From Oopsacas minuta (taxonomy: Eukaryota > Animalia > Porifera): DNA of 64,000 bases. Position numbers and translations under genes: made by a program. The notes beneath the pieces were generated by a model. The model was given only the letters and a program-made list of their open reading frames with translations. It did not search any database and was not told where the DNA came from. The stretch is from positions 248,001 to 312,000 of the forward strand of contig JAKMXF010000166.1 of assembly GCA_024704765.1 (NCBI GenBank). The letters run 5' to 3'. Of this stretch, positions 1-64,000 are shown piece after piece (position 1 is the stretch's first letter; every line of letters begins with the position of its first letter).

Positions 1-51
1 TTAATTCTTGGTGTGTCCTTGTTGGTTACAGTTATGCTAAAGATTAGATGA
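1..51 (+). CDS. 3' end (last 16 codons + stop) of a MATE-family transporter paralog running in from outside the window
   Basis: Bases 1-51 translate LILGVSLLVTVMLKIR*; 49/51 nt identical to the reverse complement of 26190-26240, the end of the MATE ORF (LILGVFLLVAVMLKIR*). Confidence 0.85.
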   Translation, partial: LILGVSLLVTVMLKIR

Positions 52-675
52 TGGATGCTTAGAACTCACTATTGCTTGTTTCTTGCCTAGATATTTGTTC
101 CTTATTATATTCTGCTTATAAATTATTATGTTTACCCCATTAATCATTATACATCTCTCAATTATATACGAAATCTAGATTATTAAATCTCAATTGTTGT
201 CTGTTTGTTTGTCCGTTGTCAAGGAAAGGATTTACGATATGCAATTTTGAATTGTCGCATAACTATGTATTTATCGTGTTTATCAAATAAGTAAATAGAT
301 TTCAATAAAACTTCACTAAATATATCAAACATGCTGAATCCGATTTTCGCACTTTTGGATTAATCATATGTAAATTTATTGTGATTTTTATGAATATGAA
401 GTAAACAAATTAGCCATATTTTAATGTATATATACAGGCTTGCCCTCAACGGCTACAAAGGGGGTTGATCTTACAAAATAATTCAATAATATATATGCCA
501 TATACGTATATTTGTGAATTACATTGTTCTAAATTTAACTATATTATAATACTCAAAGGGAGCGTCAATTTGGAGAATAATGGCCACTGCGAGGCGCAAT
601 GTACCGAGTTCATCGTGGAGTGACGAGCCAAAGACCCGTACAAATAATGTGCCCATGATACAAATAACTTATACA

Positions 676-820
676 TATAGCTCAGCTATAGTACAATTTT
701 TTGTATTAGCTTTTCCATCTTAGGAAGGTCATTTTTTCGGATTAATGAAAGTCACCTTTTCGAACGAGGGTATGAGGTTTTGTATTACCAGAAAACTGTA
801 CTATATAGCTCAGCTATATA
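676..820. mobile_element. Possible ~145-bp MITE
   Basis: TATAGCTCAGCTATAGTACAATTTT at the left end and AAAACTGTACTATATAGCTCAGCTATATA at the right end form imperfect terminal inverted repeats; TA-rich flanks; no ORF. Confidence 0.4.
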
Positions 821-1630
821 TATAAGGAATCTCCCCATGATATAAGCTCTGCTAAAAGCACAACAGCCACCTGTCTATATACCCACCTATATCAGCGATA
901 ACTGCATAATCGAACAAACTAGATTTGTGATAATTGTATACTTAGATTTATACGTGACGAGTTATGTAAAGTTAATCCTGCCGTAGAATGATGAACTCTC
1001 ATTGAAGGTTTTTGCATACGGTATATTTTCTGAATACAGTAGAACTCGGATAAGGCGTACCCCTTCGGGGAACCAAAATTAGTAGGTAAATACGGTAATA
1101 ACCGAAGTACTACACTTATCCGAATATTCGTCATATACAATTAGTAGCAAATTAGAGTATTAGCTTAAAACTCTTGGGAAATAAGATTCTTGCAATAGGC
1201 CACTGCAATCATAACGGAAGAATAGCATAGACAAACACTGATTTTGCTAATAGGCGTTTCCACTGATCTTGTGTTCTAGCTAGGTACTACAAAATCAGCT
1301 TGAAATTTGAAAATTTGGATAAATATAGGCAAGAATCTTTCTGACAAAATAATTGCATGGCCTCACAACTTGTCATTGTACAGTAGAATATGGTTTATGT
1401 GTACTCAGCTTAGGACCAACTTTTGGTTAGTATTTAGTCGTACTATTCTCCAAAATTATGCACACTAATTACCATACAAACTGTACTCTATGTGACTATG
1501 TCCATGAAAAAATTGCTAATACACTGATAATGATGTCATGGTCATGGCCACTATACCAATAATGTCCTGTGGTCCCTTATCAATATGTGATCTTTGAAAT
1601 ATTCGATTTATTTTTATAACAGCTAGTGAG

Positions 1631-3754
1631 ATGGATATACTGAGAGGGGCTACAGATAAACAGATTACTTTTGTCAAGTTACTAATCCTTACATTAGCAT
1701 CTCTTCTCGCATTCACAACCCGATTATTCTCAGTTCTAAGGTTTGAGAGTGTCATCCACGAATTCGATCCATACTTCAACTACCGTACAACTCAGTTCCT
1801 CGCTAAAGAAGGCTTCTATAACTTCCATAACTGGTTTGATGACAGAGCATGGTATCCATTGGGTAGGATTATTGGAGGTACAATATATCCTGGATTGATG
1901 ATGACGTCAGCTATGTTCTACCACATACTACACTATTTGAACATTACTATTGAGATACGTAATGTGTGTGTATTCCTTGCGCCTATTTTCTCGTCATTTA
2001 CTTGTATAGTCACCTACCATCTAACTAAGGAACTGAAAGGTCCTGGTGCAGGGCTAGTGGCTGCCTCAATGATTGCAATAGTACCTGGGTATATTAGTCG
2101 CTCAGTAGCTGGTTCATATGATAACGAGGGTATAGCTATATTCTGTATGTTGCTGACATACACGCTCTGGATCAAATCAGTAAAAACAGGTTCTATCTAC
2201 TGGTCAGTTATGTGTGCTCTTGCATACTTCTACATGGTGTCGTCATGGGGTGGGTATGTGTTCCTTATAAACCTTATTCCTATACACGTGCTAGTATTGA
2301 TGCTTACTGGGAGATTTTCGCATCGTATCTACATAGCTTATTCATCATTGTATATTATCGGTACTATTCTATCTATGCAGATTTCATTTGTTGGATTCCA
2401 GCCAGTACAGACAAGCGAGCATATGGGAGCTTTTGGTATATTCGGTTTGTGTCAGATTTATGCTTTTATCGAGTTTCTACGCTCTAAACTAAATCCACAA
2501 ATGTTTAATCACCTCTTCCGTATTCTACTAACTGTCGTACTAGCCGCTTTTGGATTCGTAGCTGTTGTTCTTCTCATAACCGGTAAGATAGCTCCATGGA
2601 CCGGTAGATTCTATTCCCTACTCGATCCCTCTTACGCTAAGAACAATATTCCAATCATAGCTAGCGTATCCGAGCATCAGCCCACCACCTGGTCTTCATT
2701 CTACTTCGATCTACAGATCCTTGTATTCCTATTTCCAGGAGGACTATACTTTTGTTTTGATAAACTAACAGATGAGAACATCTTCATTATCCTCTATGGG
2801 ATTACCAGTATATATTTTGCAGGAGTTATGGTTCGTTTAATGCTAGTACTAGCACCTGTTATGTGTATCGTGTCTGCTATAGGGGTATCATCTCTACTCA
2901 CTTCATTCACGAAGCATTGTGAAGCAGATGAGTCTAAATCTAAATCTAAGCCTAAGAATCAGGACTGGGAGCTGTTCAAGAAACAAGATGTATCTAAGTC
3001 AGCTTTATTTCTATTAGGTTTGATGTTACTGACATACTCATACCATTGTACGTGGGTGACGTCAGAGGCGTACTCCTCCCCCTCAATCGTGCTAGCGGCC
3101 CGACAGACAGACGGGTCTAAGATTATTTTTGATGATTTTAGAGAATCCTATTACTGGCTACGTCAGAACACAGCTCCTGATGCTAGGGTAATGTCCTGGT
3201 GGGATTACGGGTACCAGATAACCGCTATGGCTAATAGGACTATACTAGTGGATAACAATACTTGGAATAACACGCATATATCACGAGTAGGTCAGGCTAT
3301 GTCTTCAACAGAAGAGCATGCTTACGGGATTATGAGGGAGCTAGACGTGGATTATGTGCTTGTTATTTTTGGTGGATTAACTGGATATGCTTCTGATGAT
3401 ATTAACAAGTTCCTGTGGATGGTTAGGATCGGTGGAAGCACACCTGAAGGAGAACACATTAAAGAACCTGACTATTACACTCCACAGGGAGAGTTCAGAG
3501 TTGACAGAGAGGGTTCACCTGTGCTGCTGAACTGTTTGATGTATAAACTCTGTTACTATAGGTTTGGACAGGTTTATACTGAAGCTAACCAGCCTACTGG
3601 ATATGATCGTGTCAGGAATGTAGAGATAGGAAATAAGGACTTTGATCTGAAGGTGATGGAAGAGGCTTACACAAGCGAGCATTGGATTGTTAGAATTTAC
3701 AAAGTTAAGTCTCTACCAAATCTCGGAGACCCTCGCTTCCCTTCTGAAGAATAG
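1631..3754 (+). CDS. STT3A: Oligosaccharyltransferase catalytic subunit STT3 (STT3A-like), single-exon CDS
   Basis: 707-aa ORF with [34 protein letters not shown] and DINKFLWM motifs; many TM segments. Confidence 0.97.
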
Positions 3755-3887
3755 ACAGCTTATTAGGAGAGAATTTGATATTTTGTTATCTAAATAGTTA
3801 GTGTGATTATTGCTAGGATTATTTGTATTAGTTAATAATGCAATGCTATTAGTTATAATAAGGTGTTACATTTGAGATCGCTTAACC

Positions 3888-3983
3888 TTACGTAATGTAT
3901 ATTCCTGAAATTATACACCCCTATCCCTTGCACGCTATTGTCATACAACCCCTTATTAGTGTTACGTAATATTTGAACAATCC
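3888..3983. mobile_element. Degenerate, internally deleted relative of the MITE at 41262-41426
   Basis: TTACGTAAT...CCTGAAATTATACACCCCTATCCCTTGCACGCT...GTGTTACGTAATATTTGAAC aligns by eye with TTACGTAAC...CCTGAATTTTGACACCCCTCTCCCTGTGTCACGCT...GCGTTACGTAACGTTTGAAC. Confidence 0.5.
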
Positions 3984-4182
3984 ATTATACTTATAGTCTT
4001 AAGTGATGTGAAATTTGAGAATTGATATTCCATTGCGTGAATTCACTATTGATTTTACAGTGTAACTTCCATACCCTGTTTTCTGCAAAATTTCCTGTTC
4101 GTGGAGGTGCATTTATATGGGACTAGGAATTCGCACTATTTATTTTACTCCGTTTCCCCATTTAGTGGAGGGTTCACCATAT

Positions 4183-4821
4183 CTATGAACTTACAAAATA
4201 CATATTCTTACCTAGTCCATATAGATTGAATGCTTTTGGTAATTGAGAACCCACTTCAATATATTGGTCATAAAATAGCAAGGAGTTTCCTACTGAAGAG
4301 TTGAATATAACTTCACCACTAGTAGCTCTCTCTACCGCAAACCAAAATACTTCATTTAATTCTGATGTTTCAATGTTATAATTTAAATATACCGGCTTGT
4401 TGGTAGGAGGGTTTGGTGCTGGTACAATACGAGTAGGAATCTCCCAGCGGTGATTGTTAGGATCGTATATCTTCACCCTTAAGCGATCAGCTGTTTCCAT
4501 ATAGATGTCTACTTGTAATGGTGTAATTGCTATCCCGTATTTCGCTGGGATAATATCTTTAGTGGTTAATACAAGGGTGTAACCATTTGAGGTTGTTTCC
4601 TTAGAAGAAACTTTGTAGATCGCAGGCTTGAATATTTTATGGTAACAATTCGGTCCCAGTCTACTCTGTGCCCAACAACAATTGTAGTTATGACAATCTT
4701 GTTCTGTCATATTTAACCAACCACAGTTTTGTAAGTTCTTCGCATTGTCGTCACAAATCTGAGCGTTTATCCCCCATACAGTGAGTAGAAATGCAGCTGT
4801 AAATAGAAGTCGCATTCTCAT
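4183..4821 (-). CDS. Secreted trefoil (P-type) domain + N-terminal beta-sandwich of a GH31 alpha-glucosidase (GAA/MGAM-like); first exon or truncated gene
   Basis: Signal peptide; trefoil cysteines (CDD..NCGW..CHNYNCCW..PNCY); LQVDIYMETADRLRVKIYDPNNHRWEIP; LLFYDQYIE..LYGLG. GTAAG donor directly after YGL-G; no GH31 catalytic exons found downstream. Confidence 0.8.
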   Translation of the reverse strand: MRMRLLFTAAFLLTVWGINAQICDDNAKNLQNCGWLNMTEQDCHNYNCCWAQSRLGPNCYHKIFKPAIYKVSSKETTSNGYTLVLTTKDIIPAKYGIAITPLQVDIYMETADRLRVKIYDPNNHRWEIPTRIVPAPNPPTNKPVYLNYNIETSELNEVFWFAVERATSGEVIFNSSVGNSLLFYDQYIEVGSQLPKAFNLYGLGKNMYFVSS

Positions 4822-4955
4822 TTTCTCCTAGAACACATTCAAAAGATAATAGTTTGTGGTGCAACTCATGTAGTGGTTCTCATTTTATTTTATTACTTTG
4901 TCATTTGAATTACGAAGGCCCTAATATTTAGGCCAATTTACATTGCCAAAATTGT

Positions 4956-5195
4956 TACCGTAAACTGGGGCTACTTTGGCCCACTGGGTTTGCTTTAGCC
5001 CAAATATTGAAATTTCCTTACGTATCGAATAGTTATTGTATTTGTATTCGAAATTGTCTACCAATATTTGAAAATTCGTTAAAAATTTGGTAAGTCATAT
5101 TCAAGTATAATACTGAATCTAATCTAGTTACTTTGAAACTTTGATATTTGGGTTAAAGCAAACCCAGTGGGCCAAAGTAGCCCCAGACTACGGTA
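4956..5195. mobile_element. MITE, TA-flanked, pogo/Tc2-type ends (CCGTA)
   Basis: ~55-bp TIRs: TACCGTAAACTGGGGCTACTTTGGCCCACTGGGTTTGCTTTAGCCCAAATAT vs reverse complement of the right end TACCGTAGTCTGGGGCTACTTTGGCCCACTGGGTTTGCTTTAACCCAAATAT. Confidence 0.85.
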
Positions 5196-5627
5196 TGTAT
5201 AAACCATAACATAGTAGAAACGAAAAAGTTCATTTATGCAAATAATAAGTGGTCTATTTTTTGTAAATACATATTATAACGAGCCTGTTTACTCCTGTCT
5301 AGCTAGAATTCTACGTTTATTGCTAATCATTTTATTTGTTAAGCAAAAAATACGCTGCCTATTGGGAGTAATTTACCCCAGGTTGAGAATTACTGAATTA
5401 ATATATGAAATGGGACTGTATTAATTCAGATGGAAAACTTAAATACGCCCAGTATTCCCTTGTGATAATTATATAAGACATTTGATCCAGTAAGATATTG
5501 GATAGGTTTTCAAATACGTAATTGTAAGAATTATTTTATTGGAATTTTATTAACAGAATTTATTACTTATTAATTTTTACACAAATTCACTGTTCATAAA
5601 ATTTGCTACTAATATCATTTATTCATT

Positions 5628-6638
5628 ATGAACTCTCTGGATGAATTTGATTCTAATTTGTTCACCAATAATTTAGACTTTCTCCTAAAGAGAACTGTAG
5701 ACAATTTGTTAACAAATATAGATCTTATTGAGTTCGATATTAATCTGGTTAAAGAAGTTATAAATGATCTGGTATTAGAATGCCAACAACTCTATACTAC
5801 ATTCGCGTTTGAATTTCATTTTTTGACAGGGAAAGAGAGTGCTTGGATTAACCAATTGACTGGTAATACTCAGATCCAAGAACAACATTTAGTACTAATT
5901 AATATGTATTTAGAATTGGTACCCGAATTCTGTGACCAATTTCCAAAACTGGTAATCCTGAATTCTTGTAGTGGGGATATTCTTCAATGTTGGTACTATC
6001 TCAAACAAAATATCCCAAATAAACAGCAACAAAGTATGGATTTAGATGTGCACCTAGACAGGCCAGTGTTGGATAGAGATTCTTGGTATTTGATAAGCTC
6101 TACGTGGTATAAAGCATGGTTGAAATACGTGTATACTACAGATACGGTATCCAATAGACAATCATTTCCTGTACCAATTGACAATAGAAGTCTACTACAA
6201 GGTATGTGTATTAAATCACATCTATGTCAAATGTTCCACTACCATTTAATCCCAGAGGAAAAATGGCAATATCTCATATCATGGTATGGTATAGCTACAA
6301 AGAGTATTCCTATTAGAAGGATAGCTGTTAGGATGAGTTTAATATCAACCCAACCAATTATTGAAATATATCCTATTCGCGTTAAATGCTCGATTCTGAA
6401 TACCGGAAGTTGGGAAATCATTAGAGCTAGTAGGATGGAGACAGTGTACGAATTGCTTGAGAGAGTAAAGTTAGCTTTAAAGATAGTTTGTAATAGAAAT
6501 AATTCTATTTCTATTTATAAAGTTACACTAAATGATATTGAATTATTAACTGATCTGGATCAACAGCTGGAAAATGCTAAATTCTTAGATGGACAAGAAG
6601 TTTTTGTACAATTGAGGAATGAACACAGAGTATTCTAG
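5628..6638 (+). CDS. DUSP + UBL domain protein (USP4/11/15 N-terminus-like) without a USP catalytic domain
   Basis: WYLISSTWYKAWLKYV, PIDNRSLL, YHLIPEEKWQYLISWYG, IEIYP, SRMETV..L..AKFLDGQEVFVQ match the DUSP-UBL module; ORF stops immediately after the UBL. Confidence 0.8.
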   Translation: MNSLDEFDSNLFTNNLDFLLKRTVDNLLTNIDLIEFDINLVKEVINDLVLECQQLYTTFAFEFHFLTGKESAWINQLTGNTQIQEQHLVLINMYLELVPEFCDQFPKLVILNSCSGDILQCWYYLKQNIPNKQQQSMDLDVHLDRPVLDRDSWYLISSTWYKAWLKYVYTTDTVSNRQSFPVPIDNRSLLQGMCIKSHLCQMFHYHLIPEEKWQYLISWYGIATKSIPIRRIAVRMSLISTQPIIEIYPIRVKCSILNTGSWEIIRASRMETVYELLERVKLALKIVCNRNNSISIYKVTLNDIELLTDLDQQLENAKFLDGQEVFVQLRNEHRVF

Positions 6639-7285
6639 ATATATCATACGTACAGTATGTTATTGTATACATTTCATATTTTAAACATTGTAATATTCAC
6701 TTTTCAAAATTATATATGCGATTTCAAACCACAAGATATATTTGGGAATACCACAATTCACACCATAAAATACCAAAATCTGACACGCGTGATGCTCAAA
6801 ACTCCCTACAGGATCTTAGGTGAGGTTCGAATTCACCCGAGAAATCTGGAAATTTATCATACTAATTTTCGGTATCTTATAAATAGTATGTACGTATATT
6901 AAAAATATGCTTTATATAAAGTCAGTAATTATGCAAAATTAATCTCTATTGTGTTTATTTTAATTTTGATAACAATACCACTATACTATAGGCTGTGTAA
7001 TGTATTGGAAAATATATATACAATACAATTGTATAAATACGTTTACTGAAAACTTTTTGGACATTTTGACCGCTATTAAGTCGAGGTGTCACAAGTCCTG
7101 TCAATACTGTAAAAGTAGATTTATTGTTCAAAGTTGGCAATTTTAATTTACTAAGCAATGAACTCTATAAATTCTCACTGAAATTTTCAATTTTTACATG
7201 CACACACAGTTTAGACTATTATATAGCTAAGTACCACATAGTTCACTATAGTACATAATAGCATTCACTAGATTTCCTAAATAAA

Positions 7286-9918
7286 ATGGACAGTGATGAC
7301 GATCCTGACGAACATAACATTCTTCTGAGATACCAACCTGAGAAAGATTTGGATATTAATGGAGATGGACAGATTGATTATACAACTGTCATCCCGAAAG
7401 AGCAAAACATGGGTACTAACAATGACGTATCTGATTATGAAACAGAAATAACAACTTCCGAAGTGAAATCAATCAATGATAAACTAGCTGACAAATATGA
7501 GGCTGCCTTGCAAACCACCGGATTCGGACCATTCTCTGTTTATCTGTTGATATTCTGTGGTATTACTCTCATGGCTGATACTACAGAGATTCTGTGTGTT
7601 TCATTTGTTATGCCCTCTGCAGAGAGAGACCTGTGTCTCACAGACTGGATGAAAGGACTGATAGGGTCAATCATTTTTGTAGGTAATGTTCTGCTAAGAC
7701 TAAATACTCTCTTCATAGCAAAGCTCAAGGGAAATAATACGAGATAACGGAAGTTGAATGTACATGCAACCAAATTTGACGAATTTTTAATTTATCTGTA
7801 TTTAACAAATTGCAGCAACTTTCCATTAATTTCTCACTTGTACTTGTACTTTTATTATATAGGAATGCTGATAGGAGGTTATACATGGGGATCTCTTGCA
7901 GATCAAATAGGTCGTAGATCATGTCTCTTCCTCTCTATTACTATGAACGGAATTTTCGGACTGGCATCTGCTTTTGTAACTCACTCAATAACTTTTTGTA
8001 TCTTACGTTTCTTGAGTGGAGTGGGAGTGGGTGCTTCACTCCCTGTAGTATTCTCTTATTACTCTGAATTTCTAACACAGAAAGTTAGAGGAAGACTTAT
8101 ATCCGTACTGTCTGTATTCTGGATGTGTGGACAGATTACTACTAGTGTATTTGCTATAGCAGTCATACCAAGGGTTAGTTATATGCAGATTTAGTGAGTC
8201 ATACTATTCTACATTAAATATTCCGCCCAAATTCATTTCAACTCCCACATAGTTCGACATAAATATGTTTTATTATTGTTCAACTACGTATTGTGTTATT
8301 TATCTGTCAAATTAATGACAGAAGTCACAACCGTTTTCCTTCGTCTAGCATGACGCGTTCTACCTTCAAATTTTCTAAAGATTGATGACTCAATTCCGTA
8401 TATAATATCATGCTATTAGTATTGTTATTAACAACTATTGAAACATTATTATTATTTTAGGATATCAACATTCATATTGGAAGTTACGCTATTAACAGTT
8501 GGCGTATATTTGTGTGTCTATGCACGATACCAGCTTTCACATCTTCTGTCCTATCGCTGCTAATGCCAGAAAGTCCTCGTTATCTTCTCGTAAAAGGCAA
8601 GAGAGAGAAATCACTCGAAATATTGCGATTAATTTACCGAATAAATAAATTCAAAGGTAGAGATACGACCTATCCAGTTGCTATAGATTCTCTTTTCAAA
8701 GTTAATCTAAATACTGAACCTAAAGGATCAAGCAATCCGTTACGCCTGATTAAACTCGCTCTTATTAAGATATTCCTTGTATTAAAAGCTACTATACATC
8801 TATTCAGTAGAGGTTTATGGATACGTACAACCGTATTAATTGTTGTAGTATTTATGATGTCATTCTCTACTTATGGCATTACCTTATGGTTCCCTGAATA
8901 TGTTAAGAAATTACAGCAGAATTCTTTGGAGAATACACATTGTCATAATGTTACAGGAATTAAGCCTAGCCCTACTGGCGTTTATGTAAATATGCATTTC
9001 CGTGACTGTAAACTCGATCCCAATTTCTATAATTCTCCTTCATTTATTGGATGTTCTTTTGATAATGTTTATATTCAAAATGGCAACTTCAGCAAGCTGA
9101 GTTTGTTTAACGTGACTCTCTCTAGTGTTCAATTCAAAAACGTTAGTTTTAACAATCTACAAATACGAAATTCTAATTTAGAAAGTACAACCTTTCACTC
9201 TGCTAATGTAACGAATTTCACATTCTATCAAGTTGAATCCGAAAGGTTGATATTAAGAAATTCTCGTATTTATACCGGCTCAATACTATCTTCATATATG
9301 GACAGATTAGATTTATATACTTCTAGAATATCTAAGCTTAAAATTAAGAAAAGTACGATATTGGATATTCAATTGGATGTTGATAACAATTATAATTCAA
9401 CAGCTATAAACTCTACACTGGCTTACAGCAGAGATCCTTGTCCTATTAACTTCAATGAGAATTATGACTCTACCAAACTATTTTTGGAATCTCTTTTTTT
9501 TGCGTTGGCGAATTTACCAGGAAACTTGTTGACAGTCTTACTAATTGACTACATCCCACGTAAATGGATTATGAGTGTTGTTTTATTGTTATCTGGGATA
9601 AGCGTGTTTACTCTATGGCAAGTCCCTACTGAGACTGTATCTGTTATTTTACTATGTTTATTCAATGGGATTAACGTAATCTCATGGAATGTTTTTAATG
9701 TTTTAACTGCTGAAGTTTACCCTACAGTTGTTCGATCTACTGCTTCAGGTTTTCTGAGTGCGATAAACCGAATTGGTGCTATAGTCGGTGTTAATCTATT
9801 TGCTGTTTTTATTGACCTTAACCCAGCTGTTCCTATATTGATTGTAGCTGGTATGCTAGGTATATCAGGCTTGTTAGCTTTGCTACTGCCAAGAGTTGAA
9901 AAGCAAAGTTTAAAATAA
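7286..9918 (+). CDS. SV2: Synaptic vesicle glycoprotein 2-like MFS transporter; join(7286..7682,7863..8173,8461..9918)
   Basis: MADTTEILCVSFVMPSAERDLCL, WGSLADQIGRR, PESPRYLL, WFPEY, luminal pentapeptide repeats, EVYPTVVRSTASG. Two GT-AG introns (7683-7862 phase 1; 8174-8460 phase 0) join the three ORF pieces in frame. Confidence 0.9.
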
Positions 9919-10110
9919 TTAATACAGATGATACAGACGTTTATTTTGCATGTTTGTCTTATGGGAACAATCTATTTAGAGTATTTCAAAGTATCTACGT
10001 TTTGTGTCCCATATTTATTGTCTGGATATGACAATTTTGTATTTGATTACGAATACTGATATTTAGTATATTATGTCTCCCAACATTTTCTTTAATTCAT
10101 AAGTAAACGC

Positions 10111-10291
10111 CATACTTGCCAACAATAGTCAAGCAAAAAGCGAGACGAAAGGTTCTTTTTAGCGGGAAATGCCGGGATGTAGAATATTTACACTAGACTG
10201 GGCTACGAAAACGATTAAGATTTTTGGGAAGTTTTGGCTGGACATTAAGCTTCAAAACATATCAGAAATGGCGGGAAAGTTAGCAAGTATG
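10111..10291. mobile_element. MITE-like element
   Basis: Terminal inverted repeats CATACTTGCCAAC / GTTAGCAAGTATG (12 of 13 match); AAACG present in both flanks. Confidence 0.55.
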
Positions 10292-11730
10292 AAACGTAAT
10301 CTTAAAATATGGCTTCCTTAACTTTTTACATTGTAATATATAAATGTTCATGTTTAGCCTCAGTTCCTCAAGTATTTTCTCTTTCTTTCAATATTCTTAC
10401 TGGTAACTGCGTATTTAGCTGTGTTCCCGATTAATTGTCTGTACAGATAATTATATAATGAATAAAATAAGGAGACACTATTCCAACAATTATCCTGGAA
10501 TTTTATGTGGTAATATACACATTGGTAGTTTGCTTGCTTGAAACTATTATTATTAGAAATCCACATACTTGAGACCTAGCTCAGCCCACAGGGAATTGTA
10601 TACGTACTATTATAAGAATGGTATACTGCTATAGTTTGGAAATTACCTAAATATTCCTAGTGGATTATGTGCTTAGATAATATTGCGGTTGTCATTAGTT
10701 CACTCCTTAGGAATTTTATATAAATAGAATATTTATTCTGTTTGTAATAAATACAAATATTTCGGGATTTTTGGGTAGAAAATTTACAATATGCTTCTCA
10801 GCTCAGGGACTACTAAATTTCAAGTATAAGGTGAGTTTATTAGAAATCCCTGTAGTTAAATTAAACGAGACGTGCTAGCAACTCATCGACGTGATTTAAC
10901 CCTGTTAGTGTTTCTTTGGATTTTAGCGACTGTTAGGAAGAACATTTACATTTTGATAATTTTAAGTTTTTACAGATAAATTTTCGGTTTATTTAATTAA
11001 TAATTCCAAATCATCTTAAGTTAATCAATTGTAACAATCATAAGTCGATCAATCGCTGAACCTCTATTATATAATTCGAATGTATTTTATCCACCAAATT
11101 ATAGTAATTTTCGATGAAGAAAGGTTTCAACATCCATCTTACATTCTAGGCATAGTAAATATGCCTAGAATTATGAATATAATTATTTGTCACTTCCCGG
11201 ACATAGCTTAGGTAGTGAAAAATTCTCAGGCAATTGACGGTCTACGAATAGATCTTCAAATAAGTAAGCACAATTAAGTTTCTCATCTTTCATACGTAAA
11301 TTCTGAAAGATGCTTGGAAATTACATTGTGTACTCAGAATTAGATTCTGAGATTTTCAAAGCGACGATTACGTCTTCATCATATGATTAACCACATGTTC
11401 ACACCATTTAGGTAATATCAAAGGATATATTAAATTTCATGAGCCATGGGGTAAAGTAATTGAACAAAAACTGACTCCAAGCGGTACTTGCAGCAGCTGT
11501 CAACCAGCATTTTCCTTTGATGAATGTAACTGCAAGCGAATCTTTCTTATTGATAAACCTTTTTGGCCATAACAACAGCATTCCCGCCCAATCACTAGAA
11601 TATATATTCTTATACAGGGATCATAAATGTTTTATATAAAAAATACGGCGTTTACTTATACGTATAGCATTCAGTTCAGGATGGGGGATAAAATTGAGAT
11701 AGGCGGGATGAGAGATAAGTAATATATATA

Positions 11731-12011
11731 TACTTGTTTCTCATCCCCGGCTGTCCAAAATTATGTCCCCCCGTCTGGAAAGATTTTATTTGTATTTATC
11801 TCCAAATTCATGGATAATTCTTTGGTCAGAGATTGTGCAATCCACTTTTTCCTTAACTTGTATAGTTGAAAAATTCAATGTTTTCTGCCCAGGAAGAATG
11901 CGATGAGAAATTCAATCATATTTACATACGTATACACTGGCCAATAAATATTAAAAATGTAATACCGTCCACCGTCCCAGTTTTCAAAGAAATTCCGGAT
12001 GAGAAACGAAT
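11731..12011. mobile_element. MITE family A, copy 1 (TIR TACTTGTTTCTCATCC)
   Basis: Starts TACTTGTTTCTCATCCCC, ends GGATGAGAAACG; internal similarity to 16197-16444 and 60819-61077. Confidence 0.8.
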
Positions 12012-12385
12012 CAGCGTAATTATCGTATTTGCAATTACGTATACGCACTATTTACTATACAAAAATATACTTTTTGTCCATGAAAAAATGTTGTTAATAC
12101 TGCCTACAATTCCCATAGATGCTAGTATGTCTAAATTTTGATTAGCCTTTTCCGCCAATCTAATCTACAAATATTATCCATACTAAAAATCCCAACATAT
12201 TTTATCCCACTAATTGACTAATGCACATTGCTTTCGTACGAACTGTAGTTCTCAATCAAAATTGAATTACTGTTTCACTAGTCACACTTCGTGTCATTCA
12301 TTAGGCTTAGATAGTTACCAACTATAAAATAATGACTCAGTTGATTGACTGACTAATTATCTTTTCCCATTTTTAGCAACTCAAG

Positions 12386-15289
12386 ATGGCCGAGTTGGAG
12401 AAAACGAAGGCTCTAATTCGTTCAGTGCTGATTTCCGAACCAGCAGGTATCCCAATGCATCGATTTCGTCAAGACTACAAAGAAATTACTTTGCAAGAAC
12501 TACCTCTCCTTGGATACAGAAATGTTGAGGAATTATGCCTTGGACTCAGGGACGTAATACGAGTACAGAAAACTAGTAACCTCTTATTCGGGGTATCTGA
12601 TTCCAGGACTCAACATGTAGAAGTCCTGATAGCTAATCAGAAAAAGAAAAAGCGTTCTCGAGCTCGCGCTAATACCAATAGCTATCGTGGACATTCTACA
12701 AGTTTTCATAGAAGTCGTTCATCACATAATCCCCGACCTAGGTCGAATTCGTCCCCACATATATCAAATCAACCTCAGAGGGCAATTTCTTACCCACCAA
12801 TCTCTTCAAAACACCATTCTAATCCCAAACGAGCCTCCACACCTCCACACTCTAATTTCCCTCGTGCACGAAATTCTAACCCTAACCAGAGATTCTCTGT
12901 GTTTGACAGGCTTAGACCAGTTCCTCCAGCTAAACCAACTCCTCGTCCTACTCAAGAATTATACTCTCCACCTCCAGCTCGTGTTCTCTCTTCGAATCGA
13001 ACAGTCTCATTCTTTTCTGGTGACAGTTTGCACTCTCCTCTCCCCACCTCTCCTTACTCCTCTTCTAAGAACTGGTCAATCCCACCCAACAGTCCTACCT
13101 GGAGACACGAGTACTCTGATGCTCGTACCTACTCCCTTACCGACCTGCCCAATTATGCCAGACCAGGGGAGCTAATATTCGTGATAGGATACTTCAAGGG
13201 GGAGCGGAGGATGGAGGATCGGGTTTTAGAAAGCGGACGAGTACTGAAACTTAACACTCTCCGGTTTCGAATTTACAAAACTCTTGAATTTAAGAACTCT
13301 GTACTCTGTACATTCTCATTTCCTAATTGGGCTATTAGCACTTATAACTCTCCTAACCAGATCAAAGAGGGAACCTGGGTTAAAGTCTATGGTACTTATG
13401 ACAATTCTAGCATAGCTGTAAACTACTTAGAAGTGTATGATGACGTAACACATGAATACGACCATATTCCTGTTGTAGCGAAAAGTATGTCTACTCTGTC
13501 TATCAACAACAAACCCCCTCTACTACAAGACACAGCTCAAAACGAAAGAAGCTTATCCTCTGCATCAGATACCTCAGTTTTCACAGATTCAGAAATTACA
13601 ACTGCAGAAGAGGATGAAAGTCACGACCAGGGATACTCATCTCCAATAAATCCTAGAGTTGATTTCCCTCCTGCTTCTTCTATCAGTCCATCAAATGTTC
13701 CTAATGAATTCTACTCACGTGTCAAGTCTATCTCCACTCTAACTCATTTCTACCTGATACTAGACGACACTAATGGGGTACTTGAGAATCTCACAGATAG
13801 ATTAACTTCCCTCCAACAGGGTATTAAGCCGGATAGCATATTAATCCCTGGTGAATGTAAGGATCTGTTGTGTAGTGCATTCAACGTAACTTCATCCAAA
13901 TGGCACAGAGCTAGGTTCCTGAATAATTATCCTAGAAGATCATCTACATATGCTGTGTCTTTTATTGATCTGGGAGAGGAAACACAGGTACCAGAAGGAT
14001 ACATCCGTCCATTTCATCCTGAATATCTCCAGCTGACGGCACAGGCTCTCCCTTGCTCTCTCCCCCTCCCCAAGAACATGGCCTCTGATACTCAACTGAT
14101 TGCTTTCTTCCGTAAAATAGTTTCGAACATTCCTCTGAAAACACGTGTTAACAAACAACATGACAACAAGTTCCAAGTAGACTTAACCACCCCCGATGGT
14201 AAGAACATAGTATCAGAGATAATGTCAGCATTTACTGATAGAAACGCTACCTTTGATAATGATACATTACGTATGGTGTCTCATCCTGATCATTTTAAAT
14301 TCGATATCAATTCTGAACTCTCTCCAACAGACAGACAATCAGAACCTTTCATTGATAACTATATTCCTCCAAATGAACCCAATAGGTATTCAATTGCTCA
14401 TAATTCATTTGTAGACTCACTCAGTCCTCTTCAGAACGATGGTCTAGTTTACAACAAACCTACTCATATCAATATCCCTGGTCCTCAAGCTGATGGTTAT
14501 ACAATTCAATCTAATTCTCTTAGCACCCATGGTCCAATAGCTGCCCCGATTAACCAGCTATCTAACGGAATACGACCCCCTACTAGAAGATTACAATCTT
14601 CTCTATCTATCTCCAACTACTCAGGACCTCTTAACATACGTCCTGTTATGACGTCATACAGTTACGATACAAAAATGCGTTTCCCTACTTCTCTAGCTTC
14701 AGACCTACAGAAATTGGTACATTTTGAGACTTTACCAATAACAAACAACTTTGAAGGTATAATAACATCAATAATAAGCCCTGACAAGTTCTATATTCAA
14801 AACTGCGAGAGAAGAAAGGAGCTAGCTAAGTTTTCATCTTTATTACAGTTTTACGGAACCGTTAACAAACAATCTACCCTCCCAACAGGGTCTGTAATTG
14901 AATTCTGCCTTGGTTTAAGTAGAAATAAGCAATGGGTTCGAGTACAGGTTCAAAATTGGAATAGTAGTCGTTCAGAAGCTCAAGTTCTGCTTTTAGATTA
15001 CGGAACTGAAGAAACTATTCATTTAGGCAATCTTCTTAAGTTGGCTACCAATCATTTCCAGCTGCCTTTTCAGGCAATCCTTGTTAAACTCGATGGAATC
15101 CAGCCTCTGGATACCACTTGGACGGATTCCACTATTTCAAGGTTTAGGAATCTTACAATTGATAAAGTAATGCGGGTATACCCTAAGCTTCCCTCCCCAG
15201 CCATAGTCCTTACTGATACTACATTAAGTCCAAGCGTGGACGTACATAAATTGCTCATTTCAGAAGGTTTAGCCAAAGCAAGCATATAA
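12386..15289 (+). CDS. LOTUS (OST-HTH) + two extended Tudor domain protein, TDRD5/TDRD7-like, single-exon CDS
   Basis: N-terminal LEKTKALIRSVLISEPAGIPMHRFRQDYKEIT..LGYRNVEELC; Tudor cores KWHRAR..VSFIDLGE and KQWVRVQV..LLDYGTEE with SN-like flanks (ALPCSL, FQAILVKLDGIQP). Confidence 0.85.
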   Translation: MAELEKTKALIRSVLISEPAGIPMHRFRQDYKEITLQELPLLGYRNVEELCLGLRDVIRVQKTSNLLFGVSDSRTQHVEVLIANQKKKKRSRARANTNSYRGHSTSFHRSRSSHNPRPRSNSSPHISNQPQRAISYPPISSKHHSNPKRASTPPHSNFPRARNSNPNQRFSVFDRLRPVPPAKPTPRPTQELYSPPPARVLSSNRTVSFFSGDSLHSPLPTSPYSSSKNWSIPPNSPTWRHEYSDARTYSLTDLPNYARPGELIFVIGYFKGERRMEDRVLESGRVLKLNTLRFRIYKTLEFKNSVLCTFSFPNWAISTYNSPNQIKEGTWVKVYGTYDNSSIAVNYLEVYDDVTHEYDHIPVVAKSMSTLSINNKPPLLQDTAQNERSLSSASDTSVFTDSEITTAEEDESHDQGYSSPINPRVDFPPASSISPSNVPNEFYSRVKSISTLTHFYLILDDTNGVLENLTDRLTSLQQGIKPDSILIPGECKDLLCSAFNVTSSKWHRARFLNNYPRRSSTYAVSFIDLGEETQVPEGYIRPFHPEYLQLTAQALPCSLPLPKNMASDTQLIAFFRKIVSNIPLKTRVNKQHDNKFQVDLTTPDGKNIVSEIMSAFTDRNATFDNDTLRMVSHPDHFKFDINSELSPTDRQSEPFIDNYIPPNEPNRYSIAHNSFVDSLSPLQNDGLVYNKPTHINIPGPQADGYTIQSNSLSTHGPIAAPINQLSNGIRPPTRRLQSSLSISNYSGPLNIRPVMTSYSYDTKMRFPTSLASDLQKLVHFETLPITNNFEGIITSIISPDKFYIQNCERRKELAKFSSLLQFYGTVNKQSTLPTGSVIEFCLGLSRNKQWVRVQVQNWNSSRSEAQVLLLDYGTEETIHLGNLLKLATNHFQLPFQAILVKLDGIQPLDTTWTDSTISRFRNLTIDKVMRVYPKLPSPAIVLTDTTLSPSVDVHKLLISEGLAKASI

Positions 15290-15291
15290 TG

Positions 15292-15327
15292 ACATAGTTA
15301 TCACATAGTTATCACATAGTTATCACT
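15292..15327. repeat. 11-bp tandem repeat (ACATAGTTATC) x3 directly after the LOTUS-Tudor stop codon
   Basis: Read directly: acatagttatc acatagttatc acatagttatc ac. Confidence 0.85.
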
Positions 15328-16196
15328 TAGGAATTAGAATCTGATTTTATTTAACTTCATTTGTCCTGCGTATTGAGTATGAATTTTCTGATAAATAAAT
15401 ACATACTGATACTGAATTAAATTTTATTCGATGATATTCCTTAATTGTTACATAGGGCTTGGGGCAATTAATTCTCTAATTCATTTACTTTTATGTACTT
15501 TTGATGGTTACTAGATTCTGCATTTTTGATTATGTTTAAACTTGAAAGTATACTGCATCTTCTTTTCATTGTTTATATTGTTTTACTTAATGCAATAGGT
15601 ATTTGCTAATAGTTGAACGTTTATATCCGATCTGAAAATGAATTGACCTATTTGAATTGGTGTTAATTAAGAAAATGCCTTTAGTCCCTGAAAATACCAA
15701 ATATTTATACTAAATTTTTTGCCTACTGCATCCCTCGATAAAAGTATTTATCCGGTTAGTTACTTTCTAAAAGATATGCAATTAGAAAATTAATGAAGTT
15801 AGCATATTAACCCATTAACCTTCCTCCCCAGTCTTAATCTTCATCAATGTATTTGTAGTCGTAATCACGGGATAGCTCAATACACTCCCTTATTGTTCTC
15901 AATTACATAAATCGCTTACAGCAGAAACTCTAGACTGTCATCGATACATGCTATTTGGAAAACAGTTTTTCAGATTTATTATATGAAATATACAACTTGT
16001 CCATATAATAATGCTTAGTTAGACAATATTTATTATACTCAACTTACTATTAATTATATTGAATCATATATACGAGGTCTTACTCATACAGATTGGATTA
16101 TTTCTGAAATACGACCTCCTTTATTTGATCTCTGTAAGAAATCCCGAATAAACCTTCCACTATTGAATTTCCCACTTATTATATGTAAGGATAATA

Positions 16197-16444
16197 TACT
16201 TGTTTCTCATCCTCGCCCAGTTCAAAATTTTATCTCTCTGGCCCGAAAAATTATACTTTTTAACGAATTTTGGATAATTCTTTGATCACAGATTGGGAAA
16301 TCCACATTCGGCTACTTGTATAGTTGAAATATCTATCCTTTATGCCCTTGAGAGAATGTAATGATAATCAATTGTAATTTTCCTTTATAAAAATGTGATA
16401 AATACTATCCGCCGTCTGAGGAAATTCCGAATGAGAAACAAGTA
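16197..16444. mobile_element. MITE family A, copy 2
   Basis: TACTTGTTTCTCATCC ... ATGAGAAACAAGTA; internal similarity to the other copies. Confidence 0.8.
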
Positions 16445-17670
16445 ATTTAGTTTGCATGGTTTGACCCCTGCAGGGAAGGACGTGGTGGTAACGTAAGGAC
16501 ATATGTTCATTTACAGGCTCTATCCCCGTTTTATCAATTAATATTAACTCGAGTAAATCTAGTTAATTCACCATGACCGCAGTTGAAATTTCCTTACTGC
16601 CGTTGTTTACATACTATCTTCTGATTATTTAGCTTAGATAGGCCAATTTCTTGGAATTCACATTGTGTAACAACGTAACGTGTCGATAGTATATTTTGTC
16701 TCAGAATACATTATATATATGTATATACTGTATCGTCTTGTAGTCTCCGATTACTGCATTACCTAATTATCATATGCGTTGCTAGCAGCCCTAGAGCAAT
16801 TGCCAGCAAGGCCAGTGGCAACCCCAAAGGGAAAATGCTAGCTATGTCTCTGCTAATTATATTTATCAAACTAGCCCCTTAACAGGGTTAATATATTCAA
16901 TACATATCCCGAAAGATAGATAGTAATTCCAATTGAATAATTAATTCTATTCGTTAACTTTAACCAATGTATTATTTCCTTGTATTTCTGCTGGCATGGT
17001 TAGAAATAACATGCATGATATCACGTAACTATCTTTTGCTAATTTACATATCAAATCAAATTTTGAGCTGAGTAAAATTCACTCCAAAGTTTAAAGTTCA
17101 TGCTAGAGCCATAGTCTATGCACTTTGTTCATGATCTGGCAACTCTACAGGTAACTACCTTTGAATAAATGGCTTGGTTATGAACAGCGAATCGAATATA
17201 ACCATGAAACTATAAGAGGGAGGTTGAGTCCCTAGGTGTCATTTGATTCTTCTTCTTTGTCCGAGGATGATGCAAGATCTATCATGCATCAGCTAGTGGT
17301 ATGCATTATTCTATATATAATTGTAAACATGAATTGAGGTCATATTAACAGTGATGCATTTCTGATCTTTTATCCTCTTAAAATATGATCATCTTTAATT
17401 ACGCTATCATGGTAACAAATTTGCCTCATTGCTTTGCACTTATTCAGGTGACCTTTGAGTATTTTCTTATCTTCTATCTTCTATCTAATTTTCAAGATTG
17501 ATACTATCTCCAACTTATACTCGAAGGATGTTTGTTGATTTAACATACAACGATATGAAATAACTTTCCACAACATTTATGCTTAAAACATAGGTTAGTA
17601 ATTCTTTAAGAATTATAATTTTCCCAATACGTACATATTTATTTATGAATATTATTTTATGGTTAGATAA

Positions 17671-19039
17671 TACCGGGTGTTTCAAAAAAAACAGGCCCCA
17701 AAATCATGGAGCCATATTTCAGACGATTCTATGTATTCAGATATACCATTGATAACTAGTATAAATATACTACTTTTTAACAATATAACTAAGGGAAAAG
17801 GTTGAAATTACTGAAATACCCAACTTATAGCATATGTTCTAGGTGCCCGCCATTAACTTCCATGCATTTTCTTAGTCTTTTCACAAATTCTTCATTACAT
17901 CCATGCACACTGACTTTGGAATCTTTCCCATTTCATCCTTAATGGATATTTTTAGTTCTCTGATGCTCTAGGGTTTGTTAGCATATACTTTATCCTTCAA
18001 ATAGCCCCAAAGATAGAAATCAGGGGGGCTCAGGTCCGGGCTATGAGGGGCCCACTCAAAGGGGTCAGTCGACTGATGATTCTGGTTCCAAAGTGGTTTT
18101 TAAGCCATTCCCTAGCAATTAATGAGGTATGGGCAGGGGCTCCATCTTGCTGGAACCATAATTTGGGTAGTAGAGAGGGGTAGAGTGATTCCACTTCTTT
18201 CCAGAACTCATTAAGCACCTTGACGTAGCGTTCCTTTGTCACAGTCACATTTCGACCATTTTCTTCGATGAAAATAGGTCCAATGATGCCTCTCGCCCCA
18301 ATAGCAGCCCACACGGTGCATCTTTCGGAATGTAATGGCTTCTGAACTATCTCTGAAGGCTTCTGAGTACCCCAAAATACATTGTTCTTACTATTGACCC
18401 GCCCATCCAGCTCAAAATGAGCCTCATCCGAGGTGAAATGAAGCCCAAGGAATGAGTCACAACTTTCAACTTTGGCGACCAATTTCTCAGTCATAGCTAC
18501 CCTCTTGACCTTATCTACATTTGATAGCTTCTGGCCAGTTTGTATTCTATAGGGGAAAAAGGACAAATCTTGTTTCAAGACTCTCCAGAGGGTGGTAGGG
18601 GTGACACCAAGAGACTAGCTCCTCTTCCGGATTGACCTTTTTGGGCTGTTTCCAACTGCCTCCCTGACATCATCAATAACCTCCGCAGTTCTCTTCCTAG
18701 GTCTCCCAGAATGAGTTGGACGCTTGGAATCCTTTGTAATTAGGTTTAGCACGGTCCCATATGCCCTAAAATGGCTAACCCAGGATTGAATCACACTCTT
18801 ACAGGGCGAGGAAGCTGCCTCTAACTTTGCATGAAATAACTCATTGACCGTCTAAACGACCCATGTTTGAAGTAGAATTCGACACAGAATATGCGGTGTT
18901 CCAACTTCCAATTTGGCATGGATGTATTCACAGGAGTTGTTTCTGCCATATAGTGAAGAGAAAATATTGCTATAATAGAATACCTGTACATAGAGAGAAA
19001 AAGATGTAACTGGGGCCTAATTTTTTGAAACACCCGGTA
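17671..19039 (-). mobile_element. Full-length (~1365 bp) IS630-Tc1-mariner DNA transposon, DD41D (rosa/Visitor) type, with TA target duplication
   Basis: TIRs TA-CCGGGTGTTTCAAAAAA..GGCCCCA at both ends; transposase with FTSDEAHF, WFQQDGAPAH, W-A-P-H-SPDLSPPDFYLWG; 41 residues between second and third Asp after repairing a 1-bp deletion. Confidence 0.92.
17825..18949 (-). pseudogene. Inactivated DD41D transposase
   Basis: Frameshift near 18850, in-frame TAG near 18616 (KRSIRKRS*SLG), 1-bp deletion near 18058; C-terminus ends CMEVNGGHLEHML*. Confidence 0.9.
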
Positions 19040-20510
19040 TTCATAAAAGTTTCCCTTTCGGCTATTAAACATATTTTTTTGCTAATGTACACATATTTAC
19101 GAGACATTCGTTCTTTACACATTTTAATTGTTTAAAGCAGATTCTTTACTTTTTTTACAGGTGGATTTCCTTGATTGATTGTGCAACGGCTAATTTTTTA
19201 TCTTTCTCTTAGATTTTTGCTACGTGAATATATATTGCTCGTAATTTCCCTCCCACTAATTCATACCTTTGCAATTCTAATTGACTTGCACAATAGTGTT
19301 AATTTTGTGTCATTCCTGGAAATATTGATAGCATAGAGAACACTGCACTTGTGCTAAATATTAGCATTTCTCATGATTATTGAATAACTTCTATATGGAA
19401 AAACAATGAAGTTTACAAATTTGTGAATATGAAATAGTATGAGACAATAAGTAATAACGATGTCTTTCATAAAACTAGAGGAGGGAAGAATTTCATATGG
19501 GCTAGTTGGCAGAAAACTTTCAACTTTTGGGCTTTTTGTTTCAACACATTATTTTCATATCCTTCTTTAAGATCTTCAGCAGTACAGAGGATGATCCAAA
19601 TTTGGTATTGTTTTGTCCGTCTGCCATTTGATCGATTCACCACAAGTTTAGAAGGATAGAAGTCCTGATCACTTTTGAAATGTATTCCAATTTGTAAGAT
19701 AATGTTATTTACTACCAAGATATTGTTATACGTAATTTTTTACTTTTTTGAATGATGAAGTATCTCCCTATGAATCGTCTTGTTCAAGTTATTCTAATCA
19801 CATACCTCCTTGGAAGTCAAGGAATGTAAATCACCAGTACAGAAGTTAGCGGGGCCACGGGTCTCAATATATTCTAATTAACCCTAGCCTCTTCCAATAT
19901 TCTTGCTAATCCAAACCCAGAAGATACGATTTAATTTACATTTCACTAACTCTTACAATACATATCAAATGCATTTACTCAATTTTTCGGTATTTTTGTT
20001 TATTGATATATGTACGTATAGATTCCTCTTTATACAATCTTAATTGAACTAATCATTTACAACATTATACAACTGTTTGACTAACTCTACAACGTATGGT
20101 CTAAATTCTACTTCAGCATTAATAAATTGAATCAGGAATTTACTACGTACACTAAAACTGAATACGACATATCTAGCTCCCGTAGCAGCATTGTATCAAT
20201 TCTAAGAAACTTTATATTAGTCGAGTGCCCTCAACAGTGGAGCGGACCTGGATCCGAGTAAGTTTATGTGGCGTCAGTAACAAATATTAATGCATTCAAT
20301 TACACAGAAAGTGGCGCATTACTGGCGGAATCACCTTTTAGGGTATGTCCGGTCTCCCAGTTTCTGAATCAATACATCACTCATAAGCAGCAAATTTTTA
20401 TTGGCATTTACAAAATTCTTAGAAATTTGAGAAAAAATACATTAATATTGTGAGAAAGCTGATTTATTTGATAAATTGCTTAAAATAATTCTAACCATGA
20501 ATTCTTGTTG

Positions 20511-20807
20511 TTAGTAATATTCGCTATTTAACAACAAACAACACTCTTTATACATTTTCAATTCTTCTATTTCTGCTTGAATTGTTTGAAATTCCAATTT
20601 TAGCTCATCTCGTACCTTCTGTAAACTTCCGTAATTTGATTGCCTTTCTTGATATCGATGTTTCCCTGATTTTTGCAAAAGTCTTTTCCTGCGATAATTT
20701 TTAACCTCAGTAACTTCTTCTTTAGAAGCATTATTCTTTTCTAATAATCTGTTTAACTCGGGTATTGTTGAGTATACGATATCCTCTTCTGTTAGATAAT
20801 ATGCCAT
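20511..20807 (-). CDS. Small Maf-like bZIP protein with degenerate basic region
   Basis: LTEEDIVYSTIPELNRLL..SKEEVTEVKNYRR matches the Maf extended homology region; four-heptad zipper L-L-I-L; basic region diverged. Confidence 0.75.
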   Translation of the reverse strand: MAYYLTEEDIVYSTIPELNRLLEKNNASKEEVTEVKNYRRKRLLQKSGKHRYQERQSNYGSLQKVRDELKLEFQTIQAEIEELKMYKECCLLLNSEYY

Positions 20808-22372
20808 TCTTTATTAAATATATTTTCATTATTCTTACACTCATTTATATACATTATTACAGTAGATTTTGCATATCAAATAACTTACGTATCCAATAAT
20901 ATATCCTAATGGCTTATCTATTTACTCTATGTTTACTAGATGCATGTTACGTAATCAATTGCAGCGAACTACTTGTTCTACCTAAACATTCTGGATGTGG
21001 TTTATGCTTAACATCAAAATTATAATGTCAAGCATTTACAGCCAAAGCTTGTACTTAATTGTATTATGTAAGACTCACTCGTATATCAAGAAATTGATTT
21101 ACTGATCCTAACATGGTATTTATCCTAAGACAATATTTACAACTCAGATGTGCACATTCAATTCTTCAATAAGAGAGTCACCTCAAATCTCAGTACTATC
21201 TTAAAATGGGTCGCCCCAACTCCCTATTTTCTCACGAACCTGCATCTATTTGGTTAGTTTGACATACTTTCCAAGTTTGTAGCTCTTACCAGTTATATAA
21301 TCAAATTTTGGAAAAATCAACAGTACAACTCAAATCCTTCCCCAGTTACCTCTGATTAGCTACAAGAGTCTAAATTATTAAATTAAACAAAAGGCGTTAA
21401 AATATTATTAAACAAAATTCTTTTATTTATAATAGCCAAGAGATACGCCCTTACTACTCTAATTTGTCGTGATTTGTTATCACTAGACGCAAAATGTGAT
21501 TAATATCTCATAATAGTATTTTAAATATTATACTCTACCTTCTGAAAAGTTTAGTTTGAGCCATTTACTACCAATACTATCCAACTCATATTAATCTACC
21601 AATATATTCATATTTATGTTTAGATGGGGTTTCTCAAACTGTGGTACATGTGGTCGTATGATCAAACTTGGCCACAGATATGTTTACGTTATATTGGTCA
21701 AATTGATCCTCTATGGCCATTTTGACCAACCAAAACACTTTGCAAAATAATTAAAATTAAGACGGATTAACAGAGGCATTGGATCCGCTATTTTCTAGTT
21801 TAATCAAATTAATAGTATTTCAGTTTTCATCTTAGTTTATACGCTGTCCCATCATTATTTTCAACAATTACCATTACTCAATGAATTGCCGATGTAGACT
21901 TTTTTTCTCAATATTAAGAAAAACTTCTTACACTGCAAATTTGTGAGTTTTCTGATTGCAATGCTATCTAGCTGGGCGGCGTAATGAATTATATGTTTAT
22001 GAATGTATTTGTTTATTTGATTAGTTAATGGTCTCATTTATAATTAGCATCAACGTTAGCAATTGTCAGAGTTTGAACATAAGTAGACTAGAGTTCATAA
22101 TACTTTATACTAAAATTGGTAATTATTTGATTAATTGTAATTATCAATGAAATGACAGTTACAATGTAAATCACGTGGTTTAGTGATTTATCCTTTCAGG
22201 CTAATTCAGTGTTTTATCTATCCTAGGCACAGTACTAATTACCATTCTGTGTTGGTAAGAATCGATTCAGATTTCAGATTATATTTAATAACTCATACTG
22301 CATAACAATAATCTACAGTTACAATCCAGAACACACAACATACAAGAATGTAAAGCTAGTAGTAGTTTGGGT

Positions 22373-22576
22373 CTAAGCAGAAGCAGCCTTGAAGAGAACT
22401 TGCTTCTTAACTTCTTCAAATTCAAAGTCATCATAGTTTGATAGATGCAGATGTAGAAATGACATACTAGCTAACATCCCCAATGCTCCCTTAGAGCTCG
22501 CATAGATCATCTTCTCTCTCACTCCACATCCTTCTGGATTACTATAATACACAGAATAATAAATACGTACACAGTA

Positions 22577-22625
<49 letters not shown>

Positions 22626-23088
22626 GATAATGTGAGAATTATTATGTAAATGTGTATATACTTACAAATGGAAGAGTACCATCTTGTCGACAACTCTCCC
22701 TTTCTTCTCACAGACTAGATTAGTGAATATGTATCGAGGTTCATTCCTGCCTCTAGTGACATCTGCTTCCTTCAGAATATCCACTACCTTTGCAAAGAGA
22801 CTACCAGTTCTCTTTTCAGCTGTTTCATGAGTATCTTTCAGATCTACAATCAGTTCTCTATCTTCTATGAGAGTCTCTACACAGATACACGTCTGTTCTT
22901 TGATGTAGAAGATTACAGCTCTTGCTGTTCGCTTGTTAACTCTATTCATTGCTTCTATGCATTCTGATGTAACTTCAATACCTGTTATGCTTGCTCTACT
23001 CTATTCAATTAGAGAGATAGTATAATATACAAATTATTATATGATTATTTAACTCTATAAGTCAGTACCAGTTAATGGAACTTACCAT
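22373..23088 (-). CDS. ADF/cofilin family protein, copy 1; complement(join(22373..22541,22666..23000,23086..23088))
   Basis: Mirror of the + strand copy; 168 aa; RAVIFYI, EPRYIF, MVLFHFNPEGCGVREKMIYASSK. Confidence 0.9.
22577..22625. repeat. (AAT)n microsatellite in cofilin intron 2, left copy
   Basis: About 16 AAT units; explains the spurious poly-Ile ORF. Confidence 0.95.
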
Positions 23089-23240
23089 ATCAGTTATTAT
23101 TCAATTCGGAGTACTGTTTGTTATTTGAAGATTGTTCCAAGAAATATTTTTTACTCATTTCATGTTTCTTCGCATATTTATAGTTTATAAATTTATTTGT
23201 TTAGATGAGGTTGTATCTAATAATAGAATAGAATATATCT

Positions 23241-23383
23241 CCTTATAAGGAGAAATATAAATACTCTTCTTATATTCATCCATTCAATATTATATGGATA
23301 GATTTATCCATATATGGATTGATTCATCAATTGCTATACTAATTTTAGTTGTTACATATCTCAATACGAATTACCATATAAGG
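23241..23383. promoter_or_regulatory. Three perfect CArG boxes (CC[A/T]6GG) upstream of cofilin copy 1
   Basis: CCTTATAAGG 23241-23250, CCATATATGG 23308-23317, CCATATAAGG 23374-23383. Confidence 0.65.
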
Positions 23384-24056
23384 AAATACAGACAGAGGTA
23401 TGATTTAGGGTTAAAATCTGGGTAGGAGGATTTGTAAATGGTGGTGTAGTCGAGATTCTGGGGTTGAATACTGAACACCCTGGAATCAAAGTTATCAGAA
23501 GTTACAACAGGCCGAATTTTTGTGAATTATTATACAATGCAATTAGAATACTTATGGCGCAATATTATCATAAGGAAATGTTAACACTAGCAACTAGTCT
23601 GTACCTTGCAGCATGTTATCTTCAGGATATGAACTAACCTTGCTATAATTAGAAATATAACGAATATACTTGTAATATTTAAAATTCAAACGCAAACAAG
23701 ATTAGTTGCAGGATTGTGGAAACAATGTTCAGACAAAATTCGCGGATATTTCTCAGATTCCTAAAACTGACGTATGTAGTACGGAAATAGCAACATTTTG
23801 TTCCAGACTTATGTTAAATTAGGTCAATTTTGAAGCATCCCTCGAGTAGTGGGAGTAGGGATTTACCATGGATAGTGGGAAAGCAGTGAAACGTAATATC
23901 TGACTACCTATGTAGCAAGTAATGAGGGAAGGATAATTTATAGGAGAATAGGTCAAGGAATTTCCTTCAAATCTAACTGTACCTATGCTGAATTTCAAAC
24001 TATTTGCTAAATATTGTAGCCACAACTAATTGCAATTCAAGCTTATTAAAGTAACA

Positions 24057-24233
24057 TGCAGGTAAACCTCCGAAATGCGGCACTTTTGGGAGCAGCGCTT
24101 GTGCAGGATCTCCGGAAGTTGTCCTCATTTAGCAATAAATTATATGAAGGTCAATCAGGAGAATGGTTTTGTGCCGTATCTCAGAGGGTGTCGTATTTCA
24201 AAGGTGTCGCTCGCTTTTAGAGGTTTACCTGTA
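24057..24233. mobile_element. pogo/Tigger-type MITE in the palindrome spacer
   Basis: CAGGTAAACCTC(CG/TA)AAA inverted ends (24059 and 24231); TA at right flank, TG at left. Confidence 0.7.
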
Positions 24234-24588
24234 GTACGAGAGATACATGATCTAATGGTATTGCAGCAGCCCAGCTCAGCTCGTGTTTATAGCATGTACA
24301 AACCTTAGTCCATAAATAATTCGTCTTTATAATATTCATGATAGAGTATATGAGTATAGTGATACTTTTGTGGACAACCGCCTATATCACCTTATGTGGA
24401 TCTAATAATATTTGTTTGGAAAATTGATTGTTGGGGCCAATTCGGAAGAAACAAAAAAATCAATATACGTATAATCCAAAATAATATATCAAAAATCATG
24501 ATACCCAATATCTATAGTGTAAATAAATCAATTCCTAACATGGTGGAAACATGAGAACGATTATATTATATTAATAGTTTGAATCAAT

Positions 24589-24665
24589 CCATATATGGAT
24601 AAATCTATCCATATAATATTGAATGGATGAATATAAGAAGAGTATTTATATTTCTCCTTATAAGG
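24589..24665. promoter_or_regulatory. Two perfect CArG boxes upstream of cofilin copy 2
   Basis: CCATATATGG 24589-24598, CCTTATAAGG 24656-24665. Confidence 0.65.
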
Positions 24666-24817
24666 AGATATATTCTATTCTATTATTAGATACAACCTCA
24701 TCTAAACAAATAAATTTATAAACTATAAATATGCGAAGAAACATGAAATGAGTAAAAAATATTTCTTGGAACAATCTTCAAATAACAAACAGTACTCCGA
24801 ATTGAATAATAACTGAT

Positions 24818-25280
24818 ATGGTAAGTTCCATTAACTGGTACTGACTTATAGAGTTAAATAATCATATAATAATTTGTATATTATACTATCTCTCTAATTG
24901 AATAGAGTAGAGCAAGCATAACAGGTATTGAAGTTACATCAGAATGCATAGAAGCAATGAATAGAGTTAACAAGCGAACAGCAAGAGCTGTAATCTTCTA
25001 CATCAAAGAACAGACGTGTATCTGTGTAGAGACTCTCATAGAAGATAGAGAACTGATTGTAGATCTGAAAGATACTCATGAAACAGCTGAAAAGAGAACT
25101 GGTAGTCTCTTTGCAAAGGTAGTGGATATTCTGAAGGAAGCAGATGTCACTAGAGGCAGGAATGAACCTCGATACATATTCACTAATCTAGTCTGTGAGA
25201 AGAAAGGGAGAGTTGTCGACAAGATGGTACTCTTCCATTTGTAAGTATATACACATTTACATAATAATTCTCACATTATC

Positions 25281-25329
<49 letters not shown>

Positions 25330-25533
25330 TACTGTGTACGTATTTATTATTCTGTGTATTATAGTAATCCAGAAGGATGTGGAGTGAGAGAGAAGATGAT
25401 CTATGCGAGCTCTAAGGGAGCATTGGGGATGTTAGCTAGTATGTCATTTCTACATCTGCATCTATCAAACTATGATGACTTTGAATTTGAAGAAGTTAAG
25501 AAGCAAGTTCTCTTCAAGGCTGCTTCTGCTTAG
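24818..25533 (+). CDS. ADF/cofilin family protein, copy 2; join(24818..24820,24906..25240,25365..25533)
   Basis: ATG|GTAAGT first coding exon (the ATG-only exon typical of ADF/cofilin genes); acceptor AG 24904-5; second intron 25241-25364 (phase 2); MSRASITGIEVTSECIEAMN...KMIYASSKGAL. Confidence 0.9.
25281..25329. repeat. (ATT)n microsatellite in cofilin intron 2, right copy
   Basis: Same length as left copy. Confidence 0.95.
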
Positions 25534-26189
25534 ACTATTGGATTCATTATTTCTCTATCTTAGATTCTTTATCTGTTGTTTACTAGTCTGGATTGTATTA
25601 ACAATGTATTGTGTTAATCTTTGAAAAATAAACAAATTCCTTTAAACTTTTACGCTCAAACCTTGGGAAGACTGCGGAGCCAAAATGCTCCATTTCTGGA
25701 ATATGCGCTTTTCATTGAGGCACTATAGAATACTAAATATAAGCTAGTATATTTCATCTAATAGCACTACATACATTCAATTTTCTAGTGTACAAGTCAG
25801 TACAAGTTGGAATTTTAGAATTTTATATGGAATTATTTGTTGTAATTAATCATGTGTTGAGTTAATTGATTCGTTTAAATATACCCACTATGCTGACTCC
25901 AGTATTTTTACACTTTTTGAATAACTTAGAAACATACCCTCAACTACTAGATAGTGGTAAACAAGTACGCTGAATCTGAATTTCGCATTTCCGTAAATTC
26001 CGACTAATAGTACTTCAAGGAGCGAAGCGACCAGCCAAGGCTCGTACTTATTAATCAAAGGTATGAATTTGTTAATAACTTAATTGAGCATATTCAGACA
26101 AATATGATGAGTAGAAATATTTAACCTAAAGAGCAAGTAAACAACCAGTAACAGTAACAGTAATTTCTTGGCATCAAAACAATCATCCA

Positions 26190-27746
26190 TCATCTAATCT
26201 TTAGCATAACTGCAACCAACAAGAACACACCAAGAATTAAACAAATAACATATCTAGTGATAATGAAAAGTTTTGTTTTAAATATACTTTTCAATTTCGA
26301 AAAATAGGATCCTTGAGAAGAAAGATGAAAAGCGGATTTTTCCTTCTGTAACAATTCTACAGAACCATCTGTTAATTGTGTGTTGTTGTTTTTCTTCAAT
26401 GTAAATTTATTCCAGTCACGACTAAAGAGTAGAATCATAGCTGCAATAAAACATGAAACACGAAGCACACCTTGTATCCAATACATTGCAAGTGCCTTCC
26501 GAGCAAAATACCTAACAAAGACAACTTGTGCAATGAACCCTGTCACGAATAGAAACAAAAACTCCACACCAGCATATATTTGTTGCATACCACATGCATT
26601 CATGACTCCCTGTCCTAATATAACGATGTCACTAAGGATGATAATTGGCAGTAATAGTAAGTTTAAATAGAGTTCTTGTATGAAGCTATCATCTGTCGTG
26701 AACAGAACACTTAACGGCCGATGCAATAGCATTGCCATTACACTAAGAAATATTATGATAGTTTCTCCGAATGCCATTCCAAAAATAGCAGATCTCTTGG
26801 CTTTGGTGATAGTGTTTGCACCCAACAGCTGACCAACACGGATTGTTAGAGCTCTAGCATAACCCATGGTAAATAACGAGAATATGAACCATACTGAATA
26901 CATTATGGAGTAAATCGCTAACTGATTCTTGTCATGTGAAATTAATAGCAACACTATAATAGGAAATATGCAGGAGATTGTAGTACCTAAGACTATTTGT
27001 ATGGTAGCTGGGATTGCATATTTAGCAGTGTGGTACCATTCATTGATCAAATCAATACTAAACTCTGCATGAGACAAGAATTGGGGAAATAATCTAAGAT
27101 GTAGAAATAAGAGTAGAGCAATGATGTAGTTACTGATGACGTAAGCTGCTGCTGAACCAGCAAGTCCGAGATCATAATCGAATATGAAAATGTATTGGAG
27201 TATGCCATTGAATATGTTCCCAATTAGAAGATACATTAATGGTATCCAAATAGTATTTTGTGATTGAAGAAAACAAACAGATATCTTGTAGTAAGCATAA
27301 GCAGGGAATCCAAAACAGTATATGCTGGTGTAGCTTCCAGCACTAACTGACAACTCCCAATTTTGAGTGATAAAGTAGACGATGGGCCTAACACTGACAC
27401 ACAGTGAGAAGAGAGGAAAACAAAGTAGAATCAATAGCATTAAAACTCTATAGTAATGCAGTACTACTAGTCTATGTTGATTGGCTCCGTATGTTTGAGA
27501 ACAGAGAATACTCACATAAACTGACAAACCTTCTGAGATTGAATAAGCTGCACATGTTGTGACCATCTGACCAATGAAGAGAGAACTCAGTTCTGTGGAA
27601 ACATCCTCGCCTGATACCCTTCCAATAAATATATTACTCAATTTCAATTGGAACCCTTCTGTTAGACTCATTATTGAGGTTGGTAATGCAAGTAGAGTAA
27701 GGAAATGTATTTCTTCTAACATCCATGTAAACATTTGCAATCCCAT
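26190..27746 (-). CDS. MATE family (SLC47-like) multidrug/toxin extrusion transporter, single-exon CDS
   Basis: About 12 hydrophobic segments; ILCSQTYGANQ and IRVGQLLGAN repeats typical of the two MATE halves. Confidence 0.88.
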   Translation of the reverse strand: MGLQMFTWMLEEIHFLTLLALPTSIMSLTEGFQLKLSNIFIGRVSGEDVSTELSSLFIGQMVTTCAAYSISEGLSVYVSILCSQTYGANQHRLVVLHYYRVLMLLILLCFPLFSLCVSVRPIVYFITQNWELSVSAGSYTSIYCFGFPAYAYYKISVCFLQSQNTIWIPLMYLLIGNIFNGILQYIFIFDYDLGLAGSAAAYVISNYIIALLLFLHLRLFPQFLSHAEFSIDLINEWYHTAKYAIPATIQIVLGTTISCIFPIIVLLLISHDKNQLAIYSIMYSVWFIFSLFTMGYARALTIRVGQLLGANTITKAKRSAIFGMAFGETIIIFLSVMAMLLHRPLSVLFTTDDSFIQELYLNLLLLPIIILSDIVILGQGVMNACGMQQIYAGVEFLFLFVTGFIAQVVFVRYFARKALAMYWIQGVLRVSCFIAAMILLFSRDWNKFTLKKNNNTQLTDGSVELLQKEKSAFHLSSQGSYFSKLKSIFKTKLFIITRYVICLILGVFLLVAVMLKIR

Positions 27747-28214
27747 TATTTTATTTTATGATTTACGTGAACACAATCCATTTTTATCACAAAATTTATA
27801 GAATACTTATCTTAACACATCGTGAACACAGTGCTAAGTATATTGATTCTTATAATCTTATATCAGTAATTCTTACATTGAATTTTGGGGCCTCATAATT
27901 GATTTTCTTATTAAACTTGATTCTTCATGTATTTCTAAGAATATTACTAGGAATTCATTACATATTCTTAGTTTTTATTAAAAATTCTTAAATTACTTAT
28001 ACTTAACCATCTAGGATGTGTCGCCACTTGTGTTGCCCAGATTTTGACATTGTATGATCAACAGTTTTACACACATAAAGATATAATCAATACTATTACG
28101 ATATAGTCCATCTAAAAAGCTAATACTATATTATCCTGCTGTTAACAATCCGTCTTTAGGAAGAAAGCACACACAAATACTATAAACTATACACACTTTA
28201 ACAAACTCAATAGT

Positions 28215-31010
28215 TCAACAGGTGAACTTCACTCCCACCCCTATTGTAGGACGTAAGACTCCCCCACTTGACGAGGCGGAGCGTTGTCCTAATTTGCACT
28301 CGTCTTCACTACTGTATATCCCGTCATTCTCATTAGCTGCTGTGGGTACTCTTAGAGTAACAGATCCACTGCGGGTAGTTACTTCATTATTCAAACCGGT
28401 AGAGATTAATGAGAGCTGACAACTCGAGGAGGATAGTGTTTCTGGGGTAATTGTGATTCTAGTTTCGCTCCCAGGCATACTTGCTAATATCCTTAAACAG
28501 GCAGCCGCTGGTCCGCTACTTCGTCCTGTCTCGAATTCTGTGGAAGTTCTATCTCTCTTTTGTGTTCGTCTCAGTATACTTACAACTGTAACATCTCGAA
28601 TAACAGGGTTAGAAAATTGTAAGGGAGACAATTCTACCTTAAGATATGCTACTATTCCGGCATCTGACGATCCTATCATGCTATTGAGATCATTAACTGC
28701 TGTCAGGTCCGCTTGTTGTTGAGTTAGATAAGCTCTAAATTCGTTATTCAAACGGATTGTATCTCTCTGCCCTGGGAAACTTTCTCGGCTAAAATCATTG
28801 TTTTGTATCATTTCACCTATCTGGTCGTTCTGGAACAGATCTAAATTGAGTCTTGGTATGTTCCTACAAGGTTCTCTAGTTCCTGTTCTGAATGCTTCTC
28901 TTTGTATTTCTCCGATCTTTGTGTTTTCACATAAAACAGATGCAATACTTATTTCCCTAATTGATTCCAGTTGTTCGCTCGTAAACACACCTTCGTTCTC
29001 GAAGTAGAATCTGTCTCCATCACGTAGGTTCTTGAAAGTAAGCCCTACTATACACGAGAAGGTAGAACCAAGCAAACTTCCAGGCAACCTTTGCTCCGAT
29101 AATCCAAGTGGAAACAGGTCAGCGAAGTCCAGGTCTCTTCCATAGAGTGTTTGCAGACGTCGGAGAGTAGTAGAGCTTGCAATAGGAGATTCTATGTCGA
29201 AGATTGATTTACAGAAGCGTCTTGCCTGTAGGTATGTAGGCAATCCATGGTCTCGACCTCGCTGTATATTCCTGGCTGCTAAATCTAGTGGAGGGGTAAT
29301 TTCTTCTTCTACAAACAGAAGATTTGCAAAAAGTTTGTTTGTTAGTATTGCGTTAATGAATTCATCAAGTCTCCTTGACTGCGAGTTTACCAAACCTCGG
29401 ATTATCGGATCTACTCCTCCTGTATGGCTGTCGAAGAATAGCCTGCTGTTGAAGAAAGCGTCTAAAAGTCGTAGCTCTCCCAGAGAATTCCAATTCGAAT
29501 CAAACCTAAAAAATCCACTACGAATTTGACTATGGCCGAACCTGTAAGCAGCTGTTGCGAATTCGTTCGAAGCCCTGGGATCAGCACTGGCATTATATCC
29601 TAAGTAAGGTCCTATCAATCTCTGTACATTATTGCTACCTAGCAGAACGGGGAGATACTCGTTATACACAATATTCTGTATTTCTGCTCCAACTATCCTC
29701 CTGGCTACCTGGAAAATTGCTTCATCTGACCATAACTGATTCAATCTAGCAATTTCCTTCGCTATTCTATTATGTTCACGTAGCCATACGGTATGCATAA
29801 TGGAAAGAGAAAACTGTTCGCTGACTCGCCTATCTCCTGCTAGAAAGCAATTAAGACCGTTAACGCAAGGCGGTGTGGTCGGTACGGGACTAATAGGGAG
29901 GGTACCCGATTCGATCGGTAGTCCCCTTGAGATACTGGAAGGCTGGTCTGCTAATTCGAGTAGCAACCCACCTCTGAAAAGACGCAGAGATTCCTCTTCC
30001 TCTCTCGTGGAGCCGTAAACCATAGACGCATCTATTGTCGATGTAAGTTGATTTATTATTTCGCGATTTTTTGGCGCAGCGCCAATGAGTGGGACGAAAC
30101 AAGATGGAGCTGATCGTTCGAAAGGTAATGTATCACGGTTAAACTTAATATTCAAGATACTAGCAATAGGATCATCCCTAGCAACTGGTATATTTGCACA
30201 AAATTCAGGTTCTTTATGAGTATCACTCTCCCAACATTCCATGTCAATCATCTCATTACCTTCTCCAGCCTCGATAAGGTATGTCGTGTCGTGGTCAATA
30301 AATTGCCCCCATTGCATGACTAGATGTGTTAGCCCTCCCTCGTCAACATTTGCCAGTGAATTTGGACTGTTTCCATTTTGATGGATTGAAAGACTTATCG
30401 ATCTTGCTGAGGGCAATGGAGGTTGGAACGGATTTGGTTGTTGGAATCCTCTCGGCTCTTCTATCCCATCTTCATAGAGAGCTGGTAATAGTCTACTGAA
30501 TATATCAAAAGTTGCCCCATGTGATTGGAAAATTAAATTATTACAAGTACCGTCGATGTTACGGACGAAGAGTGATCTACGATCGCAATTTGGACGTGGC
30601 AGGAACTCCTCACACTCAACAGCTTGATAGATGACAGCTAAAGAGGATGGAGACAAACTGCCTGGTAAAAGCTGTCGTTTCGTCCTTTCAGTACCTTGGA
30701 TTTCCTTCAATTTCGATTCTGCTTCTTTTATTATCCGCTGTTGGATAACATGCGACATGGCTATCTTGGTTGCATTAGGATGTGGAGGCCTGAATTTTAT
30801 TTTATGAATATTCATCATTAAATTGTCAGACATATTGACATGCGGTTTTTGTGGCTTCAGTTTATAATTCTTCAAATCTATCCAATGATTTTTTATGGCA
30901 TTTCTAACGATTTCTTGTTCGACAGGGTCTATTTCCTCAAATGGTGTTATCTTACTTGAAACGTAAGCCGATATAAGCAATACGAATAATATTGCAACTC
31001 CAACTCGCAT
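28215..31010 (-). CDS. Secreted animal heme peroxidase (peroxidasin/MPO superfamily) with C-terminal extension, single-exon CDS
   Basis: Signal peptide; RTKR convertase site; RNIDGTCNN; QWGQFIDHD (distal His); AGDRRVSEQ; AAYRFGHS (proximal His); NIQRGRDHG; RDGDRFYFEN. Confidence 0.95.
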   Translation of the reverse strand: MRVGVAILFVLLISAYVSSKITPFEEIDPVEQEIVRNAIKNHWIDLKNYKLKPQKPHVNMSDNLMMNIHKIKFRPPHPNATKIAMSHVIQQRIIKEAESKLKEIQGTERTKRQLLPGSLSPSSLAVIYQAVECEEFLPRPNCDRRSLFVRNIDGTCNNLIFQSHGATFDIFSRLLPALYEDGIEEPRGFQQPNPFQPPLPSARSISLSIHQNGNSPNSLANVDEGGLTHLVMQWGQFIDHDTTYLIEAGEGNEMIDMECWESDTHKEPEFCANIPVARDDPIASILNIKFNRDTLPFERSAPSCFVPLIGAAPKNREIINQLTSTIDASMVYGSTREEEESLRLFRGGLLLELADQPSSISRGLPIESGTLPISPVPTTPPCVNGLNCFLAGDRRVSEQFSLSIMHTVWLREHNRIAKEIARLNQLWSDEAIFQVARRIVGAEIQNIVYNEYLPVLLGSNNVQRLIGPYLGYNASADPRASNEFATAAYRFGHSQIRSGFFRFDSNWNSLGELRLLDAFFNSRLFFDSHTGGVDPIIRGLVNSQSRRLDEFINAILTNKLFANLLFVEEEITPPLDLAARNIQRGRDHGLPTYLQARRFCKSIFDIESPIASSTTLRRLQTLYGRDLDFADLFPLGLSEQRLPGSLLGSTFSCIVGLTFKNLRDGDRFYFENEGVFTSEQLESIREISIASVLCENTKIGEIQREAFRTGTREPCRNIPRLNLDLFQNDQIGEMIQNNDFSRESFPGQRDTIRLNNEFRAYLTQQQADLTAVNDLNSMIGSSDAGIVAYLKVELSPLQFSNPVIRDVTVVSILRRTQKRDRTSTEFETGRSSGPAAACLRILASMPGSETRITITPETLSSSSCQLSLISTGLNNEVTTRSGSVTLRVPTAANENDGIYSSEDECKLGQRSASSSGGVLRPTIGVGVKFTC

Positions 31011-32068
31011 TTTGTCAAATACTATCGAGTAAAATTAAATATTCCTAAACCTATCCTGTATTTATCTCTCTCGTCCTCCAATTTGTTGATAGTTAAGTTC
31101 GTAATGTATTTATCAAACTTACTGACAGTATCATCAGTTATGGATATTAATTCTAAGCAATGATGATTACCCAGTGATTAAGTTTCTCAGTAAATTAATT
31201 TGATACTATTAGAACATTATCTCAAATTTCCTTCGTGTACTAAGTCACAAGGTCTGTATTGTTAATAAACATTAGGAACCAACCTAATCATTATGCAATC
31301 ATACGCATTTCATCCTGAGAATGATTTTATTTCTTTCCTCGAAATTTCTAAGAAAATTATCACTTTAGCATCATTTAGAAAATATCTTACGAACCAATAT
31401 GTATATCAATATTTGTAGGCATTTCGCCATTATTTGTTTAAGATTATGCTCATGAAGGTTTACGAATTTGTAACTTTACTAAAATTCAGAAAGTCCTTTT
31501 AAACATTACGAAATGCTTCTAAGAGAAGGGAAAGGATTATCCCTGGAATCCCTATTGACCTGTTTCAAGTAGGGAATCATGTAATTATTCAACTCACAAT
31601 TTATTCGAATCTTTCGAGACCTTAAATGTAATAATTGAGTTAATTACCAATTTTGAATCCAGGTTGCAACCGAATAGTTCCATATTCAGTTGCCAACAGA
31701 ATATTTCAATTTATCAGTTCGGTAATGCAGCTATTCACGAATACTGATATTTGGTTCGAGCGATTTAAACCTTATTAAATTCAATTCAAAATTACTCCTT
31801 TGTTCTTCCTGGCTGGTTATACCCACTATTTGGTGGATTTCCAAAACCAACCGATAGATTTTGAAAAGTTTCCCTTGATTCACGTATAGATCAAATAATA
31901 GAATTATTCTCACTAGATTCTTATTGTAAGTAAAGTATGTGGTATTGATCACCTGGATTAAATTTGGTTGAATATGTGTATGAAGAATTGGATTTTGTTC
32001 ATGCATTACTTGATATATCTTTCCTAAATATCAATTCTATTTCTATCTTTTTGGCTAGCATTGAACAA

Positions 32069-32674
32069 ATGATAAAAGCTATTCTTGTATTCAATAATTT
32101 CGGAAAACCTCGATTTCTAAAATTCTTTGAATATTTCACTTGTGCTGAACAGCAGCAAATTATCCGTGAGACATACCATCTGGTCTCTAAACGTGACGAT
32201 TCTCTCTGCAACTTTCTAGAAGGAGGTTCCCTCACAAGTGGAGGGGACTGGAAGATAGTGTATCGACATTATGCTACTCTCTATTTTGTATTTTGTGTCG
32301 ATTCTTCAGAAAGTGAGTTAGGAATTTTAGACCTAATCCAGGTGTTTGTTGAGACACTTGATAAATGCTTTGAAAATGTATGCGAACTGGATTTGATTTT
32401 TCATATGGAGCGAGTTCACCATGTAATTGACGAAATCGTAGTAGGAGGTCTAGTCCTCGAAACGAACCAAACAGGAATACTATCTCAATTGCATGTTCAG
32501 ACTAAAATCGAGAAATCGAATCAAACAGCAACCGGTCTCGTGAAGGGTCACATTAATTCCGCGCCTAACAGAGCATTTGTAGCAGCTCAGAGTCTGAAGA
32601 ACACAGATATAGCAGCTATATCCAAGAAGATATCTACCCCGAGTAACTTTAGTTTGAGGGGTATTAAGTTTTAG
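32069..32674 (+). CDS. AP3S1: AP-3 complex sigma subunit
   Basis: MIKAILVFNNFGKPRFLKFF..YRHYATLYFVFCVDSSESELGILDLIQVFVETLDKCFENVCELDLIFH; true start is ATG 32069, not the upstream TTG. Confidence 0.95.
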   Translation: MIKAILVFNNFGKPRFLKFFEYFTCAEQQQIIRETYHLVSKRDDSLCNFLEGGSLTSGGDWKIVYRHYATLYFVFCVDSSESELGILDLIQVFVETLDKCFENVCELDLIFHMERVHHVIDEIVVGGLVLETNQTGILSQLHVQTKIEKSNQTATGLVKGHINSAPNRAFVAAQSLKNTDIAAISKKISTPSNFSLRGIKF

Positions 32675-33660
32675 CTAGAATGTTTTTATATGGAAAGTTT
32701 CGTGATTATTGAGTGCTCTTTTAACTGCCTTTTATCATTGACTTCTTATGAACAGTAATTTTGTAATATTTCTTGAATCAGTTGTGCTTTTTGTTTTCAC
32801 ATTTTGTTTTGCTCCAGAGCTTGCAATGCAAGAATTTTCGAATATTTAGGTATGAATTGAAGTGTCATGTAATATATAATGATGATTATTCCAACTCGGC
32901 AGAACACAGAACTTTCGGATAATTTAGGTTGTGTGTAACACAGACTATCATGTAATGTAAGAGGAACTGAACCAATGAGCATTTTCAGTTCGGTACTCAT
33001 ATTTCGGATAATCAATGTCGCATGCTCGTTCCATAAGCTGCATCTTGGGTTGTCAGATTCTATATTGCTTGAAGGGTATTCTCATTTCAATTTGGAACGA
33101 AGTTTCAAACCAAAGTTCCGCCTCTTATTTATTCATCACGTTGCCAATAATCATTTTATAGGATGCTCTGGGAAATTTTGCAATATAATTCTTCTAGCCT
33201 GTTATTTTGAATTTTCAGCAGAACTATTGAACCTACGAACACATCGGGAGTTGACCGTTGTCCATTGTTGCATGGTTGTCCACTTCTCAAAGTTCTGTTT
33301 TCGGAGCTCTACTCAAGAGCGTAGGTCCATAGAGAAAAGTAGACTGGCTGAATCTTAAAACTTGTTAATTGGTAGGGAAATCAGTAGCAAATGATTATAA
33401 ATCATCAAAACTACGAAATGTACATATTTTCCCTTCCTCCTGGCCCTGTAATTTATGCCCATGGTTCGACTCTACCAAATTCATTATATATTATGTAGAC
33501 TGTAGACACCAATTACTGTAATGTCTGGAGAAATCCACTATTTTCCCTCTCTTGTAATACTCACTGCAAACCATTATTTGCTAATATTTACCAGACATGC
33601 AATACAATTGACTAGACACAAAAATGTATTTCTAGACATCACTCACTCCAACCTCCCTAT

Positions 33661-34998
33661 ATGTGTATGGAAAATCATATACAAATGCTGGAATCCCTCT
33701 CTGTCACTTTTCGATTCTTCCACCACTCAAATACAGAATCTACCTACACAGACCTGCCTCTATCACTCACCTTTACGTTTCAGCTTCTTGTAGACTCCTT
33801 CAACCAACTTCTTCCTCCATCATCTACTCCACACAGTGTATGTGGATTTATATACAGAGATTCTGATGGAGATGTAGTAACAGTACGTAGTCCTGATGAA
33901 ATGTCTCCTCTATTGCACTCAGTAGTTTGTTTCATGAAAGAGAACTCTTCTCATGCTTTCAACCTATATCCTAAATTCTCAGAACATCTCCCCGGCCTTG
34001 TTATACCCACTAAGAATTACGTACCTTCCATCAGTTCAGGACCAGAGCAGTGTCTGGGACCGAAGATAAGATCCCAAATCGATACAAAGAGAAATGCTTT
34101 TGATTTCCAAGCCTCAATGTTGAATAAATATGAAATCAAAATAGAACAATTACACTTCCTAGAGCACTTGAGTTCTGGTAATGGTAGAAACGTGTATAAA
34201 GCTAGTTATCTACCAAACAGAATGATTGTAGCTGTGAAACAAATCCCTCTTGACGTATGTACAGAAGAACAAAATGCTATTCTCTCAGAACTAAATGTCC
34301 TATGGTTATGTGACTCTCCATACATGATAAAATTCCACGGGGCTATACACATGAATAGTTCTCTCATGTTTATAACCGAATATATGGATGGTAAGTCTCT
34401 ACAAGCTTCTACCAGAGTACAAGAGTATATTCTCGGGAAGATTGCTTTCTGTGTGATAGAAGGGATAAAGTATTTATGGACTCTTAAAATACTACACAGA
34501 GATGTAAAGCCATCTAATATACTGGTGAATACAAGAGGAGAAATTAAATTCTGTGATTTTGGTGTCAGCACACAGTTGGTAAAGTCAATGGCCCGCACTT
34601 TTATAGGTACGAATGCTTATATGGCGCCTGAACGTATAAGAGGGGAGGAGTACTCTATACAATCTGAAATCTGGTCTATTGGTATCACAGTAATGGAGTT
34701 AGCTATAGGACGGTTTCCTTACGAATTTGAAACCCGTGCTTCCCCCATGTCTCCATTAGGTCCCTTAGAATTAATACAGAGCATTCTTAATGAACCACCA
34801 CCTCGCTTACCCACTAACGAACACTCTAATGAAGTTCGTGAATTTGTTGGCTTAAGTATGGAGAAAGAACCAAGCCATCGACCTAACCTAGAAGAACTTT
34901 CAAATCTTGGATTTGTTTTGAATTATAAAGACGTTTCTAACGTAGAGATTGCTACTTGGGTGAGATCAAGAGAAAAGAGATCTGTAATTGAATTCTAG
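33661..34998 (+). CDS. MAP2K5: Dual-specificity MAP kinase kinase 5 (PB1 + kinase), single-exon CDS; start may be ATG 33667
   Basis: PB1 acidic motif FIYRDSDGDVVTVRSPDEM; VAVKQIPLD; HRDVKPSNILVNTRGEIKFCDFGVSTQLVKSMARTFIGTNAYMAPER. Confidence 0.93.
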   Translation: MCMENHIQMLESLSVTFRFFHHSNTESTYTDLPLSLTFTFQLLVDSFNQLLPPSSTPHSVCGFIYRDSDGDVVTVRSPDEMSPLLHSVVCFMKENSSHAFNLYPKFSEHLPGLVIPTKNYVPSISSGPEQCLGPKIRSQIDTKRNAFDFQASMLNKYEIKIEQLHFLEHLSSGNGRNVYKASYLPNRMIVAVKQIPLDVCTEEQNAILSELNVLWLCDSPYMIKFHGAIHMNSSLMFITEYMDGKSLQASTRVQEYILGKIAFCVIEGIKYLWTLKILHRDVKPSNILVNTRGEIKFCDFGVSTQLVKSMARTFIGTNAYMAPERIRGEEYSIQSEIWSIGITVMELAIGRFPYEFETRASPMSPLGPLELIQSILNEPPPRLPTNEHSNEVREFVGLSMEKEPSHRPNLEELSNLGFVLNYKDVSNVEIATWVRSREKRSVIEF

Positions 34999-35431
34999 GT
35001 GTTTTCTTTAAATAATAATATTATAGTGTATATAATTGATAAGTTGTTTTATTTCCTCTACGATAAATAGAAATATTTATTTAAATAGAAAGATACACTC
35101 CTATCTTCTAATATATTCCCTTTTGCATATGAACGGTTAACTTATACTTACTTTTCAAGATTTTTTAAAAGAGGACCGTTTACTCTACACTGGGATATAA
35201 ACCTGCTATTTACTACGTTTAAAACAGTAATTACGACATTGTATTTTCTGAAATTCATTCCATCACTTCATAAGGCTCGATATTCAAAGCTGAGCGAGTA
35301 TTTACAATCAAGGTTGTAAAGTTGATGTATTCGCTTATTATTCAAGATTGTATGTACTCATATAATCATCTGTGTACTTTACTACTTTAAAACCTGACAA
35401 TCTCTTCTGGTTTTAGATAATTATTACTGAG

Positions 35432-36316
35432 ATGTCTTTCGCTCCCTCCTACTCAGACTTGGGCAAAGATGCTAGTGACCTTTTCAACAAAGGTTACGAC
35501 TATGATGCAATAAAGATAGAAATCAAGCCGAAATCTCCTGGTACAAGTTCTGACGTAAAATGCTCTCTGACGTCTAAGACCCTAGGAGGCATACTATCTC
35601 CTGCTACTTCTCCTCCACTCACTACTGGCCTTATCGAGATAAAGAATAAGTGTAAATACTTTGGTGTAAATACTACAACCACTATTCGTCAGAATTCTCA
35701 GATTACAACAGAGATTACTAAAGAGCTTCTAGCTAATAAAGGTAAACTAACTGGTGAAGCTAAACTCAATCCGTCTTCTGGAGCTCTTGCACTCAAATCT
35801 AAAGGCTCTTACAAGAATGAGCATGTAAATGGTAGTATTCAGCTAGAAACGGAACAGTTTAAACCTCCAACTATGCTCGGTAACATAGTTCTTAGCTATA
35901 AAGGTTTTCTGTTAGGCTCTCAGCTCCTTCATACTTATTCTAACCATCAAGTTCCTTACCCTGATGTAAGTGTGGGTTATCAGAGTAAGAATAAGTCTTA
36001 TGGCTTAAATGCTCTGTGGAGTAGTAATAAGTGTATGATGATATCTACACATCAGAGAATTGATAGGAACCTTGAAATTGCTTTCCAAGGCATATTCGAA
36101 AGAAACAATGCGCTACATCCTAGATTCAATGTAGCAGCTAGATACGCTATTTCTGATGCAATTTACAAAGTGAAAGTGAACAGTCAGAAACTTGTCGGCC
36201 TGTCATACTCCAGGCTATTGCAGCCTGGCATAAAATTCACTCTGAGCTCTATCATAGATTTCAATAACTTTGCTGGTGGAAATCACAGACTCGGAGTTGC
36301 GTTTGACTTCGAATAG
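35432..36316 (+). CDS. VDAC: Voltage-dependent anion channel (mitochondrial porin)
   Basis: APSYSDLGKDASDLFNKGY N-terminal helix; KVKVNSQKLVGLSYSRLLQPGIKFTLS..HRLGVAFDFE. Confidence 0.95.
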   Translation: MSFAPSYSDLGKDASDLFNKGYDYDAIKIEIKPKSPGTSSDVKCSLTSKTLGGILSPATSPPLTTGLIEIKNKCKYFGVNTTTTIRQNSQITTEITKELLANKGKLTGEAKLNPSSGALALKSKGSYKNEHVNGSIQLETEQFKPPTMLGNIVLSYKGFLLGSQLLHTYSNHQVPYPDVSVGYQSKNKSYGLNALWSSNKCMMISTHQRIDRNLEIAFQGIFERNNALHPRFNVAARYAISDAIYKVKVNSQKLVGLSYSRLLQPGIKFTLSSIIDFNNFAGGNHRLGVAFDFE

Positions 36317-36472
36317 TCTTGATACCTATCAAATACTAGGACATCATAATGTATAGGTTACTTATCGTATTATTTAGTTATTCACATTTAGCGGGATGTG
36401 TTATGTACTATAATTACTGTAGAGTTATTTTTGTAAAATAACAAATAATATTATCATAGAAATTATTATACA

Positions 36473-36658
36473 TACATATCAACTCCCCGTTTTATCGAGC
36501 ACGATAAATCAAAATACCCGCTTATATCGATATCTAAAATTTTATAAATTTCGTCCTAAACCGTCAAACTACAGTAATATATTTCATCGGTGGTTATATC
36601 GAACTTCTATCTAAGTAATTACGGCGGTTGAGCTTCGATACAGCTGGAGTTTACTGTA
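36473..36658. mobile_element. Degenerate pogo/Tigger-like MITE
   Basis: Left TACATATCAACTCCCCGTTTTATCGA vs reverse complement of right end TACAGTAAACTCCAGCTGTATCGA. Confidence 0.5.
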
Positions 36659-36725
36659 TTTTGGCCATTCTTTTTCGTATTTTTGCTTATCTTGATTTGT
36701 TTCTCATTAGTAATGTGTGTATTTA

Positions 36726-38228
36726 ATGAGTGAGCCTAATGATTCAAGTAACAGCAGCTCCTCTCCTTGCTGTAGACCTAGCAGGAACAGAGACTCTGTA
36801 TTTAGTATATTCTCTAATCTCTCTATATCGAAAGGACGACCTAAAAATAATACCAGGGATACAGACACGCCTCCTAGCCCTGAGAACCTGGAGGAGAGTG
36901 GTGCTAGACTCCACTCCAGGATACAGGAGCGAGTTGAAGGTACGAAGGAGCAGTTATCTGTATGTGAAGAAGAGAAAATGAGATGTGTTAGTGATACAAC
37001 TGCTAAATTTGATAACCTTATCAGTATTTTAACAAATCGTAAAGCTCAATGTTTAGATTTAATTAACAACAGATATGAACATATTGAGAACAACTTGAAA
37101 GATGAAATTATTCGTTTAGAAAAGCAACGGGCTCGGCTGGACAAAACAATGAAAGAAGTACAGAATCCAGCTCCGATACATTTAGACGTGAAACAATGGT
37201 CAGCATATTCTACCGAGCTACAGCGCCTGCAGACAGCTTTCAGTGATTCTATGCAATCGTACTCTACTGCCATAAAATGTATTGAAGATATGCTACGAGA
37301 GAAAACAGTCCGTTGGAGAGTAAGGGTGAGATTTGAGGAAGACATGACAGAGAAACTATGTCGATATGGGAAAGTTAAAGAGGTTAATAACAGAGAGTAC
37401 AAGCCTCAGTCTCGTATGATTAGTGGTAAGAGCGAGCATGTTAACCTACAGCCTAAATACCGCGTAGTGTGTGATACACTACGTGGCTTGGAAATAGGAG
37501 ATGTGTGCTATTTCAACAAACTCCTGTATATTATAAATGTTAGTTCAAAATCATACTGTATATTCTCAATTGAAGGAGATTTCCTGGAGGAAGTATTCTA
37601 TAGAGAGCATGTACCTGTTGACAAGTGTAAAGAGGGAATTGCAGTTAGCAAACAGTACGTGTATATAGTTAGTTGGATAATACACTCAATATTAGCTTAT
37701 AGTCACCATGGACATTTGACAAGATGTGTATCTTCTCTCAGCAAGATTGGAAATTTTAATTCACCATTTCATCCTTGTATTGATTCTTTATCTAACTTGA
37801 TGGTAGCTGACAGACTTAATCATAGAGTTTTACGGTTGTCTGCTCCGCTAACAGAATCTTGTATTGTATTACGTGATGACACGATAGATAGAATGTTCGC
37901 TATGCGGGTTGATGAGAATGACGTCATAATCATAGCACACCAAAAGGTACTAAAATTCTACAATCAACAAGGTGAACAGCTGGCGCTACACGACATGACA
38001 CACCTCTTCCCGAAAATGTTCCACTTCAAGCCTAACGTAATGTGCCCACTCCCTTTTGGATTTATGTTAGTAGGGGACTTCGAATGGATGTTTTTGTACC
38101 ATCAGGATGAAGAAAGGATTTTCTATCTGAGGACTAAGCATCAGTTCTTATCTTATACTATTGCTGGTATGCTGTGTGCAGCTACTGACAATGCGCTCAA
38201 TTTCTTTGATTTAGGTGGTTTCATGTGA
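36726..38228 (+). CDS. Coiled-coil + NHL-like beta-propeller protein (TRIM-NHL-like, no RING/B-box)
   Basis: Heptad region (AKFDNLISILTNRKAQCLDLI..LEKQRARL), linker LCRYGKV, repeats such as GIAVSKQYVYIV and FNSPFHPCIDSLSNLMVADRLNHRV; first ATG 36726. Confidence 0.7.
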   Translation: MSEPNDSSNSSSSPCCRPSRNRDSVFSIFSNLSISKGRPKNNTRDTDTPPSPENLEESGARLHSRIQERVEGTKEQLSVCEEEKMRCVSDTTAKFDNLISILTNRKAQCLDLINNRYEHIENNLKDEIIRLEKQRARLDKTMKEVQNPAPIHLDVKQWSAYSTELQRLQTAFSDSMQSYSTAIKCIEDMLREKTVRWRVRVRFEEDMTEKLCRYGKVKEVNNREYKPQSRMISGKSEHVNLQPKYRVVCDTLRGLEIGDVCYFNKLLYIINVSSKSYCIFSIEGDFLEEVFYREHVPVDKCKEGIAVSKQYVYIVSWIIHSILAYSHHGHLTRCVSSLSKIGNFNSPFHPCIDSLSNLMVADRLNHRVLRLSAPLTESCIVLRDDTIDRMFAMRVDENDVIIIAHQKVLKFYNQQGEQLALHDMTHLFPKMFHFKPNVMCPLPFGFMLVGDFEWMFLYHQDEERIFYLRTKHQFLSYTIAGMLCAATDNALNFFDLGGFM

Positions 38229-38438
38229 TTTCTGACGTCGTCACTTCCTTCTAGTCCTATGTTCACTTAATTTATATTTTATATATTTTTATTACATTTC
38301 GTCAATTTCTAATTTTATAGACTACTATTTATTTCTTCAAATTCATTTGATAATACAATATTTCTACTTTAATCGGCCATATACAAACGTTACGTATATT
38401 AGCGAAATTGTTTTTTATATTATTACCACTTTGAAGTT

Positions 38439-39989
38439 ATGGAGGATTTTGCTGCGAAGAGCTCTGTTAAAAGAAGAATAAATAATTCTGTAGAAACAAA
38501 AGTTAACAAAAAACTGAAAAGACCGATAGACGATTTTCTAAATAATTTAAATACAAAAATTCAACAACATTCTTCTGAAAATAATGATTCTACTTTTCCT
38601 GAAATATTAAACCAATTTGATCATCCTGAAACTTCAGAAACAGCTGATGCACATAACAAACAAAATACCTCCATAATGCAAGATACAATATATATATCTC
38701 CTACAATGGCAAATGAGATAGAAACATCAACACTTAACCTCCCTCAATTCCTCATCAATGCTCTGAATAAAAACTCAATTTATCATCTATTCCCTATACA
38801 ATCTGTCATCCTTCCTACTCTCATACTAGCTCCTCCTCCTCTTCCTCTATTTTACGACTCCTCCTCTATCCTACCATCAGATATTTGCGTATCAGCACCA
38901 ACTGGCAGTGGTAAAACTCTCTGTTACCTCCTTCCTATACTTGCCAGACTCCATCATAGAGTTGTACCTAGACTGAGAGCTCTGATAGTACTACCAACCA
39001 AGGATCTAGCTAATCAAGTACATGCTGTATTCGCTAACTATACTAAGAAAACTGATTTGAAGATTCAATTATTCAACAGAGATAATTCATTTGATATGAA
39101 GCACTCTCCTGACGTAATAGTATGTACTCCAGGTAAACTCGTAGACTCACTCAAATCAGAATTTGGAATCAGATTAAACCATTTGGAATTTCTTGTTGTA
39201 GATGAGGCAGATAGACTATTAGATCAATCTTATCATGAATGGATTCCTTTTATTATATCTCATTTACCGTCCAAGCTAAATGATGACGTAATTCGAGTTC
39301 ATTGTAGGAAATTCTTATTTTCAGCTACTTTAACAAGAAATCCAGAAAGTTTATCTCAACTAGAACTCTATAGACCAATTCTTTACACAATTGAAGATAT
39401 ATCTTCTTCGTACAAATACACATTACCCTCTCTCCTAACACAATTCGTATACACATGTCCTTCCACACAGGACAAATTACTATTATTGTATTACATCCTG
39501 CAACAAGACTCTGTGAATGCTACTCTATGCTTTACAAATTCTAAAGAGAATACAAATAGACTTTACTTGTTTCTTGTAAAACTGGGATTTAATGTTAATG
39601 AATTTTCTTCACAGTTAAATGACAAGCAACGCAAAAATATCTTCGCTAAATTCTCAAAGAAAGAGATAGACATTCTAATATGTACTGATACTATGGCTCG
39701 TGGTATTGACATACATGATGTTAAGAATGTAATTAATTATGACTGTCCTCCTTTTCTAAGGAATTATATTCACAGAGTTGGACGGACTGCCAGAGCTAAT
39801 CAGGAAGGAAAGGCATTCACTATCTTGGAACAATGTGAAGTTTATCATTTTAAGAAAATGATGAAGGAAACTAATTCTAATTATCAAATCAAGAGATTTA
39901 ATTCTTTTCAACTTTTACCATATAAGGAGATTTGTTCGAATGCATTGACACAGATCCGTGATCAACTGGACAAGAGTGAATCCCCTTAG
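38439..39989 (+). CDS. DDX51: DEAD-box RNA helicase DDX51/Dbp6
   Basis: LFPIQ Q-motif; DICVSAPTGSGKTL; LPTKDLANQV; DEADRLL; FSATL; RGID; HRVGRTARA. Confidence 0.9.
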   Translation: MEDFAAKSSVKRRINNSVETKVNKKLKRPIDDFLNNLNTKIQQHSSENNDSTFPEILNQFDHPETSETADAHNKQNTSIMQDTIYISPTMANEIETSTLNLPQFLINALNKNSIYHLFPIQSVILPTLILAPPPLPLFYDSSSILPSDICVSAPTGSGKTLCYLLPILARLHHRVVPRLRALIVLPTKDLANQVHAVFANYTKKTDLKIQLFNRDNSFDMKHSPDVIVCTPGKLVDSLKSEFGIRLNHLEFLVVDEADRLLDQSYHEWIPFIISHLPSKLNDDVIRVHCRKFLFSATLTRNPESLSQLELYRPILYTIEDISSSYKYTLPSLLTQFVYTCPSTQDKLLLLYYILQQDSVNATLCFTNSKENTNRLYLFLVKLGFNVNEFSSQLNDKQRKNIFAKFSKKEIDILICTDTMARGIDIHDVKNVINYDCPPFLRNYIHRVGRTARANQEGKAFTILEQCEVYHFKKMMKETNSNYQIKRFNSFQLLPYKEICSNALTQIRDQLDKSESP

Positions 39990-40702
39990 CTATTTAATTC
40001 TTTATCTCGAGTTTATGGAAAGAATAATATCTTTAGAATATAATTCTCGATTAAATAGCCATTTGGGTAGCTTACCCCCTACCCCCTACCCCCAAAAAAT
40101 ATGATTATGCTTCTCGGAACTTGATTTGGAGAGAAATTCTCGAATCTCACTTTTGGAAAATTCTTTAATAAACAAATGGTTACAGTTTAAATCGTTATTT
40201 ATTACCATTCTTTTCAGGTAAGAATAGTCACATATACCAATATTCAGGAAAAACAATGAAAAATATAAGTCAGGATTTTTTAACCATACATTTAGTGGAT
40301 TCAGTATAAGTTTAACATCTGCTGTTCCTGTTATAAGAACGCCAGATATTAAACTGATATTTTGATTAATCAGTTCTTATACTCTTGTTTACTTAATCCC
40401 GGTTACCAGTACAAATTAGCTCTTATAACAGGATATTGATGTTATTATCACTAGCTTACAAGTATTATTCGATTTTATACGGATAATATAATTAATACAG
40501 GGGCTTAGACAGGGGGGAACACCTCTAAATATACCTAACAGAAGGTTTTTTGTTGTCCTAATACATGCTGATTGGAAATCGCCAAATAACTACTCTGTGT
40601 TATCCCCAATAACACTAGTGCATTAGGCATCTACTTAATTCAGTTTATAAAAAGTCAGAATAATAAGCAAACAGTATATACAAACATGAATATATTAATA
40701 TA

Positions 40703-42014
40703 TTAATTATCAGCATTAGTTGTTCCTTCATCCAGTGTGAGTTCTAATACATCAGGGGGATTAGATCTAGTGGTTGTACGGTCTGAAGCTCGTGACCTTT
40801 CGCTTCCTCTACTCCTCTTACTCTTCTTGAAAATCAGTGAGTATCTTGGTAGACTAGCTCTACTTCTCTCAGAAAAATTACCTCTTGGGTATTCTTGATG
40901 AGTATCGTAACCAGGTGGGAGGGTCTCTGATAATCGAGGAGGCGTTTCCCGTCCAGCTTCTGGGTTAGTTCTTACTTGTGGTCGTGGTTCTACGGGTACC
41001 GGTACAGGAGTACAGCAGTAGTACACAACACATATTACAACCAAAGATATGATTGCTCCTACTAGAACTACTGCTATTACCACTACCACTACTATAATGG
41101 CAAAGAAGAGAGCTGGATCACTGTTTACGTTGTCGTCTTGTCCTAAGGATTGTAATTGAAGGATAGGATTAGTTCAATAAGATATTTAGTGTTTAACTTC
41201 TAGAATTTGCTGGAATAGTTATTGCCCTGATTCTATAAATTATGAGATTCTATAACACAATGGGGCCGTTCAAACGTTACGTAACGCTTCCCTGAATTTT
41301 GACACCCCTCTCCCTGTGTCACGCTTTTTCACCGTTTTGTGTTACAAAAAGAATGGGACTGTCACACTTCGCATACCAGCCCTCCCCTTGTAGCGTTACG
41401 TAACGTTTGAACGGCCGCACGGCCCCCTATATCTGACTCACTATATCACACCGCGACTATATTCTCCGGTTAATTGTGGAATACTGGGTTTCATCCAGGT
41501 TCTCAGGGCCATACGCCTAGAAATGGATTCTATTTCAGTTCATACGCCTAGACTATACATTTATATTACGATATAGGAGTTTACGCCAAAAGAGAAATAT
41601 TCATACGCATAGACCTATATTTTCCGAAATGTATACGCCTGGATAATACCCTGGTGGATTACGAATTTATAATCAGTTCGACTAAATTTCCTTCGACAAA
41701 TTTCCTTTTCAAAATGACGAAACTTCTGTCAATCTGAATATATTGGTAACAGTATTTCGTGGCCATAACCGGTGCCATTTCCTGCACGCTATTCTGTATT
41801 ACATTAGTTTCCACTTGAGCATTAAACCAGATCACCAACTTCAGAAGATAACCAATAATATAGCCAATCTCTACGTACATTTACTCATAAATCCTAATAC
41901 ACATTATTTATCTAGTTGATAATCCTACATACCTTCAACGAGCCACAATGAAGTAATCAGGAATATAACAAATGAATTAAAAGTATTCTTTAGGATAGAT
42001 GCAAAAATATTCAT
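40703..42014 (-). CDS. Small type I membrane protein with PY motifs; complement(join(40703..41142,41933..42014)), about 173 aa
   Basis: Exon 1 MNIFASILKNTFNSFVIFLITSLWLVE-G|GTATGT (phase 1, signal peptide-like) splices in frame to TTAG|GACAAGAC.. giving GQDDNVNSDPAL-TM-YYCC-..LPPGY..LPRY. Confidence 0.65.
41262..41426. mobile_element. MITE with PIF/Harbinger-like GGGGCC ends, in the intron of the small membrane protein gene
   Basis: GGGGCCGTTCAAACGTTACGTAACGCT ... AGCGTTACGTAACGTTTGAACGGCC; right end partly duplicated (ACGGCCGCACGGCCCCC). Confidence 0.8.
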
Positions 42015-42347
42015 TTTCTAATAATATTAAAATAAATTTGTGAATTCTATTTCACGTTGCTTGTACTTTATCAGGGCTACTATGTGCATACTATTTACTG
42101 GATGAAGTTTCATGTTTCCTGAACGTTCTCTTTAGCAGTACAATATATTATGGATTTGGTGATACTATTTCCATGATAGAGTGTTAATTTTATTATTTTT
42201 TCATCCACCACACAATTCTATTCAATAATCCTATTTATTACTTTGTCATTCCCTGGAAGAGTTATTAATCATTAATCATTAATCATTAACAACCACTAAA
42301 TATTACAAATTCAGGACAATTCTTAATATCGTATGCAATATACTCTC

Positions 42348-42396
42348 GTAAGTAATTATTATTTCATAAATAGTATTAAATCACTTCACTATTTAG
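42348..42396 (+). other. Predicted 49-bp 5'-UTR intron of ATM
   Basis: GTAAGT at 42348 and TTTAG ending 42396, 16 nt before the ATG. Confidence 0.5.
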
Positions 42397-42412
42397 ATTA
42401 GATTTAAGTTTG

Positions 42413-45400
42413 ATGGATTTGGAGGATAGACTTTGTACAATTTTGCAAGATTTGACGAAATCTAAGCAAAGAGTGAAAGCAAGAAAAGCTTTAGAGGATC
42501 TGTTAACTGATAAACGCAAGGATGTAGTTGGAGTATTAAATAATTCTCAGCTATTTACATGGAAAGAATTGGTCTTTTCAGTGATGGAATATAATATGAA
42601 AGAAATAGACGATTATTTAAAAAAACAAGTTGTCGCTTTCTCGTGTATAAAACCTCTTTTATCAACCATATTGAAGCTGCAATTCGAAAATGACAATTAT
42701 TCTGCTATCAAATATACAATTCAACACGTAACTGATCAATTAACCAGAGATAGCGATTTTATTCTTAGCTTTATCGGTCATGAATATGTTCAGATTTTAG
42801 GTTCTTTAATCATTGATAACTATACTATTCGATGCTTGTTAACTCAAGATAAATGGAATTTGATATACAAATGTATGTGCGCTCTAGTTTCGAATAGTAC
42901 TAATGCAACCTATCGGTCATATCTATTGAGCGAGGCAAGTAACGTTTTTCTCAAGTTAATTGATATCGGCTATCAACACTCAACTCTACCAATTTACTAT
43001 ATTCTTAATTCTCTTTTCAAAGCATTATGTGAATTTAAAGATATCCATGGTTCTCCTTTTATCAAACTTATTTCCACATTTAATATCCTAGCAGAACGTG
43101 ATGGTATAGAATGTAGAGCATTGGTTTGTAGAATAGGAGATGATATTTTAGATTCTATGTTAAATTATATAATTAACGCAAAATCACATAACAATAATGT
43201 TACTGAACAGTGTTTGGTGTTCATATTTCTTCAGATAAAGTTCCACCATCCTTCTGATATTATAGAACCTGATTACATCACGAGAGAATGGATTAATTCT
43301 CTTCTATACTTCCATCAAGTTCTTTTGGAAAAATTCCAAGCACCAAAGGATGTTTTCCAACTCATAAGTACAGTTGAAGTAGAAGCTAGTGACTACCAAA
43401 ACATTCCAAAATTGTTTTATAGGATGCTAGTTCAAGTTGAACGCTCTTTCCTTTTAATTATTGAATATTTCCCGGATTCGCTTTGCCTATTGTCCACTTC
43501 TCAACCGAAAAGAATTAAACTTAGTTCAGTTGATTTTGTTGATCTGATAACAGATAATTTACCAAACCATTCTCATCCAAAATTTATAATATATCTACAT
43601 TTGCTATTAAATCTCCTCGCAAATATGCCTCATCTATTCAAGAATAGAATTCTAATTATTTTAAGATTGCTTTTCGAAATACCCTGTACAAGAGCTGCAG
43701 AACTTAACCATTCAATTACAAATGAAGTTATTCATTGTCTAATTTGTATTGTTACTAGCAAAGATGTATTCCTTGAGCAAAATGTGGTAAATTTAATCGT
43801 TACGAATATTCTCCTTCAAAATCTACATCTCCAAAAACAGCCATCTTACTACAGACTGTTATCTATCATTCTTGAGTCAAATACACAAGCAAAATTGCCT
43901 GTCATTAATTGGAAAGAGTTGCAACATAGCTTAATAGATTCTAAGTGTATAGGATTCTTATGGAAATATCTTTCAATACATGACTTACCTTGTTGTCAAG
44001 ATATTCCTAATTCTACCTTTTCAATGGAACATTCCTTACCAAGACATTCCACAAGGATATTCATAATCAATTGCTTGCTGCCTGAAAAATTCGATAATAC
44101 AAAATCTATTGTAAACTGGCTTACATCTTGTGATACTTTCTTCATGTTAGGGCAAATACTTGCTTCCCAATGCATGCTTTCGTCTTGCAAATCTCTTCTC
44201 TTAACAGAGCGATTCTTAACAGATTCAATGCTGAGAAAATTCCAACACACAACTAAGGTGGATAACTTCTCACAAGATTCAATAAGAATAATGCTGGAGT
44301 TTGAATTTATTCCAATACCCACCTTACCAAATCCTGAAACATTTAGATTATACAAATCTGAGAGATCTGCTATACCAAGCTACTATACCGAATACATAGC
44401 ATATATTAATAGTATTTTCTTGAGGTTAGTTACTTATTTCTCTGGTAACGAATGCAAACAGAGATCTACAATTCTTCTTTCACTATTGAAATATTATTTC
44501 TATTTTCATTTCAATTTGGTGGTCTGGACTTCTTTCCAAACAAATTTACTTCCTATTTCTATTCAAAACGAATTTATTATCCTCGTTTTCAACCAATTAG
44601 TAGAAGATCTTCTTCAATTCCCTTCATTAGATACTTTATCAGCTACTATAAAATTGGAGGAATTTCTTATTGAACTGAAAATGATTGTAAGTAATTCTAA
44701 CTACTTCTATACACCAGCTATTCACTCTGTCATTAGCTCGTTCCTTAATATAATTCCAGATAATATTATAGATTCTCTAAAATCTATTATCTCTCATTTA
44801 TATGAGAGTACCTCAAAGCAATTACCATTAACTCGTGCATTAAATCCATTAGATATAAATTTACTTGACAAACAACATACTGTCACTATCTCTATTGTAC
44901 GTATCCTTTGTAATCTACATTGGTTATATTACAAAATTTCATCAACAGATCATCACCATTTAGAATATTTATTGACAAATAGTTTCCTCTGCCAACTACT
45001 TAATAATCTGCTCGATATTAAGTCTGTATTTTCACTACAAGCTAGTATAGTCGTTTGTGAACATTTGGCTTACAGTTTTACAAGTTGTTCAGAGAGTGTA
45101 TTATGTTTGATTCTAGAACGTTTACTTCTCATTTGTACTCAGCTTTGTAAATTCAACCAGACTGCTCTGAACAAGGTAATGTTAATTCTACAGTGCTTAG
45201 CTGAACAGCTGGTCTGTTTTATTAAAGTTAATATTACTATATCTCATCACGTAGAGAACTTATTACGAATTTTAACTTCTATTTATATGAATGTCAGATT
45301 TTCTAATCCAAATAGAGTACTTTATATTGAATTTATTTTTCATTTTTATAAAGTTTTTCATGAACTTAACTGGCCTATTCTTACTCTACAAACGAATAAG

Positions 45401-48400
45401 TTTCAAGAGAATGCAGATAAGACCCTGGAAGAATTAATATACGAATTGAATTTAGATTTTAACAGAGAATGTATATCTTCTCAGTCAAATTTACTTGCTG
45501 GTTTGCATCCCACTAGCAGTGTAATAGAATCTCAATCTCATTTCTGTTCTTTTAATTCTATGATAAATAGTCTTTGGGAAAACAATCAGTCTACATATCT
45601 AACTCAGAATTTAATACCAGTAGAATATGGTGACAGCGTTAAATCAGGCCATGTTAGATCCATTCTAGTTTTTATTGTCAAGATGGCTATTTCGTGTAGC
45701 AGGAAATGTTCCTGTTTAGTTGCTCAAATTCTCAACTTTTTCTATATTCAATCTATTGACTCTATGCTTATTAATAAAGTGCTTTCTAATATCGCGATTG
45801 GCTTATCCTACCCAGATCTGCAGGTATACTTCGATTCTAACGTAGAATCTATAATGATTGAATGGAGATCCTTAAACAATTCCATATGCAACTTTCCTTT
45901 CGAGTTAATTTGTTTAAAAGAACTGGATTTTATAGAGCACTACGCTACTAAATGTATTCATATTATCTTACTGACAAGTGATAGTGAAGCAATGGGATTC
46001 CTGGTTAATTCCCTATCTCAGGAAAAATCTAATACCCATTTACTGAAGTTCTGCTTTGAACATAATATCTGTACAATTTTACTCAATTCTACCGACCAAC
46101 TTCCTATTATCGGTTTACCTTGCGCTAATACAGTATTCCCGCAAGTTAGTATGATTGAAGTTAGGAGTTATATCTTACAGCAATTATCTTTAGAATTACG
46201 AAGGAAATTAATTCAAGATAATAGTGAATCATGTCTCAGTAATTTGTTCACAAAATACATAGATTGTTGTAGCAAACAGAGGAAGCAGTTTATTGAGAGT
46301 ATATCACCGCCGCTATTTTTGCTTGATTTAAATGTATCTTGTTTGGAGGATGTTTTCGCGAAAATGTTCGGAATTTCGTTATTTTCACTATTCAAAGAAA
46401 ACCCTTACCTCCTGCCTAAATTACATATATTTATTTTGAAGAAACTTTACTCATCAGTACAACCACATACTTTTGTATTCAATCTATACACTTACTGTAC
46501 TTTCTTACAGTTTGTGTCTATGAATCTTAGTAATTGCACTGAGTTACTATATTTCCTGCTTTGTGATCCTGTGCACGTTCTGTTTGAGTTCCTCACAGAG
46601 GGAGGCGAGATTGGTACAGATATTCAGCGAATAAAGAGCAAATTCCATGATTCATTTACACATGAAGATACATGTACTCTCCTACACACGTTAATAATGA
46701 TATACAGATCTTGTCTCCTATGTATCCCCAAACTTGTTGAAAATACAATATCTATTCTGTTTGATATTCTGTGTTATCATAGCATGTCCATGGTCCAAGA
46801 AATATCAACTCTCTGTCTAGAGTGCATCAAAGAATTATTTGCAAATGTCCTATTCATGACTTATCACCCTAAAGTAATCGCAATTTTATTCTTTATCCCG
46901 TCTAACCCAGTGTTTGAAGAGATAAAAATTTGGTTAAACAAAAAATTCAAAAACATAATCCGATACGAAATTTTACAAGAACTTGCTGTAAATGCGTGGT
47001 ACGCATGTATGTCTTGTGTTACTTATTTAAATCAAGTTAAGTTGAATCTTCAATTATCTTTTGAACAAACAAATAATTCTTACGATTTCAACTCATTATT
47101 TGATGATCTTGTTCAGAAAATACATATTGTGAGTACATCATCAAATTCCACAGAAAAACTATCTGAATTGCTCTGCGAAATATTTCTATTATTAACTCCT
47201 TTCTGCTGTAGACACCGAATAGCTTTTGAGTGTGCCAATCTAGATGTCTATACACGGCCTATTAATCTCGCTGCTCATTTGTATCATTTACCTATTCTCC
47301 TGTCTCGATTATCTAAACTAGTAAAATCTACAAAAATTCAGCTCAAAGAGATAGCCTATACCACATACAACTCATTCTCTGATCCTCAATCTCTATTAAC
47401 TTCGATAGCAGCCTATAAACAATCAGGTGTATACTCTAATCTACCAATGATATACTCTTCTTATCTTCTTAACAAGAAGATTAGTAAAGTCAAATTCTGC
47501 AGCTCTAAGAATACAAATACACATATTCCATTCCAAATCCCTCTTGAGAATTCAGAATATCAAACAAAAATCTGGGTCAGAAAATTGTGTATATTTCTTC
47601 TAGAAAATTATATCAAAAATCCGATTTTTCTCAATACAAAACCTCTAATAGAACTAAGTGATGACTGTGCTAAAGATTTCCTCAAGATGTATATTTATGA
47701 AGTTATATTGGGAGGAGATGGTGACGAAATATTAATAATATCCGAACATTTAAATTGTGGATTGAAACAATCTTTTGATTTTCTACACGATACAAATTCT
47801 AGTACAATTCCTATAGAAAATTGTGTTAATGAATTTTGTATTAGAATAATAATGGAGATTGTTCAATTCTTGAGAAGGAAAGTATTATTTGATAAACAAT
47901 GCAGATCTTTCCGAGATAACTTCCTGCTAGATATTAACTACCTCTATTTAGCGTGTAGTGCATTTTTCTGCAAAGATTACCATTCAACATTACTATATCT
48001 CCATATATATATGGATCCGTTATGCAGTGAGTACTCATCACAGAATTTGGTTCCTAACAGTAGTTTAGTTGTTCCAAAATTGCTTATTAACACATATGGA
48101 GAATTGGGTGAGATTGAGTGTGTAAATTCAGTCCCGTGTAATTCTTTGTACTTAGAATTCCAAAAGGTTAAATTGGTTGGTAAATGGTCTGAAGTTATCC
48201 AAATGTGTGGTAATTTTCCATTCAATCAGATTGGTAATAGTCAAGACTTAAATGAGGCTATGTATCATATGGGCTGGTATTCTATGTTACTCCAACAATC
48301 AAATAATAATTCTGAATCTATTTCGAATTTACACTACGAATCTGCTTGGAGATTGAGTTTATGGGATGAGAAGTTGCCAGATGTAGGAACAGTCAATTCT

Positions 48401-51217
48401 AATGAAATTTTCTCTCAACAGATCATATACGAATGCATAAAGGCATTTAAAGAGAAAGAAATCTCATATACCCGTGACTATATATGTTCAAAAGTTTCTC
48501 ATACACTGAGAGAGTTCTTAATTTGTTCAGAAGGAAGTATTTTCAATATCTCTTATCTCCTTTCTAATATCTCAATTGCGCAGACTCTAATTCAGTTCTC
48601 TACATTTGCAGAATCAGTATTAGCTAGTCATAGACAATCAAATGATTTTCCTTCACAATCATTACTACTACCTTTTAAAGAAAAATTGAAAGACATATTG
48701 AGTATTAGAGTGTCTCTATTATTAAGATTAGTTAATTTTCTTGAAGCTGAGGAGTGTTGCGATCATAAATATTTCACTTCTTTGTTTGAGTTGATTCTAA
48801 ATGACGTCATTGCAGCAGCTAAATTAGCTAGAAAATCAAATCACTATTCAGAAGCAAATAATCTCTTACACACATTAGAATTGAAGTTAGAATCAATGGA
48901 AATATTGCCTCAGAAGTTTAAGAAGAAACTCTTAACTCAAATTAGCCTGGAAAGCGCGAAGGTTAAATTCTTACAGAAAGATTTTCAAACCTGCCATTCA
49001 GTATTAAAACTTAATATTAATAGATTTTCAAAGCATCCCACACAATTCCCTGAATTATATTGTTACTTTCTTACACTGTATGGTAACTTTCTTGGTGAAA
49101 CGCAGCAAGAAACTGCTAGTAATGTAGTTTCTCATTACCTGGAGAGATCAGTGAACACTCTACAACAATTAGAGTATGATACATCTTCACCTAGTCAAGT
49201 TAAACTTTTGGAGAAAGCTTACTTTTCACTAGCCCAATTCTCAGATAAACAGTACAGCATAATAATAGAGTATCTAAATTCTCCTGACTACAAAATGAAA
49301 CTTGAGCTTGCCGAAGCTTTTGACAAACTGAGCGAACTAAGTTTAGACACTACTGAACTGAAGCGTACACTGATCGACAACATAAAACAAGCGAAAGAAT
49401 ACCGCCAGCAATCATGTGAATTCGAAATGGATAAAATTGAATTCCTAAAAAAAGCTCTAGAAAGTTACTGTTTCTGTCTTGAGCTCAGTAATACGCATGA
49501 TATGGCTATATCTCGTGTAATTTCTTTGTGGTTTGATAATTCTGATAACCATGAAATCAATCAGATGTTACCCAGTCACTTAAATGCGATTAGCTCTCAT
49601 AAATTCATCCCATGGGTATTTCAGATCATTCCAAGGCTTTGTTTCCTACCTTGTGACGTAACAACACCCTTCTCACTAACCCTTACAGATCTCGTTATCA
49701 GAATGACAACTGATCATCCTTACCACTGCTTACCGATATTATTCGCGATTTTTCTCTCTCCACTTGATAACTGTTTCAATTCACACTATACATATGGTTC
49801 ATTGGATATTATCAGACTAAAACTTGAATTAATCAATAACGATAAATCTGTATTCCGCTGTAGAAATATCCTTGATAAAGTGAGAATGTTACAGAGAGAT
49901 ATCGTGTTAAAAATGGAGAATATTTCCACTGATCTAATAATGCTTGCTTATCATACTACTCCTGCCAAAAATAGCGGCATAAAGATCCCAAAACAATGTA
50001 CACTCTTGGGAGAATCTGCCATACAGCATCTACCTGTACTCACGATTGACATTCCTATAAGCCCAGTTTGTAACTACACAGATGTTGTTAGAATTGTCAA
50101 ATTTGAACCAACTTTTATTTATCTAGGAGGGAAATCTAAGCCAAAGCTTTTCACTTGTTGGGGATCAGATGGTAATCGCTATAAGATGTTACTTAAAGGT
50201 AGAGAAGATCTCAGAAAAGATGCAGTCATACAACAAGGGTTCTCTCTAATCAATCAGCTTTTGGCTCAGGACTCATGGTTTGTAGAAAAAGGTGTTACAA
50301 TTCGCACTTATAAAATTGTCCCTCTATCTCAAGACTCTGGCCTAATCAGTTTTTGTGAGGGAACTATTTCATTGTCTGAGTATTTGGTCCAGAAAAACGG
50401 TGCACATCAACGTTACTATCCAAACACTCCTACATCTAGTGACTGTGAGGGACTAATGTATTCTGCGAGAAAACATTCTAACCAACATTGTCTAACATCT
50501 TTCCGAAAAGTTTGTCAAATTTTTCATCCTGTATTCCGATTCTTTTTCTTTGAAATGTTCACTGACTCTACAACTTGGTTCCAGCGTAAGATGCAATACA
50601 CTCGTAGTGTAGCTGTTACATCAATGGCAGGCTACATATTTGGTGTTGGGGACAGACACACAGAAAATATTCGTATTAACACGTCTACAGCTGAAATTGT
50701 GCATATAGACTTTGGAGAATTGTTTGATTCAGGTAAGCACCTACCAGTTCCAGAACTGGTACCTTTTCGTTTAACTCGAGACCTCATTGATCCCATGGGT
50801 CAGTTAGGCAAGGAGGGAGTGTTTAGGCCTTGTTGTGAGGAGACTTTAAGGATTATTCGACAATCCAAGGAGAATATCAAGAGTGTTATTAACGTATTGC
50901 TATATACCCCTCTACATAAATGGAAGATTCTACAGAATTGTCTTAAAGCTTCCATGGAAAAGCAGTCATCTCAAGGCCAAGAATTACCTACTAATACTAA
51001 TACTGTTGCTGCAGGTAATAAAGCTGGTATATCTATGCTAGGAGAAGATACGAATGAAATAGCTCTCAGAGTATTGCTACGTATTAACGAGAAGATTGAT
51101 GGTATCGAAGGTAGAACTCCTCTGAGTATTGCTGGACAAGTCAATAGATTAATTGCCGAGGCTACTGACGAGGTTAATTTAAGTTTAATGTATCCTGGCT
51201 GGAAGGCTTGGTTATAA
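42413..51217 (+). CDS. ATM: Serine/threonine PIKK kinase ATM, uninterrupted 8.8-kb ORF
   Basis: GSDGNRYKMLLKGREDLRKDAVIQQ; GVGDRHTENI..HIDFG..PELVPFRLTRD; FATC LSIAGQVNRLIAEATDEVNLSLMYPGWKAWL; FAT region HYESAWRLSLWD; 2934 aa from ATG 42413. Confidence 0.96.
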   Translation: MDLEDRLCTILQDLTKSKQRVKARKALEDLLTDKRKDVVGVLNNSQLFTWKELVFSVMEYNMKEIDDYLKKQVVAFSCIKPLLSTILKLQFENDNYSAIKYTIQHVTDQLTRDSDFILSFIGHEYVQILGSLIIDNYTIRCLLTQDKWNLIYKCMCALVSNSTNATYRSYLLSEASNVFLKLIDIGYQHSTLPIYYILNSLFKALCEFKDIHGSPFIKLISTFNILAERDGIECRALVCRIGDDILDSMLNYIINAKSHNNNVTEQCLVFIFLQIKFHHPSDIIEPDYITREWINSLLYFHQVLLEKFQAPKDVFQLISTVEVEASDYQNIPKLFYRMLVQVERSFLLIIEYFPDSLCLLSTSQPKRIKLSSVDFVDLITDNLPNHSHPKFIIYLHLLLNLLANMPHLFKNRILIILRLLFEIPCTRAAELNHSITNEVIHCLICIVTSKDVFLEQNVVNLIVTNILLQNLHLQKQPSYYRLLSIILESNTQAKLPVINWKELQHSLIDSKCIGFLWKYLSIHDLPCCQDIPNSTFSMEHSLPRHSTRIFIINCLLPEKFDNTKSIVNWLTSCDTFFMLGQILASQCMLSSCKSLLLTERFLTDSMLRKFQHTTKVDNFSQDSIRIMLEFEFIPIPTLPNPETFRLYKSERSAIPSYYTEYIAYINSIFLRLVTYFSGNECKQRSTILLSLLKYYFYFHFNLVVWTSFQTNLLPISIQNEFIILVFNQLVEDLLQFPSLDTLSATIKLEEFLIELKMIVSNSNYFYTPAIHSVISSFLNIIPDNIIDSLKSIISHLYESTSKQLPLTRALNPLDINLLDKQHTVTISIVRILCNLHWLYYKISSTDHHHLEYLLTNSFLCQLLNNLLDIKSVFSLQASIVVCEHLAYSFTSCSESVLCLILERLLLICTQLCKFNQTALNKVMLILQCLAEQLVCFIKVNITISHHVENLLRILTSIYMNVRFSNPNRVLYIEFIFHFYKVFHELNWPILTLQTNKFQENADKTLEELIYELNLDFNRECISSQSNLLAGLHPTSSVIESQSHFCSFNSMINSLWENNQSTYLTQNLIPVEYGDSVKSGHVRSILVFIVKMAISCSRKCSCLVAQILNFFYIQSIDSMLINKVLSNIAIGLSYPDLQVYFDSNVESIMIEWRSLNNSICNFPFELICLKELDFIEHYATKCIHIILLTSDSEAMGFLVNSLSQEKSNTHLLKFCFEHNICTILLNSTDQLPIIGLPCANTVFPQVSMIEVRSYILQQLSLELRRKLIQDNSESCLSNLFTKYIDCCSKQRKQFIESISPPLFLLDLNVSCLEDVFAKMFGISLFSLFKENPYLLPKLHIFILKKLYSSVQPHTFVFNLYTYCTFLQFVSMNLSNCTELLYFLLCDPVHVLFEFLTEGGEIGTDIQRIKSKFHDSFTHEDTCTLLHTLIMIYRSCLLCIPKLVENTISILFDILCYHSMSMVQEISTLCLECIKELFANVLFMTYHPKVIAILFFIPSNPVFEEIKIWLNKKFKNIIRYEILQELAVNAWYACMSCVTYLNQVKLNLQLSFEQTNNSYDFNSLFDDLVQKIHIVSTSSNSTEKLSELLCEIFLLLTPFCCRHRIAFECANLDVYTRPINLAAHLYHLPILLSRLSKLVKSTKIQLKEIAYTTYNSFSDPQSLLTSIAAYKQSGVYSNLPMIYSSYLLNKKISKVKFCSSKNTNTHIPFQIPLENSEYQTKIWVRKLCIFLLENYIKNPIFLNTKPLIELSDDCAKDFLKMYIYEVILGGDGDEILIISEHLNCGLKQSFDFLHDTNSSTIPIENCVNEFCIRIIMEIVQFLRRKVLFDKQCRSFRDNFLLDINYLYLACSAFFCKDYHSTLLYLHIYMDPLCSEYSSQNLVPNSSLVVPKLLINTYGELGEIECVNSVPCNSLYLEFQKVKLVGKWSEVIQMCGNFPFNQIGNSQDLNEAMYHMGWYSMLLQQSNNNSESISNLHYESAWRLSLWDEKLPDVGTVNSNEIFSQQIIYECIKAFKEKEISYTRDYICSKVSHTLREFLICSEGSIFNISYLLSNISIAQTLIQFSTFAESVLASHRQSNDFPSQSLLLPFKEKLKDILSIRVSLLLRLVNFLEAEECCDHKYFTSLFELILNDVIAAAKLARKSNHYSEANNLLHTLELKLESMEILPQKFKKKLLTQISLESAKVKFLQKDFQTCHSVLKLNINRFSKHPTQFPELYCYFLTLYGNFLGETQQETASNVVSHYLERSVNTLQQLEYDTSSPSQVKLLEKAYFSLAQFSDKQYSIIIEYLNSPDYKMKLELAEAFDKLSELSLDTTELKRTLIDNIKQAKEYRQQSCEFEMDKIEFLKKALESYCFCLELSNTHDMAISRVISLWFDNSDNHEINQMLPSHLNAISSHKFIPWVFQIIPRLCFLPCDVTTPFSLTLTDLVIRMTTDHPYHCLPILFAIFLSPLDNCFNSHYTYGSLDIIRLKLELINNDKSVFRCRNILDKVRMLQRDIVLKMENISTDLIMLAYHTTPAKNSGIKIPKQCTLLGESAIQHLPVLTIDIPISPVCNYTDVVRIVKFEPTFIYLGGKSKPKLFTCWGSDGNRYKMLLKGREDLRKDAVIQQGFSLINQLLAQDSWFVEKGVTIRTYKIVPLSQDSGLISFCEGTISLSEYLVQKNGAHQRYYPNTPTSSDCEGLMYSARKHSNQHCLTSFRKVCQIFHPVFRFFFFEMFTDSTTWFQRKMQYTRSVAVTSMAGYIFGVGDRHTENIRINTSTAEIVHIDFGELFDSGKHLPVPELVPFRLTRDLIDPMGQLGKEGVFRPCCEETLRIIRQSKENIKSVINVLLYTPLHKWKILQNCLKASMEKQSSQGQELPTNTNTVAAGNKAGISMLGEDTNEIALRVLLRINEKIDGIEGRTPLSIAGQVNRLIAEATDEVNLSLMYPGWKAWL

Positions 51218-51526
51218 GCGTGTTAATAATTGATATACGAATGTTTGTAGGTAATTACATATTCTTATTCTTGTATAAACGGGAGGGGATGGCTTAATAT
51301 TTTAGTTAATTGTGTGGAATTCTGTCGAAGTTAAAAGAGACACGCACTGTTTCACGAATACATACTTTAGGAGACATTTGAGTTTCACAAATTTCACCAA
51401 TATATCTGGTCCCACATTTTATAAATTTCTAGCTTATGAAACTAACATTCGGCTATTTTCAATACTATTTTAGATGTTGTTGGATTTTGTATGATTTAAC
51501 TGTGTTACTGGTTCAGATTTAATAGC

Positions 51527-52923
51527 ATGTCTCGTATGTTGCCTTTACTCTTATTGCTAGCCTTCAGTGCTAATCTGAATGCAGTGAAGATATGTCGTGA
51601 ATCACAGGCACTCTTATTCACAGAAAATAATTTATGTTATTTGCTAAAAGATAAAATGCAATCGTATGCTATAGCGAAGAGTCAATGTATGGCATTATCA
51701 GATGGAAATTTAGTGAGCATTATGACCAATGAAGAAGATGAATTCATAAAACTAAACTTCACAGCAGAATTCCCATTCTGGATAGGATTATCTGACATTT
51801 CTACTGAAGAAGAGTTCATATGGGAGGAGACTGGTGAACCTCTAGCGTCTGATTACACCAATTGGGAGAATAAGTCTGACAATGAACTACTTAGAAATTG
51901 CGTTTTCTATAATACCGATAAACTTTGGGAAATACAAGTATGTAGTTATAGTTATTCGTACTTGTGCAAGTTTGAAAGTTGTAATTCTAATGACGGTGTA
52001 TATTGCGTTGGAGAAGCGCCAACAACAGAACCTGCAGGATTTGATATTGTGCCAATAGTAGTTGTACTTATTATACTGGTAATAATTGTGGTAATTGTTG
52101 TAATTGTAATTTTAGTATTGTTCTATCTCTACAAGAAACAAAATGATGTATGGAAGAGATTGTGTTCTTGTATCACGTTTAAACAGGTCAGTTTATACTG
52201 TGTATTTGGGAATTATTTTAATTTCAAGCTATTTGTATCCTTCAGGCGAAGCAAAAAGTTCATGGCTTGGAGCAAGAGAATTTCCGTCTTAGAAAAGAAT
52301 TGGGTGATTTAAAACACACCAGTATAAATCTGAGTGGTTCCCAATCACTCAACAAACCTCGCGTGATATCATCGATACCAGATGGTCAAGGTGGAATGCT
52401 ACCTTCCATCCGTCCAGTAATACCATCCTCAAACGCTCATCCGCCTATTCCTGTCTCGCCTCCTGGAGACCCCTCTAAGCCAGGTCCTCCCCCTCTTGCT
52501 CAGAATACATCTCTTCTGCAAAGTTCGATGAATTACTCGATTCGATCTCAGATCGTACCCACCCCCCTTCCCCAGCCCAACCTGAACTCTTCTATCACTA
52601 GCGATCAGATTGCTGGAATCTTGTGGTCACAAAAGGCTGATTTTCAGGTGCCTAAAAAGCCGTTCATGAATTCTGGACAGCAGCGTGTACCTTCTCGTAG
52701 CCTTTTCCAGAGCCCCTTTCCCACAACTTCGACACCTTTCACATTTCCAAACACCGGTAACCTAATCGCTTCCCCTCTGCCTAATCCTTCAGAAGCTCTA
52801 CAGATAAACAGTACACAAGATAATATAAAGAAACCGACGGAGAAGGAAGAATCTAAGATTGAAACTGAGCAAGATGTTCCATCTGTTGGAGAAGAGAAAA
52901 TACCCCAAGAAGATAAGCAATGA
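51527..52923 (+). CDS. Type I membrane C-type lectin domain protein with proline-rich tail; join(51527..52186,52246..52923), about 445 aa
   Basis: Signal peptide; CTLD (CY..AKSQC..LVSI..FWIGL..W..YTNW..C..W..C..Y.CK); TM; 59-bp GT-AG intron joins the two ORFs in frame. Confidence 0.88.
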
Positions 52924-55081
52924 TTATACCATTTGTATTAGTTAATATTTATACTTATTTTATTATTTACACCTTTTTTATCACTTTTGAATTATGTTAA
53001 CATCTCTTCTTTTTAATTTCTAATTGAGCAGCTAATGCAATGGCAATCTTTGAGATACTGGATAATTAAGTGACGTGTAGCGGTATCATATACCAATACT
53101 TATTTACCTAACTATTACTACATCAATATTTTTTTGAAGAATGTAAATCACTTTAACCGGATAAATATTTTTGTCATTTCTGATTTCTGTTCAATCACAT
53201 ATTTGCAGATATTTTTGCAGATTTTTATAAATAAAACGGTAATTCTTCGATCTGTAGTCGTTTTGTTCGTGGATATTTTGATTTGTAGTTGTTTGCCTGG
53301 ACATCCTGACACATGGATAGTTGTTATTCATTTTTCGAATAAGGGAAATCTTACAGTTAACTGTTCAACAATAATCCTTGGATAATAACAAAGTTTCACC
53401 CAATGATGTTACTTGTTATGAAATTACAGATTACCTTAAACAGCCGAAGCCGTACTCTTTTAAGGATTGTTCAATAATAAGTTTGTTAACTTTCAAAATT
53501 TATATGAATTTAACATAACGAATACTTGTAAATGTTAGTATTTTAGGAACCCAAAATTTGCGTTGTGATTCATCAGCTGGATAGGCGGGACTAATTAGCA
53601 GGTCTTAACGGCCATCAAAGCTAAACGGCGACAAACCAAATTTGTACAAAACTCTCGTTCTTACTACTGTAATCTTAACTAATACAGTCCCGGTAAAAGT
53701 CTGGGATATTTTCGTCTTTTCAACTTCCATGCTATTTCATACAAATGCGAGAAATCTAACCAAATGATGTGATACTATTTTTTCTAATAATTTTCATTTA
53801 TTCATCCACAAAAATATAATTCTATTCTGAATTTTTGAACATTTTTTACTGAATAGAGATAATTGTGCCTTGGATGTTGTTTCGCCCATAGCATTATGTT
53901 CCAGCCTATTTTAACGCACTATTCGTTGAGTTGTTGTCTAGCGTATTTATGTTTAGGTTTGTCGCTATTTTGACTAGAAATCAACGTAGCATATTAGCAT
54001 TGGGATGGAATACAAAAATCGGGACAATGTTTGTTTTGGCGAGTTTCAGCTGGACATCAGCCTCATTACATGTGCCAATAGGCTCGATCTCCCACCTAAA
54101 CCGTACAGTTGACAATTATGCCAGTACTTTCGAAATATTTTCTTTTACATTGGTTTACTCGCTTAATTAACCTGTCCAGAACTTTATTCATAATTTCACT
54201 ACGAATTTTTCTTGTTACCATTCTGAGATCGATTTTTAGTTTAAACTATTTATTTTATTGTCCAAGAATCAATGAAATTCCTCAAACTACCCATGAATAT
54301 TTTTCGTCCAAACGCATTGAGTCATTTGAGTGGGCCAGAAGCCAGAGCCGAAAATTACTGATTTTTGATTGTTTTCAGATAGAATACATCAAAGATTTGA
54401 ATCAACTGTAAATTCTGTTAACACTGCCTTGTTGGAATTGGAATCATCGTTTTAGCTCGCAATTATTTATTCATTTTGTAATTCAAAAACCTTCAAATTA
54501 TTTGATAATTAATGATTTAATAGCAAAAATCAATGATTTTTGCCATTCACGCGGCTGATTAAAATCTCTCTATACATTAACACGTTCGCAATGGGACCGA
54601 AAAGTGTAGCTATACAATAATACTGACTAACTAAAGGCATCATCAAAATGTTACCAAAGAATCACTTTTGAGATCATTATTTATCTTGAAGGTACTTGTT
54701 ATATTTCGCGCTATTATCATGAGATTCCGATCTTTTACCGCTGTTTTCTAACAAATGTACGAAATGTGGAATTTTTTGAAATATATATACTTTTCTGTCA
54801 TAGCTAAGACACTACTATAGCTATTTCAATAGACCTTAACTTTAACTATAGCATAATTACAATACTGAATAAAATCATCAAGGCTAATTATGTCTGCGAC
54901 ACACACGTCCGTTGCGAATGTTTTAATTAAATAAACAAGAGCAGTAACTTTATTCGATGCCAAAATATATCGATAGGCTAATTAATAATTATTCAAAGGA
55001 AACACATTCAATTAATAATAATAATATCTATCTATCTCTATGGAGGGAGTTGTGACATAATAATTATCGTAAATGTATTAG

Positions 55082-55678
55082 TTAGAAATCTAAAATATAA
55101 TAGTAATTTCCTCTCATATCTGTGACTCGCTCTAATCGATCAATTCCTGTTCTCCGTTCATATGAATATAATTCTTGTTCTATATATCGAGGAGACATGA
55201 ATGTTGGTACTAACGTATCATTGTTCTGGAATCCTTCTGTACCGTAGTTTTCACATGTCTTCTTTACTGGATAGTAATTGGTTGGAGATTGTATTCTTTC
55301 TTCGATCTTTTTACTTTTCTTTATTTTTCGTTTATATTTTGCGAGGGGTGATTTGTAAAACGAAGCGTTCCCCTTCGTTTTCCCTATATCCTCCATCAAT
55401 TCATAGTGATGACTTGCGGACTCATAAGCTCTCTGATACATTCTGTTACTTTCTAATTCACTCATCATGCAGGCCATGCTATTAGTATGTTCTGTTGAGA
55501 AGCAATTTCGTCTATTTGGTGTAAATCTTGAAACAGATGATACGTCATCGTATAAATTATTCGGTACATACATGAAGTATTTTGCATCTTTCCGGGATAC
55601 TATTGCCTTCCTGATCTTTGCGAAATTCATGATGGAATCAAATGTTCGGATAATATGTGAGTATTTGCTACTCTCCAA
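55082..55678 (-). CDS. Orphan Tyr-rich, largely disordered protein (198 aa)
   Basis: ATG-initiated ORF; shares DxxGNxYYxLD motif with the 56296 ORF. Confidence 0.6.
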   Translation of the reverse strand: MESSKYSHIIRTFDSIMNFAKIRKAIVSRKDAKYFMYVPNNLYDDVSSVSRFTPNRRNCFSTEHTNSMACMMSELESNRMYQRAYESASHHYELMEDIGKTKGNASFYKSPLAKYKRKIKKSKKIEERIQSPTNYYPVKKTCENYGTEGFQNNDTLVPTFMSPRYIEQELYSYERRTGIDRLERVTDMRGNYYYILDF

Positions 55679-56295
55679 CCCATTTATACTCTATCATATA
55701 CCAATGTTACATACTACACACATTGGACAAGTTGACTGCTATCAGCTGTAGGTTTTATGGATGCTGTATTGCTGTTCCTAATACATTGGCCCGGCAGAGC
55801 AGTATGTAAGCGAAATATTGTTTGTTTATGATGTTATTATTATATGCTAATATTTCGGGAATTGTCAAAGGACTAACTAATTAATATTTAGAATATATTA
55901 TTCCAATCAATATTTTCATTCTATCTTATTGAATACTACAACCGATTACAGTCGACGTGTTAGCGTTCGTAAAGAAAAGGAACGCGATAATTTACCAATT
56001 TCTTTTAACCAATTCCCGCACCCAAATCGAGATTTCAGCACCTTTTTGACGTCATAAAATGACAGATTTTCCCGGCAGTATTCGGTTCACCTTCAAACTG
56101 TTTGTATTTGTATTATTCATAATTTCTTATCGTAGCCTTATGAAGATAAATTCAAGTCTGTAATTCTGATTTTTAGACGTGTATGATATAATTATGTAAT
56201 TAATTAATACATCACAATTATCCCTATCATGTTGCAAATGATAATTAGTATATATTTCTTCATAGGCTTACCCATGAAAATATTAATTTTATCAA

Positions 56296-57750
56296 ATGAT
56301 CCCAGTTAGGAATAAAAGTAGATCTGTTGATCTTACAGATTCGCCTTCACATTCAAAAGTATCTAAATATGGTTCGAAAAATGAATCTAAGCCCAAACTT
56401 GCATACCAACATATAAACGAGTATAATGTAGTGATGAAGGAAGACCATAATTATGAAGAATTAAGAAAGACTGTTTACAGTCCTGAGTCGAAAAGATGTC
56501 CCCTCAAACAACCAGACGGGTCTTATGAAGTGATGGAAGGTGAGAAGAATGTAGATATTGAATATGAAGAATTTTCGAAATTGGTTTCTAGTCCTGAGAG
56601 TAAAACAAAATCTCAGGAAAGTAAAACTTTAAAACGAAAACCCGAAATTCCAATAATTTCTACAAAAATTCTAAATATGAATAAAGTAGGTAATAGTGTT
56701 GTAGATAAAAGCACAAAGCTTCCTTTCTCAAAGCAAAAAAGTATGGAAAGTAAACCTGATAAGATTTATGATTCTAAAGGAAATCATTATTACTATTTGG
56801 ATGATTGTGTTAATGTATTTATGTCATCAAGTGCACACCCTGAGCCCAGTCTGAAGATTACTCCTTCCTTACAAAATGGTACAAAATCTCCTAATAGATC
56901 TAACTATCTTGCAATTAGACCATTGAATACAGTTATTGGAAACAAACAACCAACGGACAGACCCTCAATTCATAAGAAATTCACAAAGAGATCTCAAAAC
57001 ATTACTTCTACTCCAGGAAGTGGAATTGGATGCTCAACACCGGAATTAACCACGTGTATGATATTCGAAGATTTCAAAGAAGGTAGTAATTTTTCAGAGG
57101 TTTACAGTCCTGAGTCGAAAAGATGTCCCCCCAAACAACCAGACGAGTATTATAAAGTGATGGAAGGTGAGAAGAATGTAGATATTGAATATGAAGAATT
57201 TTCGAAATTGGTTTCTAGTCCTGAGAGTAAAACAAAATCTCAGGATAGTAAAATTTTAAAACGAAAACCCGAAATTCCAATAATTTCTACAAAAATTCTA
57301 AATATGAATAAAGTAGGTAATAGTGTTGTAGATAAAAGCACAAAGCTTCCTTTCTCAAAGCAAAAAAGTGTGGGAATTAAACCTGATAAGATTTATGATT
57401 CTAAAGGAGATCTTTATTACTGCTTGGATGATTGTGATAATGTATTTATGTCATCAAGTGCACACCCTGAGCCCAGTCTGAAGATTACTCCTTCCTTACA
57501 AAATGGTACAAAATCTCCTAATAGATCTAACTATCTTGCAATTAGACCATTGAATACAGTTATTGGAAACAAACAACCAACGGACAGACCCTCAATTCAT
57601 AAGAAATTCACAAAGAGATCTCAAAACATTACTTCTACTCCAGGAAGTAGAATCAAACCGGAATTAACCAGGGATATGATATTCGAAGATTTCAATGAAG
57701 GTAGTGATTTTTCAAAATTCGCTGCCGAATTAAAACACAGATATAAATAA
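56296..57750 (+). CDS. Orphan Lys/Ser/Pro-rich disordered protein with a 209-aa internal tandem duplication (484 aa)
   Basis: Long ORF; frame preserved across both repeat units. Confidence 0.75.
   Translation: MIPVRNKSRSVDLTDSPSHSKVSKYGSKNESKPKLAYQHINEYNVVMKEDHNYEELRKTVYSPESKRCPLKQPDGSYEVMEGEKNVDIEYEEFSKLVSSPESKTKSQESKTLKRKPEIPIISTKILNMNKVGNSVVDKSTKLPFSKQKSMESKPDKIYDSKGNHYYYLDDCVNVFMSSSAHPEPSLKITPSLQNGTKSPNRSNYLAIRPLNTVIGNKQPTDRPSIHKKFTKRSQNITSTPGSGIGCSTPELTTCMIFEDFKEGSNFSEVYSPESKRCPPKQPDEYYKVMEGEKNVDIEYEEFSKLVSSPESKTKSQDSKILKRKPEIPIISTKILNMNKVGNSVVDKSTKLPFSKQKSVGIKPDKIYDSKGDLYYCLDDCDNVFMSSSAHPEPSLKITPSLQNGTKSPNRSNYLAIRPLNTVIGNKQPTDRPSIHKKFTKRSQNITSTPGSRIKPELTRDMIFEDFNEGSDFSKFAAELKHRYK
56473..57714 (+). 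repeat. Two tandem 627-bp units inside the 56296 ORF
   Basis: GTTTACAGTCCTGAGTCG at 56473 and 57100; CTAAATATG at 56671 and 57298 (offset 627 both times); few substitutions. Confidence 0.95.
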
Positions 57751-58073
57751 GAGTAATTTTGTAATTTGTGCTTTATTGAAGTTTGATATGTATAATATGA
57801 CTGTAAGCACGTATTTTACACGTATTTGTAATTAAAATTTCCAAAATTTGTTTTTTCCAGTAAAATCTGATAGCACACTTCACAACGCTCTGTCAAATGT
57901 ACGCTCGCACCTGTGAGAGTAATCTACTTTTCAGAATCAAATTATAAGTATCTTGTTACATTTATTGCTTTACATAATTATTACATTAGGACCTTGCACT
58001 TTTAGATACTATGTGAGGATATATTAATAATATATGTGGAGTTCTCAGTATATGAGAGTTTTTAATTTACTTA

Positions 58074-59033
58074 ATGATTCATAGAGATAAACTTTCCACT
58101 TTGGGTAATGTCAGTAAACCATTTCCACATTTCAGTGGATCAATTTCAAAGCATGAATCTAGGTCACAATCTGTCAGCAATCCAGAAATCTACGTTGAAA
58201 TGATTAATCCATTGAATGATAAAGTTGGGAGAACACATATTTTTCATGAAAAGTTATCAAAGAGTTTTGTGAGCCCCCAGAATGGGAGTATTAAACAAAT
58301 ACAAGACATTCAAGTCAGGATATTTCCAGATAAAATACAATCTGGAGATAGGGTTATATTATGTAATAATAAGATGAAGAATCCTAAGGGCAAAATTGTT
58401 AACAAACCTGAAAAACCAAAGCAAGAACAGCCCCCTGTATTTAAGAAAAACTGGCAGCATAGAAAATTAACGGATAAAGATAATGACGTATCTAATTCAA
58501 ATGTTCAGATTCATAAACCACTACACAAGCAATTTACTGAGGCAAGTATTGTCCTACCAATCATGAAGTATAGTATGAAGTATAGTCCTCCTATAAAGCA
58601 GAGAGATACTAGCAGGTCAATTGGTCATGAAAATATTTGTGAAATTTTAGCAAGCCTTAGCAACAAAAATTCTGAGGAATGTAACTCGAACCAAGAAGAA
58701 ATAATTTATGAAACCTTCAATTCAAATGAGTGTAATGAATCAGAAGTATTCTCTCCACAAATTACGAAAGCTAGCCCTACCAGTACTCAGAGAGGAGGCA
58801 AATCTAATACGCTTCTATATCTACCAATTGTCCCAATCCATAAGAAACCACTAATCCCTAGCTTACAGAGATATAACTCGAATAGAGAAGAAGGTTATAA
58901 GCAACATAAATTATCTTGCAACAATATTGCCAAACCGAAGAGACCTGCTCCCCCAATCCCAATCCTTAGATCTTCCTCAAATAGGGAAGATATAAAGCCT
59001 TTTCATACAGGAGAAATTAAGCGAAAATATTAA
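58074..59033 (+). CDS. Orphan disordered protein with Tyr and PxxP motifs (319 aa)
   Basis: ATG ORF; EIYVEM, IIYETF, KPKRPAPPIP. Confidence 0.65.
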   Translation: MIHRDKLSTLGNVSKPFPHFSGSISKHESRSQSVSNPEIYVEMINPLNDKVGRTHIFHEKLSKSFVSPQNGSIKQIQDIQVRIFPDKIQSGDRVILCNNKMKNPKGKIVNKPEKPKQEQPPVFKKNWQHRKLTDKDNDVSNSNVQIHKPLHKQFTEASIVLPIMKYSMKYSPPIKQRDTSRSIGHENICEILASLSNKNSEECNSNQEEIIYETFNSNECNESEVFSPQITKASPTSTQRGGKSNTLLYLPIVPIHKKPLIPSLQRYNSNREEGYKQHKLSCNNIAKPKRPAPPIPILRSSSNREDIKPFHTGEIKRKY

Positions 59034-59828
59034 AACTCTCAAAATGATTTTTCCGCTAATGATTTGTATATTTGGCACAAATTTGTACATCTCTGCTCGT
59101 CTGTAGTTTTTTATGTATCATGTAATTGTGATTATGTTTTCAATTCCTTTCATTTAGTATTAATTTGGAGAAAATAACCAAATCTTTGGAAATTTTATTC
59201 GTTTACTGTTATGTATTGAGTTATCATATCACTATCATTGAGCTTTACTACCTGGAACACTAGCTGGACCATCAAGAATTCAGTATGCTAGCAGAATGTT
59301 ACAAGATGTGTATTGACAAAGGCGGTGGCTATGGCTTACAATATTAATTATTTTTGCACATAAAGCTCAAAACCTTCGGAATGCCCCTTGAATGAAACGT
59401 TTTGCGGCTGTGTTAGCTATTCTACGCGATAACTATCGTACCTAAATGGTAAATTTGGATAACTTTGCCTCTGCCCAATCCCTTATAGTCCTGCAGTCAC
59501 CAGATCTTCAGGAACATCGGAAATCCATGGGAGATGAAGTTCCATGTTGGCATAGTAATGTGAAGTGGGGTGGCCAAGGCTGCCCCACACCACTGATCTT
59601 AGGCTCAGAGTCTAAGAGAATTATTTAATTTCATCACATAATTCTATATCTTTTTATCATAAATAATTGAAATTATTCGCTCCCTAAGATGCCAACTTGG
59701 CATCTCATTAAGTTACATTTAGAGCCGCGAAAAACCATGAGAGTTGGTATATCTGATCCTAAACGATGTAACCAGCGGTGTTATGCTGTTTGGACGCAGC
59801 TCCCATAATTTCATATTCGTGTTTCACC

Positions 59829-59888
59829 GTAAGAATATTTTAATTTTGGTATTCTATTCTAATCTAAATTACAATAATGGTATTTTAG
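59829..59888 (+). other. Predicted 60-bp 5'-UTR intron of ELMO
   Basis: GTAAGA at 59829, TATTTTAG ending 59888, 6 nt before the ATG. Confidence 0.5.
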
Positions 59889-59894
59889 ATTAGT

Positions 59895-62800
59895 ATGGCC
59901 AGTCAAACGGATGATTTCAATAAAATCAAGCTATACATAGAGTCTGAACAGGGAAATCAGCCTCTACTCCTTAGCTGGGACACAGCGTTACCTCTCAGAG
60001 CTCTCATAGCTGAAGTTTGTTCGCAATGGAGTATCAAAAATCCTGAATCTTTCGCACTAAAAACCTCTTCTTCTACTCAAGAATTTTATCTAACAGATGA
60101 AGCTAGAAGAGAGCTCAAATCTGGACAACTATTACACATGACTGCTTCTCCGAAGAAGATGGCTGAAGAAGTGAAACAGCTCTTGAATACTCAGACAGAA
60201 GAGGCCAAGGAAGAGTGTTTCGAACTATTACAATTATTGTCTAAAGATCCTCTCTTCGTTACATCATTCTTATCAACTGATGGCATACATTTCCTGATGG
60301 AAGCTATTCAGAAGGAAATAATGAACTACAACCCAGAGGCTCATCCCATGAAAGTAAGTTATCACTTATTTGTGCTATTGATAGGCCAGTTTACTAATAT
60401 TATAATAGTACATATGATAAAACAATTTTTGAATTCATTCGTTAATTTATGTTTCAACCTTGACCAGAAAGGATTGATGATACGGTAGAAACCGGTGTCA
60501 GTAAATAGTGTTCCGCCCGTGAATAATGTTCGGGACACAATTCCCTAGTGGAAAATGTTCGGGGAAACCATATTCACTACTAAATATGGGGAACACTACA
60601 GTAGAGAGGAACTATATTCGCTAGTGAATAATGTTCGGGGGAACACTAATGGCTGTGACACCGAATATATTTAACACACATTTTTTGTACGAAAAATTTG
60701 TTAAAAATATCCCTGTTACTAGTGTATTCGTTTTTTAGAGAATATTCGATTCGTTTAATTTATAATTTTTCGTTCTAAGCACATTTAATTATCGCTAATA
60801 AGGCCATGTAAAGTAATATACTTGTTTCTCATCCCCGCCCGTCCTGACAGATTTATTTGTATTTTTCCAAATTTATGGCTATTCCTTTGGTCACAGAGTG
60901 TGTAATCCATATTTTAATGCTTGCATAGTTGAAAAAATTCTAAATATTTCTGCCAAGAAAGTATGTGATGAGATAATGGAAGAGTAATCTACACATTAAC
61001 TGCCCTGTAAAAAATAAAAATAAATTACCGTTCGCCGTCCCAATTTCTGAAGAAATTCCGTGGATGAGAAACAAGTAATTTATTTTCATCGCCTAAATAT
61101 GCCACGTTTATCCGAACAATAATTATTACTTCCTTACCAACATTATCTCTTCTCTTCCTCTCTAAGGGAAGGATACGATGAGCATCTAGCTTTCCCTATA
61201 AGCTGTGTAGCTGTAGCCCAATGAATTCACTCCTTTTCTAATAAATATGACATTTATTTGATTCTAAACTGAATCATAATTAGCGTATAGTACAAGCATT
61301 TAAACATCATGTAGAATCCCTTCGTATATTTTTTAACTGGCTTTCATTTGTGTTAGAAAACTTACTATGTTTGGCATACACACATTCATTATACCTATAA
61401 ATTACTGAAATATTTATCGTAGACGATTGATGGATTGCTAGAATCGTTTCAAGACATCATGGAGCAGTCAATGGTATCTTGGACTATAATACAACCCGAG
61501 TATATTATCAATCTTTGTGAATTTCTTAACAAACAGAAGGAACCACAATTACAAACAAAAGTATTGACGCTTCTAGAAAATGCTATTTTTAACAGTGAAA
61601 AACTCTACCTTCCCATATTTGAGTCTCTCTCAACAGAGACTCTAACCTCTCTTACTTCTGATAAAAGCCCTTCCGTACAGCTAGCTACCCTCTCGTTCAT
61701 AAATGCTATGCTCGGTAAAGGTAACACTATGGAGTATCTGCAATTACTCAAGAAACAGAGGATACTTCAGGGAATCGGTAGCCATGTTATTGGTAGACAC
61801 CCTCAGGTCAAACCGGAAGTAGCACATCAACTATACGTTTGTCAGAACCTTTCCCTCGGTGTCCTGGAGAAGAGAGCTACTTCGAGATTCATAGACCATT
61901 ATGATACCTCATATAAACATTTAGTGTATCTAGTAAACTCACTACACATACAGACACCTGATACAGCTAACAAGAATATTGAAGATGAATTCGTTAAGCT
62001 AGGATTTCTCAATGAAGATCCTACTGAAGATTTTAATGACGTACCTCCAGGTCTACTTGCTCTCGATTGTATGGTTTATTTCGCGCAGAGTCAGCCGGAG
62101 AACTTCACTAGGCAAGTCTTAAGGAAATTAGAATTTCAGTGTCCTTTCGGACATACTTCAATTTTCTTAACAAAGATGATGTATAGCTTGTTGAAAGTAG
62201 GAGAGCCTGTATCTGATATTTCTACCGACTATATTCCCATGTTCTTCTCTAATCAGAACTTTTTTGAGGAATTTTTCTGTATCAATATTCAATTATTGTT
62301 TAAAACTTGGAGAGAAATGAGAGCTACTCCTATTGACTTCGAGAAGGTAATGAGTGTCGTGCAGAAACAGATTGATATGGTGATGCGTGATCCCGAGGTT
62401 TCATCACTAGACTCTTACAGGAGGAAAATTATGCAGTTGAATTACTCACAAATTCTTAAACAGCTTGATATCGAGAAGGAACATCAAGATGCGAATATTT
62501 TCAAAGCTAAGCCAGTTATGGAGCTTAGAGATAGATTACAACCTCAAATACTTGACCTTATCAAGAGACAGAGACTCAATCAGCTGGTCAAAGGGGAGAG
62601 CTTTTCTGATCCTAAGAGAAAGAAAACTATTTTCTGTAGATTGACACAGAATCATAAATTCTTACATTACGGAGAAGTTGAGGGTAACAAAGTACCAAGT
62701 ATTGAAGAACTAGAAAAGAAAATACAAGTCAACCAAATGAAGGAATTGTTGTTGGGTAAAGACATTGTATTTAAAAGTAAAAACAAAACAGAAAGTCATG

Positions 62801-63072
62801 CATTAGGCATTGTATTCAGTGGTGGAGAAGATAAGAGGCTTGAACTGTTAGCTACGGATGAGAGAAAATTTTGTGTTTGGATTGATGGAATTCGAATTCT
62901 TCTAGGACAGCAACCAGACTCTGATTTAGCTATTAGTGATATGGAAACTCTACTCAATATGGACATGAAGATACATTTGTTAGCTATTGAGAATATTCCA
63001 ATACCAGATTATCCTCCTGTCATACCTCCAAATCCTCCTAATCTCGATTTCTGTACTACCCCTGATTTGTAA
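59895..63072 (+). CDS. ELMO: Engulfment and cell motility protein ELMO/CED-12; join(59895..60353,61423..63072), about 702 aa
   Basis: N-terminal RBD, ELMO domain (LGFLNEDPTEDFNDVPPGLLALDCMVYFA, CPFGHTSI), PH (FCRLTQNHKFLHYG), C-terminal PIPDYPPVIPPNPPNLDF; phase-0 GTAAGT..AG intron. Confidence 0.95.
60493..60663. mobile_element. MITE with subterminal repeats in the ELMO intron
   Basis: CGGTGTCA..TAGTGTTCC / GGAACACTA..TGACACCG ends; three internal GTG(A/G)A(T/A)AATGTTCGGG repeats. Confidence 0.7.
60819..61077. mobile_element. MITE family A, copy 3, in the ELMO intron
   Basis: TACTTGTTTCTCATCC ... GGATGAGAAACAAGTA, perfect 16-bp TIR including TA. Confidence 0.85.
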
Positions 63073-63817
63073 AAATCTTACATTCACATTCACACTATTA
63101 TGTGTGTGAATTGTGTTTGTGTTAGAAAGACTTTTTATTTGAATATCTATAAATTGAATAGTTTCAAGCTGTAATTCTATATTTATTGTCTTCGTATTAG
63201 TTATCTTTATCTATGCGAATTTTCTAGTCGCTGTGTGTCGCTAAGCAGAATTATATTATTTTTATTTTGTTGGACTAGTGCAATTATATATGCATATGTT
63301 TGTTCTCATTATTATTTCCTAGTTATTTAGTTATGACTGAGGGTCTTGCTTGCAATTGCTGTTGTGTGGGTGTTCTTGGCATGTCTGTACAACATATGTT
63401 TGATATTCGTCCGCGGAATTCGCCTTGGTAATACCCTGTTCCTAAGTCCTACGATATTTTCAAAATTGGCATGAGTAATGGGGAAGGCCAATATTTCATT
63501 TCATGGCATTCCACTAATCCATGGTAAATCCACACTCTAACAAGCAGAGAAGAACCTCAAAACGCTGGTACAACATACATTATATCTATGCTAATTGCTA
63601 TGAGTACATGTTGAATATTTGATGAGTAATGAATGAATTATGGAAATAGATAATACAATATTTGACAGCATAATTTGATCCAGAATTACGTCATGCATAT
63701 TTTCCAGAAAATTATTGTTCCCTATATTTGAATTTCTTGCGTGAATGCTCCCTCCCATCCAGTTTTATCGTCGTACAACTAATAATATTCCCATTTTATC
63801 CTCAATTGCTATTATTA

Positions 63818-64000
63818 CTAGTTCATGACAATGTACTCTCTCAGACATAAACCATCTTCAGCTAAGAAGCCAGCTAAATCCCCAAAGCATCCCCCTGTTT
63901 GTGTATTTTGTAATAAATGTGATAACATGGAAGGACAGTTAGGCACGTTAATTTCTTCTAAAGTATCCTCATTGTCTGCACATGAATATTGTCTCACTTT
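63818..64000 (-). CDS. Possible 3' part of a coding exon entering from beyond the window
   Basis: Open frame from the window edge: KVRQYSCADNEDTLEEINVPNCPSMLSHLLQNTQTGGCFGDLAGFLAEDGLCLREYIVMN*; no family recognised. Confidence 0.3.
   Translation of the reverse strand, partial: KVRQYSCADNEDTLEEINVPNCPSMLSHLLQNTQTGGCFGDLAGFLAEDGLCLREYIVMN

Follow-up and report, generated by a model that had tools for sequence, protein, structure and literature searches.

Two adjacent annotated loci of Oopsacas minuta, KAI6655915.1 and KAI6655916.1, carry a single protein sequence and are arranged head to head. How can two genes be identical through their promoters and introns and differ immediately beyond their stop codons? 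An earlier note on this DNA had proposed that an old inverted duplication is kept identical by ongoing conversion between its arms, and had named a very recent duplication and an assembly artefact as alternatives.

Structure of the locus

A repeat search of the window (the whole 64-kb stretch of DNA that was analysed) revealed two inverted arms of 956 nt each, 100% complementary and free of gaps, at positions 22371-23326 (left arm, holding the complete left gene copy on the minus strand) and 24580-25535 (right arm, holding the complete right gene copy on the plus strand). They are separated by a unique spacer of 1253 nt (23327-24579) lying between the two promoters. The earlier note, which had described a palindrome of two identical head-to-head cofilin genes, had called for an exact alignment of the arms. 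This alignment was run by script, and the reverse complement of the left arm matched the right arm at 956 of 956 nt; arm coordinates, identity and spacer length were all reproduced. With 0 differences in 956 bp, the divergence of the arms is lower than about 0.3% (95% bound). The pair is the sole inverted repeat of at least 80 nt in the window, and the arm sequence occurs exactly twice in the 61.5-Mb O. minuta assembly. All four arm borders adjoin unique, unrelated sequence running for more than 20 kb, the outer flanks sharing a weak remnant only, so that the locus consists of near-completely identical inverted arms, a unique spacer and unique outer flanks, as a palindrome does. The arms are located 270 kb into a 788-kb contig, and the window does not contain any N, which excludes a scaffolding gap near the palindrome. 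No second gene palindrome was detected in a 200-kb sample of the contig (20 stretches of 10 kb). What the sample did contain was a palindrome of 95% identity lacking a spacer, several direct repeats and a transposon whose inverted ends measure 371 bp.

Gene model

Each arm corresponds to one minimal complete gene, made up of about 238 bp of promoter, an exon 1 reduced to the ATG, two introns and the stop codon. In the right copy (plus strand), exon 1 (24818-24820) is followed by exon 2 (24906-25240; 111 codons and 2 nt, 100% identical to the annotated protein P0001) and by exon 3 (25365-25533), which includes the TAG stop codon at 25531-25533. The introns at 24821-24905 and 25241-25364 are both of the GT..AG type, and the joined model equals the annotated 168-aa protein, P0001, which served as query in the whole-protein searches. 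The coordinates of the left copy (minus strand) were obtained by mirroring those of the right copy in the identical arm (x -> 47906-x), which places exon 1, again ATG only, at 23086-23088, exon 2 at 22666-23000 (open reading frame 22662-22949) and exon 3 at 22373-22541 (open reading frame 22373-22711), with its stop codon at 22373-22375. The identity tract stops 2 bp past the TAG codon. The gene model thereby bears out the earlier description of arms that span about 240 bp of promoter and both introns and end 2 bp after the stop.

The second intron contains an ATT/AAT microsatellite of 49 nt when only the pure repeat is counted (about 16 units), or of 18 units over 55 nt with 96% matches according to TRF. 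It lies at 25275-25329 in the right copy (plus strand) and at 22577-22631 in the left copy (minus strand), and its equal length in both arms, already noticed as (ATT)~16, was confirmed by the repeat search and by TRF.

Protein family

Against the Pfam ADF-H profile (PF00241), P0001 scored 53.1 bits for a gathering cut-off of 22.4, residues 15-159 matching profile positions 1-124 of 125; exon 3 alone reached 24.1 bits, and exons 2 and 3 each match the same cofilin collinearly. In a search of solved structures, the best 18 chains were all annotated as ADF/cofilin, actophorin or 'actin severing and dynamics regulatory protein', with 2lj8 at the top (E 1e-10). A glia maturation factor (GMF) identity was considered and rejected, ADF/cofilins coming clearly first in this search: the first GMF chain (1v6f) appeared at rank 19 (E 0.018), amid further cofilin and destrin chains, and twinfilin followed at E 0.04. 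Judged by its sequence, the 168-aa product is a divergent ADF/cofilin, closer to the ADF/cofilins than to GMF, twinfilin, coactosin or drebrin/Abp1, and its predicted function is actin binding and severing/depolymerisation. It extends 3-4 residues further at the N-terminus than is common, and the threonine of an I-T-G-I stretch aligns with the serine of M-S-G-V in 2lj8, at the position of a Ser3-type phosphosite; the homologue P0003 from a relative reads L-S-G-V at this candidate site. The best ADF-H match of the genome, itself GMF-like by eye, shows 28% identity to the protein over 71 aa, and a more canonical cofilin is found elsewhere in the O. minuta genome (C111:1514635-1516091).

Control elements and spacer content

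A motif search for CArG boxes (CC-W6-GG) located two of them in each arm, one at the inner edge (23308-23317 on the left, 24589-24598 on the right) and one further into the promoter (23241-23250 and 24656-24665, respectively). Each arm also carries its own putative TATA box, read at 24724-24731 on the plus strand, 94 nt upstream of the right ATG, with its mirror at 23175-23182. A third CArG box is present in the spacer, 48 nt past the left arm (23374-23383), and a decayed look-alike is found on the right side of the spacer at a similar distance. Genes for MADS-box factors of the sponge are located at C88:690899 and C111:542115-542782.

The spacer contains unique sequence, a 173-bp MITE-like element (24059-24231) and other small repeat scraps. 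The element was defined by aligning its repeat copies. It has 12-nt terminal inverted repeats, is flanked by TA in most copies and is present in at least 20 genomic copies of 73-92% identity whose flanks are unrelated to one another. As its ends can pair, a small RNA gene was considered for this repeated stretch and rejected, since Rfam gave no match to it and the aligned copies fit a MITE; the spacer as a whole had no Rfam match either. It holds no credible gene, its lone 77-aa open reading frame overlapping the MITE and having no Pfam hit. The earlier idea of a shared bidirectional control region thus found no sign in the spacer, which carries a MITE between arms that each possess their own promoter.

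Sequence beyond the arm ends

The two genes end in different 3' UTRs, each with its own poly(A) signal. The right one extends over 25534-25632 (plus strand) to an AATAAA signal at 25627-25632 and the left one over 22284-22372 (minus strand) to an ATTAAA signal at 22284-22289. Both include the 11-mer TCTGGATTGTA, at 25587-25597 (plus strand) and 22320-22330 (minus strand), that is 51 nt beyond the right arm end and 40 nt beyond the left one. Similarity of the 3' flanks gave p values of 0.003-0.009 by local alignment and, by global alignment, of 0.011 (empirical) to 0.054 (shuffling). The remnant seen in both 3' UTRs by the earlier note is therefore present, and the weight placed on it as support for an old duplication proved to be marginal (p about 0.003-0.05). 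On the inner side, alignment of the spacer flanks did not reveal significant homology between the left and right sides, the collinear remnant there being the decayed CArG box.

Paired homologues in relatives

Homologues were searched in a collection of 5.8 billion proteins. The sole ones found are encoded on four ENA contigs, taken as belonging to relatives of O. minuta, with two homologues per contig: three pairs match exon 2 (P0002 and P0005, P0004 and P0006, P0003 and P0007) and one pair matches exon 3 (P0070 and P0072). A scan of JGI metagenome contigs for homologous DNA found none. Members of a pair on one contig are 96-99% identical (1-4 residues apart), whereas identity between lineages is 59-68% (32-41% of the residues differing), so the copies cluster by lineage. 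Such high identity within contigs and low identity between lineages probably reflects an old duplicate whose copies evolved in concert, the pairs of the relatives being known as the proteins of each contig. These results are in agreement with an old inverted duplication kept identical by conversion. The earlier note had held that a single copy in a sister species, combined with a non-significant 3' similarity, would speak against it; pairs were found in relatives, which favours the old duplication and, at the level of sequence comparison, is stronger support for it than the 3' UTR remnant.

No paralogue-specific residue is common to different lineages among the aligned homologues, which fits conversion and, equally, independent duplications. 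The pairs of the relatives, seen as proteins, would also be compatible with recurrent independent duplication and with tandem copies. The exon-2 open reading frames of the relatives end in HL* and that of O. minuta in FHL, an ending produced by TTG TAA, where the frame reads into the GTAAGT 5' end of the intron. As these frames end alike at the protein level, the intron site would be common to the relatives. In one relative lineage, with four copies on two contigs, sites 65 and 76 failed the four-gamete test against site 72, as expected if paralogues exchange sequence, the result resting on four variable sites and being also compatible with recurrent mutation. The contig of P0070 and P0072 also carries the best foreign match of the MATE gene next to the palindrome, which hints at synteny. 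As a demonstration of synteny the MATE gene was rejected, because it belongs to a large family and this contig is the only link, no match of the gene being located on any of the three contigs that carry exon-2 pairs.

Origin of the arm identity

Taken together, these data make it probable that the locus is an old head-to-head duplicate of a divergent ADF/cofilin gene whose arms are homogenised by intrachromosomal recombination. The duplication would be old, of a single ancient origin, since relatives carry pairs too. A break in one arm would be repaired from the other arm of the same chromosome, non-crossover repair yielding gene conversion and crossover yielding inversion of the spacer. Each arm, reaching from the distal CArG box to just 2 bp beyond the TAG codon, is a gene unit sufficient in itself, and identity is confined to this unit. 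Outside it, the unconstrained flanks (3' UTRs and spacer) would drift until heteroduplex extension fails, whereas the selected sequence would stay similar enough to go on converting, which is the likely reason why identity does not reach beyond the functional unit. The outcome would be a double dose of one protein under two identical promoters and with two different 3' UTRs.

The same perfect identity, fast-mutating microsatellite included, is also what would be seen if the O. minuta lineage had acquired the inverted duplication very recently, for instance by replication template switching, the pairs of the relatives then stemming from separate duplications. The marginal 3' flank remnant and the lack of paralogue-specific residues common to the lineages would suit this origin, and close inverted pairs dominate young duplicates in C. 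elegans (PMC3194840). The arms also lack the GC enrichment that conversion may leave, non-coding arm sequence having 23.7% GC, less than the flanks (29-31%) and the spacer without its MITE (32.9%); in the arm gene, GC3 is 34.5%, similar to that of neighbouring genes. However, at least three independent and retained duplications of the same small gene would be required in deeply diverged lineages, together with two chance breakpoints, one 2 bp past the stop and one at the most distal element of the promoter. Also against it are the collinear remnants past both arm ends (the outer one with a local p of 0.003-0.009) and the relative whose paralogues differed before its two contigs, from haplotypes or species, split and which shows a mosaic site. 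We consider a recent origin rather unlikely.

That an assembler or scaffolder made the palindrome out of one real copy or two alleles is far less probable. The O. minuta assembly is a hybrid one built with SPAdes, Pilon and GapFiller (PMC10280926). The exact identity of the arms, down to the microsatellite length, would be compatible with an artefact of such a scaffolded de Bruijn-graph procedure. In De Bruijn-type assembly graphs, near-identical repeats can lose the small differences that separate them, and hybrid assembly and Pilon polishing might have hidden a few arm differences and slightly flattered the identity. Nevertheless, other repeats of 99.3-99.5% identity stay unmerged on the same contig, indicating that the assembler does not force identity. 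A misplaced allele would bring homologous flanks, whereas all four arm sides are bounded by unique, unrelated sequence of more than 20 kb in a window devoid of N, each copy has a 3' UTR and a poly(A) signal of its own, and independent assemblies of relatives hold two copies per contig. It is hardly likely that the spacer is the cargo of a mobile element and the arms its long terminal inverted repeats, in spite of the transposon with 371-bp inverted ends on the same contig: only two arm copies exist genome-wide, the spacer lacks a transposase open reading frame and is unique save for the MITE and small repeat scraps, and what each arm holds is a normal host gene with introns.

With old homogenised arms as the favoured origin, the locus would be a natural example of concerted evolution, small and clean, in which the tract covers exactly one gene unit. 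By itself it leaves existing knowledge of gene conversion unchanged. If the loci of the relatives are palindromes as well, kilobase-scale autosomal palindromes of an early-branching animal can persist and correct themselves for very long periods, functional constraint can set the limits of conversion tracts, and one protein can come under two different 3' UTRs. A generalisation to a whole class of small glass-sponge genes, kept in such palindromes, overwritten since before hexactinellid divergence and with the tract trimmed to the gene unit, is conceivable and doubtful; it would amount to a genome-wide counterpart, in miniature, of the Y-chromosome palindromes, with the cofilin pair among its cleanest examples. 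The two annotated genes are indistinguishable by short reads, a point to note whenever the O. minuta assembly is used.

Comparison with known homogenised gene pairs

Arm-to-arm overwriting is already known from sex-chromosome palindromes, and the cofilin pair is probably a further case. The palindromes of the primate Y and X chromosomes are homogenised by conversion between their arms, according to passages of PMC3194840 and PMC5490193 (both relaying Rozen et al. 2003), PMC3723533 and PMC8981503. The cofilin palindrome resembles them in its inverted arms, unique spacer, genes within the arms and proposed intrachromosomal conversion, and, with the probable old age of its duplication, in an arm identity far above that predicted by age. 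In contrast, it is about 1000 times smaller (arms of 1 kb against tens of kb to Mb), contains one housekeeping-type gene per arm where the primate palindromes contain testis gene families, is without known sex-chromosome location and lacks the GC-biased signature, which is frequent in primates and not strictly defining.

Closer in size are the closely spaced inverted duplicates of C. elegans (Katju and Lynch 2003), for which preferential homogenisation is proposed in a passage of PMC3194840. These pairs share with the cofilin genes gene-sized arms, a kilobase-scale spacer, an autosomal position and near or complete identity; they are mostly read as young, whereas the cofilin pair is argued to be old from the pairs in diverged relatives. 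At the hsp-16 locus of C. elegans, a short spacer lies within a perfect inverted duplication of 1.9 kb.

In the human HBA1/HBA2 genes, the coding sequence is kept identical by conversion and divergence begins in the 3' UTR. The cofilin pair is a palindrome, unlike this direct (tandem) repeat; its proposed converted tract is, like that of the globin genes, composed of promoter, exons and introns, ending just past the stop codon and leaving one protein with two different 3' UTRs.

Structure and copy number of the palindrome

The left (- strand, 22371-23326) and right (+ strand, 24580-25535) arms were aligned by script and are exact reverse complements of each other in every letter, 956 nt each, 100% and ungapped, with 1253 nt between them; the coordinates, sizes and identity of the earlier note were reproduced exactly. 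The 0 differences in 956 bp place arm divergence below about 0.3% (95% bound) and, as de Bruijn-graph assemblers can collapse minor differences between near-identical repeats, the arms (length of the microsatellite included) are best taken to be about 99% identical or more. In a 200-kb sample of the same contig (C166), the 371-bp copies of an inverted repeat (99.46% identity) and the 1194-bp copies of a direct repeat (99.33%) remain distinct, which speaks against a strong merging effect. The former, at C166:80276-83484 (276-3484 of the sampled 10-kb stretch L025), encloses ORFs of 562 and 250 aa, a layout resembling that of a DNA transposon whose terminal inverted repeats are long. The latter, at C166:220001-224499 (L032:1-4499), has copy starts about 3.3 kb apart and may extend beyond the start of L032. 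C166:102854-103949 (L026:2854-3949) is a spacer-less palindrome of about 1.1 kb, 95% self-complementary, with mirrored 71-aa ORFs.

The O. minuta genome (365 scaffolds, about 61 Mb) is a hybrid SPAdes assembly in which Illumina data were combined with PacBio reads corrected by Canu; SSPACE, Pilon and GapFiller were then applied, and the sampled animals lived in an isolated cave, where the population should show low heterozygosity (PMC10280926). The arm is present twice in the whole assembly (61,460,524 bases, 365 contigs), both copies lying in the palindrome, which is the sole inverted repeat of at least 80 nt in the 64-kb window (C166:248001-312000); the window contains no N. A tandem direct repeat (unit about 620 bp, 95% identity) occupies 56473-57714. 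On a contig of 788,400 bases, the O. minuta exon-2 translation matched a protein of 168 aa, named "Cofilin/actin depolymerizing factor [Oopsacas minuta]" and filed under two consecutive accessions, KAI6655915.1 and KAI6655916.1; both copies are therefore already annotated, as neighbouring genes that share a single protein sequence.

Gene anatomy and spacer

In the right copy (+), exon 1 consists of the ATG only (24818-24820) and is followed by intron 1 (24821-24905, GT..AG), exon 2 (24906-25240), intron 2 with the ATT run (25241-25364, GT..AG) and exon 3 (25365-25533), which ends in TAG (25531-25533). The left copy is its mirror (x becomes 47906-x). With the arm ending at 25535, identity stops 2 bp past the stop codon, as the earlier note had claimed. 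The 3' UTRs are unlike each other and have separate predicted poly(A) signals, ATTAAA 84 nt after the stop on the left and AATAAA 94 nt after it on the right.

The promoter part of each arm covers 238 bp upstream of the ATG. The right arm carries a TATA-like box (24724-24731) and two perfect CArG boxes (24589-24598; 24656-24665); the spacer adds a third at 23374-23383, 48 nt outside the left arm. Five perfect boxes (CC-W6-GG), two per arm and this one, are thus found across 23241-24665, and three others elsewhere in the window (total 8). When one promoter and the spacer are counted, 3 were observed versus 0.12 expected (Poisson p about 3e-4). MADS-box factor genes are present at C88:690899 and C111:542115-542782 of the same assembly, and the cluster suggests SRF/MEF2-type control of the cofilin gene. 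With promoter elements and the full gene inside it, each arm is self-sufficient as a gene unit that starts at the distal CArG box and stops 2 bp after the TAG.

The spacer revealed no credible gene by ORF check and no match in Rfam. It contains a MITE-like element of 173 bp (24059-24231) with 12-nt terminal inverted repeats (CAGGTAAACCTC), of which at least 20 genome copies exist (73-92% identity), most with TA on both flanks. A stretch at 23786-23916 (spacer positions 460-590) matches 3 other genome sites at 74-80% and is probably an old repeat scrap. The two identical promoters point away from this partly transposon-derived spacer; each arm having its own promoter, the shared bidirectional control region proposed earlier was not demonstrated.

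Protein family and neighbouring genes

Whole-protein searches were carried out with the database protein (P0001), identical to the exon model; the joined coding pieces served for length and GC3 counts only. P0001 covers the Pfam Cofilin_ADF profile in full (53.1 bits), and its 18 best relatives among solved structures are all of ADF/cofilin type (E down to 1e-10); GMF first appears at rank 19 (E 0.018), and twinfilin comes further down. The protein is a divergent ADF/cofilin. The genome also contains a more canonical cofilin (C111:1514635-1516091), a drebrin-like gene and, judged by eye, a twinfilin-like double domain and a GMF-like ADF-H gene (C354:554378-554761). At C66:590874-596180, four consecutive open frames (423-452 aa), each matching the Pfam ADF-H profile from near its start, make up a tandem gene family that encodes longer ADF-H proteins.

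A single-exon, small Maf-like bZIP ORF of 98 aa (20511-20807, -; PF03131, 23.8 bits) lies some 1.5 kb past the 3' end of the left copy. A 182-aa ORF at 18030-18578 (-) resembles by eye the C-terminal portion of mariner-type transposases and has no Pfam match. On the other side, a MATE transporter gene (PF01554; 26190-27746, -) belongs to a large family, with O. minuta paralogues at 89%, 76%, 63% and 59% identity, further ones at 41-43%, and about fifty homologues on ENA contigs of presumed relatives.

Paired copies in presumed relatives

For each of exons 2 and 3, a word-based protein search found two foreign clusters and no more, and all four come from ENA contigs presumed to belong to glass-sponge relatives; a scan of JGI metagenomes for DNA of such relatives gave no match. 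The ENA exon-2 ORFs end in Leu-stop (…HL*), as does that of O. minuta, where TTG TAA is read into the GTAAGT intron start, and the intron site appears to be conserved. At protein level, the ORFs of each contig reveal paired copies: for exon 2, P0002 and P0005 (340,697 bases, 3 residues different), P0004 and P0006 (515,907 bases, 4 residues) and P0003 and P0007 (765,802 bases, 1 residue); for exon 3, P0070 and P0072 (1,570,907 bases, 2 residues). Identity is 96-99% within pairs versus 59-68% between the three exon-2 lineages; thus the copies cluster by lineage and not by copy, as concerted evolution of an old duplicate would predict. The earlier note had set a single copy in a sister species, combined with a 3' similarity that is not significant, against its reading; these four contigs point to paired copies. 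In the lineage represented by two contigs, the paralogues are told apart on both by sites 65 and 76, and site 72 is swapped between them; this four-gamete failure, among 4 variable sites in all, suggests exchange between paralogues. The contig of P0070 and P0072 also holds the best foreign homologue of the flanking MATE gene, a modest hint of synteny.

Origin of the palindrome

The best reading of these results, and a probable one given the lineage-wise pairs in presumed relatives, is the earlier note's proposal: the local duplication is old, and recombination takes place between its inverted arms. Without concerted evolution, the same small gene would have to have been duplicated independently three times or more; a very young duplication in O. 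minuta, accompanied by independent ones in relatives, is unlikely. That the palindrome is an assembly artefact is highly improbable: the arms have unique sequence on each of their four sides, the two 3' UTRs differ, the window is free of gaps, and assemblies made independently also contain paired copies. Copy number and content led to the rejection of a mobile element.

The earlier note had also cited a 3' UTR remnant in favour of the old duplication. The shared 11-mer was confirmed in both 3' flanks (22320-22330, -; 25587-25597, +) and is not a frequent word of the genome (59 occurrences in 61 Mb versus 23 for the reversed control). Local alignment of the 100-150 nt just outside the arms scored 27, a value matched in 0.5-0.9% of shuffles and in 0.3-0.9% of random window pairs, and global alignment of the two 3' UTRs gave p 0.054 (shuffling) and 0.011 (empirical). 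The inner flanks displayed no significant similarity, except for a decayed CArG look-alike at matching distance. The remnant is suggestive and too weak to bear the argument alone.

Under the old duplication, a break in one arm would be repaired from the other, erasing differences; the converted tract may have shrunk to the part that selection keeps alike, from promoter elements to stop codon; outside it, the 3' UTRs and the spacer would have diverged. The locus is a genuine and clean case, and most probably an old gene palindrome kept by conversion.

Comparison with known systems

In the human alpha-globin pair, identity likewise ends in the 3' UTR. Y and X palindromes are known instances of the phenomenon (PMC3723533, PMC8981503), preferential homogenisation has been proposed for closely spaced inverted duplicates of C. 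elegans (PMC3194840), and palindromes occur in Folsomia and bdelloid rotifers (PMC5490193). The arms of primate palindromes are frequently enriched in GC (PMC8981503, PMC3723533), whereas those of the O. minuta cofilin palindrome are not, a lack which neither proves nor excludes conversion. A literature search found no paper tying Oopsacas to gene conversion in this sense; the phenomenon itself is already known, and the O. minuta cofilin pair would be a further case of it.
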